Below, one piece after another: positions 1 through 64,000 of a stretch of DNA of 64,000 nt. The notes beneath the pieces were generated by a model that searched no databases, was not told the DNA's origin, and worked only from the letters and a program-made list of their open reading frames with translations. Source of the stretch: an uncultured Elusimicrobia bacterium (lineage in GTDB: Bacteria > Elusimicrobiota > Elusimicrobia > 2-01-FULL-59-12); assembly GCA_963702895.1 (NCBI GenBank), contig OY969767.1, forward strand, positions 928,001 to 992,000, read 5' to 3'. The position numbers and the translations under genes were made by a program. The number at the start of each line of letters is the position of its first letter. Position 1 is the first letter of the stretch.

Positions 1-469
1 AGGCGCTGCGCTCACCAGAGGGTTTGGAGTAGATGCCGGTGAACTCGAAGGTGGTCTCCGCGAGGCTGTTGAAGAGGTGATCGCTGGCGCTGCCCGCTTT
101 GAGCTTGGTTCCCCAGAAAGCCATCGGCCCCTGGAAGCGTGTATAGGACAGCGATCCGTTGAGCTCACCGAGGTTTTCCGTGACGGCCCAGTCCCGCTCC
201 GGAAGGACGAGGGTCTCGTCGATCCGGAAGCCCCCCCCGCCGAGCTCGGCCCCCCACTGCCTTTCACGGTTTCTGGAAAGGACCCGTGTGGCCGAGATCT
301 GTTGATCCACTTGGGTCGGCGAGCGCTCCCCGGCAGGGGACACGACTCCTTGATAGCGGACTTCATCATGGGTCACGAAAAACGATTCCGCACGCGCCCC
401 AGCGAATGAACTCACCAGCAGGCCTGCCACGAGAACAGGACGTCTCGAACGTCGGATCAAGGTTCCCAT
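1..469 (-). CDS. Partial CDS running off the window edge; putative exported/outer-membrane protein
   Basis: Manual translation from ATG at 469: MGTLIRRSRRPVLVAGLLVSSFAGARAESFF...GSASDHLFNSLAETTFEFTG. Signal-peptide-like N-terminus; open to position 1; absent from the ORF track. Confidence 0.5.
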   Translation of the reverse strand, partial: MGTLIRRSRRPVLVAGLLVSSFAGARAESFFVTHDEVRYQGVVSPAGERSPTQVDQQISATRVLSRNRERQWGAELGGGGFRIDETLVLPERDWAVTENLGELNGSLSYTRFQGPMAFWGTKLKAGSASDHLFNSLAETTFEFTGIYSKPSGERSA

Positions 470-585
470 ACGATGTCCATCCAAGATACCTTGAGTGGTC
501 ACTCGAATGCAAGACCGGCTATGGAACATTGTAGAATGCAGCTCAGACGCCATTCGTTCAACATGAACTTCAAACGAGGAGACTT

Positions 586-972
586 ATGAAAATAGAACGG
601 TTAGTGATGCTTCTGGCGGTTTTGTGTGGTGCCATGCTTACCTCTGTGCCCGCTTCGGCGGCCAAAAAGCAGTCTTTCGATCTCTACAGTTGGGCTATCG
701 AAGGCAATACCAATTTTTGTTATGCGATATTGCCGTCCTCTAAAGAGCCCCGCACCGTCGGTGACATTAAGAATGCCAAAGACCAGGTCTGCGGCGGGCG
801 CGATGACCTCAAGCGCATCATGGGGCAGTCGGTCCCGAGGGACTCGAAGATCTACTGGAAAGTCGACGAACCCAATGGCTTTGTGCTCCCTGAACGCGCG
901 ATTGTCAATGATCTTAAGCGGTTCGTCGTAACCATTCCTTATAAGCTGATCGTTCCAGGGCCGAAAAAGTAG
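586..972 (+). CDS. Secreted hypothetical protein (homolog of 11328..11723)
   Basis: RBS GAGGAG upstream; signal peptide ending ASA; FDLYSW motif. Confidence 0.75.
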   Translation: MKIERLVMLLAVLCGAMLTSVPASAAKKQSFDLYSWAIEGNTNFCYAILPSSKEPRTVGDIKNAKDQVCGGRDDLKRIMGQSVPRDSKIYWKVDEPNGFVLPERAIVNDLKRFVVTIPYKLIVPGPKK

Positions 973-1157
973 TGCGATAACCTCGTAAGTTCGAAGATCA
1001 CTTATTCCGCGAACGTTCTCAGCGGGGCAGGTGGTAATTGCTCCAATCTTCAAGACAGAGGCGGTCGAACCCTCCTCCCATGGACTCATGCTATTTCCAA
1101 CGCCTGCGCGCTCAGGGCAGCCTCGAGCCGCTCATGCGTTGAAAGGAGAATACACGA

Positions 1158-2945
1158 ATGAACGCTGCACGGATGAAGAAAGCCATTGCTTACGCTCGAG
1201 GATTTCGTCTTTTCGAAGGTTTTGTACTTGCCCCTTTGATGGGTTTGACGGGACAACTCCTGGCGGGGCGCACGGTTCTGGACTCCACCGCGATCGTCAG
1301 TTTTCTCCTGTCCCCGAAGGGCTTCGGCGCGCTTCTGTTGATCAGTGTCGGCCTGGTGTTGATTCGGATGATGGAACAAGCCGGCCTTTCCATTTTGACG
1401 GCAGAAAAGTTTGGTGCTACGCCGCTGTCCCCCGTGGCCGTCCTGCACTTCGTCGTCAAGCGCATGGCCACGCTCGTCCGAGCCGCCTTTCGGGGCGTGG
1501 GACTCGTCCTGGCGATGCTCGCGCCCTTCTTGATCCTCTCGGGGTTTGTGGCGCGTCATTTGCTCTCCCGCCACGACATCAATTTTTATTTAGCGGAACG
1601 CCCGTCAAATTTCCTCTTCTGGGGGGTCCTCCTGATCTTGCTTGCAGCGGTGACGGCCGCGGTGATCCTTTGGAATGTGGTCCGGTGGAGATGGGTCGTG
1701 CAGACGATCTTGTTCGAAGATCAAACGGGTCGATCCGCGTTTCGCCGCAGCGCGGAGTTGGTGAAGGGCATCGCGCTCAAGGTCGCGCTGCAATGGAGCG
1801 CCATTGGGCTCTTGTATGGGGTCTTGGGACTCTTCGCGGCCTGGATAGGACGGTTGATTCTTCCCTTCGGCGTCACCCTCTTCGGGAAATCGATGACATC
1901 CTTGGGCGTTCTTCTGGGATGTCTGCTCGTTCTCCAGGCGATCCTCGGGGCATTGATCTTGGTCGCGGCCCCGATCGTCGAGGCAGACGTCTTCACCCGT
2001 CTTTATTTCAAACGGTCTGGGCAAAGCGTGGCAGGATGGCCGAGTGTGTCTTCAACGCCAGCGGGTCCCGGGAGCTTGTTGCCCGCATGGCTGAAGCTTG
2101 TTTTGTTCGTGGTCCTGATTAGTCTGGGTGCTGTGGCCGGTGGTCTTTGGGGGACCCAGGCCTTGTCGCTTGAGAGACCCGTGAAAATTATCGCGCACCG
2201 GGCCGCTGTGAAGGATGTGCCAGAGAATTCTCTGCCCTCCATCGAACAGGCCATCCGGGATGGGGCCGATGTCGCCGAAATCGATGTGCAGCTCTCCCGC
2301 GACGGGGTCGTGGTGGTGTCTCATGATAGGGATTTTTCGCGCGTGGCCGGTGTGGCCAAAAATGTATCGGATCTCTCCTGGAATGAAATTCAGAACATCG
2401 ATATCGGAGCCGGTGTTGGGCCGGTCTTCAGCGGGGCGCGGGTGCCGCGGTTGGAGCAGGTCCTCCAGTCTGCCCGGGGGCGCATTCCTCTCCTGATTGA
2501 ACTGAAACATTACGGCGGGGTGGACGGAAAGCTGGAGGCCAAGGTTGTGGATCTCATCCACCGTTACAGCAGCACGGGCCAAATCGAATTGCAATCCCTC
2601 GAGTATGAGGCGCTCCAGGCGGCGCGGCGCCTTGAGCCCGCCCTTCCCATCGGCTACCTGATGTCAGTGAACGCCCGAAAGCCCGCGCGGCTCGAGGTCG
2701 ATTTCTTAAGTGTCGAAGCGGCCCGCGCCGACGCACGATTCCTGCGTCAGGCCCGCCGCGCGAGGCAAAAGGTTTATGTGTGGACCGTCGATAAAGTTGG
2801 GGACATGGAACAGATGATGGATCTCGGGGTGGACGGCCTGATCACCAATCAGTCGCAGGCGGCCTCAGCGCTCGTACGTGAGCGTCGCGCTCTTTCGCCC
2901 GATGAAAAGGCACTCCGGCGTATCCGCGCGTGGCTCGCCCGATAA
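1158..2945 (+). CDS. Glycerophosphodiester phosphodiesterase with N-terminal membrane domain
   Basis: IIAHRA..PENSL..EIDVQLSRDG..SHD GDPD motifs; WTVD and GVDGLITN at the C-terminus; multi-TM N-terminus; RBS AAGGAG. Confidence 0.9.
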   Translation: MNAARMKKAIAYARGFRLFEGFVLAPLMGLTGQLLAGRTVLDSTAIVSFLLSPKGFGALLLISVGLVLIRMMEQAGLSILTAEKFGATPLSPVAVLHFVVKRMATLVRAAFRGVGLVLAMLAPFLILSGFVARHLLSRHDINFYLAERPSNFLFWGVLLILLAAVTAAVILWNVVRWRWVVQTILFEDQTGRSAFRRSAELVKGIALKVALQWSAIGLLYGVLGLFAAWIGRLILPFGVTLFGKSMTSLGVLLGCLLVLQAILGALILVAAPIVEADVFTRLYFKRSGQSVAGWPSVSSTPAGPGSLLPAWLKLVLFVVLISLGAVAGGLWGTQALSLERPVKIIAHRAAVKDVPENSLPSIEQAIRDGADVAEIDVQLSRDGVVVVSHDRDFSRVAGVAKNVSDLSWNEIQNIDIGAGVGPVFSGARVPRLEQVLQSARGRIPLLIELKHYGGVDGKLEAKVVDLIHRYSSTGQIELQSLEYEALQAARRLEPALPIGYLMSVNARKPARLEVDFLSVEAARADARFLRQARRARQKVYVWTVDKVGDMEQMMDLGVDGLITNQSQAASALVRERRALSPDEKALRRIRAWLAR

Positions 2946-2984
2946 AGACCGTATGAATGTTGCCGAAATCAAAAAGGAGAAATC

Positions 2985-3488
2985 ATGAAAACGTTGACTG
3001 TCGTTGTCGCAGCTCTGTCGATACTGAGCGCGCCGCTCTGCGCGGGCATGGATTCCGAGCTCAAAGCTGAGCGCGCCGCGGCGCAGGCCCAGCAGAAGGC
3101 GCTCATCATGCAGGCGATGAGCTTGGATGAAGGAACCTCCAAAGTCTTCTGGCCCCTGTATGATGCCTACCAAGCCGAGAAGGCCAAAATCAATGATCAG
3201 ACGGCGACGTTGATTGAGGATTACGCGATGAACTACAAGACGATGACCGATCCTGTCGCGATGACCCTCGTCAACAAAATGGTCGACCTCCAGGTCCAGA
3301 AGGTCACTCTCAAAGCGGAGAGTGTGAAGAAATTCGCGAAAGTCCTTCCCGGCCGCGTGGTCGCGCGCTACTTCCAGGCCGACAACAAAATTGATGCGGC
3401 CCTGAGCGCGAGCATCGCCAATCAAATCCCCCTCGTTCCGACGGATCAGACGAAGGCCCTCGTTCCCACGAGCGCGCCTCAAAAATAG
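2985..3488 (+). CDS. Secreted helical hypothetical protein
   Basis: RBS AAGGAG; signal peptide; FWPLYDAYQ motif. Confidence 0.8.
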   Translation: MKTLTVVVAALSILSAPLCAGMDSELKAERAAAQAQQKALIMQAMSLDEGTSKVFWPLYDAYQAEKAKINDQTATLIEDYAMNYKTMTDPVAMTLVNKMVDLQVQKVTLKAESVKKFAKVLPGRVVARYFQADNKIDAALSASIANQIPLVPTDQTKALVPTSAPQK

Positions 3489-3505
3489 ATTCATCGAAGT
3501 CAAAA

Positions 3506-3543
3506 CTCCCCCTCTCTCGACGTGAATGTCGAGAGAGGGGGAG
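3506..3543 (+). terminator. Strong hairpin, probable terminator
   Basis: CTCCCCCTCTCTCGAC-loop-GTCGAGAGAGGGGGAG just after the 3488 stop. Confidence 0.6.
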
Positions 3544-3586
3544 CCGTGAGGCGGCCTTACGTTTCAGCCCCGAAACTGCAGTTGTC

Positions 3587-3669
3587 GTCATCCCGGCATG
3601 CCGTCAGCCGGGATCCATCATATCTTTTACGTCGATGATGGACCCCGGATGACGGATCTCCGGGGTGAC
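3587..3669. repeat. GTCATCCCGGC-type palindromic (REP/RPE-like) element
   Basis: GTCATCCCGGC..GCCGGGATCCAT...ATGGACCCCGG..CCGGGGTGAC double hairpin. Confidence 0.85.
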
Positions 3670-3867
3670 GTCAAATGCAGGTTTCGGGTTAGTGGTATCG
3701 AGCGCTGAAGAAAGGATTCGGGGCTCATTCACGCTCACAGAGACCGATCGATCCTTGTGCCAGCGGAAACCGAAGCTGATCGGCATGCACGGTGTGGAGT
3801 TCTTCGAAGTTTCGGTCGGGTGGTCACCTTTTTAGAAGCAACACGGTCGATGATGTCGAGAAGGGGC

Positions 3868-4941
3868 TTAATCTCGGGACTTGAGGACATAGGTGCGGTA
3901 GATGTCCAACAGGATCGGTAAAATCGCGAAGATGAGGGGGCCCAGCAAGAGACCTGCGATTCCGAACACTTGCAGGCCGCCCAAGAGGGCGAAGGTGAAC
4001 CAGAAAAAGGGCAGCTGGACTTTATTGCCGGCCAGCAGGGGCCGAAGGACATTGTCCAGAAAACTCGCGATCACACCGAAGACCAGGATCACGACTCCTT
4101 TCCCAGCGTGTGCCGTCAGGATATAAACGAGTCCGACGGGCAACCACACGAGACCAATCCCCACGGCAGGCACGAAGCTCGCAATCGCGGTGAGGCCGCA
4201 CAAGGCCACCACGGCCGGGGAGCCCACCGAGACATAGGCGATGGTCATGAACATCGCTTGTGCCAAACCAACGAGCAAAGTTCCACGGACCATTCCTTGG
4301 ACGATGTCTTCAAAGCGATTGTGCAGGCGCTTGACGAAGGAGTCGGGGAAAGGAAGGCAGGCGATCCACTGTTGATAGAGCATTTCGCCGTCCCGAAAAA
4401 TGAAGAACAGCGAAAACTGAAACAAAACCCAGTTGGCAACGAGGGTAAACAGGTCTTTGGCCAGGCCGGCCGCTCCCTCCGCGAACCCTCCGACCAGCTG
4501 GCTCGCCAAGGCCGTGATGCGCTCGTCGGGGTGATCGAGAACCCCTTGAAGGCGCTCCACCACGGAACTGGGAAGTCGGGCCATCCAAGCAGGGGGTTGG
4601 GTCTTCAGCTGGGAGAGATGCTGGCCCCAGCTTGCCAATTGGGCCTTCACGGAAGGCAGGACCGCCTGAAGTTCGGAGACGGCAGAGAACAGAACAACCG
4701 TCAGAGGCACCACGATAAAAAGCATCACGAGAAGGCTCGACAAGAACGCCTGAAGCGAAGGGCCGGCTTTTTTGAGCTTGCGACCGATCCACAGGTGCAT
4801 TGGGTAGCAGACTATCGCGGCCACAAGCGCTGAGAGCAGGGGTCCAAAGAAAGGCGCCAGAAGCCGCCCGGCCTGGTAGAGCAGAAAGACCAGGAACGCA
4901 AAGAAGACCATCTGCCCGAGATTTTCTTTAATGGATGTCAT
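3868..4941 (-). CDS. AI-2E family transporter
   Basis: Multi-TM protein; DNVLRPLL and GGLQVFGIAGLLLGP motifs. Confidence 0.9.
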   Translation of the reverse strand: MTSIKENLGQMVFFAFLVFLLYQAGRLLAPFFGPLLSALVAAIVCYPMHLWIGRKLKKAGPSLQAFLSSLLVMLFIVVPLTVVLFSAVSELQAVLPSVKAQLASWGQHLSQLKTQPPAWMARLPSSVVERLQGVLDHPDERITALASQLVGGFAEGAAGLAKDLFTLVANWVLFQFSLFFIFRDGEMLYQQWIACLPFPDSFVKRLHNRFEDIVQGMVRGTLLVGLAQAMFMTIAYVSVGSPAVVALCGLTAIASFVPAVGIGLVWLPVGLVYILTAHAGKGVVILVFGVIASFLDNVLRPLLAGNKVQLPFFWFTFALLGGLQVFGIAGLLLGPLIFAILPILLDIYRTYVLKSRD

Positions 4942-4965
4942 TTCGGAGCTCCTCTCTTTACGGGA

Positions 4966-5193
4966 TCAAGCGCGTTCCTTAATAGCGGACGCCAAGGAGG
5001 AAAGCGGCGGTGCTCTGTGCGCAGTTCCGCGCGCGTCGCCTCCGGAGAGAACGAGACCGATCCGAGGACGCCCCTTGGTAGGCGGACGCGTAGAGGATGG
5101 CTCGCCGCGGACAACGAGCGGACAGACAGCGATAAGCGCCAGCAGCAGAAACGGTTTTTGATATCGGCGGGCCAAGGCACGTGTCAACATCAT
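4966..5193 (-). pseudogene. N-terminal remnant of a patatin-like phospholipase
   Basis: Signal peptide, then RPRIGLVLSGGDARGTAH (patatin Gly-rich block), then truncation. Confidence 0.65.
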
Positions 5194-5229
5194 TTCAGAA
5201 CCTCCCGTTGGAAAGTCAACCTTTCGAAG

Positions 5230-5898
5230 TTAAAGTCGAACAATAAGGCCCGCGGTGAATTCGAAAGGGTTCACCGCGCTTCCCGAAGTGGTGTAGGAAC
5301 AATTGAGGCCGCTCCCGCCTCCGGTGCAGAACGTTTGGGAATCGGAGCTGATGACCGTCGGCATCCATCTCGCGTCGACGCGAAGCCCGAAGCGCTTATG
5401 GAAATAGTATTTCGCTCCCAGTCCCAAACTGGCGCCGAAACGGTTCTCCCCGCTGTAATCCCCTCCTGGCTGGTAGTGTGTCATCCCCAAACCGGCCAGC
5501 ACAAAAGGCCGCAGGGACTGCTGATCTTCCTCGTCCTGCTCCGTAAAATAGTAAAGGCCGTCAAAGCGGAATTGATCTATTTTGAGGCTGGTCAAACGCT
5601 CCGCAGTGCCCCCCGGCAACTCCCCATACAAAGCGCTTTCCTGGCGGCTCCAGAGGATTTCGATGGAACCATCCTCCTGGATCTCATAACCCAGGATGAG
5701 TCCGTAAGATCCACCGTCCTGGATGTTGAGGCGGTCGTAGGAGGAGGACTCGGTCAGCGCGATGTGCGCTCCGGTCTGATAACCACCGAAGGGGGTGAGT
5801 TCCCAGTCGCTCGCCCAGGCGCCTTCCAAGAGAAACAATCCGAGAGCAAGCACGATTGCGACAAACACGATGCGTCGGTAGGGTCGAAACAGTTTCAT
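5230..5898 (-). CDS. Outer membrane beta-barrel protein
   Basis: Likely start MKLFRP at 5898 (RBS GAGG); signal peptide; alternating beta-strand pattern; C-terminal FTAGLIVRL. Confidence 0.8.
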   Translation of the reverse strand: MKLFRPYRRIVFVAIVLALGLFLLEGAWASDWELTPFGGYQTGAHIALTESSSYDRLNIQDGGSYGLILGYEIQEDGSIEILWSRQESALYGELPGGTAERLTSLKIDQFRFDGLYYFTEQDEEDQQSLRPFVLAGLGMTHYQPGGDYSGENRFGASLGLGAKYYFHKRFGLRVDARWMPTVISSDSQTFCTGGGSGLNCSYTTSGSAVNPFEFTAGLIVRL

Positions 5899-6016
5899 AA
5901 TCACCTCTGGAAGAACGATCGCGAAAATATTTCCGATTGGCCGCGTCAGATCATCTAACCAAAAAAGCTCAGTTGAACGTGGCTTATCGACTGAGACTTC
6001 GGGACTTTTTCGTGCC

Positions 6017-6088
6017 GTCATCCCGGCGAAAGCCGGGATCCATCATTTCCGTCGAAACATGATAGGCCCCGGTTTTCACCGGGGTGAC
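6017..6088. repeat. GTCATCCCGGC-type palindromic element
   Basis: GTCATCCCGGCGAAAGCCGGGATCCAT...CCCCGGTTTTCACCGGGGTGAC. Confidence 0.85.
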
Positions 6089-6297
6089 GTCAACAGAAGA
6101 TTCCTCGCTAACCTGACGAGCCATTATATAGATTGCCTTCGATTGCAACAAACGATCATGTTGGCTGAGGATGCTGTCTTGCAAGTGCGTGGCCGTTCAA
6201 GTAACATCTCGATAAGTCGCCGCGCAAGCGGCACGTCAGTTTTTTGAACCTTAGTGAGGCGTAAACTAATACCTCGCTCATTTCGGGTCTCTAAAAC

Positions 6298-6412
6298 GTC
6301 ATTCCGGCGAAAGCCGGAATCCATCATATTGTCGACGATAGACCCCGGGTCTCCAGAAGTCGGGCGACCCGGCCCGCCTGATGTGTGGAGGGCCGGCTTC
6401 CGCCGGGGTGAC
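6298..6412. repeat. GTCAT-type palindromic element with nested insert
   Basis: GTCATTCCGGCGAAAGCCGGAATCCAT...; the right stem is interrupted by a ~50 bp insert shared with the mqnD copy. Confidence 0.85.
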
Positions 6413-6479
6413 GTCCCAAAATGAGCAAACTGTTTATTCATAGCAGAGAGGTATCTATTGACTTCAGGAGGAATCAAAC

Positions 6480-7049
6480 ATGCCATCGTTATTGCGTCGT
6501 CTCCCTATGTTGTTTTTGTTCGTCCTGCCTCTGACACTGGCCCACGCGGAGGAGCATGCCGAAACCATCAAAGTCTTTCGTGATGCGGGTGAAAGCGGCC
6601 AGTTTTTTAAGAATGCTTACGGCTATGCCGTGTTCCCCAATATCGGAAAAGGCGGTGCAGGGATCGGTGGGTCTCATGGTTCGGGCCGGGTGTACGCCCA
6701 GGGACGTTACGTGGGTGATACCAAGATGACGCAGCTCACGATTGGCCTCCAGCTCGGCGGTCAGTTCTTCAGCCAGATCATCTTTTTCCAGGACAAGCGT
6801 TCCTTCGATGAATTCACGAGCGGCAATTTCGAGTTCGGCGCTCAGGCGACCGCGGTGGCCATTACGGCGGGAGCCTCAGCGCAAGCAGGCACCACCGGCT
6901 CTTCCGCGGGCGCTAGTGCCGGCAAAAAAGATGCCGACACCATTGGCAAGTACCGCAAAGGTATGGCGGTCTTCACCGTTGCAAAAGGCGGGTTGATGTA
7001 TGAGGCCAGTATCGGTGGCCAGAAGTTTAGCTATACGCCAAAGAAGTAA
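6480..7049 (+). CDS. Lipid-binding SYLF/YSC84-like protein
   Basis: AYGYAVFPNIGKGG...GLQLGGQ...KGGLMYEASIGGQKFSY. Confidence 0.85.
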   Translation: MPSLLRRLPMLFLFVLPLTLAHAEEHAETIKVFRDAGESGQFFKNAYGYAVFPNIGKGGAGIGGSHGSGRVYAQGRYVGDTKMTQLTIGLQLGGQFFSQIIFFQDKRSFDEFTSGNFEFGAQATAVAITAGASAQAGTTGSSAGASAGKKDADTIGKYRKGMAVFTVAKGGLMYEASIGGQKFSYTPKK

Positions 7050-7113
7050 AGAGCTTCAGCAAGCGTTCATCCAAAGCAATCACATTCTGAAGAACAGTCC
7101 AGAGGAGGCTGAA

Positions 7114-7776
7114 ATGGAGAAGCGGAGATTTCTTGTGCTGGCAGGAGTCGTCACGGGACTTGGGCTTTTCGGTTGTGCTACGACCTCGGTGAAGTCGGTG
7201 TGGAAAGATCCGCAGTGGAACACGCCGATGGGATCGATCATGGTGGTGGCCGCCGCTGAAAAAATCGGTATCCGGCGCGTGGTCGAAGACGAAGTCGCAA
7301 GCCAGCTCCAGGCCAAAGGGGTCATGGCTTCGGCAAGCTACGCTTACGGTCATCCTGTCCAAGTGCAGGCCCTCGAGGAAAAAGTGAAGCAGGCAAATTT
7401 TGATGGGGTCCTCGTGCTGCAGATGGTCGATCAGAAGACGATCGTCACGACCACCCCGGAAGAAACCCGCATTTCGACCTATAACGATGATCCCTATCGC
7501 GGTCGCCCAGGTTATGGTGCGAGCACCGGCGGCGGATATCACAGCGGTTGGTCCGGGTATTACGATCAGTCGATGACCATTACCCGCACACCCAGCCAGA
7601 CGCAGGAGCACAAGATCGTGTCTCTCGAGACGAAACTCTTCTCCGCGAAGGGCAACAGCCAGCCGGTCTGGTCGGCCCTCTCAGAAACCTATGTGCCGGC
7701 TGAAACCGGCGGCCAGGCCAAGCCCTTGGCTCGGGCCATCGTGCAGAGCTTGTCGACCTCGAAAGTCATTCCTTAA
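7114..7776 (+). CDS. Hypothetical lipoprotein
   Basis: RBS GAGGAGG; lipobox LFGC; SVWKDP motif. Confidence 0.75.
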   Translation: MEKRRFLVLAGVVTGLGLFGCATTSVKSVWKDPQWNTPMGSIMVVAAAEKIGIRRVVEDEVASQLQAKGVMASASYAYGHPVQVQALEEKVKQANFDGVLVLQMVDQKTIVTTTPEETRISTYNDDPYRGRPGYGASTGGGYHSGWSGYYDQSMTITRTPSQTQEHKIVSLETKLFSAKGNSQPVWSALSETYVPAETGGQAKPLARAIVQSLSTSKVIP

Positions 7777-7778
7777 GC

Positions 7779-9443
7779 ATGTTGCGGCGCCTCCCGCTCC
7801 GGAATTCTCGATCCTGTGCCCTCTTCAGGATTTGGTTGATGGCTTTGATGGGGTGCGCCGTGCTGCGTCTTGAGGCGGCTGGTCCTGCCCCCCTGGCAGC
7901 CAAGGACGAAAACGAGGCCGCTCTGGAGATGGCCCCTGTCGTCCTCGATGGGTATGTCCTGTTCAAGGTCCGCGGAGCGGCGGTCTATCCGGCCCAAGAG
8001 CGCGCCACAGCCATCACCCATCGGTTGAAGAATGCCTTAGGAGATAAAACCCTCGGTCCAAAGGATTTTCGCATCGAGGAAGATAAAGAGGTCACCGCCC
8101 TTTGGCTGGGAGATCGATTCATCGTTCGGGTCTTTGACGCCGATTCTGGTGCGATGAAAACCCCCCGCCATCTCCTGGCCGAAATCTACCATCAACGCTT
8201 GTCCGAAGCGGTCCAGCGCTACCGCGAGGAGCGCAGCCCAAGACGATTGCTTGAGAGCGCGGGCTTGGTTGCCTTGGCGACGGCCCTGTTTGTGTTTGCC
8301 CTATGGGGGCTCGGGGTTCTCTTGCGCCGATTCCAGGCGCTTGTGGACCGACACATGCAAGCGGCGGTTCAAGGGATGCAGTCGAAGACCTTAAACCTTC
8401 TCTCAGGAAGGCCGCTCTGGATGCTGACCGTGGGGTTGGTGGCCTCGTTGCGCTGGATCCTTTTGGTCTCTCTGGGATACGCGTGGTTGGCGTTCGTCCT
8501 GGGTCTATTTCCCTGGACCCGTCCGTTAGGAAATTCACTGTTTTCGGTCCTCATCGCCCCGCTCCGCCAGATTGGGCAAGCGACGCTCGAGGCCGTTCCC
8601 GGCCTGGTGTTTATCGCCATTGCGCTGCTTCTGACGCGCTACGCCATCAAAGCCTTACGGCTTCTTTTCGACGGGTTGGCTCGCGGGCATCTGAGTTGGC
8701 AAGGATTTGATCCCGAGTGGGCGAGACCGACCTACAAGATCGTGCGGCTCCTCATCATGTGTTTTTCTGCTGTCATCATCTACCCGTACATTCCGGGATC
8801 CAGTTCCGATGCCTTCAAAGGGATATCGCTCTTTCTTGGCATTGTGTTCTCTCTGGGGTCCACGTCGGTGATCTCCAACCTCATCGCCGGCTACAGCATG
8901 ACCTACCGCCGGGCCTTTAAAGTGGGGGATCGGATCCAAGTCAAGGATATCGTGGGCGAAGTGACGGATATCGGCACCGTCGTCACGCGTATCCGCACAA
9001 TCAAGAACGAGGACGTGGTGGTTCCGAATTCGCTGGTCCTGAACGAATGCGTGGTCAACTACTCCACCTTGGCCCGCAAAGGCGAGCTGATCCTGCATAC
9101 GACAGTGGGCATCGGCTATGAAACGTCTTGGCGTCAAGTGGAAGCGATGCTCAAGCTCGCGGCGGAGCGCACCGAAGGCTTACTGAAGACGCCGCCACCC
9201 TTTGTGCTGCACCGCGCGCTGGGTGATTTCGCTGTGACCTACGAGATCAACGCTTATGTTAACGATCCCCTGCGCTACGTGGCGCTCCAAACGGCGCTCC
9301 ATCAGAATATCCTGGATCTCTTCAATGAATACGGTATCCAAATTATGACACCCGCCTACGAAGGGGATCCCGAAGCCCCAAAGGTGGTCCCTAAAAATCA
9401 TTGGTTCGCGGCGCCGGCGAAACCACCCCCGCCCAAAAGCTGA
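7779..9443 (+). CDS. Small-conductance mechanosensitive channel (MscS family)
   Basis: NLIAG..FKVGDRI..GEVTDIG..VVPNS; GIQIMTP C-terminal motif. Start position uncertain. Confidence 0.9.
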   Translation: MLRRLPLRNSRSCALFRIWLMALMGCAVLRLEAAGPAPLAAKDENEAALEMAPVVLDGYVLFKVRGAAVYPAQERATAITHRLKNALGDKTLGPKDFRIEEDKEVTALWLGDRFIVRVFDADSGAMKTPRHLLAEIYHQRLSEAVQRYREERSPRRLLESAGLVALATALFVFALWGLGVLLRRFQALVDRHMQAAVQGMQSKTLNLLSGRPLWMLTVGLVASLRWILLVSLGYAWLAFVLGLFPWTRPLGNSLFSVLIAPLRQIGQATLEAVPGLVFIAIALLLTRYAIKALRLLFDGLARGHLSWQGFDPEWARPTYKIVRLLIMCFSAVIIYPYIPGSSSDAFKGISLFLGIVFSLGSTSVISNLIAGYSMTYRRAFKVGDRIQVKDIVGEVTDIGTVVTRIRTIKNEDVVVPNSLVLNECVVNYSTLARKGELILHTTVGIGYETSWRQVEAMLKLAAERTEGLLKTPPPFVLHRALGDFAVTYEINAYVNDPLRYVALQTALHQNILDLFNEYGIQIMTPAYEGDPEAPKVVPKNHWFAAPAKPPPPKS

Positions 9444-9478
9444 TCCCAACCCCATTTTTTTGCTTCAATGAATCCATC

Positions 9479-9658
9479 ATGAATAACGAAAAGGGCTTTT
9501 TAGGGCTGCGACCCATCCTCATCCTGGCCATCGTGGGAGGTTTTGCTGTGTGGGCCCTCTACCGTGGATACATCCAGTGGAAGGGTCCACGCCCTGCTGA
9601 GGTGGCGCAAGACGTGGCCGATGACGTGACCCGGTCTGTCAAAAAAATAGTGAATTAG
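9479..9658 (+). CDS. Small single-TM protein with prepilin-like KGF leader
   Basis: MNNEKGFLGLRPILILAIVGGFAVWALY. Confidence 0.5.
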   Translation: MNNEKGFLGLRPILILAIVGGFAVWALYRGYIQWKGPRPAEVAQDVADDVTRSVKKIVN

Positions 9659-9796
9659 GCTGCCAGGAGAAGTCCCCCCAGTCGGGTTGGCGCGCCCCGG
9701 GAGTCAGAACCCGTTTGAATGTTGTAGTATGGGAGCTTCTCAGGAAGGGAAGCTTCTTCACCTGTCATCAGAAAACTCGAAAGGAAGATTCATCAC

Positions 9797-11005
9797 ATGA
9801 AAATCCGGACATCGTGGTTGGTCGTATGGAGCATCGGCATCGTAGCCTTGGGGTCTCGACCAGTGCTGGCTGAGGACATCAAAGGACGATTTGGCATAGG
9901 GGGTATTTTTGAAGCGGTATGGCCTCTCGGGCAGGAATCGGTGAAGCAGCAGGCCGATAATGTCGGTCCAGGGCTCGGCGGCTGGTTGCGCTATGGGCTC
10001 TCGAAGCATTTGAGCGCGGCTGTTTCTTATGAGAACATCCATTTGGGCAACGACATCCGCGTGGAACCTGTCATTTTGCAAGGCATCTACTCGCTCATGC
10101 CCGATCGCAAGGTTTCTCCCACGATCATCGCGGGGGGTGGTATCTCCCGGGGTGTCGATGCGAAGAATTTTAGTCGCGCAGCTTGGAAAGGCGGTCTTGG
10201 GCTCGAGTTATTCCCGAACCGCAATTTCGCGATCGGGCCTCAGGTGACCTTCCATTATGTCGACTCCGGACACAGCTCTCCACGGCATCTCAATGCCTTG
10301 GGCGGCGGTCTGAACGCGACGTGGTTCTTCGGTGGCGCCAAAGAAGCGGCTGCCACCCCTGCGGCTGCGGCGCCCGTGGCGGCAGCTCTTGTTTCGGTGA
10401 GCGCCAGCCCGTCCAGTGTCGTCCTGGGACCCGGCGCGAGCCAGAGCATCTCGGCTGCGGTGGACAACACCAGCAACAAGGCCGTGACCTGGAGCATCAA
10501 CCCGCCTTTGGGAAGCGTGGATGCCAACGGCGTCTACACGGCGCCGGCGACGGTTTCGTTCGCGCAAGATGTGACGGTGACCGCGACGAGCGTCGCCGAC
10601 CCCAGCAAGTCGGCCACGAGCATCGTTCGACTCACGCCTCCCGCGGCGGCCCCTCAGACGGTGAGCATCAGCCTGAACGTGCTCTTTGACACCGGCAAGA
10701 CTGTCGTGAAGCCTGCCTACAAGGCCGACATCGCCAAAGTGGCCGAGTTCATGCAGAGCTATCCCGGCACAAGCGCCGAAATCGCGGGATATACCGATAA
10801 CGTTGGATCTGAGAAGATGAACATCAGCCTCTCCCAGCGCCGCGCTGATGCGGTGAGGCAGTATCTGATCGACAACTTCGGAATTGACGCCGCACGCCTC
10901 ACAGCGAAGGGCTATGGTCCGGCGAGACCCATCGCGGACAACAAGACGGTTGAAGGCCGCGCTCAGAACCGACGTGTGGTGGCCACACTGACAGCGACGA
11001 AGTAA
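9797..11005 (+). CDS. OmpA family protein (beta-barrel + Ig-like linker + OmpA C-terminal domain)
   Basis: LFDTGK..GYTDNVG..NISLSQRRADAV..GYG..NRRV. Confidence 0.92.
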   Translation: MKIRTSWLVVWSIGIVALGSRPVLAEDIKGRFGIGGIFEAVWPLGQESVKQQADNVGPGLGGWLRYGLSKHLSAAVSYENIHLGNDIRVEPVILQGIYSLMPDRKVSPTIIAGGGISRGVDAKNFSRAAWKGGLGLELFPNRNFAIGPQVTFHYVDSGHSSPRHLNALGGGLNATWFFGGAKEAAATPAAAAPVAAALVSVSASPSSVVLGPGASQSISAAVDNTSNKAVTWSINPPLGSVDANGVYTAPATVSFAQDVTVTATSVADPSKSATSIVRLTPPAAAPQTVSISLNVLFDTGKTVVKPAYKADIAKVAEFMQSYPGTSAEIAGYTDNVGSEKMNISLSQRRADAVRQYLIDNFGIDAARLTAKGYGPARPIADNKTVEGRAQNRRVVATLTATK

Positions 11006-11021
11006 CGGAGAGTTTCATCAT

Positions 11022-11077
11022 CCCGGCTCCCCAGCTTGTGCGTTGTTCGGCATAGGCTGGGGAGCCGGCTTATTTTT
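11022..11077 (+). terminator. Intrinsic terminator after the OmpA gene
   Basis: CCGGCTCCCCAGC...GCTGGGGAGCCGG followed by CTTATTTTT. Confidence 0.7.
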
Positions 11078-11327
11078 GTAGGGACGTTCCCATGGCGGGG
11101 ATTGGGCCGAACTCTTCAGTTCGTCACCCCTGGAGATTTCTTATCCGGGGGGATGACAGCAAGTAATCTCGACGTCCCAGTCGATAAACAACGTCCAATA
11201 GAACTTTTTCGGTTAACCCGGATTATTCGGATGTCCATGTGCTCCCTCTCCCGCCTCGCGGCGGGAGAGGGGACAGTAAAGTCCGTAGATCTTTGACAAC
11301 AATATTCAGCTAATGGAATATTCCCGG

Positions 11328-11723
11328 TTAAGGGGTTTCGTTGGGAAGGATCAGTTGGAGCTGCGAGGCATCGGCAAATCGGTTGATATCGTAGATCATT
11401 TCTTTGGGCGGCAGTTTGAGGCCGCGTTTGGGTTTTTCCCTCCAGTAGACCTTTTCCCCGCTCGGCAAGCTGGCCAGCCGGCCTTTCAAAAAAACCACAC
11501 CCCGGAGTTGATGGTCACGGTCCTGAATCTGCGAAAGTTGGCGTACCGTGGTTGTCCCTTCCAACACCGAAAAATACCACTCCGTCCCTTTCTTCCAGCT
11601 GTAGAGCTCAAAACCGATTTCTGCTGGTTCTGCCGCGTGAAGCTCGACGGGTATGGATCCGAGGAGCAGCCACAGGGCGCCGAGCGCCCAAACCTTTCGC
11701 GTGATCAAGTGTCTCAAGCTCAC
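11328..11723 (-). CDS. Secreted hypothetical protein (homolog of 586..972)
   Basis: Signal peptide; GFELYSW, KVYW and LP..I.DI.RF are shared with 586..972. Confidence 0.75.
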   Translation of the reverse strand: MSLRHLITRKVWALGALWLLLGSIPVELHAAEPAEIGFELYSWKKGTEWYFSVLEGTTTVRQLSQIQDRDHQLRGVVFLKGRLASLPSGEKVYWREKPKRGLKLPPKEMIYDINRFADASQLQLILPNETP

Positions 11724-12217
11724 TTGAAGTAATACCGGATGCCAATGGCACCGTCCAGGTCCGCATCGGTGGAGGGGATGACGTCCAGGACCGGGACGAG
11801 CTCGATGAATGCCTCCAGCGGCGCGCGTTCGAAAAGGTAGCTTGCTCCCAAAGGAATCCGTATGCCTGCGTCGGTGTCTGATCCGGCGATGACGCGCAGG
11901 CCTATGCCCGCATAAAGCGGGAGCCGGCCTTCGGTCGTGCGCAGATCTTTAAGTTCCCAATGCCAAAGATGGTTGCCGTGAATCTGGAACCGGTCGTTTT
12001 CCCCAAAATGCCAGGCCAAAGCCCCATCGATCGCCGTCTTTCCCGAGAGCCAATACTTGGCGGACAAGCCCGTTGGAGCTCCCAAGATGACACCCAGTCC
12101 AAAATCACCTTGCGACCCCACGACGCTGCTCGCCGCAAACGCAGAAGAAGGAACAAGGATAGAGAACATGATGACGGACAAACCAGCGAGCTTTGAAGGT
12201 GAAAAGCGAAAGGGCAT
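11720..12217 (-). CDS. Small outer-membrane beta-barrel protein
   Basis: FGLGVILGAPTGLSAKYW; C-terminal GIRYYF; RBS GAGGAGG. Confidence 0.8.
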   Translation of the reverse strand: MPFRFSPSKLAGLSVIMFSILVPSSAFAASSVVGSQGDFGLGVILGAPTGLSAKYWLSGKTAIDGALAWHFGENDRFQIHGNHLWHWELKDLRTTEGRLPLYAGIGLRVIAGSDTDAGIRIPLGASYLFERAPLEAFIELVPVLDVIPSTDADLDGAIGIRYYFK

Positions 12218-12317
12218 AAGTCCTCCTCATTCAACGAGATCAAGAATCCTGGACAGTATAAATAAAAAGGGTTCCCGCTGTTCAACGACCATGATGGGTC
12301 AATCAAGAGGATCGGAG

Positions 12318-14063
12318 TTATGTGCGCCGGAAACGGTTGTGAAAATCACGGATGGGCATGCGGATGTGCGTCGGTCGGCCATGCGGGCAGGTCATGGGGC
12401 GCTCGCAGGCGGAGAGGTCTTCGACGAGGCGCGATACTTCCTCCGGGGAGACGGAATCGTTTGCCATAATCGAGGCCCGACAAGCGGCCGAGGCAGCGAT
12501 CTGATGTTGGATGTCGGCGACCGTCTGCGGTCTTTCCCCTTCGAACTTTTCGAGGACCTCTTCCAGAAAGCGTTTGGCGTGTTGGGTCTCGGGCAGGACG
12601 ACAGGCCATTCTTTGAGCGCGAACGTGCTGGGACCAAAGGATTCCAAGAGAAAGCCCATCTTTTCGAGCTCCTGTTGGTAGGAACGAATCAATTCCGCTT
12701 GTGCCGCGGAAACATCCCAAAGCAACGGGGCAAGGAGCGCCTGCCTCGCGACATGGCCGCTTGTGACTTGGGCCAGGATCCGTTCGTAGAGGACCCGTTC
12801 GCAGGCCGCGTGCTGATCGATCAGGATCAGCTCTTCCCCTTGTTCAAAGAGAAGGTAGAGTTTTTGAAATTGGCCGAGGTAGCGCAGTTGCGTGAATTCT
12901 GTCCTGGATGTGATGTCTTGGAGTGCGGGTGGGGCCTTAAGTCCAAGCGCCAGGGGAAGGGCGGGGGTGCTGTCCTGGCGAGTTCGCCAGGTGTCTGGCG
13001 AGCGAAGCCACCGGCCCTTGTTTGGGTCGATCGCCGAGCTCGCGTTGCCTGAACGCGATGACGGTACCGCTGGAGCATCGGCTTTAAAAAGACTGCGAAT
13101 GCTCGTAAAGACGAGATCGTAGAGCGCTCGCTCATCCGAAATTCGCACTTCTCGCTTGGTGGGGTGGACGTTCACGTCCACGAGTGCCGGATCAAGTTCG
13201 ACGAACAAACAATACACGGGATGCCGCCCCACCGGGAGCCACTCGCGGAAAGCTTCGTAAATCGCATGGTTGATGGCGCGCTGCTGGACGGGACGTTGAT
13301 TGATAAAAAGCGCCTGGTAAGCTCGCGTCGCGTGATGGGCGCTCAGAGCGCTTACAAAACCCTTGATGGTGCAGGGCCCTTTCGTCACGTTCACGGGAAC
13401 AAGAGACTGAGCTGCTTCGATGCCCCAGAGCTCCGAGAGTCGCTCTCCCAGCTCTTGGGTCGGCACCAGCTGCATCATGGTTTTGCCGTCCATCGAGAGC
13501 TCAAAGCGCACGGAGGGATGGGCGAGCGCCATCTCCTGTAAAGTCTTCAAGACATGCAAGCGTTCGGTGGAGTCGCGTTTGAGGAACTTGGCACGGGCTG
13601 GTGTATTAAAGAATAAGTCTTGAACGTCAAGCGTCGTGCCGGCGGGGGATCCTGAAACGGTTTTCGAGACAAGCTTGCCGCCCTCGAGCTTGAGCGTCCA
13701 GCCTTCGGGGGCCTCCTGGGTCCGTGTGGTGAGCTCCAGCCGCGAAACGGCCGCAATGGAGGGGAGCGCTTCACCGCGAAATCCAAAGGTCGCGAGCGCT
13801 TCCAGATCTTTAAAGTCTGTGAGCTTGGAGGTGGCATGGCGCTCAAGGGCGGCGAGCGCGTCTTCGAGCGTCATCCCTTCGCCGTTGTCGGACACCCGGA
13901 CGCGCGTGCGTCCGGCGCCCCAGAGATCGATATGGACAGCGGAGGCACGCGCGTCCAGGCTGTTTTCCACCAGTTCCTTAACGACGCTGGCCGGTCGCTC
14001 AATCACTTCCCCCGCGGCGATGAGCCGAATTAGGGATTTAGGAAGGATGTGGACTTTTGCCAT
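12318..14063 (-). CDS. mutL: DNA mismatch repair endonuclease MutL
   Basis: IAAGEVIERPASVVKELVENSLDA, GFRGEAL, DVNVHPTK, endonuclease motif DQHAACERVLYE, CPHGRP. Confidence 0.98.
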   Translation of the reverse strand: MAKVHILPKSLIRLIAAGEVIERPASVVKELVENSLDARASAVHIDLWGAGRTRVRVSDNGEGMTLEDALAALERHATSKLTDFKDLEALATFGFRGEALPSIAAVSRLELTTRTQEAPEGWTLKLEGGKLVSKTVSGSPAGTTLDVQDLFFNTPARAKFLKRDSTERLHVLKTLQEMALAHPSVRFELSMDGKTMMQLVPTQELGERLSELWGIEAAQSLVPVNVTKGPCTIKGFVSALSAHHATRAYQALFINQRPVQQRAINHAIYEAFREWLPVGRHPVYCLFVELDPALVDVNVHPTKREVRISDERALYDLVFTSIRSLFKADAPAVPSSRSGNASSAIDPNKGRWLRSPDTWRTRQDSTPALPLALGLKAPPALQDITSRTEFTQLRYLGQFQKLYLLFEQGEELILIDQHAACERVLYERILAQVTSGHVARQALLAPLLWDVSAAQAELIRSYQQELEKMGFLLESFGPSTFALKEWPVVLPETQHAKRFLEEVLEKFEGERPQTVADIQHQIAASAACRASIMANDSVSPEEVSRLVEDLSACERPMTCPHGRPTHIRMPIRDFHNRFRRT

Positions 14064-14070
14064 TGGAGTT

Positions 14071-14178
14071 CGTCCTAGGTCCGAGGTCCGACGTCCCGAG
14101 ACCCTTCGGGTGTAGTGGCTGCCCGTACTGGCCGCCGAAGGCGACCTGTAAGGGCGTCGTACGTCGCACGTCGGACGG
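14071..14178. repeat. Paired degenerate heptamer arrays (GTCCGAG / CGTCGGA) between pilZ and mutL
   Basis: cgtcctaggtccgaggtccgacgtcc ... cgtcgtacgtcgcacgtcggacg. Confidence 0.7.
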
Positions 14179-14181
14179 TTC

Positions 14182-14661
14182 TTAGACCGTCACGACCCGG
14201 GGAAAGACGCGCGTTTTCTCGTCCTTCTGGCAGAGTGAGAAAAAGGCACATTTCTTAAAGCAGAACCGACGCTCACCCTGGGAAAGACGCTCTTCGCATT
14301 CCTCATAGGCTTTGGTGAGTTTGCCCACGAGGCGGGCCCATTCTTCCTTAAATTCGCTGAAGGCAATAGCGACCTGATAGGTTTCCCCTTTTTTGTGGGC
14401 GCGCATGACGGTGCCATGGAGTTGCGCGCTCACGAGGCCCGGCAAATCGAGCCGGAAGGTCACGTTCCGGGTGATGCTGGGCAATGCGAAGGCGATCATG
14501 GACAGACCGCCCGCGGACAAATCCACCAAAATAGCGGGCGCGGGCTGGTCCAGGCCGTCGCATTTAAAATCCACGAGCTTCGCGATACTTAGATGGAGCG
14601 GCAGCCTTGGATGTTTACGGCGCTCTTCAAGTCGTGTCATGATCGGGCTTTCTCCTTCCAC
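14182..14661 (-). CDS. PilZ domain protein
   Basis: ERRKHPR and DLSAGG motifs; Cys-rich C-terminal tail. Confidence 0.88.
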   Translation of the reverse strand: MEGESPIMTRLEERRKHPRLPLHLSIAKLVDFKCDGLDQPAPAILVDLSAGGLSMIAFALPSITRNVTFRLDLPGLVSAQLHGTVMRAHKKGETYQVAIAFSEFKEEWARLVGKLTKAYEECEERLSQGERRFCFKKCAFFSLCQKDEKTRVFPRVVTV

Positions 14662-14830
14662 GCCTGCAGTTTCAAGAGGGCCTGCAGAGGGGTCATCTGA
14701 TCTAAATCGAGCTGGGCCAGTTCTTCTGCCCAGGCCCGTCGTGCCGCACTCGCCTCGGCCAATTCCGTGGAGACTTTATCATTTTCAGGCCGGGCATTTC
14801 CCGCGCTCCCAGCGTCTCCCAAAAGCTCCG
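14637..14830 (-). pseudogene. Detached MutS C-terminal segment
   Basis: EELAQLDLDQMTPLQALLKLQAWK resembles the MutS C-terminal helix pair (LD.D.MTP..AL..L). Same strand as mutS and downstream of it, beyond the IS. Confidence 0.7.
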
Positions 14831-14861
14831 GTAATTTTCTGCAGCGCTGCGTTTTGACGTA

Positions 14862-16566
14862 GGCCACACATAGGTCCCAATTTTTCACCGCTCGGTCGCC
14901 GCGGCGACCAGGTTTCTCGCCTGCTTCGGGTACCCTTGGCTTCCCTCGGAGGCGGTTCAGACTACCGTCTGATCAATTGTCGGCCTTTTGCGGCAGTTTT
15001 CGCCGCTCCGACCCTCTGTTCGGTTCTTTCCCTCCGTCGATGCCTTCGGTGTCGCCGTCCCGTCAATCAACCGGTAGACGCGATCACCACAGACAGCCCC
15101 AACACGCCATAGCGCGCCTCTTCAAAAACCCGCCGGAACGGGTAGTTTTCCGGAATCTTTAACCACAGATAGCGCGACTTCCGGCACACTGTCCCGGCCA
15201 AGCGGATCAGCCGGTGCCGCAGCGTCTGGATCGTGAAGCTCTGCCAGGCTTTCGGCAGAACCAAATGCTTGAAGGCTGCCGTGACCACCGACGCCAACAT
15301 CGCGATCTGGAAATAGGCGGCATTGGCCATAAAATCCCGGCACGGCAGCTTGGATAATCCAAACCCACCCTCGCTCTTCATCTCCCGGTTCACGTTCTCC
15401 GACCCATCCTGCCGGTTACGGTGAAATTGCAGAACCAATCCCGGTTCCCATGTGAACCGCGTCGCCACCGCATGGTATTCAAAGTGCTCCTTATCGAAAA
15501 GCTCGCCTTGCGGCTCCTGCTGCCAGCGCACCACGACCAACCGAAATGCGGCGATATCCTTGTCCGCCTCCCCAAAAGCATGCACCGTCTCGGCAATCTC
15601 AGATCCCTTATGGGGATAGACCGGCGAGTTGTACTTCTTCCAGGCCTTCTCCGGAATCGACCGAATCGCTTCCAAAACGGCATCATCCTTGCGCGCCGTG
15701 ATGGTGAAGTCCACCCCGGCCCGATCCAATTCCCGAACCACCTTCGCCTGATACCCCGCGCTGTCTGAGCGCGCCCTCATCCGCAAACCGGAAAACTGCC
15801 GCAAGACCCGCCGCAACAAACTCGCCAGGTTCGCCATCGGGCTCGCATTGCCTGCCCGAAACGCCCCGGCCAGCGGCATCTTCAGCTCCGCGCAACTGAC
15901 CATCACCGGACAATACCCTTCCAGTCCATCGTAATTCATCAAGACGCCTTCCTTCTGTGACTCCAAAAAATAAGCGTCGATATCGATCGTCACAATAGAC
16001 AGCTCGCAGGCCCGGATCACCTTCGCCGCCGTCTTGAGCTGGACCCATCCCAACCCATGAATCGTCTTGCGCCCAAAACGCCGAAGAAATTCGCCCAACG
16101 TGTTCGCTGCCGGAAAATCCCCCAGCAAGCGCCGTATCCCCTCGTCCCCTTGCAGCAGCCCGATGTCTTCGAGCGCTTCCCCGCCCGCCTGGATCGATCC
16201 CATCAACCCCAAAATACTCTCGGCAGGATCGTATCCCCGCGCCCGCTCCTTCACCGGCAGCGCATTGAGCCGCTCCTCCAACCCCAGGCTCCGTGCCGTC
16301 CCCAACAACAACGGCAGCCCTGCAAAACTCGTCACCGCTTGATCCGTCGTCGAGACCTTGTATACGTCCAAGTTCTTCAGTAACATAAAAGCACCTCGCA
16401 GTTCAGATTCCACTCTGGCTTGCGAGGTATTTTATTGCCTCTGCGCGTCGCTGTAAAATCACGCGCTGCACCCTTTTTCAAAGCCTCCTGTGTTGACCCC
16501 TCATTTTTCACCCAATAAGTGAAACCCTTCGTCTTCGATCCCGCCACCAACACCTACACCAAGGCC
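14862..16566 (-). mobile_element. IS1380-family insertion sequence (ends approximate)
   Basis: Contains the transposase; AGGCC occurs at both putative flanks (14861-65, 16562-66); terminal inverted repeats are weak. Confidence 0.7.
15067..16413 (-). CDS. IS1380-family DDE transposase
   Basis: TSFAGL, IDIDA, R.DSAGY, EN..RE.K, F.ANAAYF, LRHRLIRLAG. Start may be 16386. Confidence 0.9.
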   Translation of the reverse strand: MESELRGAFMLLKNLDVYKVSTTDQAVTSFAGLPLLLGTARSLGLEERLNALPVKERARGYDPAESILGLMGSIQAGGEALEDIGLLQGDEGIRRLLGDFPAANTLGEFLRRFGRKTIHGLGWVQLKTAAKVIRACELSIVTIDIDAYFLESQKEGVLMNYDGLEGYCPVMVSCAELKMPLAGAFRAGNASPMANLASLLRRVLRQFSGLRMRARSDSAGYQAKVVRELDRAGVDFTITARKDDAVLEAIRSIPEKAWKKYNSPVYPHKGSEIAETVHAFGEADKDIAAFRLVVVRWQQEPQGELFDKEHFEYHAVATRFTWEPGLVLQFHRNRQDGSENVNREMKSEGGFGLSKLPCRDFMANAAYFQIAMLASVVTAAFKHLVLPKAWQSFTIQTLRHRLIRLAGTVCRKSRYLWLKIPENYPFRRVFEEARYGVLGLSVVIASTG

Positions 16567-16570
16567 GTCG

Positions 16571-16603
16571 ATGGATCCCCCGCTGACGGCCGCGGGGGAT
16601 GAC
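16571..16603. repeat. Half GTCAT-type palindromic element between mutS and the IS
   Basis: ATGGATCCCCCGCTGACGGCCGCGGGGGATGAC, nearly identical to 47316-47348. Confidence 0.8.
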
Positions 16604-16623
16604 GTCAGGGGTGGCTTATCGGA

Positions 16624-19215
16624 TTATTTGGGAGCGTCTGGGAAAAGCAAAGGTTGTCCTGGCTCCTGGGAGGAAGCGGTCCTGTCACGCGTTTTTTCAA
16701 ATTCGCTGAGGAGTGCTTCCGCCCGCCCCAGGACCTCTTTGGGCACACCGGCGAGCTTCGCGACATGGATGCCAAACGAGCGGTCGCCTGGACCTGGCTC
16801 CACTTTATGGAGAAAAACGACCTGGTCCCCCCACTCCCGGGCCGTGACGTGGGCGTTCGCCACGCCGGGCAAGCTCTGCGCCAGTTGGGTGATCTCGAAG
16901 TAATGTGTGGCAAACAAGACTTTTGGACCTTGCCGGCGCAAATATTCAAGACACGACCAGGCGATCGAGATCCCGTCGTAGGTCGAGGTACCTCTTCCCA
17001 CCTCGTCAAGAATCACGAGGCTCTGTGGAGTGGCGTGGTTCAGGATTCTGGCGGTCTCGACCATTTCAACCATGAACGTGGATTCTCCTTCGGAAAGCCT
17101 GTCCGAGGCGCCGATGCGGGTGAAGAGCTGGTCCAGAACCCCTACGCGCGCTTGGGCGGCAGGAACATAGGAACCCATCTGGGCCAAGATCGCGATGAGG
17201 GCCGTCTGGCGAAGGTAAGTCGATTTGCCGGACATATTGGGTCCCGTCAAAATGATGATCGCCTGGTCTGTCCCGTTTAAGAGGACGTCGTTGGGCACCA
17301 TGCTGCCGGCAGGAAGAACGTCTTCCAAAATCGGGTGGCGTCCTTCGCGGATAGAAAGAACATCAGACTCATCCACGAGGGGTCTGATGAAGCGTTTGCG
17401 ATCGGCCACTTCAGCGAGGCTCGCGAAGGTATCCAGCTCCGCGATGGCTTGAGCGATGCGCTGGATCAGCTCGGATTTCTTTAAGATTTCCTCGCGCAGG
17501 GCCGCGAGCAACACCTGCTCTATCCGTAAAGCCCGCTCCTCGGCGCCCAGGATCCGCGTTTCGAAATCCTTAAGCTCGGGCGTGATGTAGCGCTCGCCGT
17601 TTGCTGTGGTTTGCTTGCGGATGTAATGCAGGGGGACTTTGGAGAGATGGGTCTTGGTCACTTCGATGTAGTAGCCAAAGATATTGTTAAAGCCGATTTT
17701 GAGTGAGGAGATACCGGTCTGTTCGCGTTCCTGAGACTCCAGCTCAAGGAGTCGGTTTTTCCCGCTATGGATCCAGGAGCGGACTTCGTCCAGCTCTGGA
17801 TCATAGCCGCTTTTGATCACCCCCCCTTCTTTGAGCGTCGCGGGAGGGGCTTCCACGAGCGCCAAATCAAGCAAATGGGCCAATCCCTCTTCCTCAGGGA
17901 ATTGTTGGATGAACTCAAGGAGCGGCGCGGGTAAGGGTCTCCCGAGCTGCGTGGATTGTTCCAGGAGCATGGCCAGCTGCGCTTTCATCTTCGGGAGGCG
18001 CCGGAGCCCCTGGCCGAGGGCGGCATAATCCCGGGGCCCCGCCGAACCAGCGGCCAGGCGCGTCAGGATCCGCTCAAGGTCCGGCCAGCCTTGCAGAAGC
18101 GCACGCAAGGAACGCCTTCCTTCCTTGGCTTCGTAGAAAAACTCAACTTTGTCCTGGCGATCGATGATGCGAGAAACTTCTCTGAGCGGACTGACGAGCC
18201 AACGCCTGAGGAGTCTTGCCCCCAGCGGCGTAAGGGTCTGATCAATGATTTCTAAAAGGCTTCTGGCTCTTGTGGAATAGCTATTTCCTTTAGGTAATAA
18301 GTCAAGATGGTCGATGGTGCTTGCGTCCATCTGCAGATGCTTGTGGACTTCATAGGTTTTGAGCGGTCTTAAGGGCGTGGGCCTGCCGCACTGGGTGTTT
18401 TCAAGGTAGCGCGTGACAGCTCCCGCGGCGGAGATCGCCTGGGGCTTCTTTTCAAGGCCAAACCCACGTAGGGAAGAGACCTCCAAGAGCTTCTTCAGAT
18501 GATCTTCGGCCAGCGCGGCGGAAAAGTCGTTGGGGGCGAGCTCCGCGATGCTAATCCCCTGGCTGGCCAGACGCTCTTTCCAGAAAGAACTCTGGGAAGA
18601 TGCTGGGAGGACCACTTCGGAGGGCCTGAGGCGCATCACCTCATCCCAGGCCCGCGACCGGGCAGCTGGGCCCGAAAGCTCTGTCGCTATAAATTCTCCT
18701 GTCGAGCACTCGATGGCGGCCAGGCCTATGGCCTGTTCGCTTTCGGAGAGGGCAAGGAGGTAATTACACCGTTTGGAAGGAAGGAGCGTATCTTCCTGCA
18801 GCGTTCCAGCGGTCATGACGCGCACCACGCTTCGCTTCACAAGGCCCTTCGTCGTGCCAGGATCCTCCATTTGATCGGCAATGGCCACGCGAAGGCCCGC
18901 TTTCAAAAGTTTAGCGATATAAGGCTCGACCGAATGGGCCGGTACGCCGCACATGGGCTGGCCCTGGCGCTGGGTGAGCACGACCTCAAGTATCGGGGCC
19001 GCGCGGCGCGCGTCCTCGTCAAAGAGTTCGTAGAAGTCGCCCAGTCGGAACAGCAGGATGTCCTGAGGGTGGCGATTTTTCAGTTCCAGATATTGCGTCA
19101 TGAGAGGTGTGGTTGCCTTGAAGGGATTCGGGGTGAGGGGTGAGGGGACAGAAGTTTCCTTTCCCCTTTCCTCTTTCCCCTGGACCCGGCGGTTATTTTC
19201 CATGGGCCATCCCAA
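16624..19215 (-). CDS. mutS: DNA mismatch repair protein MutS (C-terminally shortened)
   Basis: TPLMTQY, GDFYELF, TGPNMSGKST, STFMVEM, DEVGRGT, ATHY; ends just after the clamp-binding-like motif QPLLF. Confidence 0.98.
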   Translation of the reverse strand: MGWPMENNRRVQGKEERGKETSVPSPLTPNPFKATTPLMTQYLELKNRHPQDILLFRLGDFYELFDEDARRAAPILEVVLTQRQGQPMCGVPAHSVEPYIAKLLKAGLRVAIADQMEDPGTTKGLVKRSVVRVMTAGTLQEDTLLPSKRCNYLLALSESEQAIGLAAIECSTGEFIATELSGPAARSRAWDEVMRLRPSEVVLPASSQSSFWKERLASQGISIAELAPNDFSAALAEDHLKKLLEVSSLRGFGLEKKPQAISAAGAVTRYLENTQCGRPTPLRPLKTYEVHKHLQMDASTIDHLDLLPKGNSYSTRARSLLEIIDQTLTPLGARLLRRWLVSPLREVSRIIDRQDKVEFFYEAKEGRRSLRALLQGWPDLERILTRLAAGSAGPRDYAALGQGLRRLPKMKAQLAMLLEQSTQLGRPLPAPLLEFIQQFPEEEGLAHLLDLALVEAPPATLKEGGVIKSGYDPELDEVRSWIHSGKNRLLELESQEREQTGISSLKIGFNNIFGYYIEVTKTHLSKVPLHYIRKQTTANGERYITPELKDFETRILGAEERALRIEQVLLAALREEILKKSELIQRIAQAIAELDTFASLAEVADRKRFIRPLVDESDVLSIREGRHPILEDVLPAGSMVPNDVLLNGTDQAIIILTGPNMSGKSTYLRQTALIAILAQMGSYVPAAQARVGVLDQLFTRIGASDRLSEGESTFMVEMVETARILNHATPQSLVILDEVGRGTSTYDGISIAWSCLEYLRRQGPKVLFATHYFEITQLAQSLPGVANAHVTAREWGDQVVFLHKVEPGPGDRSFGIHVAKLAGVPKEVLGRAEALLSEFEKTRDRTASSQEPGQPLLFPDAPK

Positions 19216-19816
19216 AAAGATATTTCCAGCCCTGCAGCATTTTCAGAATCCCAAAGGTCCGCTCGACGCGCTTCACGAATTTGCGGGTTTCGGGGTAAGG
19301 AATGTCACGGATTTCAAGGACGGGCTTGCCTTGGCGCCACTGGCTCGTCACGCCGGGCCCGGCGTTATAGGCGGCCAGGACCGCTACGTCATCGTCAGGA
19401 AAGAGGAATTGGAGCTTCGTCAGATAATAGACACCCAGATGGAGATTCGTGTCGGGATCCTTCAAGTCATCATCGTTTTCAATGACAACACCGATCTCGG
19501 GGGCGATCTCACGCGCCGTCGAGGGCAAGATCTGCATCAGTCCCACCGCGCCACGGGACGATCGCGCTCCGGGGAGAAAGCCCGACTCCACCTTGATGAT
19601 CGCCATCACCCAAAGGGGATCGCATTTGAAGACGCCGGCATATTTGTTGATCAAAGGTTTGTTCAAGACGGGGCGAAACCAGATCCAAGCGGTGCCCGAG
19701 TAGATCAAGGCGAGGAGCAGAAGAACCACGGCGAGCAGCAACCCGCGGAATAAGCGGCGCTTGGTGCGCTCGACCGGCGGCATCCTGCGCAGCTCGCGCG
19801 CGTACACGCCTACCAT
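19193..19816 (-). CDS. Lytic transglycosylase (SLT domain)
   Basis: KVESGF, GAVGLMQI, LAAYNAG, PYPETR. Confidence 0.92.
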   Translation of the reverse strand: MVGVYARELRRMPPVERTKRRLFRGLLLAVVLLLLALIYSGTAWIWFRPVLNKPLINKYAGVFKCDPLWVMAIIKVESGFLPGARSSRGAVGLMQILPSTAREIAPEIGVVIENDDDLKDPDTNLHLGVYYLTKLQFLFPDDDVAVLAAYNAGPGVTSQWRQGKPVLEIRDIPYPETRKFVKRVERTFGILKMLQGWKYLFGMAHGK

Positions 19817-21117
19817 CGCGCGGCCTCTTTCTTGGGGATGGCCTTGTCCGCGTTCAAGGAAAGATTGAGGGACAGAACTTTTTGGAGCCGTGATTCTTTG
19901 ATGTCTTGGCTGACATCATCCGGTTCTTGAGCGGAAGTCGTGCCGGGCCTTGGCGAATATTGAAAGGCGAAAAGGCCATTAAACCGAACTTCTTCAATCA
20001 GGGAGAGGCTCTCGTCAAAATCTTCATCCGATTCGCCGGGATAACCGACAATGATGTCGGTTGTCAGGCTGATCCCAGGCAAGGCCTTTCTCAAACGTCT
20101 TACGACATCCAGATAATCCTCACGGGAGTAAAGTCGCTTCATCCGGGAAAGAACTGCGCTCGAGCCGGACTGAACGGGCAAGTGGACATGGCGGGCGACT
20201 TTCTCGCACGATTGGATGGCTTCCACCACGCGCTCACGCATGTGGACCGGATGAGGGCTCATGAAACGGATGAGTTCGACGCCTGGGAGGGCGTTGACGG
20301 CGCGCAGCAAGTCCGCGAAATCAACGACCGTATCGGGGTAACGGGGTAACGGGGTAACGGTGTCACGGCTTAACTGAGATGTTGTGACTTCGTTACTCCG
20401 ATACTCCGGTACTCCGGTACTCCGATACTCCGGTACTCCGATACTCCGGTACTCCGATACTCCGGTACGGTAGTAATAAGAATTGACGGTCTGTCCCAAC
20501 AGCATCACTTCGCGGTATCCTTCGGCAACCTTCTTCTGAATTTCGCTCAGGATCTCGGCGACGGGGCGGTACTTCTCCCGACCGCGTACCTGGGGCACGA
20601 TGCAGTAGGAGCAAGCGAGGTTACAGCCGCGCATGATGGTGATGTAGGCCGTTGACTCATTTCCAAAAAGGCCGTCCGACGTGCGACGTCCGACGCCAAT
20701 CTCCGGACCTCGGACCTCGGACCTCGGACGAAAAAGCGCAGCTTCATTTCCCCAATTCCACCTGTCCTTCAACACTTGCGCGATCGCTTCTGGAAAGTTT
20801 TCGATTTGGGTAGCGGGCGAGACAAGATCTACAAAAGGGTATTTCTTTTTGAGGGAGTCCCCCCAGAGGCTTGCCGCGCAGCCCGCGACAATAAGGAGCC
20901 GGTCCGGATTTTCTCTTTTCCAGTCGCGGAGTCGCCCGAGGTTGGAGATCGCCTTGTGTTCGGCATGTTCGCGCACGGTGCAGGTGTTCATGATCAGGAC
21001 ATCGGCGTCATCGGGTTCCAACGTCCGGACGAGCCCGCGCTCCCGGAGCGGCTGGGCCATCTCCTCCGAATCCGCGACGTTCATCTGACAACCGTAGGTG
21101 ATGAGGTGGTATTTCAT
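19810..21117 (-). CDS. miaB: tRNA methylthiotransferase MiaB with two repeat-derived insertions and no TRAM domain
   Basis: TYGCQMN, NTCTVRE, GCNLACSYC, LLGQTVNSY, HLPVQSGS, DIIVGYPGE, YSPRPGT. Confidence 0.92.
   Translation of the reverse strand: MKYHLITYGCQMNVADSEEMAQPLRERGLVRTLEPDDADVLIMNTCTVREHAEHKAISNLGRLRDWKRENPDRLLIVAGCAASLWGDSLKKKYPFVDLVSPATQIENFPEAIAQVLKDRWNWGNEAALFRPRSEVRGPEIGVGRRTSDGLFGNESTAYITIMRGCNLACSYCIVPQVRGREKYRPVAEILSEIQKKVAEGYREVMLLGQTVNSYYYRTGVSEYRSIGVPEYRSTGVPEYRSNEVTTSQLSRDTVTPLPRYPDTVVDFADLLRAVNALPGVELIRFMSPHPVHMRERVVEAIQSCEKVARHVHLPVQSGSSAVLSRMKRLYSREDYLDVVRRLRKALPGISLTTDIIVGYPGESDEDFDESLSLIEEVRFNGLFAFQYSPRPGTTSAQEPDDVSQDIKESRLQKVLSLNLSLNADKAIPKKEAARW
20330..20468. 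repeat. Paired octamer tandem arrays inside miaB
   Basis: (CGGGGTAA)x3 at 20334-20357 and ~9 copies of NTACTCCG at 20393-20464. Confidence 0.95.
20673..20730. repeat. Paired heptamer arrays inside miaB
   Basis: cgtccgacgtgcgacgtccgacg ... ggacctcggacctcggacctcggacg. Confidence 0.85.
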
Positions 21118-21603
21118 CTACATCCTGAATATGGGAACAAGCATTATCCTGAATAGCGAAAATATAAGCACCGATAGTGAAAGAAAAGAATATACCAGCC
21201 AACCCGCTGATGTGCGGTAAACGAACTTCAATACAATCCACTTGGCGGCCCCAGTCACAAGAGCTTCCAGCACAAGCCAGAATAACCAATGGGGTCCCGT
21301 TGGGTAAACATAGCTTGAAAGTTCAGCAGACCAATATTTCTCTGTTGGGGTTGGGATGACGAAGCTCGAACCCGCAACGGTTAGAGCCGTCATGATGAGA
21401 AGAGCGCTGGCTTGTTGCTGACGTGAAAGGTTGGAAGACCGCAATGAAATCAAAAAATCGATTGTTGCGGAAACGACCAAACCCGGAAGCAACGCCCCTA
21501 GATTTTGAAAAGGTTGCTTTCGAAAAATAGCGACCTCTAAACGGCTCCATACTATTGGTTCACCCAAATAGCTCATATCATGCAGCCACCTTAAATTGGG
21601 CAA
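21118..21603 (-). CDS. Hypothetical membrane protein (cassette abutting miaB)
   Basis: About 4 hydrophobic segments; its TAG stop directly abuts the miaB ATG. Confidence 0.55.
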   Translation of the reverse strand: MPNLRWLHDMSYLGEPIVWSRLEVAIFRKQPFQNLGALLPGLVVSATIDFLISLRSSNLSRQQQASALLIMTALTVAGSSFVIPTPTEKYWSAELSSYVYPTGPHWLFWLVLEALVTGAAKWIVLKFVYRTSAGWLVYSFLSLSVLIFSLFRIMLVPIFRM

Positions 21604-21980
21604 AATGCACTTTCTGCTCCCACCGTAAGAGCTTGCACAACGGGGGAAAGTCTTTGAGTGGCGGCTTCATCCGACAATACTGCTTTGCATCCAATTTGTT
21701 CGGTACCATCGCCAAGCGCTAGCGTCCCCATCCTTTGAGCTTAGAGGAAGGAGCAGTCCTCGGCGGTGCGCGAGATGGGTGACAGGCACCAATCTAACGC
21801 ATTTCATAGTATTTTCCTCGTTCTTAGATCTCGGTCCCATTCTTCGCTGGACGGTTGTTACGCGATGATCACCAAATAATCTTCTTCCGGGCTGCACACA
21901 ACGTGGATTGTCCTCGCGGCAGAGGTAATTCCCATCCTATGGCAGCTACGCATAAGGCAACCTTTATGCGAATCGAATGG

Positions 21981-22181
21981 TCAGGCGGCTTTTCGAGGAT
22001 GGAGAGCCTCATCCAGACTGACATAGCCAGCCTGGATCGCAGAACAAACGCGCATAAGATGAAGCTCATACATCATGTCATCAGTAGGGAATTCCTCGCG
22101 AACATGCTTCGCCAATAGCTGTAGCTTCTCTGACGGAACCTTGGCCTCTCGGGCAACTGCTTCATAGTCGAAATAACGCAT
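21981..22181 (-). CDS. Small hypothetical protein, probable antitoxin-like partner of the PIN protein
   Basis: RBS AAGGAG; lies 12 nt after the PIN stop; REEFPTDDMMYELH. Confidence 0.7.
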   Translation of the reverse strand: MRYFDYEAVAREAKVPSEKLQLLAKHVREEFPTDDMMYELHLMRVCSAIQAGYVSLDEALHPRKAA

Positions 22182-22193
22182 GATATCGCTCCT

Positions 22194-22649
22194 TTAAATT
22201 TCTGGCGGAGCTACGATCTCAATGGTCGGCAACCCACGTGCTGTGTTGAGTTGGTTGACTAACGCCCGCCGGCGCCGGTTGACCAGATGCTTAAAATTCC
22301 ATGACAGAAGGATGTCTTGCCGCGACAAAACTGCTGCCGAAACGTGAAGCGCGTCGTCAGCCATCGTTGGCAAGAAAATGCCGCCATCAATATAATGCTT
22401 TGCCAATTCTTTCATTTCGGCGTCGATCTTCAACAGATTAAATCCTTCCAGTAATTTCAGAAGCTTAACGCGATGATCCGGATCGGGAGTTCGGGCCAGT
22501 TCTTGACGCGCCAACTCCGATGTCGAGAACTCATACTGATGAAGCCGCTTCCAAAATTCTGTTGTATCGGCCTTCCGCTCCGGCGCGCGGTCATCGAGAT
22601 AGGCGCTGAAAACGGAAGTATCCAAATAAACTCGGAGCTTTATAGACAT
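22194..22649 (-). CDS. PIN-domain (VapC-like) toxin
   Basis: VYLDTSV..., DALHVSAA, LLSWNFKHLVN. Confidence 0.9.
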   Translation of the reverse strand: MSIKLRVYLDTSVFSAYLDDRAPERKADTTEFWKRLHQYEFSTSELARQELARTPDPDHRVKLLKLLEGFNLLKIDAEMKELAKHYIDGGIFLPTMADDALHVSAAVLSRQDILLSWNFKHLVNRRRRALVNQLNTARGLPTIEIVAPPEI

Positions 22650-22862
22650 CGTATCACCGCGATAATTTTAGCACCTTGAAGCTCACTTGCTTAAAATCTT
22701 TGAGCGCTTGAAAAGCTGCTGGATAGGCTAAAAGGCCTGTTCGTCGCCTACTGAAAGCGTCTGGGCTACGTAGAGCACCCTCATCAAGGCGGCTTCCTCC
22801 ACGCTGACGGGTTGATATCCAATTTGTCGCATATGGCCAGCCGTAGGTAATGAGATGATATT

Positions 22863-23171
22863 TCATGGATGTCCGCTAAGTAAGAAACGTTGTGCCAACT
22901 TGCCCAAACCATAAAGGAGGAAACAATAAAAGGTCGCAACAAGGATAACTCCCGGCCAAGTGGGGAAGGACCAATAAGCGCTCATGCCAAGGCCCAGGGG
23001 ACGTAGCACTGGTCGTGCAGGCAGATATATTGCGTAGGCGAGTGATAGCAGATTAGTCGCCAGAACCGGTAGGTGCTCTCCCCATAGCGACAATACCGCC
23101 AGGCTGGAGATATTCCACACCAAGAATGCGCCGGGAAGAAGAAGGGCCAGATGCCGCTTAAGGTATGTCAC
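22863..23171 (-). CDS. Hypothetical membrane protein, copy A
   Basis: RBS GGAGG with GTG start; about 3 TM segments; stop overlaps the miaB-repeat ATG; near-identical to 25685..25993. Confidence 0.7.
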   Translation of the reverse strand: MTYLKRHLALLLPGAFLVWNISSLAVLSLWGEHLPVLATNLLSLAYAIYLPARPVLRPLGLGMSAYWSFPTWPGVILVATFYCFLLYGLGKLAQRFLLSGHP

Positions 23172-23463
23172 ATTCCTCCCCTATCGCATGCTCGGCTGCC
23201 CATGCGAGCGTCCGCGCAATACCTTCCAGTCTATCTGCCGCCAAAATCCGCTTGGCAGAACAGTGAATCCAATCCATTCGGCCAGCCATAGGCGATCAAA
23301 AAATAGTTCATTTTTAGGGTTGTTTTGAGATGCCGGATTCATTAGAGCCAAACCCATCGATGAAAACTTCAGTGGGTGGTCAGAACCGTACGTAACCACG
23401 CCGGAGATCATATCGTGAATTTGGAGGCCATGGGCCTCTCAGAAAGAACAGGCCTCAGTCACT

Positions 23464-23745
23464 TTAAGCGGCCCGGTGGTGCGAGCGGTGGTTGATGGCG
23501 CGGGCCACCAGCGGATAGCGTTCGGGATGCGTCAGCGATTCCAAGGCCAGATCGATATCAAGGTCCGGCCAATAGAGGTGACTCCCATGGAGCAGGCTCA
23601 CATGGTGAATTTGGTTTATGGTGGCGTTTCCGAACCACGGGAACAGCCGATAAGGCAAAAAGTATTCTTGTCCTTTCACCAGCAGCCATACAGCCTGCTT
23701 GTTGACACTCAAAATCTCAACGGCTGAAATGCTCTTTCCATGCAT
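23464..23745 (-). CDS. DUF2442-like protein (TA-like pair)
   Basis: FLPY..FPWF, LYWPDLDIDLALESL; likely start MHGK at 23745, overlapping the upstream gene. Confidence 0.8.
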   Translation of the reverse strand: MHGKSISAVEILSVNKQAVWLLVKGQEYFLPYRLFPWFGNATINQIHHVSLLHGSHLYWPDLDIDLALESLTHPERYPLVARAINHRSHHRAA

Positions 23746-23956
23746 GGATAATCTCCACTTTCCGAGATTCAATGATACGGCGTAACTCCAGGAGTCGTCG
23801 CGACGTGAAACCACTATGGGTCGCAAGGGACACAATGGGTTCAAGCCAGAATTTCGCTTCTCCTTCTGGCGAGACCACATGAACATGAATGCGTGATTCT
23901 TCGCGTGAAAAGAAGAAAAAGCGGTAATTCTTATGACGAAATATCGTTGGACTCAC
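23717..23956 (-). CDS. DUF4160-like protein (TA-like pair)
   Basis: PTIFR..YRFFFFSRE..HVHV....GEAKFWL...AW.EHF. Confidence 0.85.
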   Translation of the reverse strand: MSPTIFRHKNYRFFFFSREESRIHVHVVSPEGEAKFWLEPIVSLATHSGFTSRRLLELRRIIESRKVEIIHAWKEHFSR

Positions 23957-24004
23957 GGGTTATGACTAAAATTATACCCTTTCTCCTCTTGCTTGTGGTA
24001 TCCC

Positions 24005-24196
24005 GCGCAAACGCCCCAGGTTGGAGAGGGCCTTGTGCTCGGCATGCTCGCGCACGGTGCAGGTGTTCATGAGGATGACGTCCGCTTGTCCGACGTCCGA
24101 CGTCTGAAGGAACCCGCGATCCTGGAGCGGCTGGGCCATCTCCTCCGAATCCGCGACGTTCATCTGGCATCCATATGTAATCAGGTGGTATTTCAT
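24005..24196 (-). pseudogene. miaB: 64-codon duplicate of the miaB N-terminus
   Basis: MKYHLITYGCQMNVADSEEMAQPL...MNTCTVREHAEHKALSNLGRLR, then unrelated sequence. Confidence 0.92.
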
Positions 24197-24762
24197 TTGA
24201 GCTGTAGACTGTTAAGAATCTCTAGGTAAATATTCTTGAACAGTGGTTGTGAGAGTGGATAGATGATTTCGATAACGTCAGCTTTTTTATAAGCCTGAAT
24301 GTAGTAGTGTGCGTTACGCCCGATCTCAGAAACCTCGCAACGGATGGCAGGACGTTTGCCAACGGTAACCTGTTCTACCTGCAAGGGTGGAGTTGTGGCG
24401 TTGTGATAAAAATCTTTTGCCTCAAACCACTTATGTATGGCGAGCTTCTGCGGATTTTGATTAACACCTAAATTTATAGTGAAGTTGGATTCGTTATCTA
24501 AGCTTTTGTCATTTTCTTCCGAAAACTCTTTCACATTGCTTAGAGTAACGCGGTATAAGTCTGTAAACGTTTTTTCTCGCACATGCCATTCCGATGGATA
24601 TCGGAGCTGAATTCCTGCCGTTTCCAATTTTAAGTTTGACCATGGCGATGGATCAGACATAACGGGCTGTACGCTGCACAGTGTCAAAAAGCTGGTAAAC
24701 GCAGCGGTTGCTAATATGTACACGACATTTCTCAATCTTTGCATGGCTTCAGCGCACCTCAA
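24193..24762 (-). CDS. Secreted hypothetical protein (possibly PsbP-like fold)
   Basis: Signal-like N-terminus; GIQLRYPSEW motif; ends ILNSLQLK with TGA overlapping the repeat ATG. Confidence 0.7.
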   Translation of the reverse strand: MRCAEAMQRLRNVVYILATAAFTSFLTLCSVQPVMSDPSPWSNLKLETAGIQLRYPSEWHVREKTFTDLYRVTLSNVKEFSEENDKSLDNESNFTINLGVNQNPQKLAIHKWFEAKDFYHNATTPPLQVEQVTVGKRPAIRCEVSEIGRNAHYYIQAYKKADVIEIIYPLSQPLFKNIYLEILNSLQLK

Positions 24763-24813
24763 TTGATATCCAATTTGTTTTATATGGCCAGCCGTAGGTG
24801 ATCAGGTAATATT

Positions 24814-25383
24814 TCATTCGATAACCTGAGCTTCTTTTTGAAGTCGCAACCATTCGGCTTCGATCGCCAACTCTTTGGCCCAAAGGTTGATGTAAGTTAA
24901 ATCAAGTTTGTTGAATTGCACTTCATAAACACGAAGCGCATCGATGAATTGTTTTTCGCTGCCACCGGATTGTTGTGCCCATCGCAGCTTCATTAGGATC
25001 GTATCTTCAGCCCGAGTCACCTGCATCTTCAAGCCGAAGAAATCTTCAGTGTATCGCCGCTGAAATCGGGACTGATCAAAGGCATCAGAAGTCAGGGGCC
25101 AGAAGTCGACCTTGTCCCCACCATTGACATCGATGAGGTTCACCATTTGACCGGATTTCAAAGCGTCGCGGAGGCCATCCGCGTCTAGATAATAGTGAGG
25201 GGACGGGAAGGCGGCGAGAAGCCGTGGGATGGAGGCCGCTTGGATTGCGATGACCACATCGATATCATGCGTGGCTCGCGGTTCTCCTTGCAGGCTGGAA
25301 ACCACCGATCCCGTGATCATGTAATCGATTTGCGCGGATTCGAGTGTTTGAACGACTTTGCTTAGTAATTCCTGTTGTGACAT
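24814..25383 (-). CDS. Nucleotidyltransferase-fold protein
   Basis: YMITGSVVSSLQGEPRATHDIDVV; EDTILMKL.W; KQ..DA. Confidence 0.8.
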   Translation of the reverse strand: MSQQELLSKVVQTLESAQIDYMITGSVVSSLQGEPRATHDIDVVIAIQAASIPRLLAAFPSPHYYLDADGLRDALKSGQMVNLIDVNGGDKVDFWPLTSDAFDQSRFQRRYTEDFFGLKMQVTRAEDTILMKLRWAQQSGGSEKQFIDALRVYEVQFNKLDLTYINLWAKELAIEAEWLRLQKEAQVIE

Positions 25384-25565
25384 TTATCGAGCCGGTCGCG
25401 GACAATTTCTTGTAGTTTTTCTCCTGAGATCCCGGCGAAGCGTTTGCGCAGTCCATGAATAAAGAGCTGTTTGGAAAATTCAGACAGTTCAAACGCCTTT
25501 TGCAGCCGCTGAGCAGGCGACAACGCGCGCAACATCCGCAGATAAACGGGAGAGTTCTTTTTCAT
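25362..25565 (-). CDS. Small antitoxin-like protein upstream of the nucleotidyltransferase
   Basis: LRALSPAQRLQKAFELSE; overlaps the downstream gene; TACAAT -10-like box upstream. Confidence 0.7.
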   Translation of the reverse strand: MKKNSPVYLRMLRALSPAQRLQKAFELSEFSKQLFIHGLRKRFAGISGEKLQEIVRDRLDKCHNRNY

Positions 25566-25684
25566 GTGGGATGCGACTATTGTACTCAGATTATGCGGGC
25601 ACCTGAACGGCTCCGATTGCGTGGCACTGATTGTTCAGTAGGAACCCTGAACGTATGGCCAGCCGTAAGTGATGAGGTGGTACT

Positions 25685-25993
25685 TCATGGGTGTCCGTCA
25701 AAAAAGTAACGCTGTGCCAACTTGCCCAAACCATAAAGGAGGAAACAATAAAAGGTCGCAACAAGGATTACGCCCGGCCAAGTGGGGAAGGACCAATAAG
25801 CGCTCATGACAAGGCCCAGGGGACGTAGCAGTGGTCGTGCAGGCAGATAGATTGCGTAGGCGAGTGATAGCAGATTAGTCGCCAGAACCGGTAGGTGTTC
25901 TCCCCATAGCGACAATACCGCCAGGCTGGAGATATTCCACACCAAGAATGCGCCGGGAAGAAGAAGGGCCAGATGCCGCTTAAGGTATGTCAC
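25685..25993 (-). CDS. Hypothetical membrane protein, copy A'
   Basis: Differs from 22863..23171 at 6 of 102 residues. Confidence 0.7.
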   Translation of the reverse strand: MTYLKRHLALLLPGAFLVWNISSLAVLSLWGEHLPVLATNLLSLAYAIYLPARPLLRPLGLVMSAYWSFPTWPGVILVATFYCFLLYGLGKLAQRYFFDGHP

Positions 25994-26189
25994 ATTCCTC
26001 CCCTATCGCATGCTCGGTTGTCCATGCGAGCGTCCGCGCAATACCTTCCAGTCTATCTGCCGCCAAAATCTGCTTGGCAGGATAGTGAATCCAATCCATT
26101 CGGCCAGCCGTGCCACTTCCTGTTTTGAGAATAGGCGGCACCGTTCGGGCACAAACGCATGCCCTCGCGGAAGGTGATGAGGTGGAATT

Positions 26190-27023
26190 TCACGTGGCGC
26201 CTCTCTTCTTGGCGACGACAACGAGAGAGCCTCCCCACGGAAGCGACCGGCCTGAGAAAATCAATCTCTCGTCGGCCCGCATCACGAAATCTCCCATGGC
26301 ATCCAACCACGGCGGGAGATGCAATTCGCTGTCATCCATTCCGCTCCGTTTTTTCATAAACCGATTCTTGACTCTTGAAAGATACATGGCAGGAAAGAGT
26401 GAAAACACAAAGGAGCTGATGAAAGAGACCTCGAGCCCTGCTTGAGACACCTTTTGCACCAGTTCTTTGCGAGAGTACCTGCGTTTATGCATTGCAACAA
26501 CGTCAGTTTGACTCCAGAGGGATGGGTGTTGAGGGACTGTCAAGAACAGTAGTCCGTTGACTTTCAGAGCAGCATGGATCTGTTTAAGGACGATGACATC
26601 ATTCTCGATATGTTCAAGAACATCAAATACCCCAATTCCATCGAAGGCTTCCACGTAAGGTAAGCGCGTTGCATCCAGCTGAACCAGTTCCACACCATCG
26701 AGCCTCTTGGCAGCCCATTTTAGACCAGCGAGGTTCAATTCTGCCCCGGTCAAATGAAGATTCTTAAATTTCGACAGCCCGTTCAGAACAAATCCTGTTC
26801 CGCATCCAATCTCGAGAAACTTCGCTGTGCGATTTCCAAAGTGCTGGCATATGAGGTGCTCAAGGATACGTTGCCTGCTACGGAACCAAAAACTTCCCGC
26901 CTCCGACCTGTAGAGCGCTGGGTAGCTTTCAGGAGGAAAATCAGAATTTCCGGAACCCAGTTCGGGAGCGTAACATTTGATGTTATCGATAACTACGTAT
27001 GAAGGTTCAGTCCCTTCGCTCAT
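26190..27023 (-). CDS. Class I SAM-dependent methyltransferase
   Basis: FWFRSR, LEIGCGTG, FDVLEHI, TVP..P.LWS..D....HKRRYS. Confidence 0.9.
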   Translation of the reverse strand: MSEGTEPSYVVIDNIKCYAPELGSGNSDFPPESYPALYRSEAGSFWFRSRQRILEHLICQHFGNRTAKFLEIGCGTGFVLNGLSKFKNLHLTGAELNLAGLKWAAKRLDGVELVQLDATRLPYVEAFDGIGVFDVLEHIENDVIVLKQIHAALKVNGLLFLTVPQHPSLWSQTDVVAMHKRRYSRKELVQKVSQAGLEVSFISSFVFSLFPAMYLSRVKNRFMKKRSGMDDSELHLPPWLDAMGDFVMRADERLIFSGRSLPWGGSLVVVAKKRGAT

Positions 27024-27356
27024 GAATAGGACCCTGGGTGTTCTGCATTGCTTTGGCGAGCCGTGACGCCACCCGCGAAATTAGATACGTCCGACGCCAT
27101 AGCACCGTTGCAATATCCAGTGGACAGCGAATTCTGGCCAAAAAATGGCGGCAATGCCAATCGATGAGAAGATTGCGATGACCGACATGGGGATCATAAG
27201 GCCGCGTTCAAACATTAGCGAAAAACCTTTCTGTGCCCATCGGGAGCGTCTGGGCCGCCTTCAGGAACCTTGCTTCTGGGTACTCCTCGGCGAAAAGATG
27301 CTGAATCAAACCCATTCGACCAGACATAGGTGATCAAGTGGTATTTCACGTCGGAG

Positions 27357-27362
27357 ATTATA
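27357..27362 (-). promoter_or_regulatory. -10 box (TATAAT) 7 nt upstream of the outermost miaB-start copy
   Basis: Minus strand reads cagTATAATctccgacGTGAAATACCAC. Confidence 0.6.
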
Positions 27363-27703
27363 CTGCTTCTAGGGCAGAGCCCAAACTGGATGACCATGAG
27401 CGAGAGGAGAGAGATGAAGCAGGTGGATGAAAGAAAGAAATACGAGATTTCATCATGCCGGTTTCCTATGGTGAAGCTGCCCGCCTATGCTCTTCCTCAA
27501 AAAAAACTCACCAAACGGAGGGCCGCCAATAGGCGACCCGGTGCTTCAACGTCACCCAGTGTTCGGCGCTCAAAAAAAAACGCATCATTTCTTGAAATAA
27601 TATAGGTAAAGAACGCATCTAGAATACATGCAGAGATGAGATGTTAACTAACCTATCTTAAGCCGGAAAATGAACACTTGCGGGAAATGCCGAGTCCTGA
27701 CAA

Positions 27704-30172
27704 ATGTCAAGTATGAAAAGATTAATTTCTTCGGCTCACCGCGTCCAGTCCCAAAAAGGGGTGTCCCTGGTCGAAATCATGTTGACGGTGGGGCTCATCA
27801 TGACCGTCATGATTTTCACGAGCAACATCCTGGCCAATTCATTGCGTTCGACCACCCGTAACGCGCAAAAACAAAAGGTGTCGAAGCTCGCCGAGATGGT
27901 CTTTGAACAATACGGCGCGTTTTCTGCCCATGAATTCGGAAAATTGGCTTCCCGGAACGTGACCAACGCGATTCCCATGGTGTTTTTCCACACCTCGGAC
28001 AATCTTGGATTTGACGGCTACGCGATCACAACCAGCGCCGCCTATTCCGGTCCCAACAACGGGCTCTGCGATATCACATTGGACATCGCGTGGCTGCAAG
28101 ATGGCGACGCCCGGACCGAGCGCTTTGTGCGCCGGTATTCCGAGTCCAACGAAATTTATACCGGGGCCGCCGCCGAGGTGTATGTGAAAATCCCCTGCAA
28201 CGGCCTGACCGACACCCAGGAGATCATCGCGACCTGCCCCGGCATCTCCTCCATGACCGTGATGGCCCTTGGCGCCAGCGGCTCCCCTGTCACTGGCCTC
28301 ACCGACCACACGGGGCGGCTCCTCCTATCGCAGCTAGCGCCCATCACCGCCAACCCAATCGTGGTCAGCGCCCCCGCCTATTCTTCCTATACCATCCGCA
28401 TGAGTGATCCCAACTACGCGCCGCTCTTTTTTGCCCGCACGAAGCCCGAAATAAACTTCGTTGACGGGCAGCCGATCACCAGCATCTCCACCACCGTGGC
28501 GCTGAGCCCCAGCGTCCCCAACACCCTTCTCTTCACAGACTTCCATCAGGCGTCGCGCATTACCGGGCGCGTGATCAATGATTCCGATCCGGCGGACGTG
28601 GCCGGCAAGGACGTGTCTATAGGCGAGACAAACGCAGCATTTGTTGGTTCGATCGACCAATGCTATAGCTCCAACATGTCGATCGGAAATTGTGTCGTTA
28701 AGACAGACGCTTTCGGGAACTATGAATTTAACAATATCACGACATGGCAAGCGACCTCAGCCGATGCATACTTCAAATTGGTCACACTTAATACGAGGGG
28801 TTCTCGCCCGGACATTCAGCCGGGAAATCCCTTGTTTGCCTACGGACAAATCGGCTCCGTGGAGAGTGTTTCCTCCTTGATGACTCATCCGTACCCACCT
28901 GAATTTGTTCAGGATGTCCACATGAAGCTCCGCGGCTGGGTCCGTTTTGACTTGTCCGTGAGCGGCGCGCCCTTCCCGGGAGGGGTCCTCAAAATCCAGA
29001 ATTCTTCGGCGGATGATGGGTGGGGCAGCAGATTTCCTAGAGACTTCGGCATCACGCCGCTTGATACCATCAGTCTGACGGCAGATGCCTCGGGTGTTGT
29101 TCGAGCCTATAACCTTCGAGAAAAATGCACGGTGAATGTGTACGACCCCATTGACCTCGACCACCCCTCCAACTGGGTCCTTTGGGAATGTGTCAGCGGG
29201 GATTGTTTCCGGGAAAATCCCGTGGCTGTCGAGATGAATGCTTTCGCGCTTAACGGCACGGTGGTAGACCTCCGTTTCCCTCCGCGTCTTTTAGGAAGAG
29301 CAATCATTAAGGTTCAGGGGGAACGCGACGTTGCGACGACCACAGAGTGGATTCATTATTCCAGCGCGACGGTCAATGATGACGGTACAAGTATTTCCGT
29401 CCAGGGCATTGACCCGGGCCTCTCTCAGTCCGGTCCGACATTCAATGTTACGGTGTCCTTGAGCACTACATCATTTTCTTTCCCTGGCATCACGGTGTCC
29501 GGCAACATCACCGATGTCGATACTGGCGAGCCGGCCGTGCACGCTTCGGTGAGACTCAATTCCAACGGGCCCGTTCCTCCGTTCTGGAATCTCAAGACGG
29601 ACACCAGCGGCCATTATGATTTTGGCCCGAAAACGATCTACTGGAAAACGCCTTCGGCCGGCTATCAAATCAGCTGTGATGTCGTCACTCGGCTCTGTTC
29701 TTTCTCGGCTCCTACAGCGAATTATCAAGTGGATACCAGTCAAACCAGCGTGTTGCTTGAACAGGATCTCTCCGTTAGTGCTGGGTATCGGGTGATCGAG
29801 AACAACGGGACAGTCTCAGAGACGTCTTCGGCCGTCAATATCAATGCCCAGGCCAAGCTGAAGACCTATCAGGTGATCGGTACGGTTCGTGATAAGATCA
29901 CCGGAGGCGTCCTGCCCGATGTCTCCGTCGAGGACGGGGCCGGCGATAGCAATCTGAGCTCCGTCTCTGGGACTTTCAGTCTTTGGGCGAGGGTTGAGGG
30001 GCGAACGACCGGCGAGCCCGGGACCGTCACGGTACGGGTAGGCAATCAGGTCGTGAATGGAGTATCCTATACAGGTGCTGAATATGTTTTGCCGATCCCA
30101 AGCCCAGCCGATCCTGATGTCCCGCTTACGCAGGACTTCCTGCTCCAGCGTCCCTTTTCCTCGTCCATCTAG
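27704..30172 (+). CDS. Large prepilin-type N-terminal protein with beta-rich (carboxypeptidase-regulatory-like) repeats
   Basis: QKG|VSLVEIML cleavage motif; repeated ITGRV/VSGNITD..TG/VIGTVRD modules. Confidence 0.8.
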   Translation: MSSMKRLISSAHRVQSQKGVSLVEIMLTVGLIMTVMIFTSNILANSLRSTTRNAQKQKVSKLAEMVFEQYGAFSAHEFGKLASRNVTNAIPMVFFHTSDNLGFDGYAITTSAAYSGPNNGLCDITLDIAWLQDGDARTERFVRRYSESNEIYTGAAAEVYVKIPCNGLTDTQEIIATCPGISSMTVMALGASGSPVTGLTDHTGRLLLSQLAPITANPIVVSAPAYSSYTIRMSDPNYAPLFFARTKPEINFVDGQPITSISTTVALSPSVPNTLLFTDFHQASRITGRVINDSDPADVAGKDVSIGETNAAFVGSIDQCYSSNMSIGNCVVKTDAFGNYEFNNITTWQATSADAYFKLVTLNTRGSRPDIQPGNPLFAYGQIGSVESVSSLMTHPYPPEFVQDVHMKLRGWVRFDLSVSGAPFPGGVLKIQNSSADDGWGSRFPRDFGITPLDTISLTADASGVVRAYNLREKCTVNVYDPIDLDHPSNWVLWECVSGDCFRENPVAVEMNAFALNGTVVDLRFPPRLLGRAIIKVQGERDVATTTEWIHYSSATVNDDGTSISVQGIDPGLSQSGPTFNVTVSLSTTSFSFPGITVSGNITDVDTGEPAVHASVRLNSNGPVPPFWNLKTDTSGHYDFGPKTIYWKTPSAGYQISCDVVTRLCSFSAPTANYQVDTSQTSVLLEQDLSVSAGYRVIENNGTVSETSSAVNINAQAKLKTYQVIGTVRDKITGGVLPDVSVEDGAGDSNLSSVSGTFSLWARVEGRTTGEPGTVTVRVGNQVVNGVSYTGAEYVLPIPSPADPDVPLTQDFLLQRPFSSSI

Positions 30173-30692
30173 GACGCTTCATCGCGGGGGATGGACCCTG
30201 GTCGAGATGCTCGTTGTGGTCGCGCTCTTGGGGTTCTTCGCGGCGGCCCTCCAGCAGCTGATTCGTTTGCCCTTTCGGCTGCAGCAGCAGCAACAGAAAC
30301 AAGACGTCAAAGCGAGTCTCGAAAGGGCGATGAATACGATGGTCAACGATCTTCGCGAAGCCGATCCCACCCGCTTCAGGTTCTCCGACATTTATCCCAC
30401 GTCGACGATCGTGGATACCTTCACGTTTAATAAGAGGTGGATGGATCTGGCGACCCCCAGTGAGGTCTCGCACAGCACCTATACGTATACGATCACCGCG
30501 GGGGTTCTCCAGCGGAACGAAAACGGCGCCCTCAAGGCGCTCATGAGCGGTCTGGAAACACCCACGGCGAGCCTTCCGCTGATCCAACTGAATCCCGCAA
30601 GCCCCGCCATGCTGATCTTGACCCTTCAAACGAGCACCTCCACGCTCACCACCCCCCTCAAAGTGGAAAGGGTGGTGACCCTTAAATCATGA
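30117..30692 (+). CDS. Prepilin-type (PilW/GspJ-like) protein
   Basis: GG|WTLVEMLVVV; DLREA motif. Start uncertain. Confidence 0.8.
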   Translation: MSRLRRTSCSSVPFPRPSRTLHRGGWTLVEMLVVVALLGFFAAALQQLIRLPFRLQQQQQKQDVKASLERAMNTMVNDLREADPTRFRFSDIYPTSTIVDTFTFNKRWMDLATPSEVSHSTYTYTITAGVLQRNENGALKALMSGLETPTASLPLIQLNPASPAMLILTLQTSTSTLTTPLKVERVVTLKS

Positions 30693-31882
30693 AGCGTCTC
30701 CAGGCGGACCGCGGCATCGTGCTCATCGAGTGGACGATCATCAGCGTCCTGATCATCGCGGCGATCGTCTGCTACGCCAATTTCATCCACGTTCAAACGG
30801 TTGGGGCGGTACGCAGCTCTGTCCGTGCCAAAGCGGTCCAGCAGACCGACTCCGGCATGAACCATGCCCGGAACTATCTTCGCACGCCACAAGGCCTTTT
30901 GCAGCTGCCCATCGCAAGTTCCACGACCCTCACGTCCGCCACCGTGGCGGAAGGCCGCTATGAGGTCAGTTTATACCGGACCTTCGCCGACATCAATTTA
31001 GTGGATGGATACGCGACCGGCTACTACTACTTGCCCGGCGGGGCCGATGTCGATCCCGTGACAGGACAACAAGCGATTTCAGCTGCCGCGAATTTCCGTC
31101 TGCGCATAACCAATGTAAGTGACTTCCTCTTGGCGGTCCCGGGCCCGCTCACGGTGAAGTATGGATCGGATCTTTCGAGCGGAAGATTGTACGCGCGCGA
31201 ACTGACGCTGGAGACGGGAGTCACGTTGCCACACACGAGGCTCTTCAAGGCCTACTATTTTGCGTCCGTCGCGCCCAGCGCGTCGCCGGTGAATGTCGAT
31301 TTCATGACGTTGCCGGCTTATGCCCAGCAGTTGCCGGTCGCGCCCAATTTCCCGGTTTTAGACGCGAACTGGCGGGGGCAGTACGAGGCGCTCGCGGATC
31401 CGGGCCCATTCCCCAGCTTTAGCGGCTCCGTCGGAATAGCCGCCCCCTATCATGTGTACTACTTCCCGGGGGCAGTTCTGCAGGTCGGCGTGCCGTCGCA
31501 ACCCTTGCAAGTCACCGGGACCTATGTCGTCTATTCGACGGGGGATATTTATATTGGAGATTCCGTGACCGTCGTTCCGGGGGAATGCGTCGCATTTCTT
31601 GCCGAAGGCAGCATCCATATCAGGGAGAGCGCGCCGGATAACTTAGTCTTGGAAGGCAATTATATGGCGAATAACGATATCGTCGCCGACGGCCCGCAGC
31701 GTCCGATAACGTCGTCCCTCACGATTCAGGGAGGACTCTTCGCTGGCAAGAATATTGTACTCGCGCCGGTCTATCGGGGGACCCGCCAGTACACCTACCA
31801 GCCGTGCGGCAACCCTGATCTCATGCTCCCCACCCAGGCCGACCTCTCCGACTACCGCGTCACGAAAGGCAGCAAATCCTAA
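30689..31882 (+). CDS. PilX/GspK-like minor pilin
   Basis: DRG|IVL hydrophobic N-terminus; A...DSG...A motif; ATGA overlap with the upstream gene. Confidence 0.7.
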   Translation: MKRLQADRGIVLIEWTIISVLIIAAIVCYANFIHVQTVGAVRSSVRAKAVQQTDSGMNHARNYLRTPQGLLQLPIASSTTLTSATVAEGRYEVSLYRTFADINLVDGYATGYYYLPGGADVDPVTGQQAISAAANFRLRITNVSDFLLAVPGPLTVKYGSDLSSGRLYARELTLETGVTLPHTRLFKAYYFASVAPSASPVNVDFMTLPAYAQQLPVAPNFPVLDANWRGQYEALADPGPFPSFSGSVGIAAPYHVYYFPGAVLQVGVPSQPLQVTGTYVVYSTGDIYIGDSVTVVPGECVAFLAEGSIHIRESAPDNLVLEGNYMANNDIVADGPQRPITSSLTIQGGLFAGKNIVLAPVYRGTRQYTYQPCGNPDLMLPTQADLSDYRVTKGSKS

Positions 31883-31909
31883 AGGCGTTCTTCGCGTTCG
31901 ATTGATTAT

Positions 31910-34051
31910 CTAAAGGAGTTTCGGGTGGTAAGGGTTGGGAGCAGGATTTTCTTGGCCCGGCGCGCATGGCACGGGAAGAATCTCAAAGATCAAGACGTCA
32001 AGATCGCGCGAAAAGAGCGAGTTGGCCGCGATGCACCGGAGATGCTTTTTCCAGAAGGTGTTCAGCACTTTCCAATGTTTGGAGGATGGAGAAAAGCGCG
32101 AGGACCCGCCGAGGCGGACCAGTTCGTTCAAGTTCACGAAAATGTGAGTGAGGCCCTGTTCCCGAAGTCGATTGGTGAGGTCTTGCGCGTCAAGGGCCTC
32201 ACGCGTCCATTGCTCGATGGGGCGTGGATCGAGGTAGGAATTGGCCATCACCAGGTGTTCGGTCGGATAGGTGCGCGCCTCATCAAGGAACAAGATCTTG
32301 GAACCTTTCGGCAGATGGGCATTCATCCATAGGATCCCAGCGTAAGGTGGATACCCGTAGGAAAGGTGATTCGACGAGAGATAAGTGCTTTCAGACACGA
32401 GCCCGAGGACAACCTTCCAACCCTCTTTGGCCATGAGCCTTTGAAACCCCAGGCCGATGTTGACCGCGATGCAGGTCGCGACAAGAAGCCGCGTGAGTAA
32501 CATCCCTTTGCTCTTGTCTTGATGTACAAAACCCTCCGCGAGAAGCGGTGAAAGAAGGGCCAGGCCGGGAAGAAAGAACCGAAGCACGGAGCCTGTCGTC
32601 AGCCAAACCACCCACAGGCCAAAAAACAAGAACTTGTAACAAGAGCCCGCGCGAGCGTTCCAGGGATGGCGGAAAAGCACGGGGAGGAGCATCAAGTAGA
32701 GGGGTCCGATAAAGTTCGTGTTGCTGATCCCTTCCATCGTCAGAAGCCAAGGGTGGAACAAAAACCGGAGTGTCGTGCCAAGAGACTGAAAGGTCTTGGC
32801 CCAATCCCTGGAACCCGCTTCTACGATAAACGTCTTCCAGAGGACAGGATCCAGAGCGGGGCTCCCCCAGCCCTGAACGGCACCGAAGGGATAAACGGGA
32901 TTGCGATACCAGACCCATTGGCGCAAGAGCCATGGAAAAACCGCCAAGAGCGCGCCAGCCACAAAGACCGCGCACAGGGGAACGCCCTTCACGGTATCTT
33001 GCGGGTGTCGGCGTTCCTTCCAGACGATGAGGAGTGCTGCGACGATCGGAATGGGCAGCAGGGTGGGCTTGCAGCTGGCGGCGAGTCCAGAGAGGATCCC
33101 AGCGCAAAAGTACATCCCTGGACGCGGGAGGACGTCGAAGGCCAGGAGCAGCGCATACGCACTAGCAAAGACGTAAAAGGATGCCGCCACGTCCACGGAG
33201 GCAGAGGTCGTGCTCATCACGACGAAGGGCGCGCTGAAAAAAATCAGTCCCGAAAGGACACCAGAGCCTGCTGAGAGAAAACGCCTGCCAAACGATACAT
33301 AGGCGAGCGCGAGGAGCAGCCCCATCGCGCTGTGCAGGAGTTTGGCAGAAAGAGCATTTCCTAAAGTGATGGCCCAGCCGTAGGCGAGTTGCGGCATTTG
33401 GACAAAATTTGAGTGCATGAGGTTGGGCATGGGATAGACGCGCTGGGCGATACGGTAGAGGTTGGGGACCGCCAGGTGATAGTGCAGCGCGTCATAAAAG
33501 ATCTCGGGTGTGAGGCAGAAAAAAAAGATCATCAAAAACAAAACGAAAAGAGCAATCCCCCCCACCTTCTCCACGCGGTTTCGTGGATGCCATGAAATCA
33601 GCAGCGTGAAGCGCCTTGATGGGACGTCCTTCCAAAGAAACAGGCTCGTGAGGCCGATCCCCAGGACCCAAAAGACAGTGGATTTCCACAAATGAAGCGT
33701 CCCGAGCGCAAGGACGCCAAGGGATAGAACACCGATTCCCAATGCGGCAGAAAACACAACGCGCTCTTCCAGCAAAAGTTGGTCTGAAGCCGCCAGTCGG
33801 TTCAGCAGGATCTTTCCGATATGCAGACAAAGATAGCCCGTCCATAACGCGACCAACAGGCCTTTCCCGCATGTCCACAGGTAAGAAGTCCCCCATCCAA
33901 TGACAGGCAGGGACCATCGGATGGGGGTTACTTCGTTGACAAGAGGGAGGATCGTTTTGAGGTAGAGCAACAGGACGAGCGCCATCCAGAGGAAAAGCAG
34001 GGTCCCTGCAAACGGGCGGCGACGAGCCGGTTCGATCAGCGGTGGGTTCAC
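31910..34051 (-). CDS. Polytopic membrane protein, GT-C (ArnT/PMT-like) glycosyltransferase
   Basis: PEIFYDALHYHL, NPVYPF, RFFLP; many TM helices. Confidence 0.7.
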   Translation of the reverse strand: MNPPLIEPARRRPFAGTLLFLWMALVLLLYLKTILPLVNEVTPIRWSLPVIGWGTSYLWTCGKGLLVALWTGYLCLHIGKILLNRLAASDQLLLEERVVFSAALGIGVLSLGVLALGTLHLWKSTVFWVLGIGLTSLFLWKDVPSRRFTLLISWHPRNRVEKVGGIALFVLFLMIFFFCLTPEIFYDALHYHLAVPNLYRIAQRVYPMPNLMHSNFVQMPQLAYGWAITLGNALSAKLLHSAMGLLLALAYVSFGRRFLSAGSGVLSGLIFFSAPFVVMSTTSASVDVAASFYVFASAYALLLAFDVLPRPGMYFCAGILSGLAASCKPTLLPIPIVAALLIVWKERRHPQDTVKGVPLCAVFVAGALLAVFPWLLRQWVWYRNPVYPFGAVQGWGSPALDPVLWKTFIVEAGSRDWAKTFQSLGTTLRFLFHPWLLTMEGISNTNFIGPLYLMLLPVLFRHPWNARAGSCYKFLFFGLWVVWLTTGSVLRFFLPGLALLSPLLAEGFVHQDKSKGMLLTRLLVATCIAVNIGLGFQRLMAKEGWKVVLGLVSESTYLSSNHLSYGYPPYAGILWMNAHLPKGSKILFLDEARTYPTEHLVMANSYLDPRPIEQWTREALDAQDLTNRLREQGLTHIFVNLNELVRLGGSSRFSPSSKHWKVLNTFWKKHLRCIAANSLFSRDLDVLIFEILPVPCAPGQENPAPNPYHPKLL

Positions 34052-34155
34052 GCGCTCACGTGGAACATTCGAGGAGATCTTGACCTTCTGAAATGCAACC
34101 CAGACCCTGCCGGGTGTGAAGAGGTCACATCCCGCGTCGACATAGACGGGAATCT

Positions 34156-36870
34156 TTACGTGAGATGGATCGTGGCCCGCAGCGATTTTTCATTGGGATT
34201 GCGCTTGATCTCGAAGCCCAGTCTTTCGCAGATGTGCTGCATCCCGGTGTTTTCCAGCAAGATGTCAGCTTTGATGGTCTTGATGTGTTCCTGCCGGGCC
34301 ATGTCCAGGAGCCTCTGGACCAACTGGGTCCCCAACCCTTTATGGTGGACGGCATCACTCACCAGAACGGAGAGCTCGGCTTCTGTTTTGTCAAAGACCA
34401 CTTCCAGCCTGCCGACGGCCAAAATCTGGGGTGTGGCACTCTCTTCTTTCGTTTCGGCGACCAGGCAAAGCGTGCGGTCGTAGTCACTGAAACAGACGCG
34501 AATGAGCCGCTGGTGCGCGATGCGCTCACTGAGGCTGATGCGCTGGAGGTAGCGCTTGTACACGCTGTCTTCCGAGAGGGTCTCGTGGAACTTCGCGATC
34601 AGCGGCTCGTCCTCCGGACGAATCGGACGAAACGTGAGGGGCGTCCCATCCGGGAGCTTCCAGTCGGATTGGTAGTGGGCCGGGTAAGGGCGTATGACGG
34701 GGCGTGGTAAGGCTTGGTCCGGGACAGAGGCGGGATGCAGGATCACGCGGGCATCCAGGGCGATGATGGTGTTGGGTGAGACCCTCAAGGGGTTGATATC
34801 AATTTCTTTAATACGCGGCTGCTCCGCCACGAGTTGGCTGAAGCGAACCAGGATTGATTCGAGCTGCGCCATGTCGATCGGTTTGCGTCCCCGGACCCCT
34901 CCCAACGCTTTATAGATGCGCGTCTGCTCCATCAGACGCCGCGCGAGGGTGGTGGTCAGCGGCGGAAGCCCGAGCGCCTTATCTTCATAGACCTCGACGA
35001 GTTGACCGCCAGAGCCGAAGAGCAGCACCGGCCCAAACTGAGGGTCGAGACTCGATCCGAGGATGAGCTCATAGCCTTCGGGAGAGATCATGGCCTGGAC
35101 GGTGGCTCCCGAGAAACCTTTGATCGTGGACAGGTGCTGGAAAGCCTCTTGAACCTGCTGGCTGGTTTTGAGATCAAGGAAGACCCCACCCACATCGGTT
35201 TTATGAGTGACCGTTTCGGAGAGGAGCTTCAGCACAACCGGGTAGCCGATCTTATCGGCGAAAGCGACAGCTTCTTCTGCCGTCTTGGCTGAAAAAGTCG
35301 GAACGGTGGGAATACCGTAGCTCGCCAAGAGTTGTTTGGACTCAAGTTCCGTTAAAAGCACCCTTCCGCTCTCCAGGCAAGTGGAGAGGATCTTACGTGC
35401 GGCTTGCGCGTCTTTGATGTCGCTGGCGGAGCGCTTGGGAAGGAGGGGTGTCTCATAGAGCGTATTCAGATTGCGCGTGTATTGCCACATGTAATTGAAG
35501 GCTTTGGCCGCGGCGTCCGGGTAAGGGAAGGTTGGGATGCCCGCTGCAGAAAGGAGCTCGTCGCCTTTGGTGACATTCTTTTTCCCCATCCAGCTGGCGA
35601 GGAGCGGCCTGTCGGATGATTGGGCATAAGACTGAAGTCGTTCGGCCGTCCCGAGCGGGTCCGTCATCGCTTGGGGGGTCAAAATGATCAAGAGACCGTC
35701 GCTCTGCGGGTCTTGGGTCACGGTTTCGAGGGTCTTGGCGTAGCGCTCGGGGTCCGCATCCCCCAGAATATCGATCGGGTTGTTGTGGCTCCAAGCCGCG
35801 GGGAGGAACGTGTTGAGTTCCGTGATCGTTTCCTGGGACAAAGGTGCCAAAGTGCCCCCCAATTGGACCAACGTATCGGTCGCCAGCACCCCCGGCCCGC
35901 CAGCGTTGGTGACGATGCTCAGACGCGGGCCGCGTGGCGGGGGTTGCTTCGCCAACACTTCCGCCATATTGAAAAGATCGTCGATCCGGGTGACACGAAG
36001 CACGCCGCAGCGCCGAAACGCTGCGTCTAAGACCTCGTCACTGCCGGTGAGCGCTCCCGTATGGGAGGCGGCGGCGCTCGCGGCCGAGGCCGTACGCCCA
36101 GCCTTGATCACAATAATCGGTTTGCTCAGCGCCACTTCACGCGCAGCGGAGAGAAAGGACCGGGCCTCACCAATGGATTCCATGTAGATCAGGATGCTTT
36201 TCGTTTGCGGGTCATCCCCAAGGTAATCGATCAAATCACCCCAGCCGACATCGAGCATCGACCCAACGGACATGAAGGCGCTAAAGCCCACGTGCTCCTC
36301 AAGGCTCCAATCCAGGATGGCGGTCATGAGCGCGCCACTTTGACTGATGAACCCCACGGTCCCCGAATTCGCGATTCCCGCAGCAAACGTCGCGTTAAAC
36401 CCCCAAGGAGGGCGCATCACCCCGAGGCAATTGGGTCCAATAATACGCATCGCACCTTTGGCTTCCAGAATTTCTTTTTCCAGAGCGAGTCCCGCTGCGC
36501 CGGTCTCTTTGAAACCGGCCGAGATAATAATCGCGCCTTTCACGCCCGCTTTGGCGCAATCGCGAATAATGCCGGGAACGGTCGGAGCCGGCGTCACCAC
36601 AACGGCCAAATCGATGGGACCTGGAAGATCGGAGATGCTGGGATAGGCTTTGATGCCCAGAATGCTCGGACGCTTGGGATTGACGGGGTAAACGGTTCCC
36701 CCAAAGGGTTGGCGGATGAGGTTCTCGACCAAAACCCGTCCCACGCTACGCGGGGTCTCGGTTGCCCCAATCACGGCGACACTGGCGGGATGGAAAAAGA
36801 CGTCCAGCGGTGCGTGGCGGCTTCTTAGGATCTCGTGGGTGACACTTTGTTTAAGAGGAGAATTCATCAT
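34156..36870 (-). CDS. Bifunctional acetate-CoA ligase-like / GNAT acetyltransferase (Pat/YfiQ family)
   Basis: [38 protein letters not shown]-terminal RPIRPED GNAT domain. Confidence 0.93.
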
Positions 36871-36900
36871 CCAGCGACATTTTAGCTGAAAAAATTGTGC

Positions 36901-37341
36901 TTAGGAGAGAAAAACGAGAATGCTGCCGCACCAGGTCAAAAATGAGAGGACCATGAGCCAGACGTTCAGTTTGGCAAGACGACGTCCACGACCGACGGCA
37001 TAACGGTGTTTCAGCCGGACAGCGCTCAGGAAGGTGTAGATGAGCAGAAGCAGACAAATCACCAAGACGATCGCGGGCGCCGCTTCGGACGCATAGTCAT
37101 CGCGATCGATCATCATGTTGTAGAGTGTCACGAGGAGCCCGACATTCAGCAGCACTTGGACCCCGATGGGCCATACCGGCCGCGGGCGCAGATGTTTCGG
37201 GAGCAGGTTCTCCTTCGCCCTGCGCCTTTTCTCCAGGAGCTTCGGGAGGGTCGGGAAATAGTCTCGGAGTTTGCCTTTGTTCATGCGTTTTCCGTCAAGC
37301 GGCGGTCCCCTCTTCGGTCGTGGGGGGTCTGTGCGTGTCAA
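36901..37341 (-). CDS. Hypothetical membrane protein
   Basis: 3 TM segments; start uncertain (possibly 37284). Confidence 0.6.
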   Translation of the reverse strand: MTRTDPPRPKRGPPLDGKRMNKGKLRDYFPTLPKLLEKRRRAKENLLPKHLRPRPVWPIGVQVLLNVGLLVTLYNMMIDRDDYASEAAPAIVLVICLLLLIYTFLSAVRLKHRYAVGRGRRLAKLNVWLMVLSFLTWCGSILVFLS

Positions 37342-38041
37342 AATAGAACACCAGTCCTAAGAGGATGTCCGTGTAATAAGCTTTTTTCTCAATCGCGTTG
37401 ATGGGGACATCGTGGAAGTACAGATTTTTCGCTTCACACTCCGACGCGATCGTTTTCTTTTTGGAATCATCCATGGCTCGATCGACAATGACAAAGAGGG
37501 TCTGACAGGCGTGTTCTGTGGCCTTGGCGAGGAGCGCGTCCTTCCACTCGCTCTTGGGATCATAGGGAAGGCAAACGATGACGCGAAGACAAAAGGCCAC
37601 CTTCGTAAACTTGGGGGTCATCATCTCGAGCTTGGTGGCCAAAGATTTTGCTTCCGCGTCTTTGCCTTGCGGGAAGAAGAGGGCGGTTGGAACAATCAGT
37701 TTCTCCGCGTCTTGCGGAGGAACGATCGACTGATAGATGCCGATGGTCGCCGACGTGACCCCAGAGGAAGCTCCCGGCGGTTCAAAAGGGATTTCCGATG
37801 GTGCCGATGAGGGCGAGGACGCGGGCGGTGTCTCCAAGGGGCCCGTGGACACAGGCGCGGGACCAGGCATGTTGTGGGAAGCGGGTTGGCCCGCGTCCCT
37901 GGGTTTTCCGGCGGGCTCGCCGGAGGGGATATCTAACTTTTGTTTGGATTCCTCTTCTTCCGAACGGGAGAGTTTCCCGAAGATCCCCTGGAGTTTGGAG
38001 AGGAGTTCGTCGATGTGTTCGTCTTTTTGTGGGTCAGTCAT
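37295..38041 (-). CDS. Hypothetical protein with Pro-rich linker
   Basis: RBS upstream; follows pilT on the same strand. Confidence 0.7.
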   Translation of the reverse strand: MTDPQKDEHIDELLSKLQGIFGKLSRSEEEESKQKLDIPSGEPAGKPRDAGQPASHNMPGPAPVSTGPLETPPASSPSSAPSEIPFEPPGASSGVTSATIGIYQSIVPPQDAEKLIVPTALFFPQGKDAEAKSLATKLEMMTPKFTKVAFCLRVIVCLPYDPKSEWKDALLAKATEHACQTLFVIVDRAMDDSKKKTIASECEAKNLYFHDVPINAIEKKAYYTDILLGLVFYFDTHRPPTTEEGTAA

Positions 38042-38067
38042 CTCTTTACCGTTCTCACACCATCAGC

Positions 38068-39153
38068 CTAGGGCTTGACCGAGATCCCCTGCAGCATGGA
38101 CAAAAAGTTTTCCGGCCGCGAGGTTTCGACGAGCGCCATGTCCCGTGTAATCTTGCCTTCCTTGCAAAGTCTCAATAAATCCTGATCAAAGGTCTGCATG
38201 CCATCGTTGAGTCCTCGGGCCATGGCGGTGTGGACTTCCGCCAGTTTATTTTCGGCCACCAGCTGTCGAAGATAGGGGCTCATCAGCATCACTTCCATAC
38301 AAGGGAGACGCCCTTTGCCGTCCGAGGTCGTCAGCAACTTCTGAGCGATGACGCCTCGCAGAATGTTGGCCACGGCCTGACGCATGGGACCTCGTTGGTC
38401 CGCGGCGTAGCTGTCGACGATGCGCTGGATGGTGTGGACGGCATCCATGGTATGGATCGTGGAGAGCACCAAATGCCCTGTTTCCGCGGCGACAACCGCC
38501 GCGGCAATGGCCTCCGGGTCACGCATTTCGCCAATCACGATCACGTCCGGATCCTGCCTGAGGATGTACTTGAGAGCGCTCACAAAGGACTTGGTGTCGC
38601 TGCCGACTTCACGCTGCGAAATGGACGACTTGAGGTCCTTGTGGTAAAACTCGATCGGGTCCTCAATCGTGATGATATTGTAGGGCATCGTCTGATTGAT
38701 GTGGTTGATCATGGCATTCAAGGTCGTGGTTTTGCCGGCGCCTGTCACCCCGGCGATCAGAACCAGGCCCGAAGGCATCGCACAGAGCTTTTTCAAAGTG
38801 GTGGTTGGTAGGTTGAGCGCCTCAAAGGTCTTGAGTTCGAGCGGAATAACACGCAAGGACAAGGCATGGGTGCCTTTTTGCCTATAAATATTGACGCGAA
38901 ACCGGCTGACTTTGTCCAAAGCATAGGACAAATCGAGCTCCCCTTCCTCTTCAAAACGTTTCCGATGCGCTTCGGACATCAGGCTATAGGCAATCTGCTT
39001 GACCGATTCTGGTGAAAAAATCTGTTTTTCTGTGGAGAGCAGCGTGCCGTGTAGGCGGATCAGCGGCGCGCAATCCGCTTTGAAATGGATGTCTGAAATA
39101 TTCTTCTGGACCATGAACTGCAGCAGCTCGCGAATGTCCATTGCGTCCTCCAT
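38068..39153 (-). CDS. pilT: PilT/PilU family type IV pilus retraction ATPase
   Basis: GVTGAGKTTT, TIEDPIE, QREVG, LRQDPDVIVIGEMRD, AETGHLV, GMQTFDQ. Confidence 0.93.
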   Translation of the reverse strand: MEDAMDIRELLQFMVQKNISDIHFKADCAPLIRLHGTLLSTEKQIFSPESVKQIAYSLMSEAHRKRFEEEGELDLSYALDKVSRFRVNIYRQKGTHALSLRVIPLELKTFEALNLPTTTLKKLCAMPSGLVLIAGVTGAGKTTTLNAMINHINQTMPYNIITIEDPIEFYHKDLKSSISQREVGSDTKSFVSALKYILRQDPDVIVIGEMRDPEAIAAAVVAAETGHLVLSTIHTMDAVHTIQRIVDSYAADQRGPMRQAVANILRGVIAQKLLTTSDGKGRLPCMEVMLMSPYLRQLVAENKLAEVHTAMARGLNDGMQTFDQDLLRLCKEGKITRDMALVETSRPENFLSMLQGISVKP

Positions 39154-39260
39154 CCCAGTAGGCGAGCTCCGGGAGCCTTTCCCGGAGCGTTTTTCTGTCG
39201 CTCAAGTATGCCTATTATGTACGCGCAATCAAGCATTTTTTTACATGGTATCATACGGCC

Positions 39261-40112
39261 ATGTTGGACCGTTTTTTGACCTATGGCCGCTTTGTCAAGA
39301 TGGAGCATACCCTCTTTAGTCTTCCCCTCTTGTTTAGCGGGGCTGTCCTCGCCGGCGGTGGGCTTCCCTCGGCGCGCCTGAGCGCCCTCATCATCTTGGC
39401 CGGCTTTGGCGCCCAAACAACCGCCTTTGCTCTGAATCGAATCATGGACCGACACCTGGATCGCTTGAACCCGAGGACTTCCGGGCGTGAATTGCCGGCT
39501 GGCAAGATGTCCTTATGGGAAGCTTGGAGTATCGGTCTTCTAGGTGTTGGAGTTTATCTTCTTGCGGCATGGGCGATAGCGCCAATTTGCTTGTATTTTA
39601 GCCCTGTTCCGCTTGTGATATTCGCCATTTACCCCTACCTTAAGCGCTTCACGCCGTGGGCTCATTTGGGGGTCGGACTGGCCGACGCGCTCGCTCCCCT
39701 TGGCGGGTGGCTGGCTGTGCAGCAATCCCTGCAGGATGTCGGACCGGCCCTATGGCTGGGGGCTTTCACCTTTTTCTGGGTCAGTGGTTTTGATGTCATT
39801 TACGCTACAATGGACGAAGCCTTTGACCGCGGCAAAGGTCTCTATTCCCTCCCGGCGTACTATGGGAAAGAGAAGGCGCTGCTGATTTCGGGGATACTCC
39901 ATATGCTTGCCTTTGGTGCTCTTGCCGTTCTGTACACGCAAGCGCTCCGTGGTTCGTGGGCAGGGGCGCTGACCCTCTCCGCGCTGGGCGGGCTTCTCTA
40001 CCTTGAGCATCGATTGGCCCAGGATGTGGAGTTCGCCTTCTTTAAAATCAACGCGGTCCTGGGCTTTGGCGTGCTGGGGCTGGTCGCACTCGGCCAAGGA
40101 GGAATCTCGTGA
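39261..40112 (+). CDS. mqnP: UbiA-family prenyltransferase (MqnP)
   Basis: EHTLFSLP, NRIMDR.LDRLNPRT..RELP, GFDVIYA.MD. Confidence 0.88.
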   Translation: MLDRFLTYGRFVKMEHTLFSLPLLFSGAVLAGGGLPSARLSALIILAGFGAQTTAFALNRIMDRHLDRLNPRTSGRELPAGKMSLWEAWSIGLLGVGVYLLAAWAIAPICLYFSPVPLVIFAIYPYLKRFTPWAHLGVGLADALAPLGGWLAVQQSLQDVGPALWLGAFTFFWVSGFDVIYATMDEAFDRGKGLYSLPAYYGKEKALLISGILHMLAFGALAVLYTQALRGSWAGALTLSALGGLLYLEHRLAQDVEFAFFKINAVLGFGVLGLVALGQGGIS

Positions 40113-40663
40113 GAATTGTGTTAGGAATTTCAGGCGCTTCAGGCGCCGGTTATGCCGTCGAGTTTCTGAAGCGCTGTCCTGCGGATGAAAAATATGTGGT
40201 GCTCTCACGCTGGGGGCGCAGCATCTTGAAGAGCGAAACAGGTGTTTCACCGGCGGACCTTGCCCCTTTTGCCAAAAAGGTCTACTCCACAGACGACATG
40301 TCAGCGGCACTGTCCTCAGGTTCTAATGCCTTTGACGCGATGGTGGTCCTCCCATGCAGCGTGGCAACCTTGGGTAAAATCGCCAACGGCATTTCGGACA
40401 CGCTCCTCACCCGGACTGCCGAAGTGGCGATGAAGGAGCGCCGCCGCCTGATCCTTTGCGTCAGAGAAACACCGCTTTCCACGGTGGCGCTTGAAAACGC
40501 TTATAAGCTCTCACAGGCTGGCGTGATCATCATGCCGGTTTCTCCCCCCTTCTACATGGCGCCGAAGAGCCTTGAAGATCTCCAAACTTTTTTTGCACAG
40601 AAAGTGATTGGCTTACTGGGTCTGCCCGTACCGGCCGGCTGGCATTCCGAAGAACTCGAGTAA
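40109..40663 (+). CDS. ubiX: Flavin prenyltransferase UbiX
   Basis: GISGASG, SSGS, PCS..TL, RETPL, P.FY. Confidence 0.95.
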   Translation: MRIVLGISGASGAGYAVEFLKRCPADEKYVVLSRWGRSILKSETGVSPADLAPFAKKVYSTDDMSAALSSGSNAFDAMVVLPCSVATLGKIANGISDTLLTRTAEVAMKERRRLILCVRETPLSTVALENAYKLSQAGVIIMPVSPPFYMAPKSLEDLQTFFAQKVIGLLGLPVPAGWHSEELE

Positions 40664-40667
40664 ATCC

Positions 40668-42440
40668 TTGGCCTACCGCGACCTCCCAGCCTACCTTAAG
40701 GCGCTTGAGCGTGCCGGAGAACTCAAGCGCGTCCCTGTGGAAGTCGACCCCGAGCTCGAAATCACCGAAATCGCCACGCGTGTCGTCAAGAACGAGGGGG
40801 CAGCGCTTTTGTTTGAAAAGGTCAAAGGCTCTCCCTTTCCACTGGCCATCAACATTTTCGGGAGCGCGCGCCGCATCGAGCTCGCGCTGGGCCGCTCCCC
40901 CGCGGATCTCGGTGCGGACCTCTTGCGCCTGGCGCAGTCGCTCCAGCCGCCAAGTTTGCGCGGGTTCTGGAAAGCTCGCCGCGCGATATGGCGACTCAAG
41001 GCGATGCGCACGACACGCGCTTGGCGCGTTCCAGCCCACCAGGTGGTGCAAGATCCTGATTTAGCTCAACTCCCCATTCTCAAATGCTGGCCAAAGGATG
41101 GGGGACGTTTTATCACGTTTGGTTTGACCCTCACCCAGCATCCTCTCACCCAGGTCCGCAACGTCGGGCTTTATCGCCTGCAGATCCACAGTCCTTCGAG
41201 CACGGGCATGCATTGGCAAATCCAGCGTGGCGGAGCGTTCCATTTTGCCGAGGCTGAAAAAAGGGGCCAGACCCTTCCCGTCGCGGTCCTCTTAGGCGTG
41301 GATCCCTACCTTCTCTTGGCCGCTGTGGCACCTTTGCCAGAGGGATTTGATGAGATTTCTTTTAGCGGTTTTCTGCGTGGCGGCCCTACGGCCATGGCCC
41401 GAGGGCGAAGTGTGCCGCTGCCTGTTCCAGCGCATTCCGAATTCATCCTGGAAGGCGAAGTCGCACCTCACGACCTCCTGCTCGAAGGCCCTTTTGGGGA
41501 CCACTTCGGTCATTATTCTCATCCGGCACCGTTCCCCGTTTTTCGCATTCGCAAAATGACGCGCAAAAAAAATCCAATTTGCCTCGCCTCGGTCGTTGGA
41601 AAACCGCCTCAGGAGGACCGCTATATCGGCGATGCCATGCAAGAAGTGTTAGGGCCGCTCATCCGATTCATCCGACCGGAGGTCCAGGACCTCTGGGCCT
41701 ACTACGAAGCCGGTTTTCATAATCTGCTCGTGGTCTCGGTTCGCCAGCGTTACGTCAAAGAAGCGATCAAAACGGCGCTGGGCATTCTGGGTGAAGGGCA
41801 ACTCTCGCTAACGAAGTGTGTGGTCATGGTCGACCCTCAGGTGAATGTCCGGGACATCCACGCGGTCCTCCAGGCGATTCGCAGCCATTTTGATCCGAGT
41901 GAAGATTTCCTGATGCTCCCCGGCACGGCGCAGGACACGCTCGACTTCACGAGCTTCACGATGAATCTGGGCAGCAAGATGATCATCGATGCCACACGCA
42001 AGCCCAAGTCCCGTCCCACCAGAAAATTCCAAATCACAGAGCGAAGCCTTCATACCCTTAAAGAAAAGGACCCCCGCATCACGGGCTGGCGACTCTGGGG
42101 CGATGACGCGATGCTGGTCGTCCAAGTGAAGTCGGAAGGGCGTAAGGTCTTGGAGGGGCTGCTCCAGGAGACGGCCCTCGAAGGCGTTAAGATCGTCGCG
42201 GTTGTCAGCATGGATGTGGATCTGGAAGACAATGTCTGCACCTTGTGGGGGATCTTTACGCGGTTCGACTGCGCGCGCGACGTGCTGTTTTCGGGGACCC
42301 ACCCGTCCGGCGCCGTTCTCCGTTATACAGGGAGCCTTGGGATTGATGCGACTTGGAAAAATGGCTATCCCGAAGCCCTGGAAATGCCGGAAGAAATTCG
42401 TGAACGAGTGAGCGCCCGTTGGAAGTCTTACGGTTTATGA
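40668..42440 (+). CDS. ubiD: UbiD-family menaquinone biosynthesis decarboxylase
   Basis: CWPKDGGRFIT, NVGLYR, EGPFGDHFGHYS, GKPPQED; likely TTG start at 40668. Confidence 0.92.
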   Translation: MAYRDLPAYLKALERAGELKRVPVEVDPELEITEIATRVVKNEGAALLFEKVKGSPFPLAINIFGSARRIELALGRSPADLGADLLRLAQSLQPPSLRGFWKARRAIWRLKAMRTTRAWRVPAHQVVQDPDLAQLPILKCWPKDGGRFITFGLTLTQHPLTQVRNVGLYRLQIHSPSSTGMHWQIQRGGAFHFAEAEKRGQTLPVAVLLGVDPYLLLAAVAPLPEGFDEISFSGFLRGGPTAMARGRSVPLPVPAHSEFILEGEVAPHDLLLEGPFGDHFGHYSHPAPFPVFRIRKMTRKKNPICLASVVGKPPQEDRYIGDAMQEVLGPLIRFIRPEVQDLWAYYEAGFHNLLVVSVRQRYVKEAIKTALGILGEGQLSLTKCVVMVDPQVNVRDIHAVLQAIRSHFDPSEDFLMLPGTAQDTLDFTSFTMNLGSKMIIDATRKPKSRPTRKFQITERSLHTLKEKDPRITGWRLWGDDAMLVVQVKSEGRKVLEGLLQETALEGVKIVAVVSMDVDLEDNVCTLWGIFTRFDCARDVLFSGTHPSGAVLRYTGSLGIDATWKNGYPEALEMPEEIRERVSARWKSYGL

Positions 42441-43714
42441 CCTCCTTTGCCGATCGAGCTCTAGAGCCCGTTTGGGACAAAATTCGGGACGGAAGGCGTT
42501 TGGATCTTGATGATGTCCGCGTGCTCCATGCCACGGCGGATCTTGTCGCGCTGGGCTGGATGGCCAAAAGGGTCAAAGAAGCACGCTACGGCAAGAAGGC
42601 CTTTTACGTTTTAAATCAGAAGCTTGAGCCCACCAATGTTTGTGTTCTTTCCTGCAAGTTTTGTGATTTCGCGACCCGGCGCGGGACTTCGCAGGCCTAC
42701 GAAATGTCGATCGAAGAGATGATTGCCCAATGCGCGGGCGACATCTCGGAGATCCATATCTCCGGCGGGATGCCTCCGGAGTGGAAGCTGGAACATTACC
42801 TGAAGATCGTCCAGGCCTTACGTGCGGCCTATCCCAAGGTCGGTATCAAGGCGTTTACGGCGGTCGAAATCGAATGGGCCGCGCGGATTGCTAAGCAACC
42901 TGTGGAGTCCGTGCTGCGACAACTCAAGGAGGCCGGTCTCACGGCTCTGCCGGGCGGCGGCGCCGAAGTCTTCTCCGAGCGCGTCCGCAAAGAACTCTTC
43001 CCTTTCAAAATCGGTGCCAAGGAATGGCTTGACGTTCACCGGACAGCGCACCGGTTGGGCATCCCATCCAACGCGACGCTGCTCTATGGTCACATTGAGA
43101 CACCTGAAGAACGGTGGGAACATCTGCGATTACTGAGGGATTTGCAGGATGAAAGTTTAAGTAGCCGTCACCCCGGCGGTTGTCAGCCGGGGTCTATCAT
43201 GATGGATCCCCCCCTTACAACCGGGGGGGATGACAGCAAGAACACGGCAGCATTTATGAGTTTTATCCCCCTCGCCTTTCAGCCCGGGACGACCGGCTTG
43301 GCTGTTCAACCTCCCACGGTGCAGGATGACCTGAAGCTCTTGGCGATCGCGCGACTCTATTTGGACAATATCCCGCACATCAAAGCCTATTGGGTGACGC
43401 TCGGTGAAGAGACTGCTTCAACGGGTCTCCATTGGGGCGCCGATGATATCGATGGGACCATTGGCGGTGAGCGCATCATGCACGACGCGGGGGCCACCTC
43501 CCCCACCCAAATGGCACGGGCCAGACTCGAAGAGTTGATCCGGGAGGCGGGATGCGAGCCGGTGGAGCGCGACGCCGTTTACAACACCGTATCGGAGTAC
43601 CGGAGTATCGGAGTATCGGAGTCACGGCATAAGACCGTTATCCAGATGCCTCATCACTCCGATACTGCTGTTACCCCGTTACCCCGACACCCCGTTACCC
43701 CGATACTCTCATGA
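42437..43714 (+). CDS. mqnE: Aminofutalosine synthase MqnE with in-frame repeat insertions
   Basis: TNVCVLSCKFC, PGGGAEVF, NATLLYGHIE, HIKAYW, ERIMHDAGA; pathway context. Confidence 0.88.
   Translation: MTSFADRALEPVWDKIRDGRRLDLDDVRVLHATADLVALGWMAKRVKEARYGKKAFYVLNQKLEPTNVCVLSCKFCDFATRRGTSQAYEMSIEEMIAQCAGDISEIHISGGMPPEWKLEHYLKIVQALRAAYPKVGIKAFTAVEIEWAARIAKQPVESVLRQLKEAGLTALPGGGAEVFSERVRKELFPFKIGAKEWLDVHRTAHRLGIPSNATLLYGHIETPEERWEHLRLLRDLQDESLSSRHPGGCQPGSIMMDPPLTTGGDDSKNTAAFMSFIPLAFQPGTTGLAVQPPTVQDDLKLLAIARLYLDNIPHIKAYWVTLGEETASTGLHWGADDIDGTIGGERIMHDAGATSPTQMARARLEELIREAGCEPVERDAVYNTVSEYRSIGVSESRHKTVIQMPHHSDTAVTPLPRHPVTPILS
43167..43234. repeat. GTCA-type palindromic element in frame within mqnE
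   Basis: GTCACCCCGGC..GCCGGGGTCTAT..ATGGATCCCCCC..GGGGGGATGAC; translates RHPGGCQPGSIMMDPPLTTGGDD. Confidence 0.88.
43589..43710. repeat. Paired octamer arrays forming the MqnE C-terminal tail
   Basis: (GGAGTAYC)n ... (TTACCCCG)n, the same units as in miaB. Confidence 0.88.
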
Positions 43715-44463
43715 TTGTAAAGATCGGCTACATCCCCTACCTGAACATGGCCCCCTTTCACCAGGGGTTTGGGCCTCAACCGGCCGAAATCAAGGGTCAG
43801 TATTTTGAATTTCTCTTCATGTCACCGCGCGTGCTGGGTCAGGAAGCAGAAAAAGGAACCATCGATGCCGGAGCGTTTTCTCTGGTGGACGCGATCAGAC
43901 TTTCCGAGACGTATGAGCCTTTGGGATCCTTCGGGATCGGCCTCAAGCGTCTTGCTTTAAGTGTTCTTCTTTTCTCGAAAAAGCCCATCTCTGAACTTGA
44001 GGGTCATTGCTCGGTCACGGACGAAACAGCGACCTCTTTGAGGCTCCTGCAGATGCTTCTTGAGCTCCGATATGGCCGCACAGGCATCGAGTACGGTCGA
44101 ATCGCTTCCCGTATGCTCTTGGATAGGGAATCCGATGCGCTCCTCCTCATTGGCGATGAGGCGCTCAAAGCGAGAAAGGAAGGCGTTTCCGGTCTACCTC
44201 ATATCACGGACTTGGGTGAAGAGTGGTACAGCTGGCAGGGACTCCCCTTTGTTTTTGCGCGCTGGATGGTCAAGAAAACACTCGACAAGAGAATTAAATT
44301 GTTGCTTATGCGATCTATCCAAAACTCATTATCTTCAAATAAAATCGGTAGTAGCGAACAGCTGGCTTATTGGCATGGTTTTGATTATCGCCTGAAGCCT
44401 CTGCATGAGCGTTCGATCCAGCGATTTACGGCTCTTTTGGAGAAGGTATGCTTGAGCGTATAG
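43711..44463 (+). CDS. mqnA: Chorismate dehydratase MqnA
   Basis: IPYLNMAP, SVLLFS, ATS..LL, LLIGDEAL, DLGEEW, LPFVFARW. Confidence 0.92.
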   Translation: MIVKIGYIPYLNMAPFHQGFGPQPAEIKGQYFEFLFMSPRVLGQEAEKGTIDAGAFSLVDAIRLSETYEPLGSFGIGLKRLALSVLLFSKKPISELEGHCSVTDETATSLRLLQMLLELRYGRTGIEYGRIASRMLLDRESDALLLIGDEALKARKEGVSGLPHITDLGEEWYSWQGLPFVFARWMVKKTLDKRIKLLLMRSIQNSLSSNKIGSSEQLAYWHGFDYRLKPLHERSIQRFTALLEKVCLSV

Positions 44464-45593
44464 CCAAGAAGGTTGACGCCGGAGATCGTCTGAGCTCCGA
44501 AGAAGGCTTGTACCTCTTACAGGACGCGGATTTGATGGATGTGGGTTTACTCGCCCAGAAAGTCCGCAGCCGAATGCACCCCGGCGGCCAAGTCACCTTT
44601 GTGGTGGATTCCAACCCCAACTACACCAATGTCTGCGTCGCGGATTGTCTCTTTTGCGCCTTTTACCGCCGACCTGGGGACAAAGAAGCCTATACCTTAT
44701 CGGTCGACCAGGTCATGCAGAAGATCCAATCGGCCTCGGATCAGGGGGCCACAACCATTCTATTGCAGGGAGGGCTTCATCCCGATCTGCCCCTGGAGTA
44801 CTACACCAGCCTCGTTCGGGAAACCCGTCGCCGTTTTCCCCACATCACCCCCCATTTCTTTACGGCCAGTGAAGTCCTCATGATGGCTGAAGTGTCTGGC
44901 AAGACCATGACAGGTGTTCTGGAAGCTCTTCGGGATGCCGGGCAATTTTCTCTGCCTGGCGGCGGTGCGGAAGTCCTTTCGGAATATGTGCGAAAGCGCC
45001 TCTCTCCCAAGAAGAACCCCGACGACGGCTGGATCAAAGTTCACCGCGAAGCCCACCGGCTAGGTTTTAAGTCTACGGCCACCATGATGTACGGCCATGT
45101 GGACCGGCCGGAGGATTGGCTGGAACACTTGGGTCGTGTCCGAGACCTGCAAGATGAGACAGGCGGCTTTACAGCTTTTATTCCCTGGAGTTTTAAGCCG
45201 GGCCACACGGCGCTCGAAAAGAAAATCCCGCGCGGCCAGGGGCCTTCCACCTATTTAAGGATGCTGGCGGCCTCTCGTCTCTATCTGGACAATATCCCGC
45301 ACATTCAGGCCTCTTGGTTTTCCGAAGGCAAAAAGGTGGGAGCGCTTGCGCTCCATTTTGGAGCCGATGACTTTGGCGGGACGCTCATCGATGAAAACGT
45401 CCACAAAGCGACGGGGCATGTCCATACGACCACGATCGACGATACAATTCAGATGATTCGCAAGGCTGGTTTTATTCCTGTCCAGCGCACGACGCTCTAT
45501 GAGGTCTTAAAAGTTCATGGTCTAGATGTCATCCCGGCGAAAGCTGGCCCTCCAAACTCCCGGCGGGGTGAGAGCTTGTTAGCGGCACAATGA
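44448..45593 (+). CDS. mqnC: Cyclic dehypoxanthine futalosine synthase MqnC
   Basis: NYTNVCVADCLFCAFYR, LQGGLHP, TATMMYGH, FTAFIPW, IQASW, ENV. Confidence 0.93.
   Translation: MLERIAKKVDAGDRLSSEEGLYLLQDADLMDVGLLAQKVRSRMHPGGQVTFVVDSNPNYTNVCVADCLFCAFYRRPGDKEAYTLSVDQVMQKIQSASDQGATTILLQGGLHPDLPLEYYTSLVRETRRRFPHITPHFFTASEVLMMAEVSGKTMTGVLEALRDAGQFSLPGGGAEVLSEYVRKRLSPKKNPDDGWIKVHREAHRLGFKSTATMMYGHVDRPEDWLEHLGRVRDLQDETGGFTAFIPWSFKPGHTALEKKIPRGQGPSTYLRMLAASRLYLDNIPHIQASWFSEGKKVGALALHFGADDFGGTLIDENVHKATGHVHTTTIDDTIQMIRKAGFIPVQRTTLYEVLKVHGLDVIPAKAGPPNSRRGESLLAAQ
45528..45572. repeat. Partial palindromic element forming the MqnC C-terminus
   Basis: GTCATCCCGGCGAAAGCTGGCCCTCC...GGCGGGGTGA; translates VIPAKAGPPNSRRGE. 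Confidence 0.75.
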
Positions 45594-45880
45594 AGACCAC
45601 AAAGTCTCCGTATCAAAGGATGATTTTTGTCTGCATGAACGCTTCCCATGAAGGTGAGCAACGGCCTGTGTGCGCTTCGGCTTCTTCGGAAGCGGTGCTC
45701 AAGACGCTCAAGGAAGAAATCAAAAAACGTGGCCTCCAAGGAAAAGTTCGGGCCTTGAAGTCGGGCTGCCTTGACCTCTGTGAAAAAGGCCCGAATCTTA
45801 TCGTTTACCCGGAAGGAACCCTGCACACCGGCGTAAGCTCTCAAAATATTCCCCAGCTGATTGAAGACTACTTGAAATAG
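45590..45880 (+). CDS. Thioredoxin-like (2Fe-2S) ferredoxin
   Basis: IFVC...C...SGCLDLCEKGP...VYPEG. Confidence 0.9.
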   Translation: MKTTKSPYQRMIFVCMNASHEGEQRPVCASASSEAVLKTLKEEIKKRGLQGKVRALKSGCLDLCEKGPNLIVYPEGTLHTGVSSQNIPQLIEDYLK

Positions 45881-45959
45881 CATCTGGCCGGGATAAGATT
45901 CTCGCTCGATATTTCTGTTTTGAACATCTATATATGGGCATGCCTCACGAGGGATATGA

Positions 45960-46452
45960 GTGAACGTCAAGCTACGCCAGGCCGATGTCTTGCTGATCAA
46001 TCCTCCCTGGTTGAGCAAAGACCAGAACATTTGGCATGGCATCAAGGGAGCGATGCCTTCGCTGGGGCTGCTCTCGATGGCGGCCTACCTCGAAGAGCAG
46101 GGTGTTTCCATCCAGTTGCTCGACATCCACGCCGTAAAGATCTCCACTGCTGAAACCAAGGAAGTCATCCGGCAAGTCCAACCCAAGGAGGCCGATCTCG
46201 ATCTGGCGACGTCTCAAGGCGATCACGAGCCTCAGCCAGATCGTGGATCTCTTCCACGCCTTCACGTTCATTCTTTTGCGGCACAAAATGGGCGTGCGCG
46301 ACATCGTCCGCAAGGATTGGACCGTCGCTAAAAAAGAAGATTTCTTCGATTATAAACTCGGGGAAGACGTGGAAATGCGCTTAACCTATCAGCTGCATTA
46401 CGAGTCTCTGCAGGGCCATCCGATCCAGAAAAAATCCGACCCAGCTGTTTGA
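45960..46452 (+). pseudogene. Internally deleted B12-binding radical SAM gene remnant
   Basis: DVLLINPP...PSLGLLSMAAYL...IQLLD (B12-binding N-terminus) with no CxxxCxxC motif; a second-frame fragment at 46243..46452 may be the C-terminus. Confidence 0.6.
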
Positions 46453-46471
46453 CCCAAACTCTTCTGTTGCC

Positions 46472-46594
46472 GTCACCCCGACGAAAGTCGTCCGCCAGAC
46501 GTCTGGCGGACTGTCCCTTCCTATAACCTATAAGGACGGGGACGGGGCCCAGTCCATCGACAATTTTCTGGATCCCGGCTTTCGCCGGGATGAC
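46472..46594. repeat. GTCA-type palindromic element with nested hairpins
   Basis: GTCACCCCGACGAAAGTCG[TCCGCCAGACGTCTGGCGGA..]...TGGATCCCGGCTTTCGCCGGGATGAC. Confidence 0.85.
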
Positions 46595-46651
46595 GGACTA
46601 TAAAGTGCGCTATGCACAGACGATAGAATAAACTCAAGTGAAGATGACCAG

Positions 46652-47728
46652 CTAAATAAAACGAACGGCGGGAGGCTGGGGTATCAGTCCCCTTTGGTGA
46701 GCCAGGGCGTAGAGCGTCTTGAGACCTTCCTGGACATCCTGACCCTGGTTGAGCGTATCGTCGTTGACGTACATGCCGACAAAGCGTTGGGCGAGGTCCG
46801 TGTCGAGCCCCCGGCCAAATCTTAAGGCGTAGGCGATGGCCTCCTCCCGGTGGGTGTTCGCGTATTCAATGCTCGCCCGAAGCGCCACGCTGATTTCTTT
46901 GGCAAGCGAAAGGCCCAGATCAGAACGCACGACGTCGAGCCCCAGAGGAAGCGGCAGTCCCGTCTTCTGGTGCCACCACTGGCCCGCGTCCCAAAGCTTA
47001 TGGAGTCCCTGCTGGTGATAGGTCAGCTGGCCTTCGTGAATGATGAGCCCGGCGTCGACGACGCCTTTTTCCACCGCCTCCAGGATCCGGTCAAAGGGCA
47101 TCACGACACGCTCCACACGCCGTCCTTCTTCCGCCAGCCACAGGTCAAGAACGAGCGCGGCGGTGGTCCATTTTCCCGGAATGGCGATTCTCATGTCATC
47201 CCGGCGAAAGCCGGCCCTCCACACATCCGGCGGGCCGAGCGCCACGCACCAGACGCTCTCCGCCTGTCGTGTGGCGGAGGGTCGCCGGTCTTGTGGAGAC
47301 CCGGGATCCATCTTGATGGATCCCCCGCTTACGGCCGCGGGGGATGACGCCTTCTTATGGCCATTCGTCACTAAGATCGGCCCGTATCTCCTCCCCACGC
47401 TCGCACCGCAAGAGAGCACCCAGTAGCGGTCTGTCAAATGCGCGTAAGCGTGAGCGCTCACGGCTGTAATTTCAAATTCACCCTTCAAGGCATGTTCGTT
47501 CAAGGACTGAATATCTTCCAAATGATGCTTGATCACGTGTCCGGGTATCGTGACAGCGCCCGTCGCGAAGCCGTAAAACATGTAGGCATCGTCTGGATCA
47601 GGGCTGTGCGCGAACGTCAACAAGCGTCCGACGTGCGACGTGCGACGTCGGACGTAGGACCCGCCACACGGCTGGCGGGCGCCTGTTGTGTGGCGCCTTG
47701 GACGTCGGACGGCCATTTTGTTCACCAA
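46652..47728 (-). CDS. mqnD: 1,4-dihydroxy-6-naphthoate synthase MqnD with ~50 aa insertion
   Basis: AHSPDPDDAYMFY, YGP, IAIPG..TTA, IIHEGQLTY, LPLPLG, MYVN. Confidence 0.92.
   Translation of the reverse strand: MVNKMAVRRPRRHTTGARQPCGGSYVRRRTSHVGRLLTFAHSPDPDDAYMFYGFATGAVTIPGHVIKHHLEDIQSLNEHALKGEFEITAVSAHAYAHLTDRYWVLSCGASVGRRYGPILVTNGHKKASSPAAVSGGSIKMDPGSPQDRRPSATRQAESVWCVALGPPDVWRAGFRRDDMRIAIPGKWTTAALVLDLWLAEEGRRVERVVMPFDRILEAVEKGVVDAGLIIHEGQLTYHQQGLHKLWDAGQWWHQKTGLPLPLGLDVVRSDLGLSLAKEISVALRASIEYANTHREEAIAYALRFGRGLDTDLAQRFVGMYVNDDTLNQGQDVQEGLKTLYALAHQRGLIPQPPAVRFI
47195..47348. repeat. Nested palindromic element in frame within mqnD
   Basis: GTCATCCCGGCGAAAGCCGG[insert]GATCCAT..ATGGATCCCCCGC..GCGGGGGATGAC. 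Confidence 0.9.
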
Positions 47729-48414
47729 TTCTCCCTCCGGATTCGTGAAGCGGATACGCCCAAGCGGTCCAGCGTATGTTCCATATCTTTCACGAATTCA
47801 CTGGACCCACACAAATAAAACGTGCCTTCCAACATTTTCAAGTGTTTGCGCAATAAAATCTCGCCGATGCGGCCCGTTTCGCCCTCGATATCAAGATCCG
47901 TGGTTCGCGTAAACGTCGGAACATAATGAAACGTTGGGTTTTGGGTCCAGGCAAGAAATTGATCTTTGAAGATGAGATCCATCGGTGTTTTCACGCTATG
48001 AAACACCCACGATTCTGTTGCGGGGCTGGTGTCCAGGATATATTTGACCATGGCTCTGAAGGGGGTCACACCGCTGCCGCCGGCGAGGAAATAATAAGGG
48101 CCCTTGAGGACGTTCGGGAGCGCAAACGCCCCCAAGGGACCCGCGATTTCGACAGGGGATCCCTTCTTTAAGCGAAACAAGCTCTCATAGACGGCCGTGT
48201 CTTGGCCGGCCTTGATCGTGATGTCGAGATGGCCCTTTTCCGTAGGAGAGGAGGAAATGGAGTAAAACCTTTTCTTCGTGTCTCCTGGGATCTGAAGCGA
48301 AAGTGCTTGTCCTGCCTTAAAAGGGAAATAGGCACCCAAGCGGAAGGTCTGAATATCAGGTGTCTCCGGGAGAATATCAACGATGGGGACGGACAACACT
48401 ACTGACTTTGACAC
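47722..48414 (-). CDS. FAD/NAD-binding oxidoreductase (FNR-like)
   Basis: RFYSISS, GPLG.F, AGGSGVTPF, YLCG. Confidence 0.9.
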   Translation of the reverse strand: MSKSVVLSVPIVDILPETPDIQTFRLGAYFPFKAGQALSLQIPGDTKKRFYSISSSPTEKGHLDITIKAGQDTAVYESLFRLKKGSPVEIAGPLGAFALPNVLKGPYYFLAGGSGVTPFRAMVKYILDTSPATESWVFHSVKTPMDLIFKDQFLAWTQNPTFHYVPTFTRTTDLDIEGETGRIGEILLRKHLKMLEGTFYLCGSSEFVKDMEHTLDRLGVSASRIRRENW

Positions 48415-48501
48415 AAGACCACTCCGACCCCAAGAGGGATCAAGGCGCGCGCGCGGGGTGTTGGGGGTGGTACAGCGGCTCTCATGGCGAGAATTATACC
48501 T

Positions 48502-48804
48502 TTACGACAAAGGGGCCAGGGGTTGGCTATTGAAGCAGATCCCGTACTCAAAACCTTTCGATTTCTTCTTCGCCCAAACCACCCTTCCCGCTAAATCGAG
48601 AACGGGCTTGTCAGAAGGGACAAGTTGGAACCGGATGGCGCTTTTCGGCTTAAAGGGTTTTCGGCTGACCATGCGGGCGCCGAGCACGGAGAAATCAACA
48701 CATCTTGCTTCGGCCACGATCGCGTGGCCCTTGGCGTCATAGATATCGCAGGGGACCCGTGACGGGCTGCGTGGGGCCCTTCGTCGTTCATTGGTGACCT
48801 GCAT
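48502..48804 (-). CDS. PilZ domain protein
   Basis: ERRRAPR and DFSVLG motifs. Confidence 0.85.
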   Translation of the reverse strand: MQVTNERRRAPRSPSRVPCDIYDAKGHAIVAEARCVDFSVLGARMVSRKPFKPKSAIRFQLVPSDKPVLDLAGRVVWAKKKSKGFEYGICFNSQPLAPLS

Positions 48805-48882
48805 GCCTATATTCTATCCCATTTCATCCGTAAAGAGTATGGAGCAGGAGGGCAATTGATGATGGGCCATTAGGCCTAGGAT

Positions 48883-49665
48883 TCATTGGGAGGTGGGTTT
48901 GGCGGGAAATTCGCCTTTGAGCGCTTTCCAGCAGATGTCCACAAACTCCTGCGGGAACTTTCCGTCGGAAATGACCCATTCGACATAGTGGCGCTCTTTT
49001 TTAACGAGGTCTTTGAGGAGAACGCCCTTGTGTTTGCCGAAATTGATGGCAGCCTCGCCGTCTTTCCAGATCATCTTGCGACTGGAATCAACATAGCGCT
49101 CATCTTGCTTATGACAGTATTCGTGCAGGCTTTGGGTGTCCTGAGGGAGGTCCGGGTAATGCTGGAGTTGGGCGAGAAGCACCTCTTCGCTCGCCAGAGC
49201 ATCGGCTTTGGCGCCATGCGCTCCGACCAGAGTCTTTTGGCAGTAAAACTGATACGCAGCGGTCAGGTCCCTGGGCTCTTTGCGATGAAAGATGGTCAGC
49301 CCGTCCAAGATCGCCGGTTCTCCCTTGGGGAAAGGAAAGCCGCAGCGCTTAAATTCTTCAACCAAAATCGGGATGTCGAAGCGGCTGATGCCGAAGCCTG
49401 CGAAGTCGCAGCCGTCCATGAAATCCAGAAGCGAGATCGCGACCTCCTTAAAGGGCGGGGCCTGGGCGATGTCTTCGTTCGTGATACCGTGCACGGCGAT
49501 CACTTCCGCGCTGATGCGAACGCCAGGGTTGATTCTCAGGATCTTCTCTTCGCGCCGGCCATCCGGATGGGTTTTGATCAGGGCGAGCTCGACGACCTTG
49601 TCCCGCGTGGCGTCGGCGCCGGTGGCTTCAATATCCAGAAAGATGAGAGGGCGCGTGAACTTCAC
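48883..49665 (-). CDS. DEDDh 3'-5' exonuclease (DnaQ-like)
   Basis: LDIEATG, HGI, FD, AHGAKADA, FGKHKG. Confidence 0.92.
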   Translation of the reverse strand: MKFTRPLIFLDIEATGADATRDKVVELALIKTHPDGRREEKILRINPGVRISAEVIAVHGITNEDIAQAPPFKEVAISLLDFMDGCDFAGFGISRFDIPILVEEFKRCGFPFPKGEPAILDGLTIFHRKEPRDLTAAYQFYCQKTLVGAHGAKADALASEEVLLAQLQHYPDLPQDTQSLHEYCHKQDERYVDSSRKMIWKDGEAAINFGKHKGVLLKDLVKKERHYVEWVISDGKFPQEFVDICWKALKGEFPAKPTSQ

Positions 49666-50650
49666 TGATCAACAGAAGCGAGCGCTTCGGCGTTGTTTTT
49701 GGACTTCTGCAAGAACTCCACGAAGATGGAAGCGGCTTGCACTTCTTCGATATCGGAGAGCGCGCGTCGGAGCTTGTACACCTTCTGAAGGTCGTCCGGG
49801 GGGATCAGCAGCTCTTCCTTGCGGGTACCCGAGGCGCGGACATTGATCGCGGGGAAAATGCGCTGCTCAGCCGCCGGACGCGAAAGAACGAGTTCCATGT
49901 TGCCGGTGCCTTTGAACTCCTGGAAAATCACGTCATCCATGCGGCTGCCGGTTTCCACGAGGATCGTGGCGAGGATCGTGAGGGACCCCCCTCCTCGATA
50001 TTGCGCGCCATGCCGAAGAAGCGTCTCGGGATCTCGAGCGCCCGGGAATCAAGTCCTCCACTCATGGTCTTGGTCCCAATGGTGTTGGAGTTATGTACCC
50101 GGGCCAGGCGCGTCAGAGAATCGAGAAGGATGACGACGTCATGTCCGGCGTTCGCCTCGCTGATGGCTTTCGACAGGAGATTTTGGGCCACACGGATGTG
50201 CTCTTCGTAAGGGCGGTCGTTCGAGGACGCATGGACTTCTCCCGGCACACTGCGTCGAAAATCCGTCACTTCTTCCGGTCGCTCATCAACGAGGAGGCAA
50301 TAAAGCTTGAGCTGGGGGTCACACTTGCCCAGCGCCTGGCACAGGTTCTTGAGAAACGTGGTTTTGCCGGCCTTCGGAGGTGACACGATGAGCCCGCGCT
50401 GGCCCTTCCCAATGGGGCAAATGAGATCCATGGCCCGCATCGTGAGCTCCGAAGACCCCTTTTCCAGTTCGAGTCTTGCTCGGGGGTCAATCGACGTCTT
50501 TGATAAAAAGGATTCTTCGTCGGGGCTTCGCGAAGGTGAACCGCGTCGGTCCGGCTGGCCAAAACGCCCCCCTCCCGGCCTGTGCGGCTCGCGATGCCAC
50601 GGCCGCCGGGGGTTATCCCTGTTGAAACGTTGTCGGAATGGTCTGTCCAA
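49662..50650 (-). pseudogene. rho: Transcription termination factor Rho, short form, frameshifted at a G6 run (may be a sequencing error)
   Basis: [37 protein letters not shown] in one frame; [32 protein letters not shown] in another frame. Confidence 0.85.
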
Positions 50651-50763
50651 GGTGAGCGATATCGATTATAGCTTCTTTCTACCGCTATTCCTCACTTTCG
50701 AATCAAATCATCCAAAATGTTACTGAAGCTGCCCATGGAAGGCAGGGCTGAATCACGCCTTGG

Positions 50764-52323
50764 TTATTCGTCAAGCGATCCTCGCGAGCGGCCGGTTGCT
50801 TCCATGGTATCGGTGATGTCACTTTTCCAGTTCTCCATCTTGTAGTGGATCATGGCCAAGGCAATGATCAGACCCTGATAAAGACGGTTCACGTCTTGAA
50901 GGGACCGAATGGTCTTGAATTTCTTCCACCAGTAGGATGGGCGGAAATAGAACCTCCGATAAGCCCGTTTGACGGTATCCTGAAGCTCCCGAGCACTTTT
51001 ATAGCCGGTGGGGATGAAGATTGCTTCATTTTGAGTATTGCGGGAAGAGTCCTCATCAATCATCATGCCGTATTGTTTAGCCGTCGCATAGAGGTCGGTC
51101 CCTTTGTGTGGGGTGGTCAAGGTGAATTGCGCGTAATCAAGGTCCAGATCGATAGCGAAATTAATGGTGTTTTCCGCCGTTTCCGGGGTCTCTTCCGGCA
51201 AACCCAGCATAAAAAGCCCGCGAATTTCAATGCCCGCTTGCTGTGCTATTTTCGTGGCCCGCTGGGTGATCGTAGGAGAGAGTCCTTTGCGGATGGCATT
51301 GAGCGAATCCTGATTGGCGGATTCAAGGCCAAAGAATATTTCCCAGCACCCCCCCTCTTTCATTTTCCGGGCGAGGGATTCCGTGATGTCGTTGGCTCGG
51401 CCGAAACAGCTCCAGATGATGTCCAATTTCTCAGCGGCGATCCGGTCGCACACTTCCGTCAGCCAGGGGCGGTTCGCCGTAAAGGTGTCATCCCAGAAGG
51501 AGATTTCCCGCGCTCCAAATTTATCCATGAGATGTTTTATTTCCCTGACGACATTTTCCGGGCTACGAAACCGGACTTCCCGACCCCACGTGAACGGGGT
51601 ACAGCAGAATGAGCAGTTCCATGGGCAGCCACGGGTGACAAACATATGCACCACAGGGAGACGGCGGTATTGCACAGGGAAAGGGATGTATTTCTCCATC
51701 GGCAATAAATGGCGTGCCGGCAACGGAAGGTCGTCTAAATTAGCAAATTCGCGGGCCCCCGTATAATAGCCTGGTCCGCTGGATGCACGTGGGCGGTAGA
51801 CAATCCCTTTAATGGCAGCCGCTTCGTTGATATGCTCGAGCACTTGAGAGCGGTTGTAATCGTATTTCTTAAAAAAACTCATGAGTTCAACGATGGTTCG
51901 CTCTCCTTCACCGATGCAGGCAACATCAAACCAATCATGCTCATCCAGGAGACCGGCGGCAGGGCCCTGGGTGGCATGATGGTAACTGAGCGTCGGATGA
52001 GTTCCCCCCACCAGGGTGATGATCTCGGGGTACTTTTCACGGATAGCGCGGGCCATGGCCACGGATTTGTGGAAAGTGGGTGTTAAGGCATTCAGGCCGA
52101 TCACGCGAGGGCGCTTCTCTGCGATTCGTTCGAGGACGTCTTCTTCGCTTAGACCCAAAACCAGAGGTTCGACCAGGTCGACTTGGAATCCCTTCTCCAG
52201 TAAGGCGGCCGCCAAATAGGCCATACCCAGGGGCGGTAGGTGGCCGTATTTTTCATTGACGGCCTTTCCCCCAGCAGCTTCGCGCTTCGTCAGAGGTGGA
52301 AAGAAAAGGAGACAGTCGATCAT
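50764..52323 (-). CDS. B12-binding radical SAM protein
   Basis: PPLGMAYLAA, GG.HPT, GEGE, TRGCPWNCSFC, DDTF, GLES, GLPEET. Confidence 0.92.
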   Translation of the reverse strand: MIDCLLFFPPLTKREAAGGKAVNEKYGHLPPLGMAYLAAALLEKGFQVDLVEPLVLGLSEEDVLERIAEKRPRVIGLNALTPTFHKSVAMARAIREKYPEIITLVGGTHPTLSYHHATQGPAAGLLDEHDWFDVACIGEGERTIVELMSFFKKYDYNRSQVLEHINEAAAIKGIVYRPRASSGPGYYTGAREFANLDDLPLPARHLLPMEKYIPFPVQYRRLPVVHMFVTRGCPWNCSFCCTPFTWGREVRFRSPENVVREIKHLMDKFGAREISFWDDTFTANRPWLTEVCDRIAAEKLDIIWSCFGRANDITESLARKMKEGGCWEIFFGLESANQDSLNAIRKGLSPTITQRATKIAQQAGIEIRGLFMLGLPEETPETAENTINFAIDLDLDYAQFTLTTPHKGTDLYATAKQYGMMIDEDSSRNTQNEAIFIPTGYKSARELQDTVKRAYRRFYFRPSYWWKKFKTIRSLQDVNRLYQGLIIALAMIHYKMENWKSDITDTMEATGRSRGSLDE

Positions 52324-52343
52324 GTGTGGGTGAGGTGTGGGAG

Positions 52344-52372
52344 AGTCTAACAGCCGATCTAGTGTGTGTCAA
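52344..52372 (-). promoter_or_regulatory. Sigma70-type promoter for the radical SAM gene
   Basis: TTGACA-N17-TAGACT on the minus strand, 20 nt before the ATG. Confidence 0.7.
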
Positions 52373-53644
52373 CACTCGTGTCCGGTTAAAAATGCGAAAT
52401 CCCCCTGGTTCGGTAGAATGATTGCGACCAAGCAAACCATTCTGTCCGAGGGAGGATTTCGCTCATGCATTCTAACACCATAATGAACCAACTGCTTCTC
52501 CTTTTACCACGACATCAGTTCGACCAAGCCGTTTCTGGCTTCGGCGGCGACGCCTACGTTAAAAAATTCTCGACTTGGAACCAGCTCACGACACTCCTCT
52601 ATGCTCAGGCCAGCGGTAAAACAAGCCTGCGTGACATCCAGACGGCTTTAGGCACGCAACAACCCAAGCTCTATCACTTGGGGCTGCCGCCAGTGAAACG
52701 TTCTACCCTGGCTGACGCTAACGCTGGGCGCGACTGGCGCATCATGGAAAAGCTCTTCTATCACCTGCTGGATCGGTGCCAAGCCATCGCGCCTAAGCAT
52801 CAGTTCCGTTTTAAACACAAAGTGACCTGCTTCGATTCCACGAACATGGAACTGTGCCTGAACCTTTTCCCTTGGGCCACCTTTAAACAGGCCAAAGGAG
52901 CGATCAAACTGCATTGCCAACTGGACTTGCGTGGCCAAATCCCTTCCTTTGCCGTCATCACCGATGGAAAGTGCTTCGACCATGCCGCCAAACGTCTTTT
53001 TCCCTTAGAACCGGACAGCATCTATGTCTTCGACCGCGGCTACATGGATTACGGCTGGTACCGTCAGATCGACGATCTCGGCTCTTTCTTCGTCACCCGT
53101 GCCAAAGACAACCTCACCTGCCGCATCACCGGACAGCAAGAAATTCCCTTAAAAAACGGCCTGTTGTACGATCGCACCATTGAGCTTACAGGCCCACGCA
53201 CCAAGACGAAATACAAGAAACCTTTACGACTCATCGGCTACTACGATGCCGACACCGCCATCACTTACCAGTTTATGACCAATAACTTCAAACTGGCCGC
53301 TTTCACCATTGCCCAAATCTATAAGGCCCGTTGGCAGATCGAGCTGTTCTTCAAGTGGCTCAAGCAGCATCTCAAAATCAAAACGTTCCTCGGCACTTCC
53401 AAAAATGCCGTCTTTACCCAAATCTGGGTGGCCTTGTGCTATTTCCTGCTCCTGGCCTACATCAAGTTCCAGACACGATTCCAGCGTTCGCTGTTCTTGC
53501 TGCACCGGTTGGTTCAGAATACCCTTCTCGACCGGCTCAGTCTCATCGATCTATTGCGTATGCCCGAAAAGAATCTTTCAAAAGTTCGAACTATGGAGCC
53601 TCAGCTATGGCTAAGCTTCGGCTAACTTTTACCGGACACCAGTG
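52373..53644 (+). mobile_element. IS4-family insertion sequence, 1272 bp
   Basis: Terminal IRs CACTCGTGTCCGGTTAAAA / CACTGGTGTCCGGTAAAAG; 9-bp target duplication GTGTGTCAA at 52364-52372 and 53645-53653. Confidence 0.95.
52465..53625 (+). CDS. IS4-family transposase
   Basis: SLRDI, RSTLADAN, DST, VFDRGY, YKARWQIELFFKWLKQ. Confidence 0.95.
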   Translation: MHSNTIMNQLLLLLPRHQFDQAVSGFGGDAYVKKFSTWNQLTTLLYAQASGKTSLRDIQTALGTQQPKLYHLGLPPVKRSTLADANAGRDWRIMEKLFYHLLDRCQAIAPKHQFRFKHKVTCFDSTNMELCLNLFPWATFKQAKGAIKLHCQLDLRGQIPSFAVITDGKCFDHAAKRLFPLEPDSIYVFDRGYMDYGWYRQIDDLGSFFVTRAKDNLTCRITGQQEIPLKNGLLYDRTIELTGPRTKTKYKKPLRLIGYYDADTAITYQFMTNNFKLAAFTIAQIYKARWQIELFFKWLKQHLKIKTFLGTSKNAVFTQIWVALCYFLLLAYIKFQTRFQRSLFLLHRLVQNTLLDRLSLIDLLRMPEKNLSKVRTMEPQLWLSFG

Positions 53645-53711
53645 GTGTGTCAATATCAATCCGGACACGAGAGCTTATTCATGCCAATGACGGCTCAATG
53701 GAACGACCGGC

Positions 53712-54434
53712 TCACCTCGCGAAGCGGAATCGGAGGAGGGTCCAGAGGGCGATGAATCCGTCCCGCAGCCGTATTTTCTTTCCTTCATCAACGGAGCGAG
53801 GGAAGTAGGCCACCGGCACCTCCGCGATGGGAATGCCTGCACGGATGAGTTTGGCGGTCAGTTCGTGGTCGGTTTCAAAGCCGTGTGTGCGGACCGTGAA
53901 ATTGCGTAGAACAGCGGTGGGGTAAAGCTTGTAGCCTGTTAAGGGGTCTGTGATCCAGCGTCCGAAGAGAAGAAAGGTCCAAAGCGAGATGAAGACATTC
54001 GCCAGCCATGGACCGATGCCCTGGGCGGGATGCTTCCCAGGGAGACCGCTGCGCCAGCCCTGTTGCCGCCATTGCCCAAGCGTACGGCTGCCGTAGACGG
54101 CAATACGATCGCTTGAGATGGCCGACAGGAGCGCCGGATAATCGCTGGGATCATATTCGAGGTCTGCATCCTGGACGAGCACATAATCCCCCCGGCATTC
54201 CTGAATCCCGCGCTGTACAGCGGCGCCCTTCCCTTGATTTTTCTGGGTGATGCACCGGACCTCGGGGTAGCAACAAGCCTGTGTGGCGGTGTCATCGGAC
54301 GACCCGTCATCCACGACGACAATCTCCTTGATGAACCCGGTCAATTCGGTTGGGGCGGCGCGCACCTTTTCAATCAGAGGACCAATCGTACGAGCTTCGT
54401 TATAGGCCGGAATGACAATGGAGAGCATCCTCAT
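53712..54434 (-). CDS. Glycosyltransferase family 2 (DPM1-like)
   Basis: SIVIPAYNE, VDDGSSD, NQGKG, QDADLEYDP, EGKKI. Confidence 0.92.
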   Translation of the reverse strand: MRMLSIVIPAYNEARTIGPLIEKVRAAPTELTGFIKEIVVVDDGSSDDTATQACCYPEVRCITQKNQGKGAAVQRGIQECRGDYVLVQDADLEYDPSDYPALLSAISSDRIAVYGSRTLGQWRQQGWRSGLPGKHPAQGIGPWLANVFISLWTFLLFGRWITDPLTGYKLYPTAVLRNFTVRTHGFETDHELTAKLIRAGIPIAEVPVAYFPRSVDEGKKIRLRDGFIALWTLLRFRFAR

Positions 54435-56434
54435 CGCAGCCAGTTGCAGAAGAGCATCTTGAAGATCGCGTGCAGACCGTCACCGAAGGTCGTCTTTTTC
54501 CCCTCTGCGCGCGTTCTCGGACGATAGTTCACCGGAATTTCGAGGATGAAGATAGCCTGTTTCCCCAGCTTCGCCAGAATTTCCGTTTCGATCTCGAATC
54601 CATCAGAGGACAACCTCAGGTTTTTGAGGACGCGGGCATCAAAAGCCTTGACCCCGGTCAAGGGATCGCTTACGAAGCGGTTGTAAAGAACGAGCGACAG
54701 GATGCTGATGAGCATGCCGCCGTATTTGCTGGTCAGGTACATCAGGTAGTTTCCTTTATAAATGGTTCGGATTCGTTCGTTCATGTTGACGCACTTGATC
54801 ACCCGGCTCCCGAAAACGGCCTGGGAATCGGTTGTGGCCACCGCTTGCACGACAGAGAGAAGCTCTTCCGGCTGATATTCATTGTCACTTGGGAAAAAAA
54901 CAATAATGTTCCCGTTGGCCTTTTCAATCCCCATCCGCAGAGCGGCGCCTCGTCCCAAGGCGCTCTGGAGCTGATGCACGGTTATATCCGGAACCGTCCG
55001 GGCAAGCTCAACGGTGCGATCCGTGGAGCCGCCATCGATGAGAATAATTTCATGCGCGAGATCCAGGAATTCGAAATTGAGCCGCGATAGGTTCTGAAGC
55101 ACGGTCTTCACCGTGCGCTCTTCGTTGTAGGCAGGGACAAGAATGGAGACCATATGGCGGAAGGGTTTCATCTTCTTGGACCACTTGGAGTTCACAAGGC
55201 TGACCAACTCATCGGTGACCATCCCGCCCGAATGGCTGCCTTTTCCCCTTTCCCAGTTGGTCAGCACAACACGATCCCGCGGGAAGGGAAAGGTATTGAT
55301 GTCAAAGAAAACATACTCTGAGGCGCCCTGGCTTAGCGGGTCGGATGCCTGCATAAAGAAAAGGGAGACAAGATCCACCCATGCGAAATGGAACCGTCCC
55401 TTGCTGTTGAGGTAGAAGAGGAATTTCTCCACCAGCGTCCCGGCTGTCTCGTTGCGGATTTCGAAATCCTTGGCAATGTTGCCGACAAACACCTTTTCCG
55501 CTTGATGATTGGAGGCAATCGCCTCCGCGACCCGCTCGGTCAGATAGGATGGAAACAGGGACGAATGCTGGGTTCCGGGTCCGTAAATGATGATGTCGGC
55601 GCTCTGTAACGCTGCTTCCGCCGCAGGGTTAATTCGCGGGACGCGTGAGAGTTGCTGGAGAAAATTGGCTTTTCCCTCAAGGTCGAGGGAGGAGAGAACG
55701 TGGATCTGGTCCGGGGAGAGATAGTCTGACATCAGGTAGAGCTCGCGTATCGCTGTTGTCTCCTGGGTGGATACGATTTCTCCTTCCTTCAGGAGCAGGG
55801 CGCCGTTTTGCTTGAGCGCGACCAAGACCAAGTTCTCTCCATCCGTAATGTTGAGCACGCGGCCCCGGATGCGGGCAAACTGGGACAATTGGCGCGTCGC
55901 CTCATTAAAGGAGCGGTTTGCGCCAAGGTAGCACCCCGCAAAAAGAAGATTTCCGAACGAGCAATCCCCAAAATCAAAGGGCGGCTGCGAATCGGCCACC
56001 TGTTCGAGATAGTCCAGAAAACGGCGGAGATAGCCCACCATCGTTTCCGCTTGAGCGATATTCAGGTCCTGGTAGGGAGCCGCCAGATCCCGTAGGGGGA
56101 ATGACGGGTGGCCTGAGCACAAGTCCTTGAGTGCGGCCAGCGCGGCCTCGCGCGGGATCTTCAGCGGGAACCGATACTCAATGAACGAGCGAAGGGCACG
56201 GTCCGCTCGATCGACGTCCGGCATGAGACGGCTGATGTTCTTTCGGACATCGGAGGGCCCGAGCATGCCTGGAAGAAACTTGCGAAGAGCGCCCGTGGAA
56301 AGGCCGTCGTCGTAGGTGTTCACCAGGAGCGTCAGGGAGATTTGACCGTGTTTCAAGAAAGCCTCTGTGATGCTCCCGGTGCCCCGCCCCCCGGAAAACA
56401 TAACGACATTCAAAGGCGAAGTCTCAGTGACCAT
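54431..56434 (-). CDS. CofD/YvcK-like domain fused to a GT2 domain
   Basis: FSGGRG, DDGLSTG, GPSDVRK, GN, ADIIIYGPG..SS; C-terminal SILVPAYNE..DGGSTD. Confidence 0.82.
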   Translation of the reverse strand: MVTETSPLNVVMFSGGRGTGSITEAFLKHGQISLTLLVNTYDDGLSTGALRKFLPGMLGPSDVRKNISRLMPDVDRADRALRSFIEYRFPLKIPREAALAALKDLCSGHPSFPLRDLAAPYQDLNIAQAETMVGYLRRFLDYLEQVADSQPPFDFGDCSFGNLLFAGCYLGANRSFNEATRQLSQFARIRGRVLNITDGENLVLVALKQNGALLLKEGEIVSTQETTAIRELYLMSDYLSPDQIHVLSSLDLEGKANFLQQLSRVPRINPAAEAALQSADIIIYGPGTQHSSLFPSYLTERVAEAIASNHQAEKVFVGNIAKDFEIRNETAGTLVEKFLFYLNSKGRFHFAWVDLVSLFFMQASDPLSQGASEYVFFDINTFPFPRDRVVLTNWERGKGSHSGGMVTDELVSLVNSKWSKKMKPFRHMVSILVPAYNEERTVKTVLQNLSRLNFEFLDLAHEIILIDGGSTDRTVELARTVPDITVHQLQSALGRGAALRMGIEKANGNIIVFFPSDNEYQPEELLSVVQAVATTDSQAVFGSRVIKCVNMNERIRTIYKGNYLMYLTSKYGGMLISILSLVLYNRFVSDPLTGVKAFDARVLKNLRLSSDGFEIETEILAKLGKQAIFILEIPVNYRPRTRAEGKKTTFGDGLHAIFKMLFCNWLR

Positions 56435-57239
56435 GGGAACTTCTCATTTCGAGGATAGAGGCCAATTGACGGGCTTCGGCGTCGGTGTTTAAGCCCATCG
56501 ATTCCTCTGCTTGGCGAATTCGCAGGGTGATCACATCCCCGGGCTCTTGGTCCAGCCATGGAATCACCGGCAATAAATTCATCTCCCTTGTCTTTTTTCC
56601 TAGGAGGACCGCTTCTCCGGCTTCCGTTAACGCTCTAAAAAGGGATTTGCTTCTAAAAAAGAAGATACCACAATCATTTTCTCCTTCCGTGATCGGCATG
56701 TCCTCTTCCCGGGCCTGATGAACGGTCCGGATCCGCCCTTCTGGATCACGTTCGAAGCGGATGTAGGGTTGTGCACGATGGACGGTCGGAAAAATAAGCT
56801 TAGCCGCTGGATGGGCATGAGCGAGGGTGAGACATGCGGAGAGGGTGCGGTCCGATAAGGCGATTTGATCGACCCACATCACGATGCTGTAGGGTGTATG
56901 GACGACCGGCTGGGCCTGCTGAACGGCATGACCCATTCCCAAAGGTTTTTCCTGGAGTACGAGGCTGAAATCTCCAGGCACGAGTTCCTCCAAACGCGGG
57001 CGGACGAGCCTATCCACGCCCGGGGCCAGGATCAACACAAAGCGCTTGCAATAGGGCTTCAATCGATCCAGACACCATTCAAACAGAGGCTTTCCCAAGA
57101 CAGGATAGAGCAGTTTCGGTTGATGGAAGCCTAAGCGTGAACCACGGCCCGCCGCCGGGATGATCGCGGTCCAGGAATGTTGTGAGTCTGGCCCCGGAGA
57201 CATACCCATGACGTCATCGATGCTGTAGACGCTTGACAT
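56424..57239 (-). CDS. NTP transferase (GlmU/MobA-like N-terminal domain)
   Basis: IIPAAGRGSRL....PK; Q..PLGMGHAV. Confidence 0.85.
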   Translation of the reverse strand: MSSVYSIDDVMGMSPGPDSQHSWTAIIPAAGRGSRLGFHQPKLLYPVLGKPLFEWCLDRLKPYCKRFVLILAPGVDRLVRPRLEELVPGDFSLVLQEKPLGMGHAVQQAQPVVHTPYSIVMWVDQIALSDRTLSACLTLAHAHPAAKLIFPTVHRAQPYIRFERDPEGRIRTVHQAREEDMPITEGENDCGIFFFRSKSLFRALTEAGEAVLLGKKTREMNLLPVIPWLDQEPGDVITLRIRQAEESMGLNTDAEARQLASILEMRSSHGH

Positions 57240-57921
57240 AGTCCGTTAGCGATATAAGCGTAGCAAAGATATGTTCGGCTCCAACTCTCCTCAAGGCCTT
57301 GGGGTCTGTTGTGCCCGTCATGGCGATTGTTCGTAGACCGGCTCGTCGAGCAGCCAGGATACCCGGAACCGCGTCTTCCACCACCAAGGCCTCGTGCGAA
57401 CCAACCTTGAGACGCCTGAGTGCCTCGCAGTAGATGGCGGGATCCGGCTTGGCGTTCCGAACATGATCGCCCGATAGAACAACCGAGAAATAGCATCGAG
57501 AAGAGCTGGCTTTCAGAAAAAGATTGACACTTCTACGGTTCGAGGAGCTCACCAGTGCGAGCTTGAAATGACGGTTGAGCTTTTGAAGCATCGTTCTGCA
57601 ATGGGGGCGAAGGGGAGGGCGGGCCGATAAGTACTTCTGCGCCAAAGCTTGTTTCTTTCGGACCAGTTGTGCCAGGACTTCAGGCGGCGGGTTCTGACGG
57701 GCTCGGCGAAAGATCCGTCGGAGGGCTTCTTCCGTTTTCATTCCGGCGACTTGTGCATAATCCAGCCGCCGGATCCCCCACGGTCGAAGAACCTCCAACA
57801 AGGCCTGATGATGAATCGTGCTGGACTCCCAGAGGACCCCATCCAAATCAAAAAGGATGGCTTTCAGAACTTGCCCGCCAGGATTAATCTTTTTTCGCGA
57901 CAACAAGGGTTTGTCCGACAT
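57214..57921 (-). CDS. HAD-family phosphatase
   Basis: ILFDLDGVL, KPDPAIY, VVEDA..G; start uncertain. Confidence 0.88.
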   Translation of the reverse strand: MSDKPLLSRKKINPGGQVLKAILFDLDGVLWESSTIHHQALLEVLRPWGIRRLDYAQVAGMKTEEALRRIFRRARQNPPPEVLAQLVRKKQALAQKYLSARPPLRPHCRTMLQKLNRHFKLALVSSSNRRSVNLFLKASSSRCYFSVVLSGDHVRNAKPDPAIYCEALRRLKVGSHEALVVEDAVPGILAARRAGLRTIAMTGTTDPKALRRVGAEHIFATLISLTDYVKRLQHR

Positions 57922-58819
57922 GGTAGCGCAGAGGCTGATGGTCAAGACGCAGCCACCGCAGGATGTTCTGGAAGGGTTTGAGCCATGGCAAGATGGTGAT
58001 CGCGCGCTGGAGCGCATACCCGGCTTCGAGCGTCTGAAAGTAAGGATGGGAAAAGAGGAGAGTGAACCCGTGACTTTTCAGAAGGCGCTGGATTGTATCG
58101 TGTGTAAAGTAGAACAGGTGAATGTTTAAGAGAAAGGGCCACTTTTTTCCCAGGAGCCGAGCTGCCAAACTACCGTAATCGGGAGTACTGATCACCAGGT
58201 GGCCTCCAGGGGCAAGAAGCGGCTGGATCTGGTCAAGCAGAAGGTCCGGTTTCGGCACATGTTCGATGACGTCCCATAAAGACACCAGATCAAAACTCCC
58301 CGGTGCAAAACCGCAACTTTCCAAAGTCCCCGTCCGCAGATCAACGCCGAACTGTTGGCGGCCCGTCGCACACAACCAGGCACTGGGTTCGACACCGGTC
58401 ACCGAGAAACCGAGGTCCTTGGCAGCTTTCAGGAAATATCCTCCTGCAGAGCCAATGTCCAGAATCCTGGTTGCGCTTGAAGGAGTGATCCGGAGATGTT
58501 TGACGACGGCCAAGAGACTTTTCCGAAAACTTTCAACCCGGACGCTCGCCTGGTCCCAGTGGGTCTCATCTTGAGCGTCCCGGTAAGATTGAAGGACAAT
58601 CTCAGACCGAATACGGGGATTCAGGTAATGCAGACCGCAAGTCCGGCATCGGACCATCTGGTCGAGCAAGGGTTGGTCACTCGAAGAGGAGTACATGCGA
58701 AGGAGATCTTCCTGGGACATCGTGGCCGGGTAGGCGGCCGGGATCACGATTTCAAAGGAAGAGCGGTGGCAAATCGGGCAATCGACAGCCTCCAAGACAT
58801 CCGTCAAGTTAATGCCCAT
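57884..58819 (-). CDS. Class I SAM methyltransferase with N-terminal Zn-finger
   Basis: CPIC...CRTC; ILDIGSAGG; WDVIEHV. Confidence 0.88.
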   Translation of the reverse strand: MGINLTDVLEAVDCPICHRSSFEIVIPAAYPATMSQEDLLRMYSSSSDQPLLDQMVRCRTCGLHYLNPRIRSEIVLQSYRDAQDETHWDQASVRVESFRKSLLAVVKHLRITPSSATRILDIGSAGGYFLKAAKDLGFSVTGVEPSAWLCATGRQQFGVDLRTGTLESCGFAPGSFDLVSLWDVIEHVPKPDLLLDQIQPLLAPGGHLVISTPDYGSLAARLLGKKWPFLLNIHLFYFTHDTIQRLLKSHGFTLLFSHPYFQTLEAGYALQRAITILPWLKPFQNILRWLRLDHQPLRYHVGQTLVVAKKD

Positions 58820-60326
58820 GGAGAAATTGTAAAAGAAATGTGTGAAGGGCGCGATAGGGAACCATTTCCATTTTGGTTTCGAAGTGACGACGCAGAAATC
58901 GAAAAGGCTGGACCATGATCTTGAAGGGATGAAAGATCAATTTGTTCGTGAAAAAACACTGATAGAAGCGCTGGCGCCAGCGGTTGAGCGTCGCATAATC
59001 CGTCCGCCAGGACGGCGAAAAGGTGAGCTGAGACAAGTCACGATACCCCTGGAATTGCGCGAAGATCGCGGAGCCGGGAATCGGTGTGATGATAAAAACA
59101 GCAATTTCGTCCACGCCGAGGCGTGACAGGTCCCGCACAAGCGCCAGGCTCGCGTGGCGATCCGCCTCCTCTTCGCCTGGGTAGCCGAGAACAAAACAAG
59201 CTTGAGAGCGGATGGCCAGCTGGTTCATACGGCGTATCAGGTTCCGGGCGTGGCCCAGGTTAAAGGGTTTGCCGATGAGCTGCATCACGCGCTCCGAGCC
59301 GCTTTCCGGGGAGATGGAAATGTACCGACACCCGGCTTTGGCCATGATCTCCAGGGTGGATTCATCCTTGATGGACTCCACTTTTGTTCCGGCACAGATT
59401 TTCCAGAAGACGGGTAATCGTCGTTTGAGGAGTTCTTTGCAGAAAGCTCTTGTGCGGGCATCATCTATGGTGGGGTCGACATCTTCGATATGGAATTCCT
59501 GGACCCCGAGCTGCTCAGAAAAATACTGCATCTCGTTGACGACCTCTTCCGCACGGCGGGCGCGCCATTTGCGGTCGTTCGTTTCAGGGATCATACAGAA
59601 CCGGCAGGGATAGGGGCATCCGCGGGAGGTCAAGAGCGGTAAGTACCGTTTCGCACTCAAGGGCCCATGGGCATAGCGCAGCGCCCAATAGTTTTGAAGT
59701 GGAAACAAGTCCCAAGCCGGGTAGGGCAGCGTGTCGAGATCCGCGATGACGCCTTCCGGAGCGGCATAGTGAAGCGCCTGATCGCGGCGAAATCCGATGC
59801 CGTCTATCTGCGAAATCGTTGAGAGGGGAGCCTTCGATAAGAGGGCCTTCAGAAGGTCGACTCCACGCCGCTCAGATTCCCCTGTCAGGATGTAATCGGC
59901 TCCTTGATCATGCATTTCTTGTTGAACTCGCCGTAACGAATAGGCGGTCACCGCCTGGGTGTTTTCCATCACGATGACCGGTGTGCTGGTGTGGTCCTTC
60001 TTCAGGGTCTGCAGGATTTGAACGAGTGATGCATGGTTGGCCACCTGACCAGCATAGAGCACAATCGCCTCTGTGCCGGAAGGGATGCGCTGGCTAACGT
60101 CTTGAGCCGATAGACCTCGGAAAAGGAGATCGTCTTGTCTGCGACATCGATTAGGAGCCAGGCCAAAAGAATCAATGACATGGACGGTAGCCCCTTCCTT
60201 GCGCAGTATGCCGCCGAAATAAGCCAGGCTGATCGGCATATAGACAATCCCGGTGGTGAACATATCGTGTCTCTGAACAACAAGATTGGGATTCACCAGG
60301 GCAACGGTAGAGCCGGACAGGGTCAT
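58809..60326 (-). CDS. B12-binding radical SAM protein
   Basis: LVNP, P.SLAY, TSRGCPYPCRFC, ESGS, GYPGE; likely start 60326. Confidence 0.88.
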   Translation of the reverse strand: MTLSGSTVALVNPNLVVQRHDMFTTGIVYMPISLAYFGGILRKEGATVHVIDSFGLAPNRCRRQDDLLFRGLSAQDVSQRIPSGTEAIVLYAGQVANHASLVQILQTLKKDHTSTPVIVMENTQAVTAYSLRRVQQEMHDQGADYILTGESERRGVDLLKALLSKAPLSTISQIDGIGFRRDQALHYAAPEGVIADLDTLPYPAWDLFPLQNYWALRYAHGPLSAKRYLPLLTSRGCPYPCRFCMIPETNDRKWRARRAEEVVNEMQYFSEQLGVQEFHIEDVDPTIDDARTRAFCKELLKRRLPVFWKICAGTKVESIKDESTLEIMAKAGCRYISISPESGSERVMQLIGKPFNLGHARNLIRRMNQLAIRSQACFVLGYPGEEEADRHASLALVRDLSRLGVDEIAVFIITPIPGSAIFAQFQGYRDLSQLTFSPSWRTDYATLNRWRQRFYQCFFTNKLIFHPFKIMVQPFRFLRRHFETKMEMVPYRALHTFLLQFLHGH

Positions 60327-61023
60327 ACCCACCGACGGAGCGCGATTGCGCCACTCACCAGAAACGGCATCGCTGGAATTCGGGAACGGCAATTTCCGGA
60401 ACGGAAGCTGGTCACTGCGATGAAGCAACAGGAACCCATCAAGAAGAGAAATGCTCCAGGACGGCAGCCCGTGGACCTGAGGGTGAAAATGCCCCTGGTG
60501 CAGGCAAGATCAAGCAGGACAAGAAATGCGAGATACATCATGTATACGGGGATCAGCCAAGGAATGTGGCGAAGCATCATCAGCAGTCCCTGCCCCATCG
60601 ATTACGAGTATTCCTGCGCACGTGAGGCCAGCGTCACAGCTTCAAGAGGGCACAGAGCCGGTGCACATGCCGAATCGCCAAATAGTTGTTCGAGAAGAAA
60701 ACACGACCAAAGCCGTCATGTGAAGGGGCGCTCATCTCATCTGCTGGCAGAAAACATGTCATGAATGCAGGTATTATACTCGATGAGGTTGCAAGTGCTC
60801 TTAAGAGAGCCGAAGCAGAAATCTTTGGGGGGTGGAGAGGTGCTCTTTCTCTGAGGAGGCAGCTGCTCGTCCCGTCGGCGAAGTCCATCTCCAGGTCATC
60901 GCTTCGTTACTCTTCGATCCCCAGGCGCTCCTGCATAACTTTCTCTTTGCTCCTTCTGCTGCCCCGAATCTGGGTTTCGAGATCCGGCAGGAATTTATCA
61001 TTCGGCCCACGAGGGGCTTGGGA

Positions 61024-61980
61024 TTATTTGAAAAGACCCTTCAAGGCGTTGTCGACATCGTGTGATCCGTTGACGTGATTCTTGAAAAGGTTTGTGAGGT
61101 TGGCCTGGAAGGCCCTTTTCTTAAGCGAAGAAAGATCCACCTTGGGCTTTGCCGTGGTGCCGGTGATCGTGAGCGAAGCGTCGAGTTTGCCACGGTTTCG
61201 TGCCGCAGGCGCATGAAGCTCAGCCTCCAAATGAAGTTTGCCGCTTGCGATTTCCATGGTGCCATGGGTTTTCACGTTCAAAGGAGCGCTACGAATCTGA
61301 AAGTTGCGAATCGTCATGGTGCCCTTGTCGAAACGGTAGTCGCCTTCGATGCTGTCGAGGGGCCAATAGCGTAAGTCGGGTAGCCCCAGTTGCACAAAGC
61401 CAGCCCGTTCTAAATTCATGAGGGCAAGGACGGGGGCTAGTGCCGCCCGTGAAGAAGGAGACTTCGTCATGAGTTGATCGATATTCTGGAGGGATCCTTT
61501 TCCCTGGCGGAGTTTAGCCCACCCGGATAAAGAGCTGCCTGTTTGGGTGATATCCGAAAGTGACCAAGCAACGGAAAAGTCTTGTGCTGCATAATGGGGA
61601 TGGCGAAAGTTGTGAATGAGGAAACGGCCGCTTGTTTGTGTAAGTTGCCCCTCCCGCAAGCTCAGCCCCTGCCATAAGGAACGCAGGCTCCAGCCGACAT
61701 GAATCCCTTTTGCATCCACAAGTGTGCCCTTCTTAAAGTGTGGAATTTCTGAGACCTTGAGTGATTCCAGCGAAAGCCCCCTCCACCCTAAACGTACGGG
61801 TCCTATCACGAGTTGGCGGTGTATCCGCTCGCCGAGGGCATCCGCCGCATAATCACGAAATCTCTGTTGAGGAAAAAAGGTCAGAAAGGCCCAAAGAATA
61901 ACGAAGAGAGCGACCAGGGGCATAACCACGAGATGTACAAGATATCGCACGAGGATTTTCATGGGGCCTTGCTGCCCCAT
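61024..61980 (-). CDS. AsmA-like protein
   Basis: N-terminal TM; beta-rich; C-terminal ITGTTAKPKV motif. Confidence 0.65.
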   Translation of the reverse strand: MGQQGPMKILVRYLVHLVVMPLVALFVILWAFLTFFPQQRFRDYAADALGERIHRQLVIGPVRLGWRGLSLESLKVSEIPHFKKGTLVDAKGIHVGWSLRSLWQGLSLREGQLTQTSGRFLIHNFRHPHYAAQDFSVAWSLSDITQTGSSLSGWAKLRQGKGSLQNIDQLMTKSPSSRAALAPVLALMNLERAGFVQLGLPDLRYWPLDSIEGDYRFDKGTMTIRNFQIRSAPLNVKTHGTMEIASGKLHLEAELHAPAARNRGKLDASLTITGTTAKPKVDLSSLKKRAFQANLTNLFKNHVNGSHDVDNALKGLFK

Positions 61981-63182
61981 AAGGGCTCGTAGTATTTCTT
62001 GAGTGGAACTTGGCCGTAGAGCTTGGCGTAGAGGACTTCCTGCTGCCGGACCATATGGTCGATGTCAAAGTCCTTGGTGATGAGGCCCTTCCCCTTTTTC
62101 CCCATTTGCCTTGCTTTTTCAGGATGGTCCGCAAGCCAAAGGATCTTTTCTGCAGCGAGCGCTGTGTCATGGGGAGTGATGAGATAGCCTGTTTCCCCGT
62201 CCTCGACGATGTCTTTGGTCCCATCCACGCCGTACACCACGGCGGGCAGCCCTGCCGCCATGGCTTCCACAAGGGACCGCGGAAGACCCTCCCAGAGAGA
62301 GGTCAAGAGAAAACAGTTTGAGGCTGCGAAAATGTCTTGCACATCCTCACGCCTCTGGCACCAACCGAGAAAGTGAACATGGTCCTGGAGGCCTTGTTCC
62401 TTGCACTCCTTTTCGACGCTAGCTTTGAGTTCGCCGTCTCCCGCAAAGAGAAAGTGGACTTGAGGGTTGATCGTGAGCACTTGGGATGCGACCGCGACCA
62501 AGTCCATCGGGTTCTTCTGCGGCTTAAAATTGCCGACATAGACCACACGCCAAGCGTCGTGAGGAAGACTCTGAAGGAGTTTATGGATCTTATTGCTCGC
62601 ACGCTTTTCGCTGGTCGTGAGAGGCTTGTGTTGGGGACTTTGCAAGGGAATGCCGCTGCGGACGAGACTTTTAGGCACGTTCTTTCCGATCTTCAAGTGA
62701 TGAGCTTCTTTTCGATTTTCTTCCGAAACAAAAACCAAGTGGGCGCAAAGGGGCGCGCAGAGCTTTTCGATCGCGATAAAGAGCCATCGCGTCCAGGGCT
62801 TCTGACGGCGGTTGAATCCGAACCCGTGGAACGTGTGGAGGATCACAGGCACGCCTGCCAGATACGCCGCAACGCGGCCCAAGATGCCCGCTTTCGAGGA
62901 GTGGGTATGAACGACATGGGGCCTGAGCTCTCGTAACTTTGTGTAGAGTTGATAAAAGGCGGCCAGGTCCAGCCAGGGACGAAGCGGGCGAACAAGACCT
63001 GGAATATAATGCGTGGGCCAGGAGGCATGCTGGGTCTCGGGGTCCAAGATGCCCCCTCGTCCGCAGAGCAGAAAGGCGTCGAAATGTTCCGGGTCCAGGT
63101 GCCCCACGGTATAGAGGGTATTTCTCTGGGCCCCTCCCAGTTCAAGTTGTGTGATGATGTGGGCGACGCGAAGTCTCATCAT
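61959..63182 (-). CDS. Glycosyltransferase family 4
   Basis: HIITQLELGGAQ, HTHSSKAG, EGLPRSLVEAMA. Confidence 0.92.
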   Translation of the reverse strand: MMRLRVAHIITQLELGGAQRNTLYTVGHLDPEHFDAFLLCGRGGILDPETQHASWPTHYIPGLVRPLRPWLDLAAFYQLYTKLRELRPHVVHTHSSKAGILGRVAAYLAGVPVILHTFHGFGFNRRQKPWTRWLFIAIEKLCAPLCAHLVFVSEENRKEAHHLKIGKNVPKSLVRSGIPLQSPQHKPLTTSEKRASNKIHKLLQSLPHDAWRVVYVGNFKPQKNPMDLVAVASQVLTINPQVHFLFAGDGELKASVEKECKEQGLQDHVHFLGWCQRREDVQDIFAASNCFLLTSLWEGLPRSLVEAMAAGLPAVVYGVDGTKDIVEDGETGYLITPHDTALAAEKILWLADHPEKARQMGKKGKGLITKDFDIDHMVRQQEVLYAKLYGQVPLKKYYEPLWGSKAP

Positions 63183-63185
63183 GAT

Positions 63186-63330
63186 CCGTCCGAGGCGACA
63201 CACGACAGCCGCCCGCCCGCGGTCAGGCGGGTCCGACTTCCGAGGTCCCGACCGGTCGACTTTGAGGACCGCTCAGGGGAGTCCCTTTGGGAGAAACGCG
63301 TCGGGACGTCGGACGTCGCACGTCGGGCGT
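63186..63330. repeat. Heptamer pair with nested hairpins between the oxidoreductase and GT4 genes
   Basis: cgtccgagg..gtccgacttccgaggtcc ... cgtcgggacgtcggacgtcgcacgtcgg; CCCGCC..GGCGGG hairpin. Confidence 0.65.
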
Positions 63331-64000
63331 TAGTGTCCAAGAACTTTCTCCGCCACGGCCTTCCCTTCGAGGATCGCTTCCTCCATATAGGAATATTTCC
63401 AGCCGCCAAATCTCCCGATCGAATAGACTTGCTCCGATTCCAGCCAGCCCAGGATGTTTTGGACGAGCGGCGTCCGGTGCTGGTCATAAGTGATATAGGC
63501 GACAGGAATATGAAGAATGTTCCGTGTGACAATCTCCTTCTCATGGCGTAAGAGACCGCACTCCAGGAGGCCCCGGATGGCATCTTTCATCGCTTTTTTC
63601 TCATCAAAGTCTTCTTCGGGTTGATACGCGATCTCCACATACATGGAACTGCAACCGGGCGGCGTCATTCGGGGCGAGAAGTTCATCGGGAAACCCACCC
63701 GATAAAAGCGATATTTCTTTTCCGGAAAATAAATCCAGTGTTTATCCGAGATGCCGAGACGTTTCACGCCGAGATTGAGATCATACACGGAACTCCAGCG
63801 CATCTTTTTTCGATTTTCTAAGAGCTCCCCCGGAAAGTCCTCAAGCATGTCCAGAAAATGCTGAAGCGGCGCGGTATTCACAAGATGGGTGAACGTGATG
63901 GTTTCGCCCGTGGAGAGCGTCGCTTCCTTACGTTTCAGGCTGATACGCTCGATTAGGGTCTTGAGCCTGATACGGCGAAGATCTTTCGCCAAAGCAAAAG
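63330..64000 (-). CDS. Partial FAD-dependent oxidoreductase (protoporphyrinogen oxidase/UDP-galactopyranose mutase-like), C-terminal part
   Basis: HWIYFPE..FYR, AY..YD, SIGRFGGWKY..ME; continues past the window edge. Confidence 0.8.
   Translation of the reverse strand, partial: FALAKDLRRIRLKTLIERISLKRKEATLSTGETITFTHLVNTAPLQHFLDMLEDFPGELLENRKKMRWSSVYDLNLGVKRLGISDKHWIYFPEKKYRFYRVGFPMNFSPRMTPPGCSSMYVEIAYQPEEDFDEKKAMKDAIRGLLECGLLRHEKEIVTRNILHIPVAYITYDQHRTPLVQNILGWLESEQVYSIGRFGGWKYSYMEEAILEGKAVAEKVLGH

Follow-up and report, generated by a model that had tools for sequence, protein, structure and literature searches.

Upstream of miaB in an uncultured Elusimicrobia bacterium (G000; GCA_963702895.1, contig OY969767.1), the opening codons of the gene recur several times, with unrelated genes lying between the copies. 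Within the window, the 64,000-nucleotide stretch of this genome that we analysed, we asked what process would strand the start of a housekeeping gene repeatedly and renew it each time, and which enzyme would carry this out. The best explanation, which we hold with high confidence, is that a clade of miaB-targeting large serine recombinases (LSRs) built the array by repeated insertion at the miaB start.

The cassette array and its cargo

On the minus strand, seven co-oriented cassettes of 445-1,749 bp are bounded by eight copies of the miaB start (Table 1), all eight at the positions given in the original prediction. A search of the whole 2.72-Mb genome with the first 27 nt of miaB, allowing at most 7 mismatches, returned seven matches, every one within the array, which excludes chance; the copy at 23311 is too degenerate for this search and was identified by direct reading. 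The downstream gene is MiaB by TIGR01574 (385.5 bits against a cut-off of 355.3), and its 435-aa product has no TRAM domain match.

The predicted cargo was present (a methyltransferase, a small protein with a nucleotidyltransferase-like partner, a DUF4160/DUF2442 pair and a PIN gene), as was its AT-richness, with a cassette GC content of 0.42-0.53 against 0.57 for the genome. Two membrane-protein cassettes had also been named; both exist, as one 445-bp unit in duplicate. The copy at 26193 is indeed one miaB-start site, refined here to a site split by a 60-nt insertion. The Rv0078B-like match of the small protein in cassette 3 falls below the cut-off, the cassette 4 protein is probably exported and gave only a PsbP-like lead in atlas searches, and the same searches returned no match for the 161-aa membrane protein of cassette 7. 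Cassette 7, whose right end is the working miaB start, also holds a 153-bp remnant of a small gene that is intact elsewhere in the genome. PADLOC matched one of ten cargo proteins, and that only over a generic methyltransferase stretch, so no defence system is established.

The TATAAT box proposed to lie ahead of the outermost GTG is there, and a congener (G003, locus L003) has the same -10 box layout at its miaB start; the box is probably the original leaderless miaB promoter. As had been claimed, no transposase adjoins the array; a DDE_Tnp_1_4 transposase lies at 15067-16413, beyond mutS.

Table 1 Features of the miaB-start array in the window
Feature	Position	Strand	Content
-10 box TATAAT	27357..27362	minus	7 nt before outermost start
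J1, stranded original miaB start (GTG), attL-like	27321..27349	minus	crossover TG 27322-27321
Cassette 1, 1,216 bp	26105..27320	minus	class I SAM methyltransferase 27023-26190
J2, miaB-start copy split by 60-nt insertion (26171-26112)	26105..26193	minus	crossover TG 26106-26105
Cassette 2, 445 bp	25660..26104	minus	102-aa membrane protein 25993-25685; terminates in J3
J3	start 25688, TG 25661-25660	minus	right end of cassette 2
Cassette 3, 871 bp	24789..25659	minus	Rv0078B-like 25565-25362, nucleotidyltransferase-like 25383-24814; terminates in J4 (start 24817)
Cassette 4, 621 bp, GC 0.42	24168..24788	minus	189-aa protein; terminates in J5 (start 24196)
J5 and 193 nt of divergent miaB 5' end (codons 1-64)	24004..24196	minus	open frame; 83% nt identity
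Cassette 5, 885 bp	23283..24167	minus	miaB remnant, DUF4160 23956-23717, DUF2442 23727-23464; terminates in degenerate J6 (start 23311)
Cassette 6, 445 bp	22838..23282	minus	second copy of cassette 2 (422/445 identical); terminates in J7 (start 22866)
Cassette 7, 1,749 bp	21089..22837	minus	PIN 22649-22194, 66-aa partner 22181-21981, 161-aa membrane protein 21603-21118
miaB, 435 aa	19810..21117	minus	regenerated target, TG 21090-21089 (attB/attR-like)

Independent arrays were found in metagenomes, with eight sites in each of L069 and L075 and three in each of L076 and L072, and the expectation that cassette number and content vary at a fixed junction across relatives was borne out. Could the repeats instead come from strain variants that were wrongly assembled, or from a miaB start that was duplicated locally in tandem and then decayed neutrally? 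One relative (L012) does have a cargo-free 60-nt unit three times in tandem, but we consider this reading very improbable: G000 is a single-contig genome (98% complete, 1.8% contamination), the same architecture stands in other assemblies, and parts of cassettes 6 and 7 recur, with 0-1 mismatches, in short contigs from another run. The repeats are also short and divergent, and the stranded starts differ mostly at synonymous positions (23 synonymous against 8 other differences in G000 and 45 against 14 in all arrays tested; 21% expected). Among 2,384 roughly called genes of G000, no other core gene is preceded by repeats of its own start; of the 31 matches in that scan only miaB and its own fragment fit, the rest being repeat proteins, paralogues and short coding repeats.

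A fixed junction in codon 10

At most junctions the likeness to miaB ends at one TG, in codon 10, which is the centre of a short dyad. Across the sites collected, the non-miaB right arm starts directly after the TG in 37 of 53, this arm has a conserved non-coding TTGAT box (+12 to +16), and over its first 6 nt it mirrors the left arm (profile similarity of 0.76, against 0.27 for miaB's own continuation). A central dinucleotide inside an imperfect dyad is consistent with the sites of LSR elements, and the outer-arm symmetry shifts typical of attP and attB gave no clear peak. The two copies of the duplicated 445-bp cassette match at 422 of 445 positions between the crossovers and at 14/60 and 13/60 in the flanks, both copies ending exactly at junction sites.

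J1, J2 and J6 have decayed. At J5, and likewise at L069:7268 and L075:9095, miaB sequence runs past the TG; the copy at 24196 extends 193 nt into miaB before the likeness ends abruptly, and so was not cut at the TG. These continuations, together with the split of J2, indicate that other processes also act. One of them may be a homology-driven merging of two arrays, for example by transformation, in which the resident miaB was cut at codon 64 and donor cassettes 5-7 with a miaB start were added. We rate this a little below an even chance, and as a complement to the LSR model for part of the array rather than its replacement. At J5 the retained miaB 5' end has an open frame, looks like that of an orthologue and shares 83% identity with the working end, and the duplicated cassette lies once on either side of J5; but in a comparison with 12 relatives the J5 fragment was not clearly nearer to them than the resident start is, imprecise excision of a circle would leave an identical picture, and merging would leave the TG-exact junctions unexplained. 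At one further locus (L073), two junctions lie upstream not of miaB but of a gene that we take to be queA-like.

The miaB promoter had been proposed to double as an array promoter of the integron type. Three G000 cassettes have a -10-like hexamer of their own by direct reading, as do 6 of 8 sites of the L069 array; promoter-like sites numbered 6 where 7.4 were expected, and the native promoter with its -10 box is a distant 6.2 kb away from the rebuilt target. Translational coupling was set aside as a special feature, its enrichment being only modest (5 of 6 scored non-outermost starts, against a baseline of 38%, 345/918); the split J2 also overlaps a stop, and coupling was seen at 0/8 sites of L075.

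Serine recombinases at miaB in relatives

A search for a recombinase that accompanies such arrays had been suggested, and an LSR does lie at the miaB junction in relatives, though it is absent from G000. In L002 and L007, LSRs with Resolvase, Recombinase and Zn-ribbon domains stand at the element end and overlap the replacement miaB start. The order in L002 is LSR, a 655-bp one-gene cassette and miaB (L063, a repeat of this arrangement, was left out of counts), and L007, at 9.8 kb, is a complete element that also encodes a Rep ORF2/G2P protein and a second resolvase, and in which no conjugation or relaxase family was found among the 7 proteins scanned. miaB adjoins 16 of the 17 LSR loci at E<1e-100 and 0 of the 13 weaker ones, in pairs that are not independent because most belong to one family (f15), with L077 part of the query. 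By a rule written only after the tails had been inspected, the LSR tail reads as frameshifted miaB or junction sequence in 14 of the 16 closest homologues; among the 21 that come next there are 7 such cases, and among 127 more distant ones 0. The array-inserting enzyme is very probably the LSR found at the miaB junction in these relatives.

G000 itself has no cognate LSR, its best match (E 3.6e-19) being a different, tRNA-adjacent LSR. This resident LSR (373 kb), which has 21% identity to the clade and adjoins tRNA-like sequence, is unlikely to be the enzyme. The contigs of L069, L075 and L076 also carry no cognate LSR, and viral contigs gave 0 junction matches and 20 distant LSR loci, the top three of which were checked and were without miaB. 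A genuine integron, or a CALIN whose attC sites escape recognition, would fit cargo of gene size in a shared orientation, with many toxin-antitoxin-like and unknown genes (of the 41 ORFs with 100 aa or more, 38 are on the miaB strand). We nevertheless regard it as extremely improbable: no IntI match in G000 reaches the cut-off (best 91.7 against 265 bits, TIGR02249), a simple pattern scan of 21000-27400 found 0 attC-type core pairs (RYYYAAC...GTTRRRY), and the junctions are TG-centred dyads tied to the LSR clade. With neither a clade LSR nor an integron integrase, the G000 array is orphaned.

In the mechanism that we propose, the LSR would recombine the TG in miaB codon 10 (attB) with circles bearing a matching site (29 nt copied from the miaB start, plus the TG and the non-coding arm GCCATA-N5-TTGAT). 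Integration would leave the old start upstream and supply miaB with a new one; the target would thus be rebuilt, and the next circle could enter on the miaB side of the previous cassette. This geometry places each new cassette beside miaB, farthest from the native promoter. Autonomous elements would carry the LSR, the tail of whose gene would encode the replacement start (the sole complete example, L007, also has a Rep gene), small recombinase-less cassettes would use the same sites, moved in trans or in cis, and G000 would have retained cassettes only. Since left arms mimic attB, internal junctions would be attP-like and the last one attB-like, and blocks might therefore excise without a directionality factor. 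The site-specific, repeated insertion into the miaB 5' end of the original prediction, each time with a fresh start, is kept in this mechanism; what changes is that an LSR is named as the very probable enzyme and that the principle proves to have been described already. Catalysis by the miaB-clade LSR, the order of insertion, excision and cassette mobility we infer from sequence; the one DNA run found, of small share and with low-depth contigs only, had no circle or empty-site joints among those contigs.

We tentatively see the system as a counterpart of the integron on a serine recombinase, a reading to which we give slightly less than even weight. Purpose-built, gene-sized cassettes with a bare miaB-start right end would circulate in Elusimicrobiota, and probably in Omnitrophota too, and would be excised, shuffled and re-stacked singly by a visiting LSR in one reversible reaction; a new cassette could arise whenever DNA lands past the last junction and ahead of the miaB start codon, since the missing arm is donated by the host gene itself. 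On this reading one family may also flip or swap modules, as inverted half-sites enclose its LSR gene and, separately, its cargo; inverted repeats of 124-174 bp occur in family f15. It is possible, but on the improbable side, that the junctions are LSR-made while the small units were left by deletions within large elements, as in CIMEs, and can no longer move singly. The LSR gene tail survives over 85-100 nt in recombinase-less f15 units, a gene remnant lies in cassette 7, three junctions have decayed in an array without a recombinase, and a deletion route to ICE/IME-derived CIMEs is described in the available part of a review (PMC5704250). G000-type units, however, keep no such tail: degenerate J6 aside, 10-12 of the first 12 nt at their right ends agree with a bare miaB start, and 5-7 with an LSR tail. 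Against deletion remnants also stand the occurrence of one 445-bp unit at two positions with exact ends, related left-end arms that bear different cargo across genomes (G000 cassette 4 and L076, 27/29 nt) and the median length of about 0.8 kb among 29 units. 

Relation to known mobile elements

Integrons and CALINs hold ordered rows of small co-oriented, often toxin-antitoxin-like cassettes, and some of their arrays lack a recombinase. The miaB array shares such cassettes and, in G000, the loss of the recombinase; unlike integrons, it has no IntI and no attC, a host gene start serves as its platform, and cassettes are added at the end farthest from the native promoter. The integrases of dusA-associated islands are tyrosine recombinases, whereas here the target is miaB and the enzyme would be an LSR. 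As described in the available excerpts of PMC4482086, these islands insert in the 5' end of a tRNA-modification gene and supply a replacement 5' end and probably a promoter, and in replacing the 5' end of such a gene the miaB array is like them; the excerpts place the island integrases in a tree of tyrosine recombinase families, and the word 'tandem' is absent from the paper.

In SCC and SCCmec composite islands, according to the available parts of two papers (PMC11470126, PMC13739063), Ccr LSRs target one housekeeping gene, rlmH, and staphylococcal cassettes have been shown to excise singly or together. The miaB system likewise has att-bounded cassettes in tandem, with recombinase-less ones beside an LSR-bearing one in L002. 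It differs from SCC as described there in using the 5' coding end of miaB and a TG core (the 3' end of rlmH and a GA core in SCC), in a median cassette length of about 0.8 kb against a reported 17-26 kb, and in that every unit must supply a working gene start; its recombinases score 126 and 245 bits on the CcrB model, against a cut-off of 900. The G000 array resembles CIMEs in keeping att sites without integrase and transfer genes. It also resembles, in principle, the tandem accretion of CIMEs, ICEs and IMEs set out in the available part of the review (PMC5704250), but with up to seven gene-sized units per array. The same part describes site-specific serine-recombinase IMEs as disrupting their target genes, whereas the miaB-targeting element rebuilds its target.

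UPF0004, the methylthiotransferase N-terminal domain, occurs in 6 of 1,069 LSR target-gene clusters in a catalogue (PMC10083194) and its gene family is thus a recorded LSR target; miaB, Elusimicrobia and tandem arrays go unmentioned in the available portions of its text and supplements. We found no account of a miaB-start cassette array in the literature. The claim that this is not a described system holds to that extent, but literature on SCC composite islands and on CIME accretion already sets out the principle; the array is distinct from SCC, CIMEs and dusA islands in target, enzyme clade and gene-sized cassettes.

The junction motif offers a simple means of harvesting miaB-start arrays, and with it comes a clade of natural LSRs for which an att core is inferred and natural site variants are numerous. 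A site that would regenerate after each insertion is of interest for iterative genome engineering, and the small units are a testable case for the birth of minimal cassettes. Integron and island finders miss such arrays, so that accessory and candidate defence genes are under-annotated in these phyla. With relatives pointing to a serine recombinase, the locus resembles a gene store of the integron type that relies on another enzyme; if this is true, a second enzyme chemistry has given rise to the storage of single genes in the manner of integrons, with the start of a housekeeping gene as its self-renewing landing site.

The miaB cassette array and its junctions

The miaB cassette array is real, recurrent and linked to a large serine recombinase (LSR), and it is orphaned in the genome containing the window (G000), a single 2.72-Mb contig that is 98% complete. 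The genome is probably from Elusimicrobiota, the source name attached to a recombinase of a same-family genome. All eight miaB-start copies of the original prediction were present at their positions (table), and a 27-nt miaB-start query with up to 7 mismatches found 7 places in the whole of G000, all within the array, whose target gene scored above the MiaB cut-off. The proposed cargo families and AT-richer cassettes were borne out, cassette GC being lower, and the -10 box was kept at the outermost copy, the GTG start of which resembles a congener's miaB. When other genes were checked genome-wide for upstream repeats of their own start, the pattern was confined to miaB and absent from every other called gene of G000.

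Cassettes of the array on the window minus strand, outermost first
Unit	miaB-start copy at outer end	Length
Cassette 1	27349 (J1)	1,216 bp
Cassette 2	26193 (J2)	445 bp
Cassette 3	25688 (J3)	871 bp
Cassette 4	24817 (J4)	621 bp
Cassette 5	24196 (J5)	885 bp
Cassette 6	23311 (J6)	445 bp
Cassette 7	22866 (J7)	1,749 bp
Working miaB start	21117	

Likeness to miaB stops at the codon-10 TG in junctions J1-J4, J6 and J7; J2 is irregular in being split by 60 nt, and J5 in that miaB sequence goes on for 193 nt at 83% identity. Among 53 sites collected from G000, same-order relatives and metagenome loci, the right arm was non-miaB in 37 (consensus GCCATA-N5-TTGAT); the opening 6 nt of this arm mirror the left arm (0.76, versus 0.27 for miaB's own continuation). 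Mirrored arms round a 2-bp core are the expected form of a serine-recombinase site. Cassettes 2 and 6 are copies of a single unit, identical at 422 of 445 positions inside and at 14/60 and 13/60 in the flanks.

Differences between stranded and working miaB starts were mostly synonymous, at 23 versus 8 in G000 and 45 versus 14 pooled over six arrays (21% expected), a count that excluded locus L075 for its atypical working start. Accordingly, the stranded starts were once working gene starts rather than local duplications that had decayed.

By-eye comparison found a similar small gene (start MRYFDY) at miaB junctions of three genomes (window 21981-22181, L009 and L067), a likeness which suggests that they may draw on a shared cargo pool. 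Window 21796-21948 matches, at 85% identity, G000:1900174-1900329, which belongs to an intact pair of small genes, presumably DUF4258/YgiT-like, in another toxin-antitoxin-rich cluster. Tandem repeats lie inside miaB itself (20330-20480 and 20700-20730), the in-frame 8-nt repeats adding low-complexity residues within the radical-SAM domain; runs of at least 3 of the 8-nt unit occur at 15 places in G000, and two contigs of sequencing run X1 differ by 7 letters at the 7-nt repeat at about 20700. A DDE_Tnp_1_4 (IS1380-like) transposase lies downstream of mutS (15067-16413).

Recurrence in relatives and the associated recombinase

The miaB upstream region, which the original prediction proposed comparing across relatives, was read in 20 of the 30 relatives identified. 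Upstream start copies were present in five. Four of these carried 468-1,530 bp of cargo; the fifth (L012, 1-240) was cargo-free, and in it a 60-nt unit of right arm plus miaB start is repeated three times in tandem before miaB, to the contig end; a 67-nt unit is present in L075. In a sixth relative with an upstream copy, G007, the left junction lies 9.8 kb upstream. Searching 393 genomes of the class for the junction pattern gave 17 matching genomes versus 7 for the reversed control; of the 17, inspection showed one to be a probable chance match and another to be ambiguous. Metagenomes yielded 12 loci, including arrays of 8, 8, 3, 3 and 2 sites, three of them reaching intact miaB. Units lacking a recombinase (n=29) ranged from 67 to 3,700 bp, with a median of about 0.8 kb. 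In the 68 of 102 ORFs scanned, cargo was mostly unknown genes. Fic, nucleotidyltransferase, ankyrin and toxin-antitoxin-like families were also represented, and restriction-modification genes occurred in the larger elements of one family, f15. Two miaB-type junctions at L073:2980-3960 lie upstream of a different operon, which we take to be queA-tgt-yajC-like; they are possibly a secondary site or a relocated array.

The proposed search for a co-occurring recombinase located an LSR at miaB in L002 (same genus), L007 (same family) and the phylum sample, the gene overlapping the replacement miaB start in both named loci. The L007 element is whole and encodes, besides the LSR, a Rep protein and a second resolvase. 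Integration at a rebuilt site would stack cassettes, the newest adjoining miaB, and L002 carries a 655-bp one-gene cassette between LSR and miaB, the place predicted for a later arrival. Among 401 phylum genomes sampled, 16 of 17 LSR loci with E<1e-100 lie directly against miaB and the remaining one stops at a contig end (one of the 17 belonged to the query, and most came from one family), while 0 of 13 weaker loci do so. The tail of the LSR gene and miaB share sequence in different frames, so that the protein itself reveals the target: by a rule defined after the tails were inspected, the signature marked 14 of the 16 closest homologues, 7 of the 21 that followed and none of 127 more distant ones. 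One signature-bearing cluster includes an Omnitrophota-labelled member. A miaB-type LSR occurs in 2 of 12 genomes of the order; G000 contains neither a miaB-clade LSR nor IntI. An island at G000:C1:368000-374700 holds a tyrosine-recombinase gene and an unrelated LSR ending at a tRNA-like sequence.

In eight f15 loci (L078, L082, L083, L084, L089, L090, L054 and L108) the LSR gene lies between inverted copies, 124-207 bp long, of its own 3' end plus the site, and points toward miaB except in L084, where it points away; many f15 LSR contigs break at the inverted repeat. The gene is possibly an invertible recombinase module. At G242:C15:594000-631000 (L052, L107, L108) two LSR elements stand in tandem at miaB, each with inverted right-arm half-sites round cargo, which includes restriction-modification genes, and inverted left-arm half-sites round the LSR.

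Nature of the units and comparison with known systems

After integration miaB would need fresh expression signals. At 5 of the 6 G000 junctions scored, the stop codon of the last cargo gene overlaps the new miaB start or lies directly next to it (baseline 38%), and L069 has its own -10 box at 6 of 8 sites; neither was seen at the L075 sites. The right end of G000-type cassettes is a bare miaB start, whereas recombinase-less f15 units retain 85-100 nt of LSR tail, and the small units are therefore about equally well read as true mobile cassettes or as remnants. No circle of cassettes was seen among the low-depth contigs of one run.

As far as the accessible text of the cited papers goes, composite SCC islands offer the nearest working model: in these, neighbouring 17-26 kb SCC cassettes are excised by Ccr recombinases, singly or jointly (PMC11470126; also PMC13739063), accretion of CIMEs (ICE/IME-derived elements without integrase) is described (PMC5704250), 5'-end replacement is known from dusA islands (PMC4482086), and the methylthiotransferase family is recorded as an LSR target in 6 of 1,069 clusters (PMC10083194, including its supplement). 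The array lacks defining features of integrons, of SCC and of dusA islands, and the literature searched, mostly outside subscription papers, held no published account of miaB cassette arrays. We tentatively consider, at somewhat less than even probability, that the array may be a serine-recombinase counterpart of the integron.
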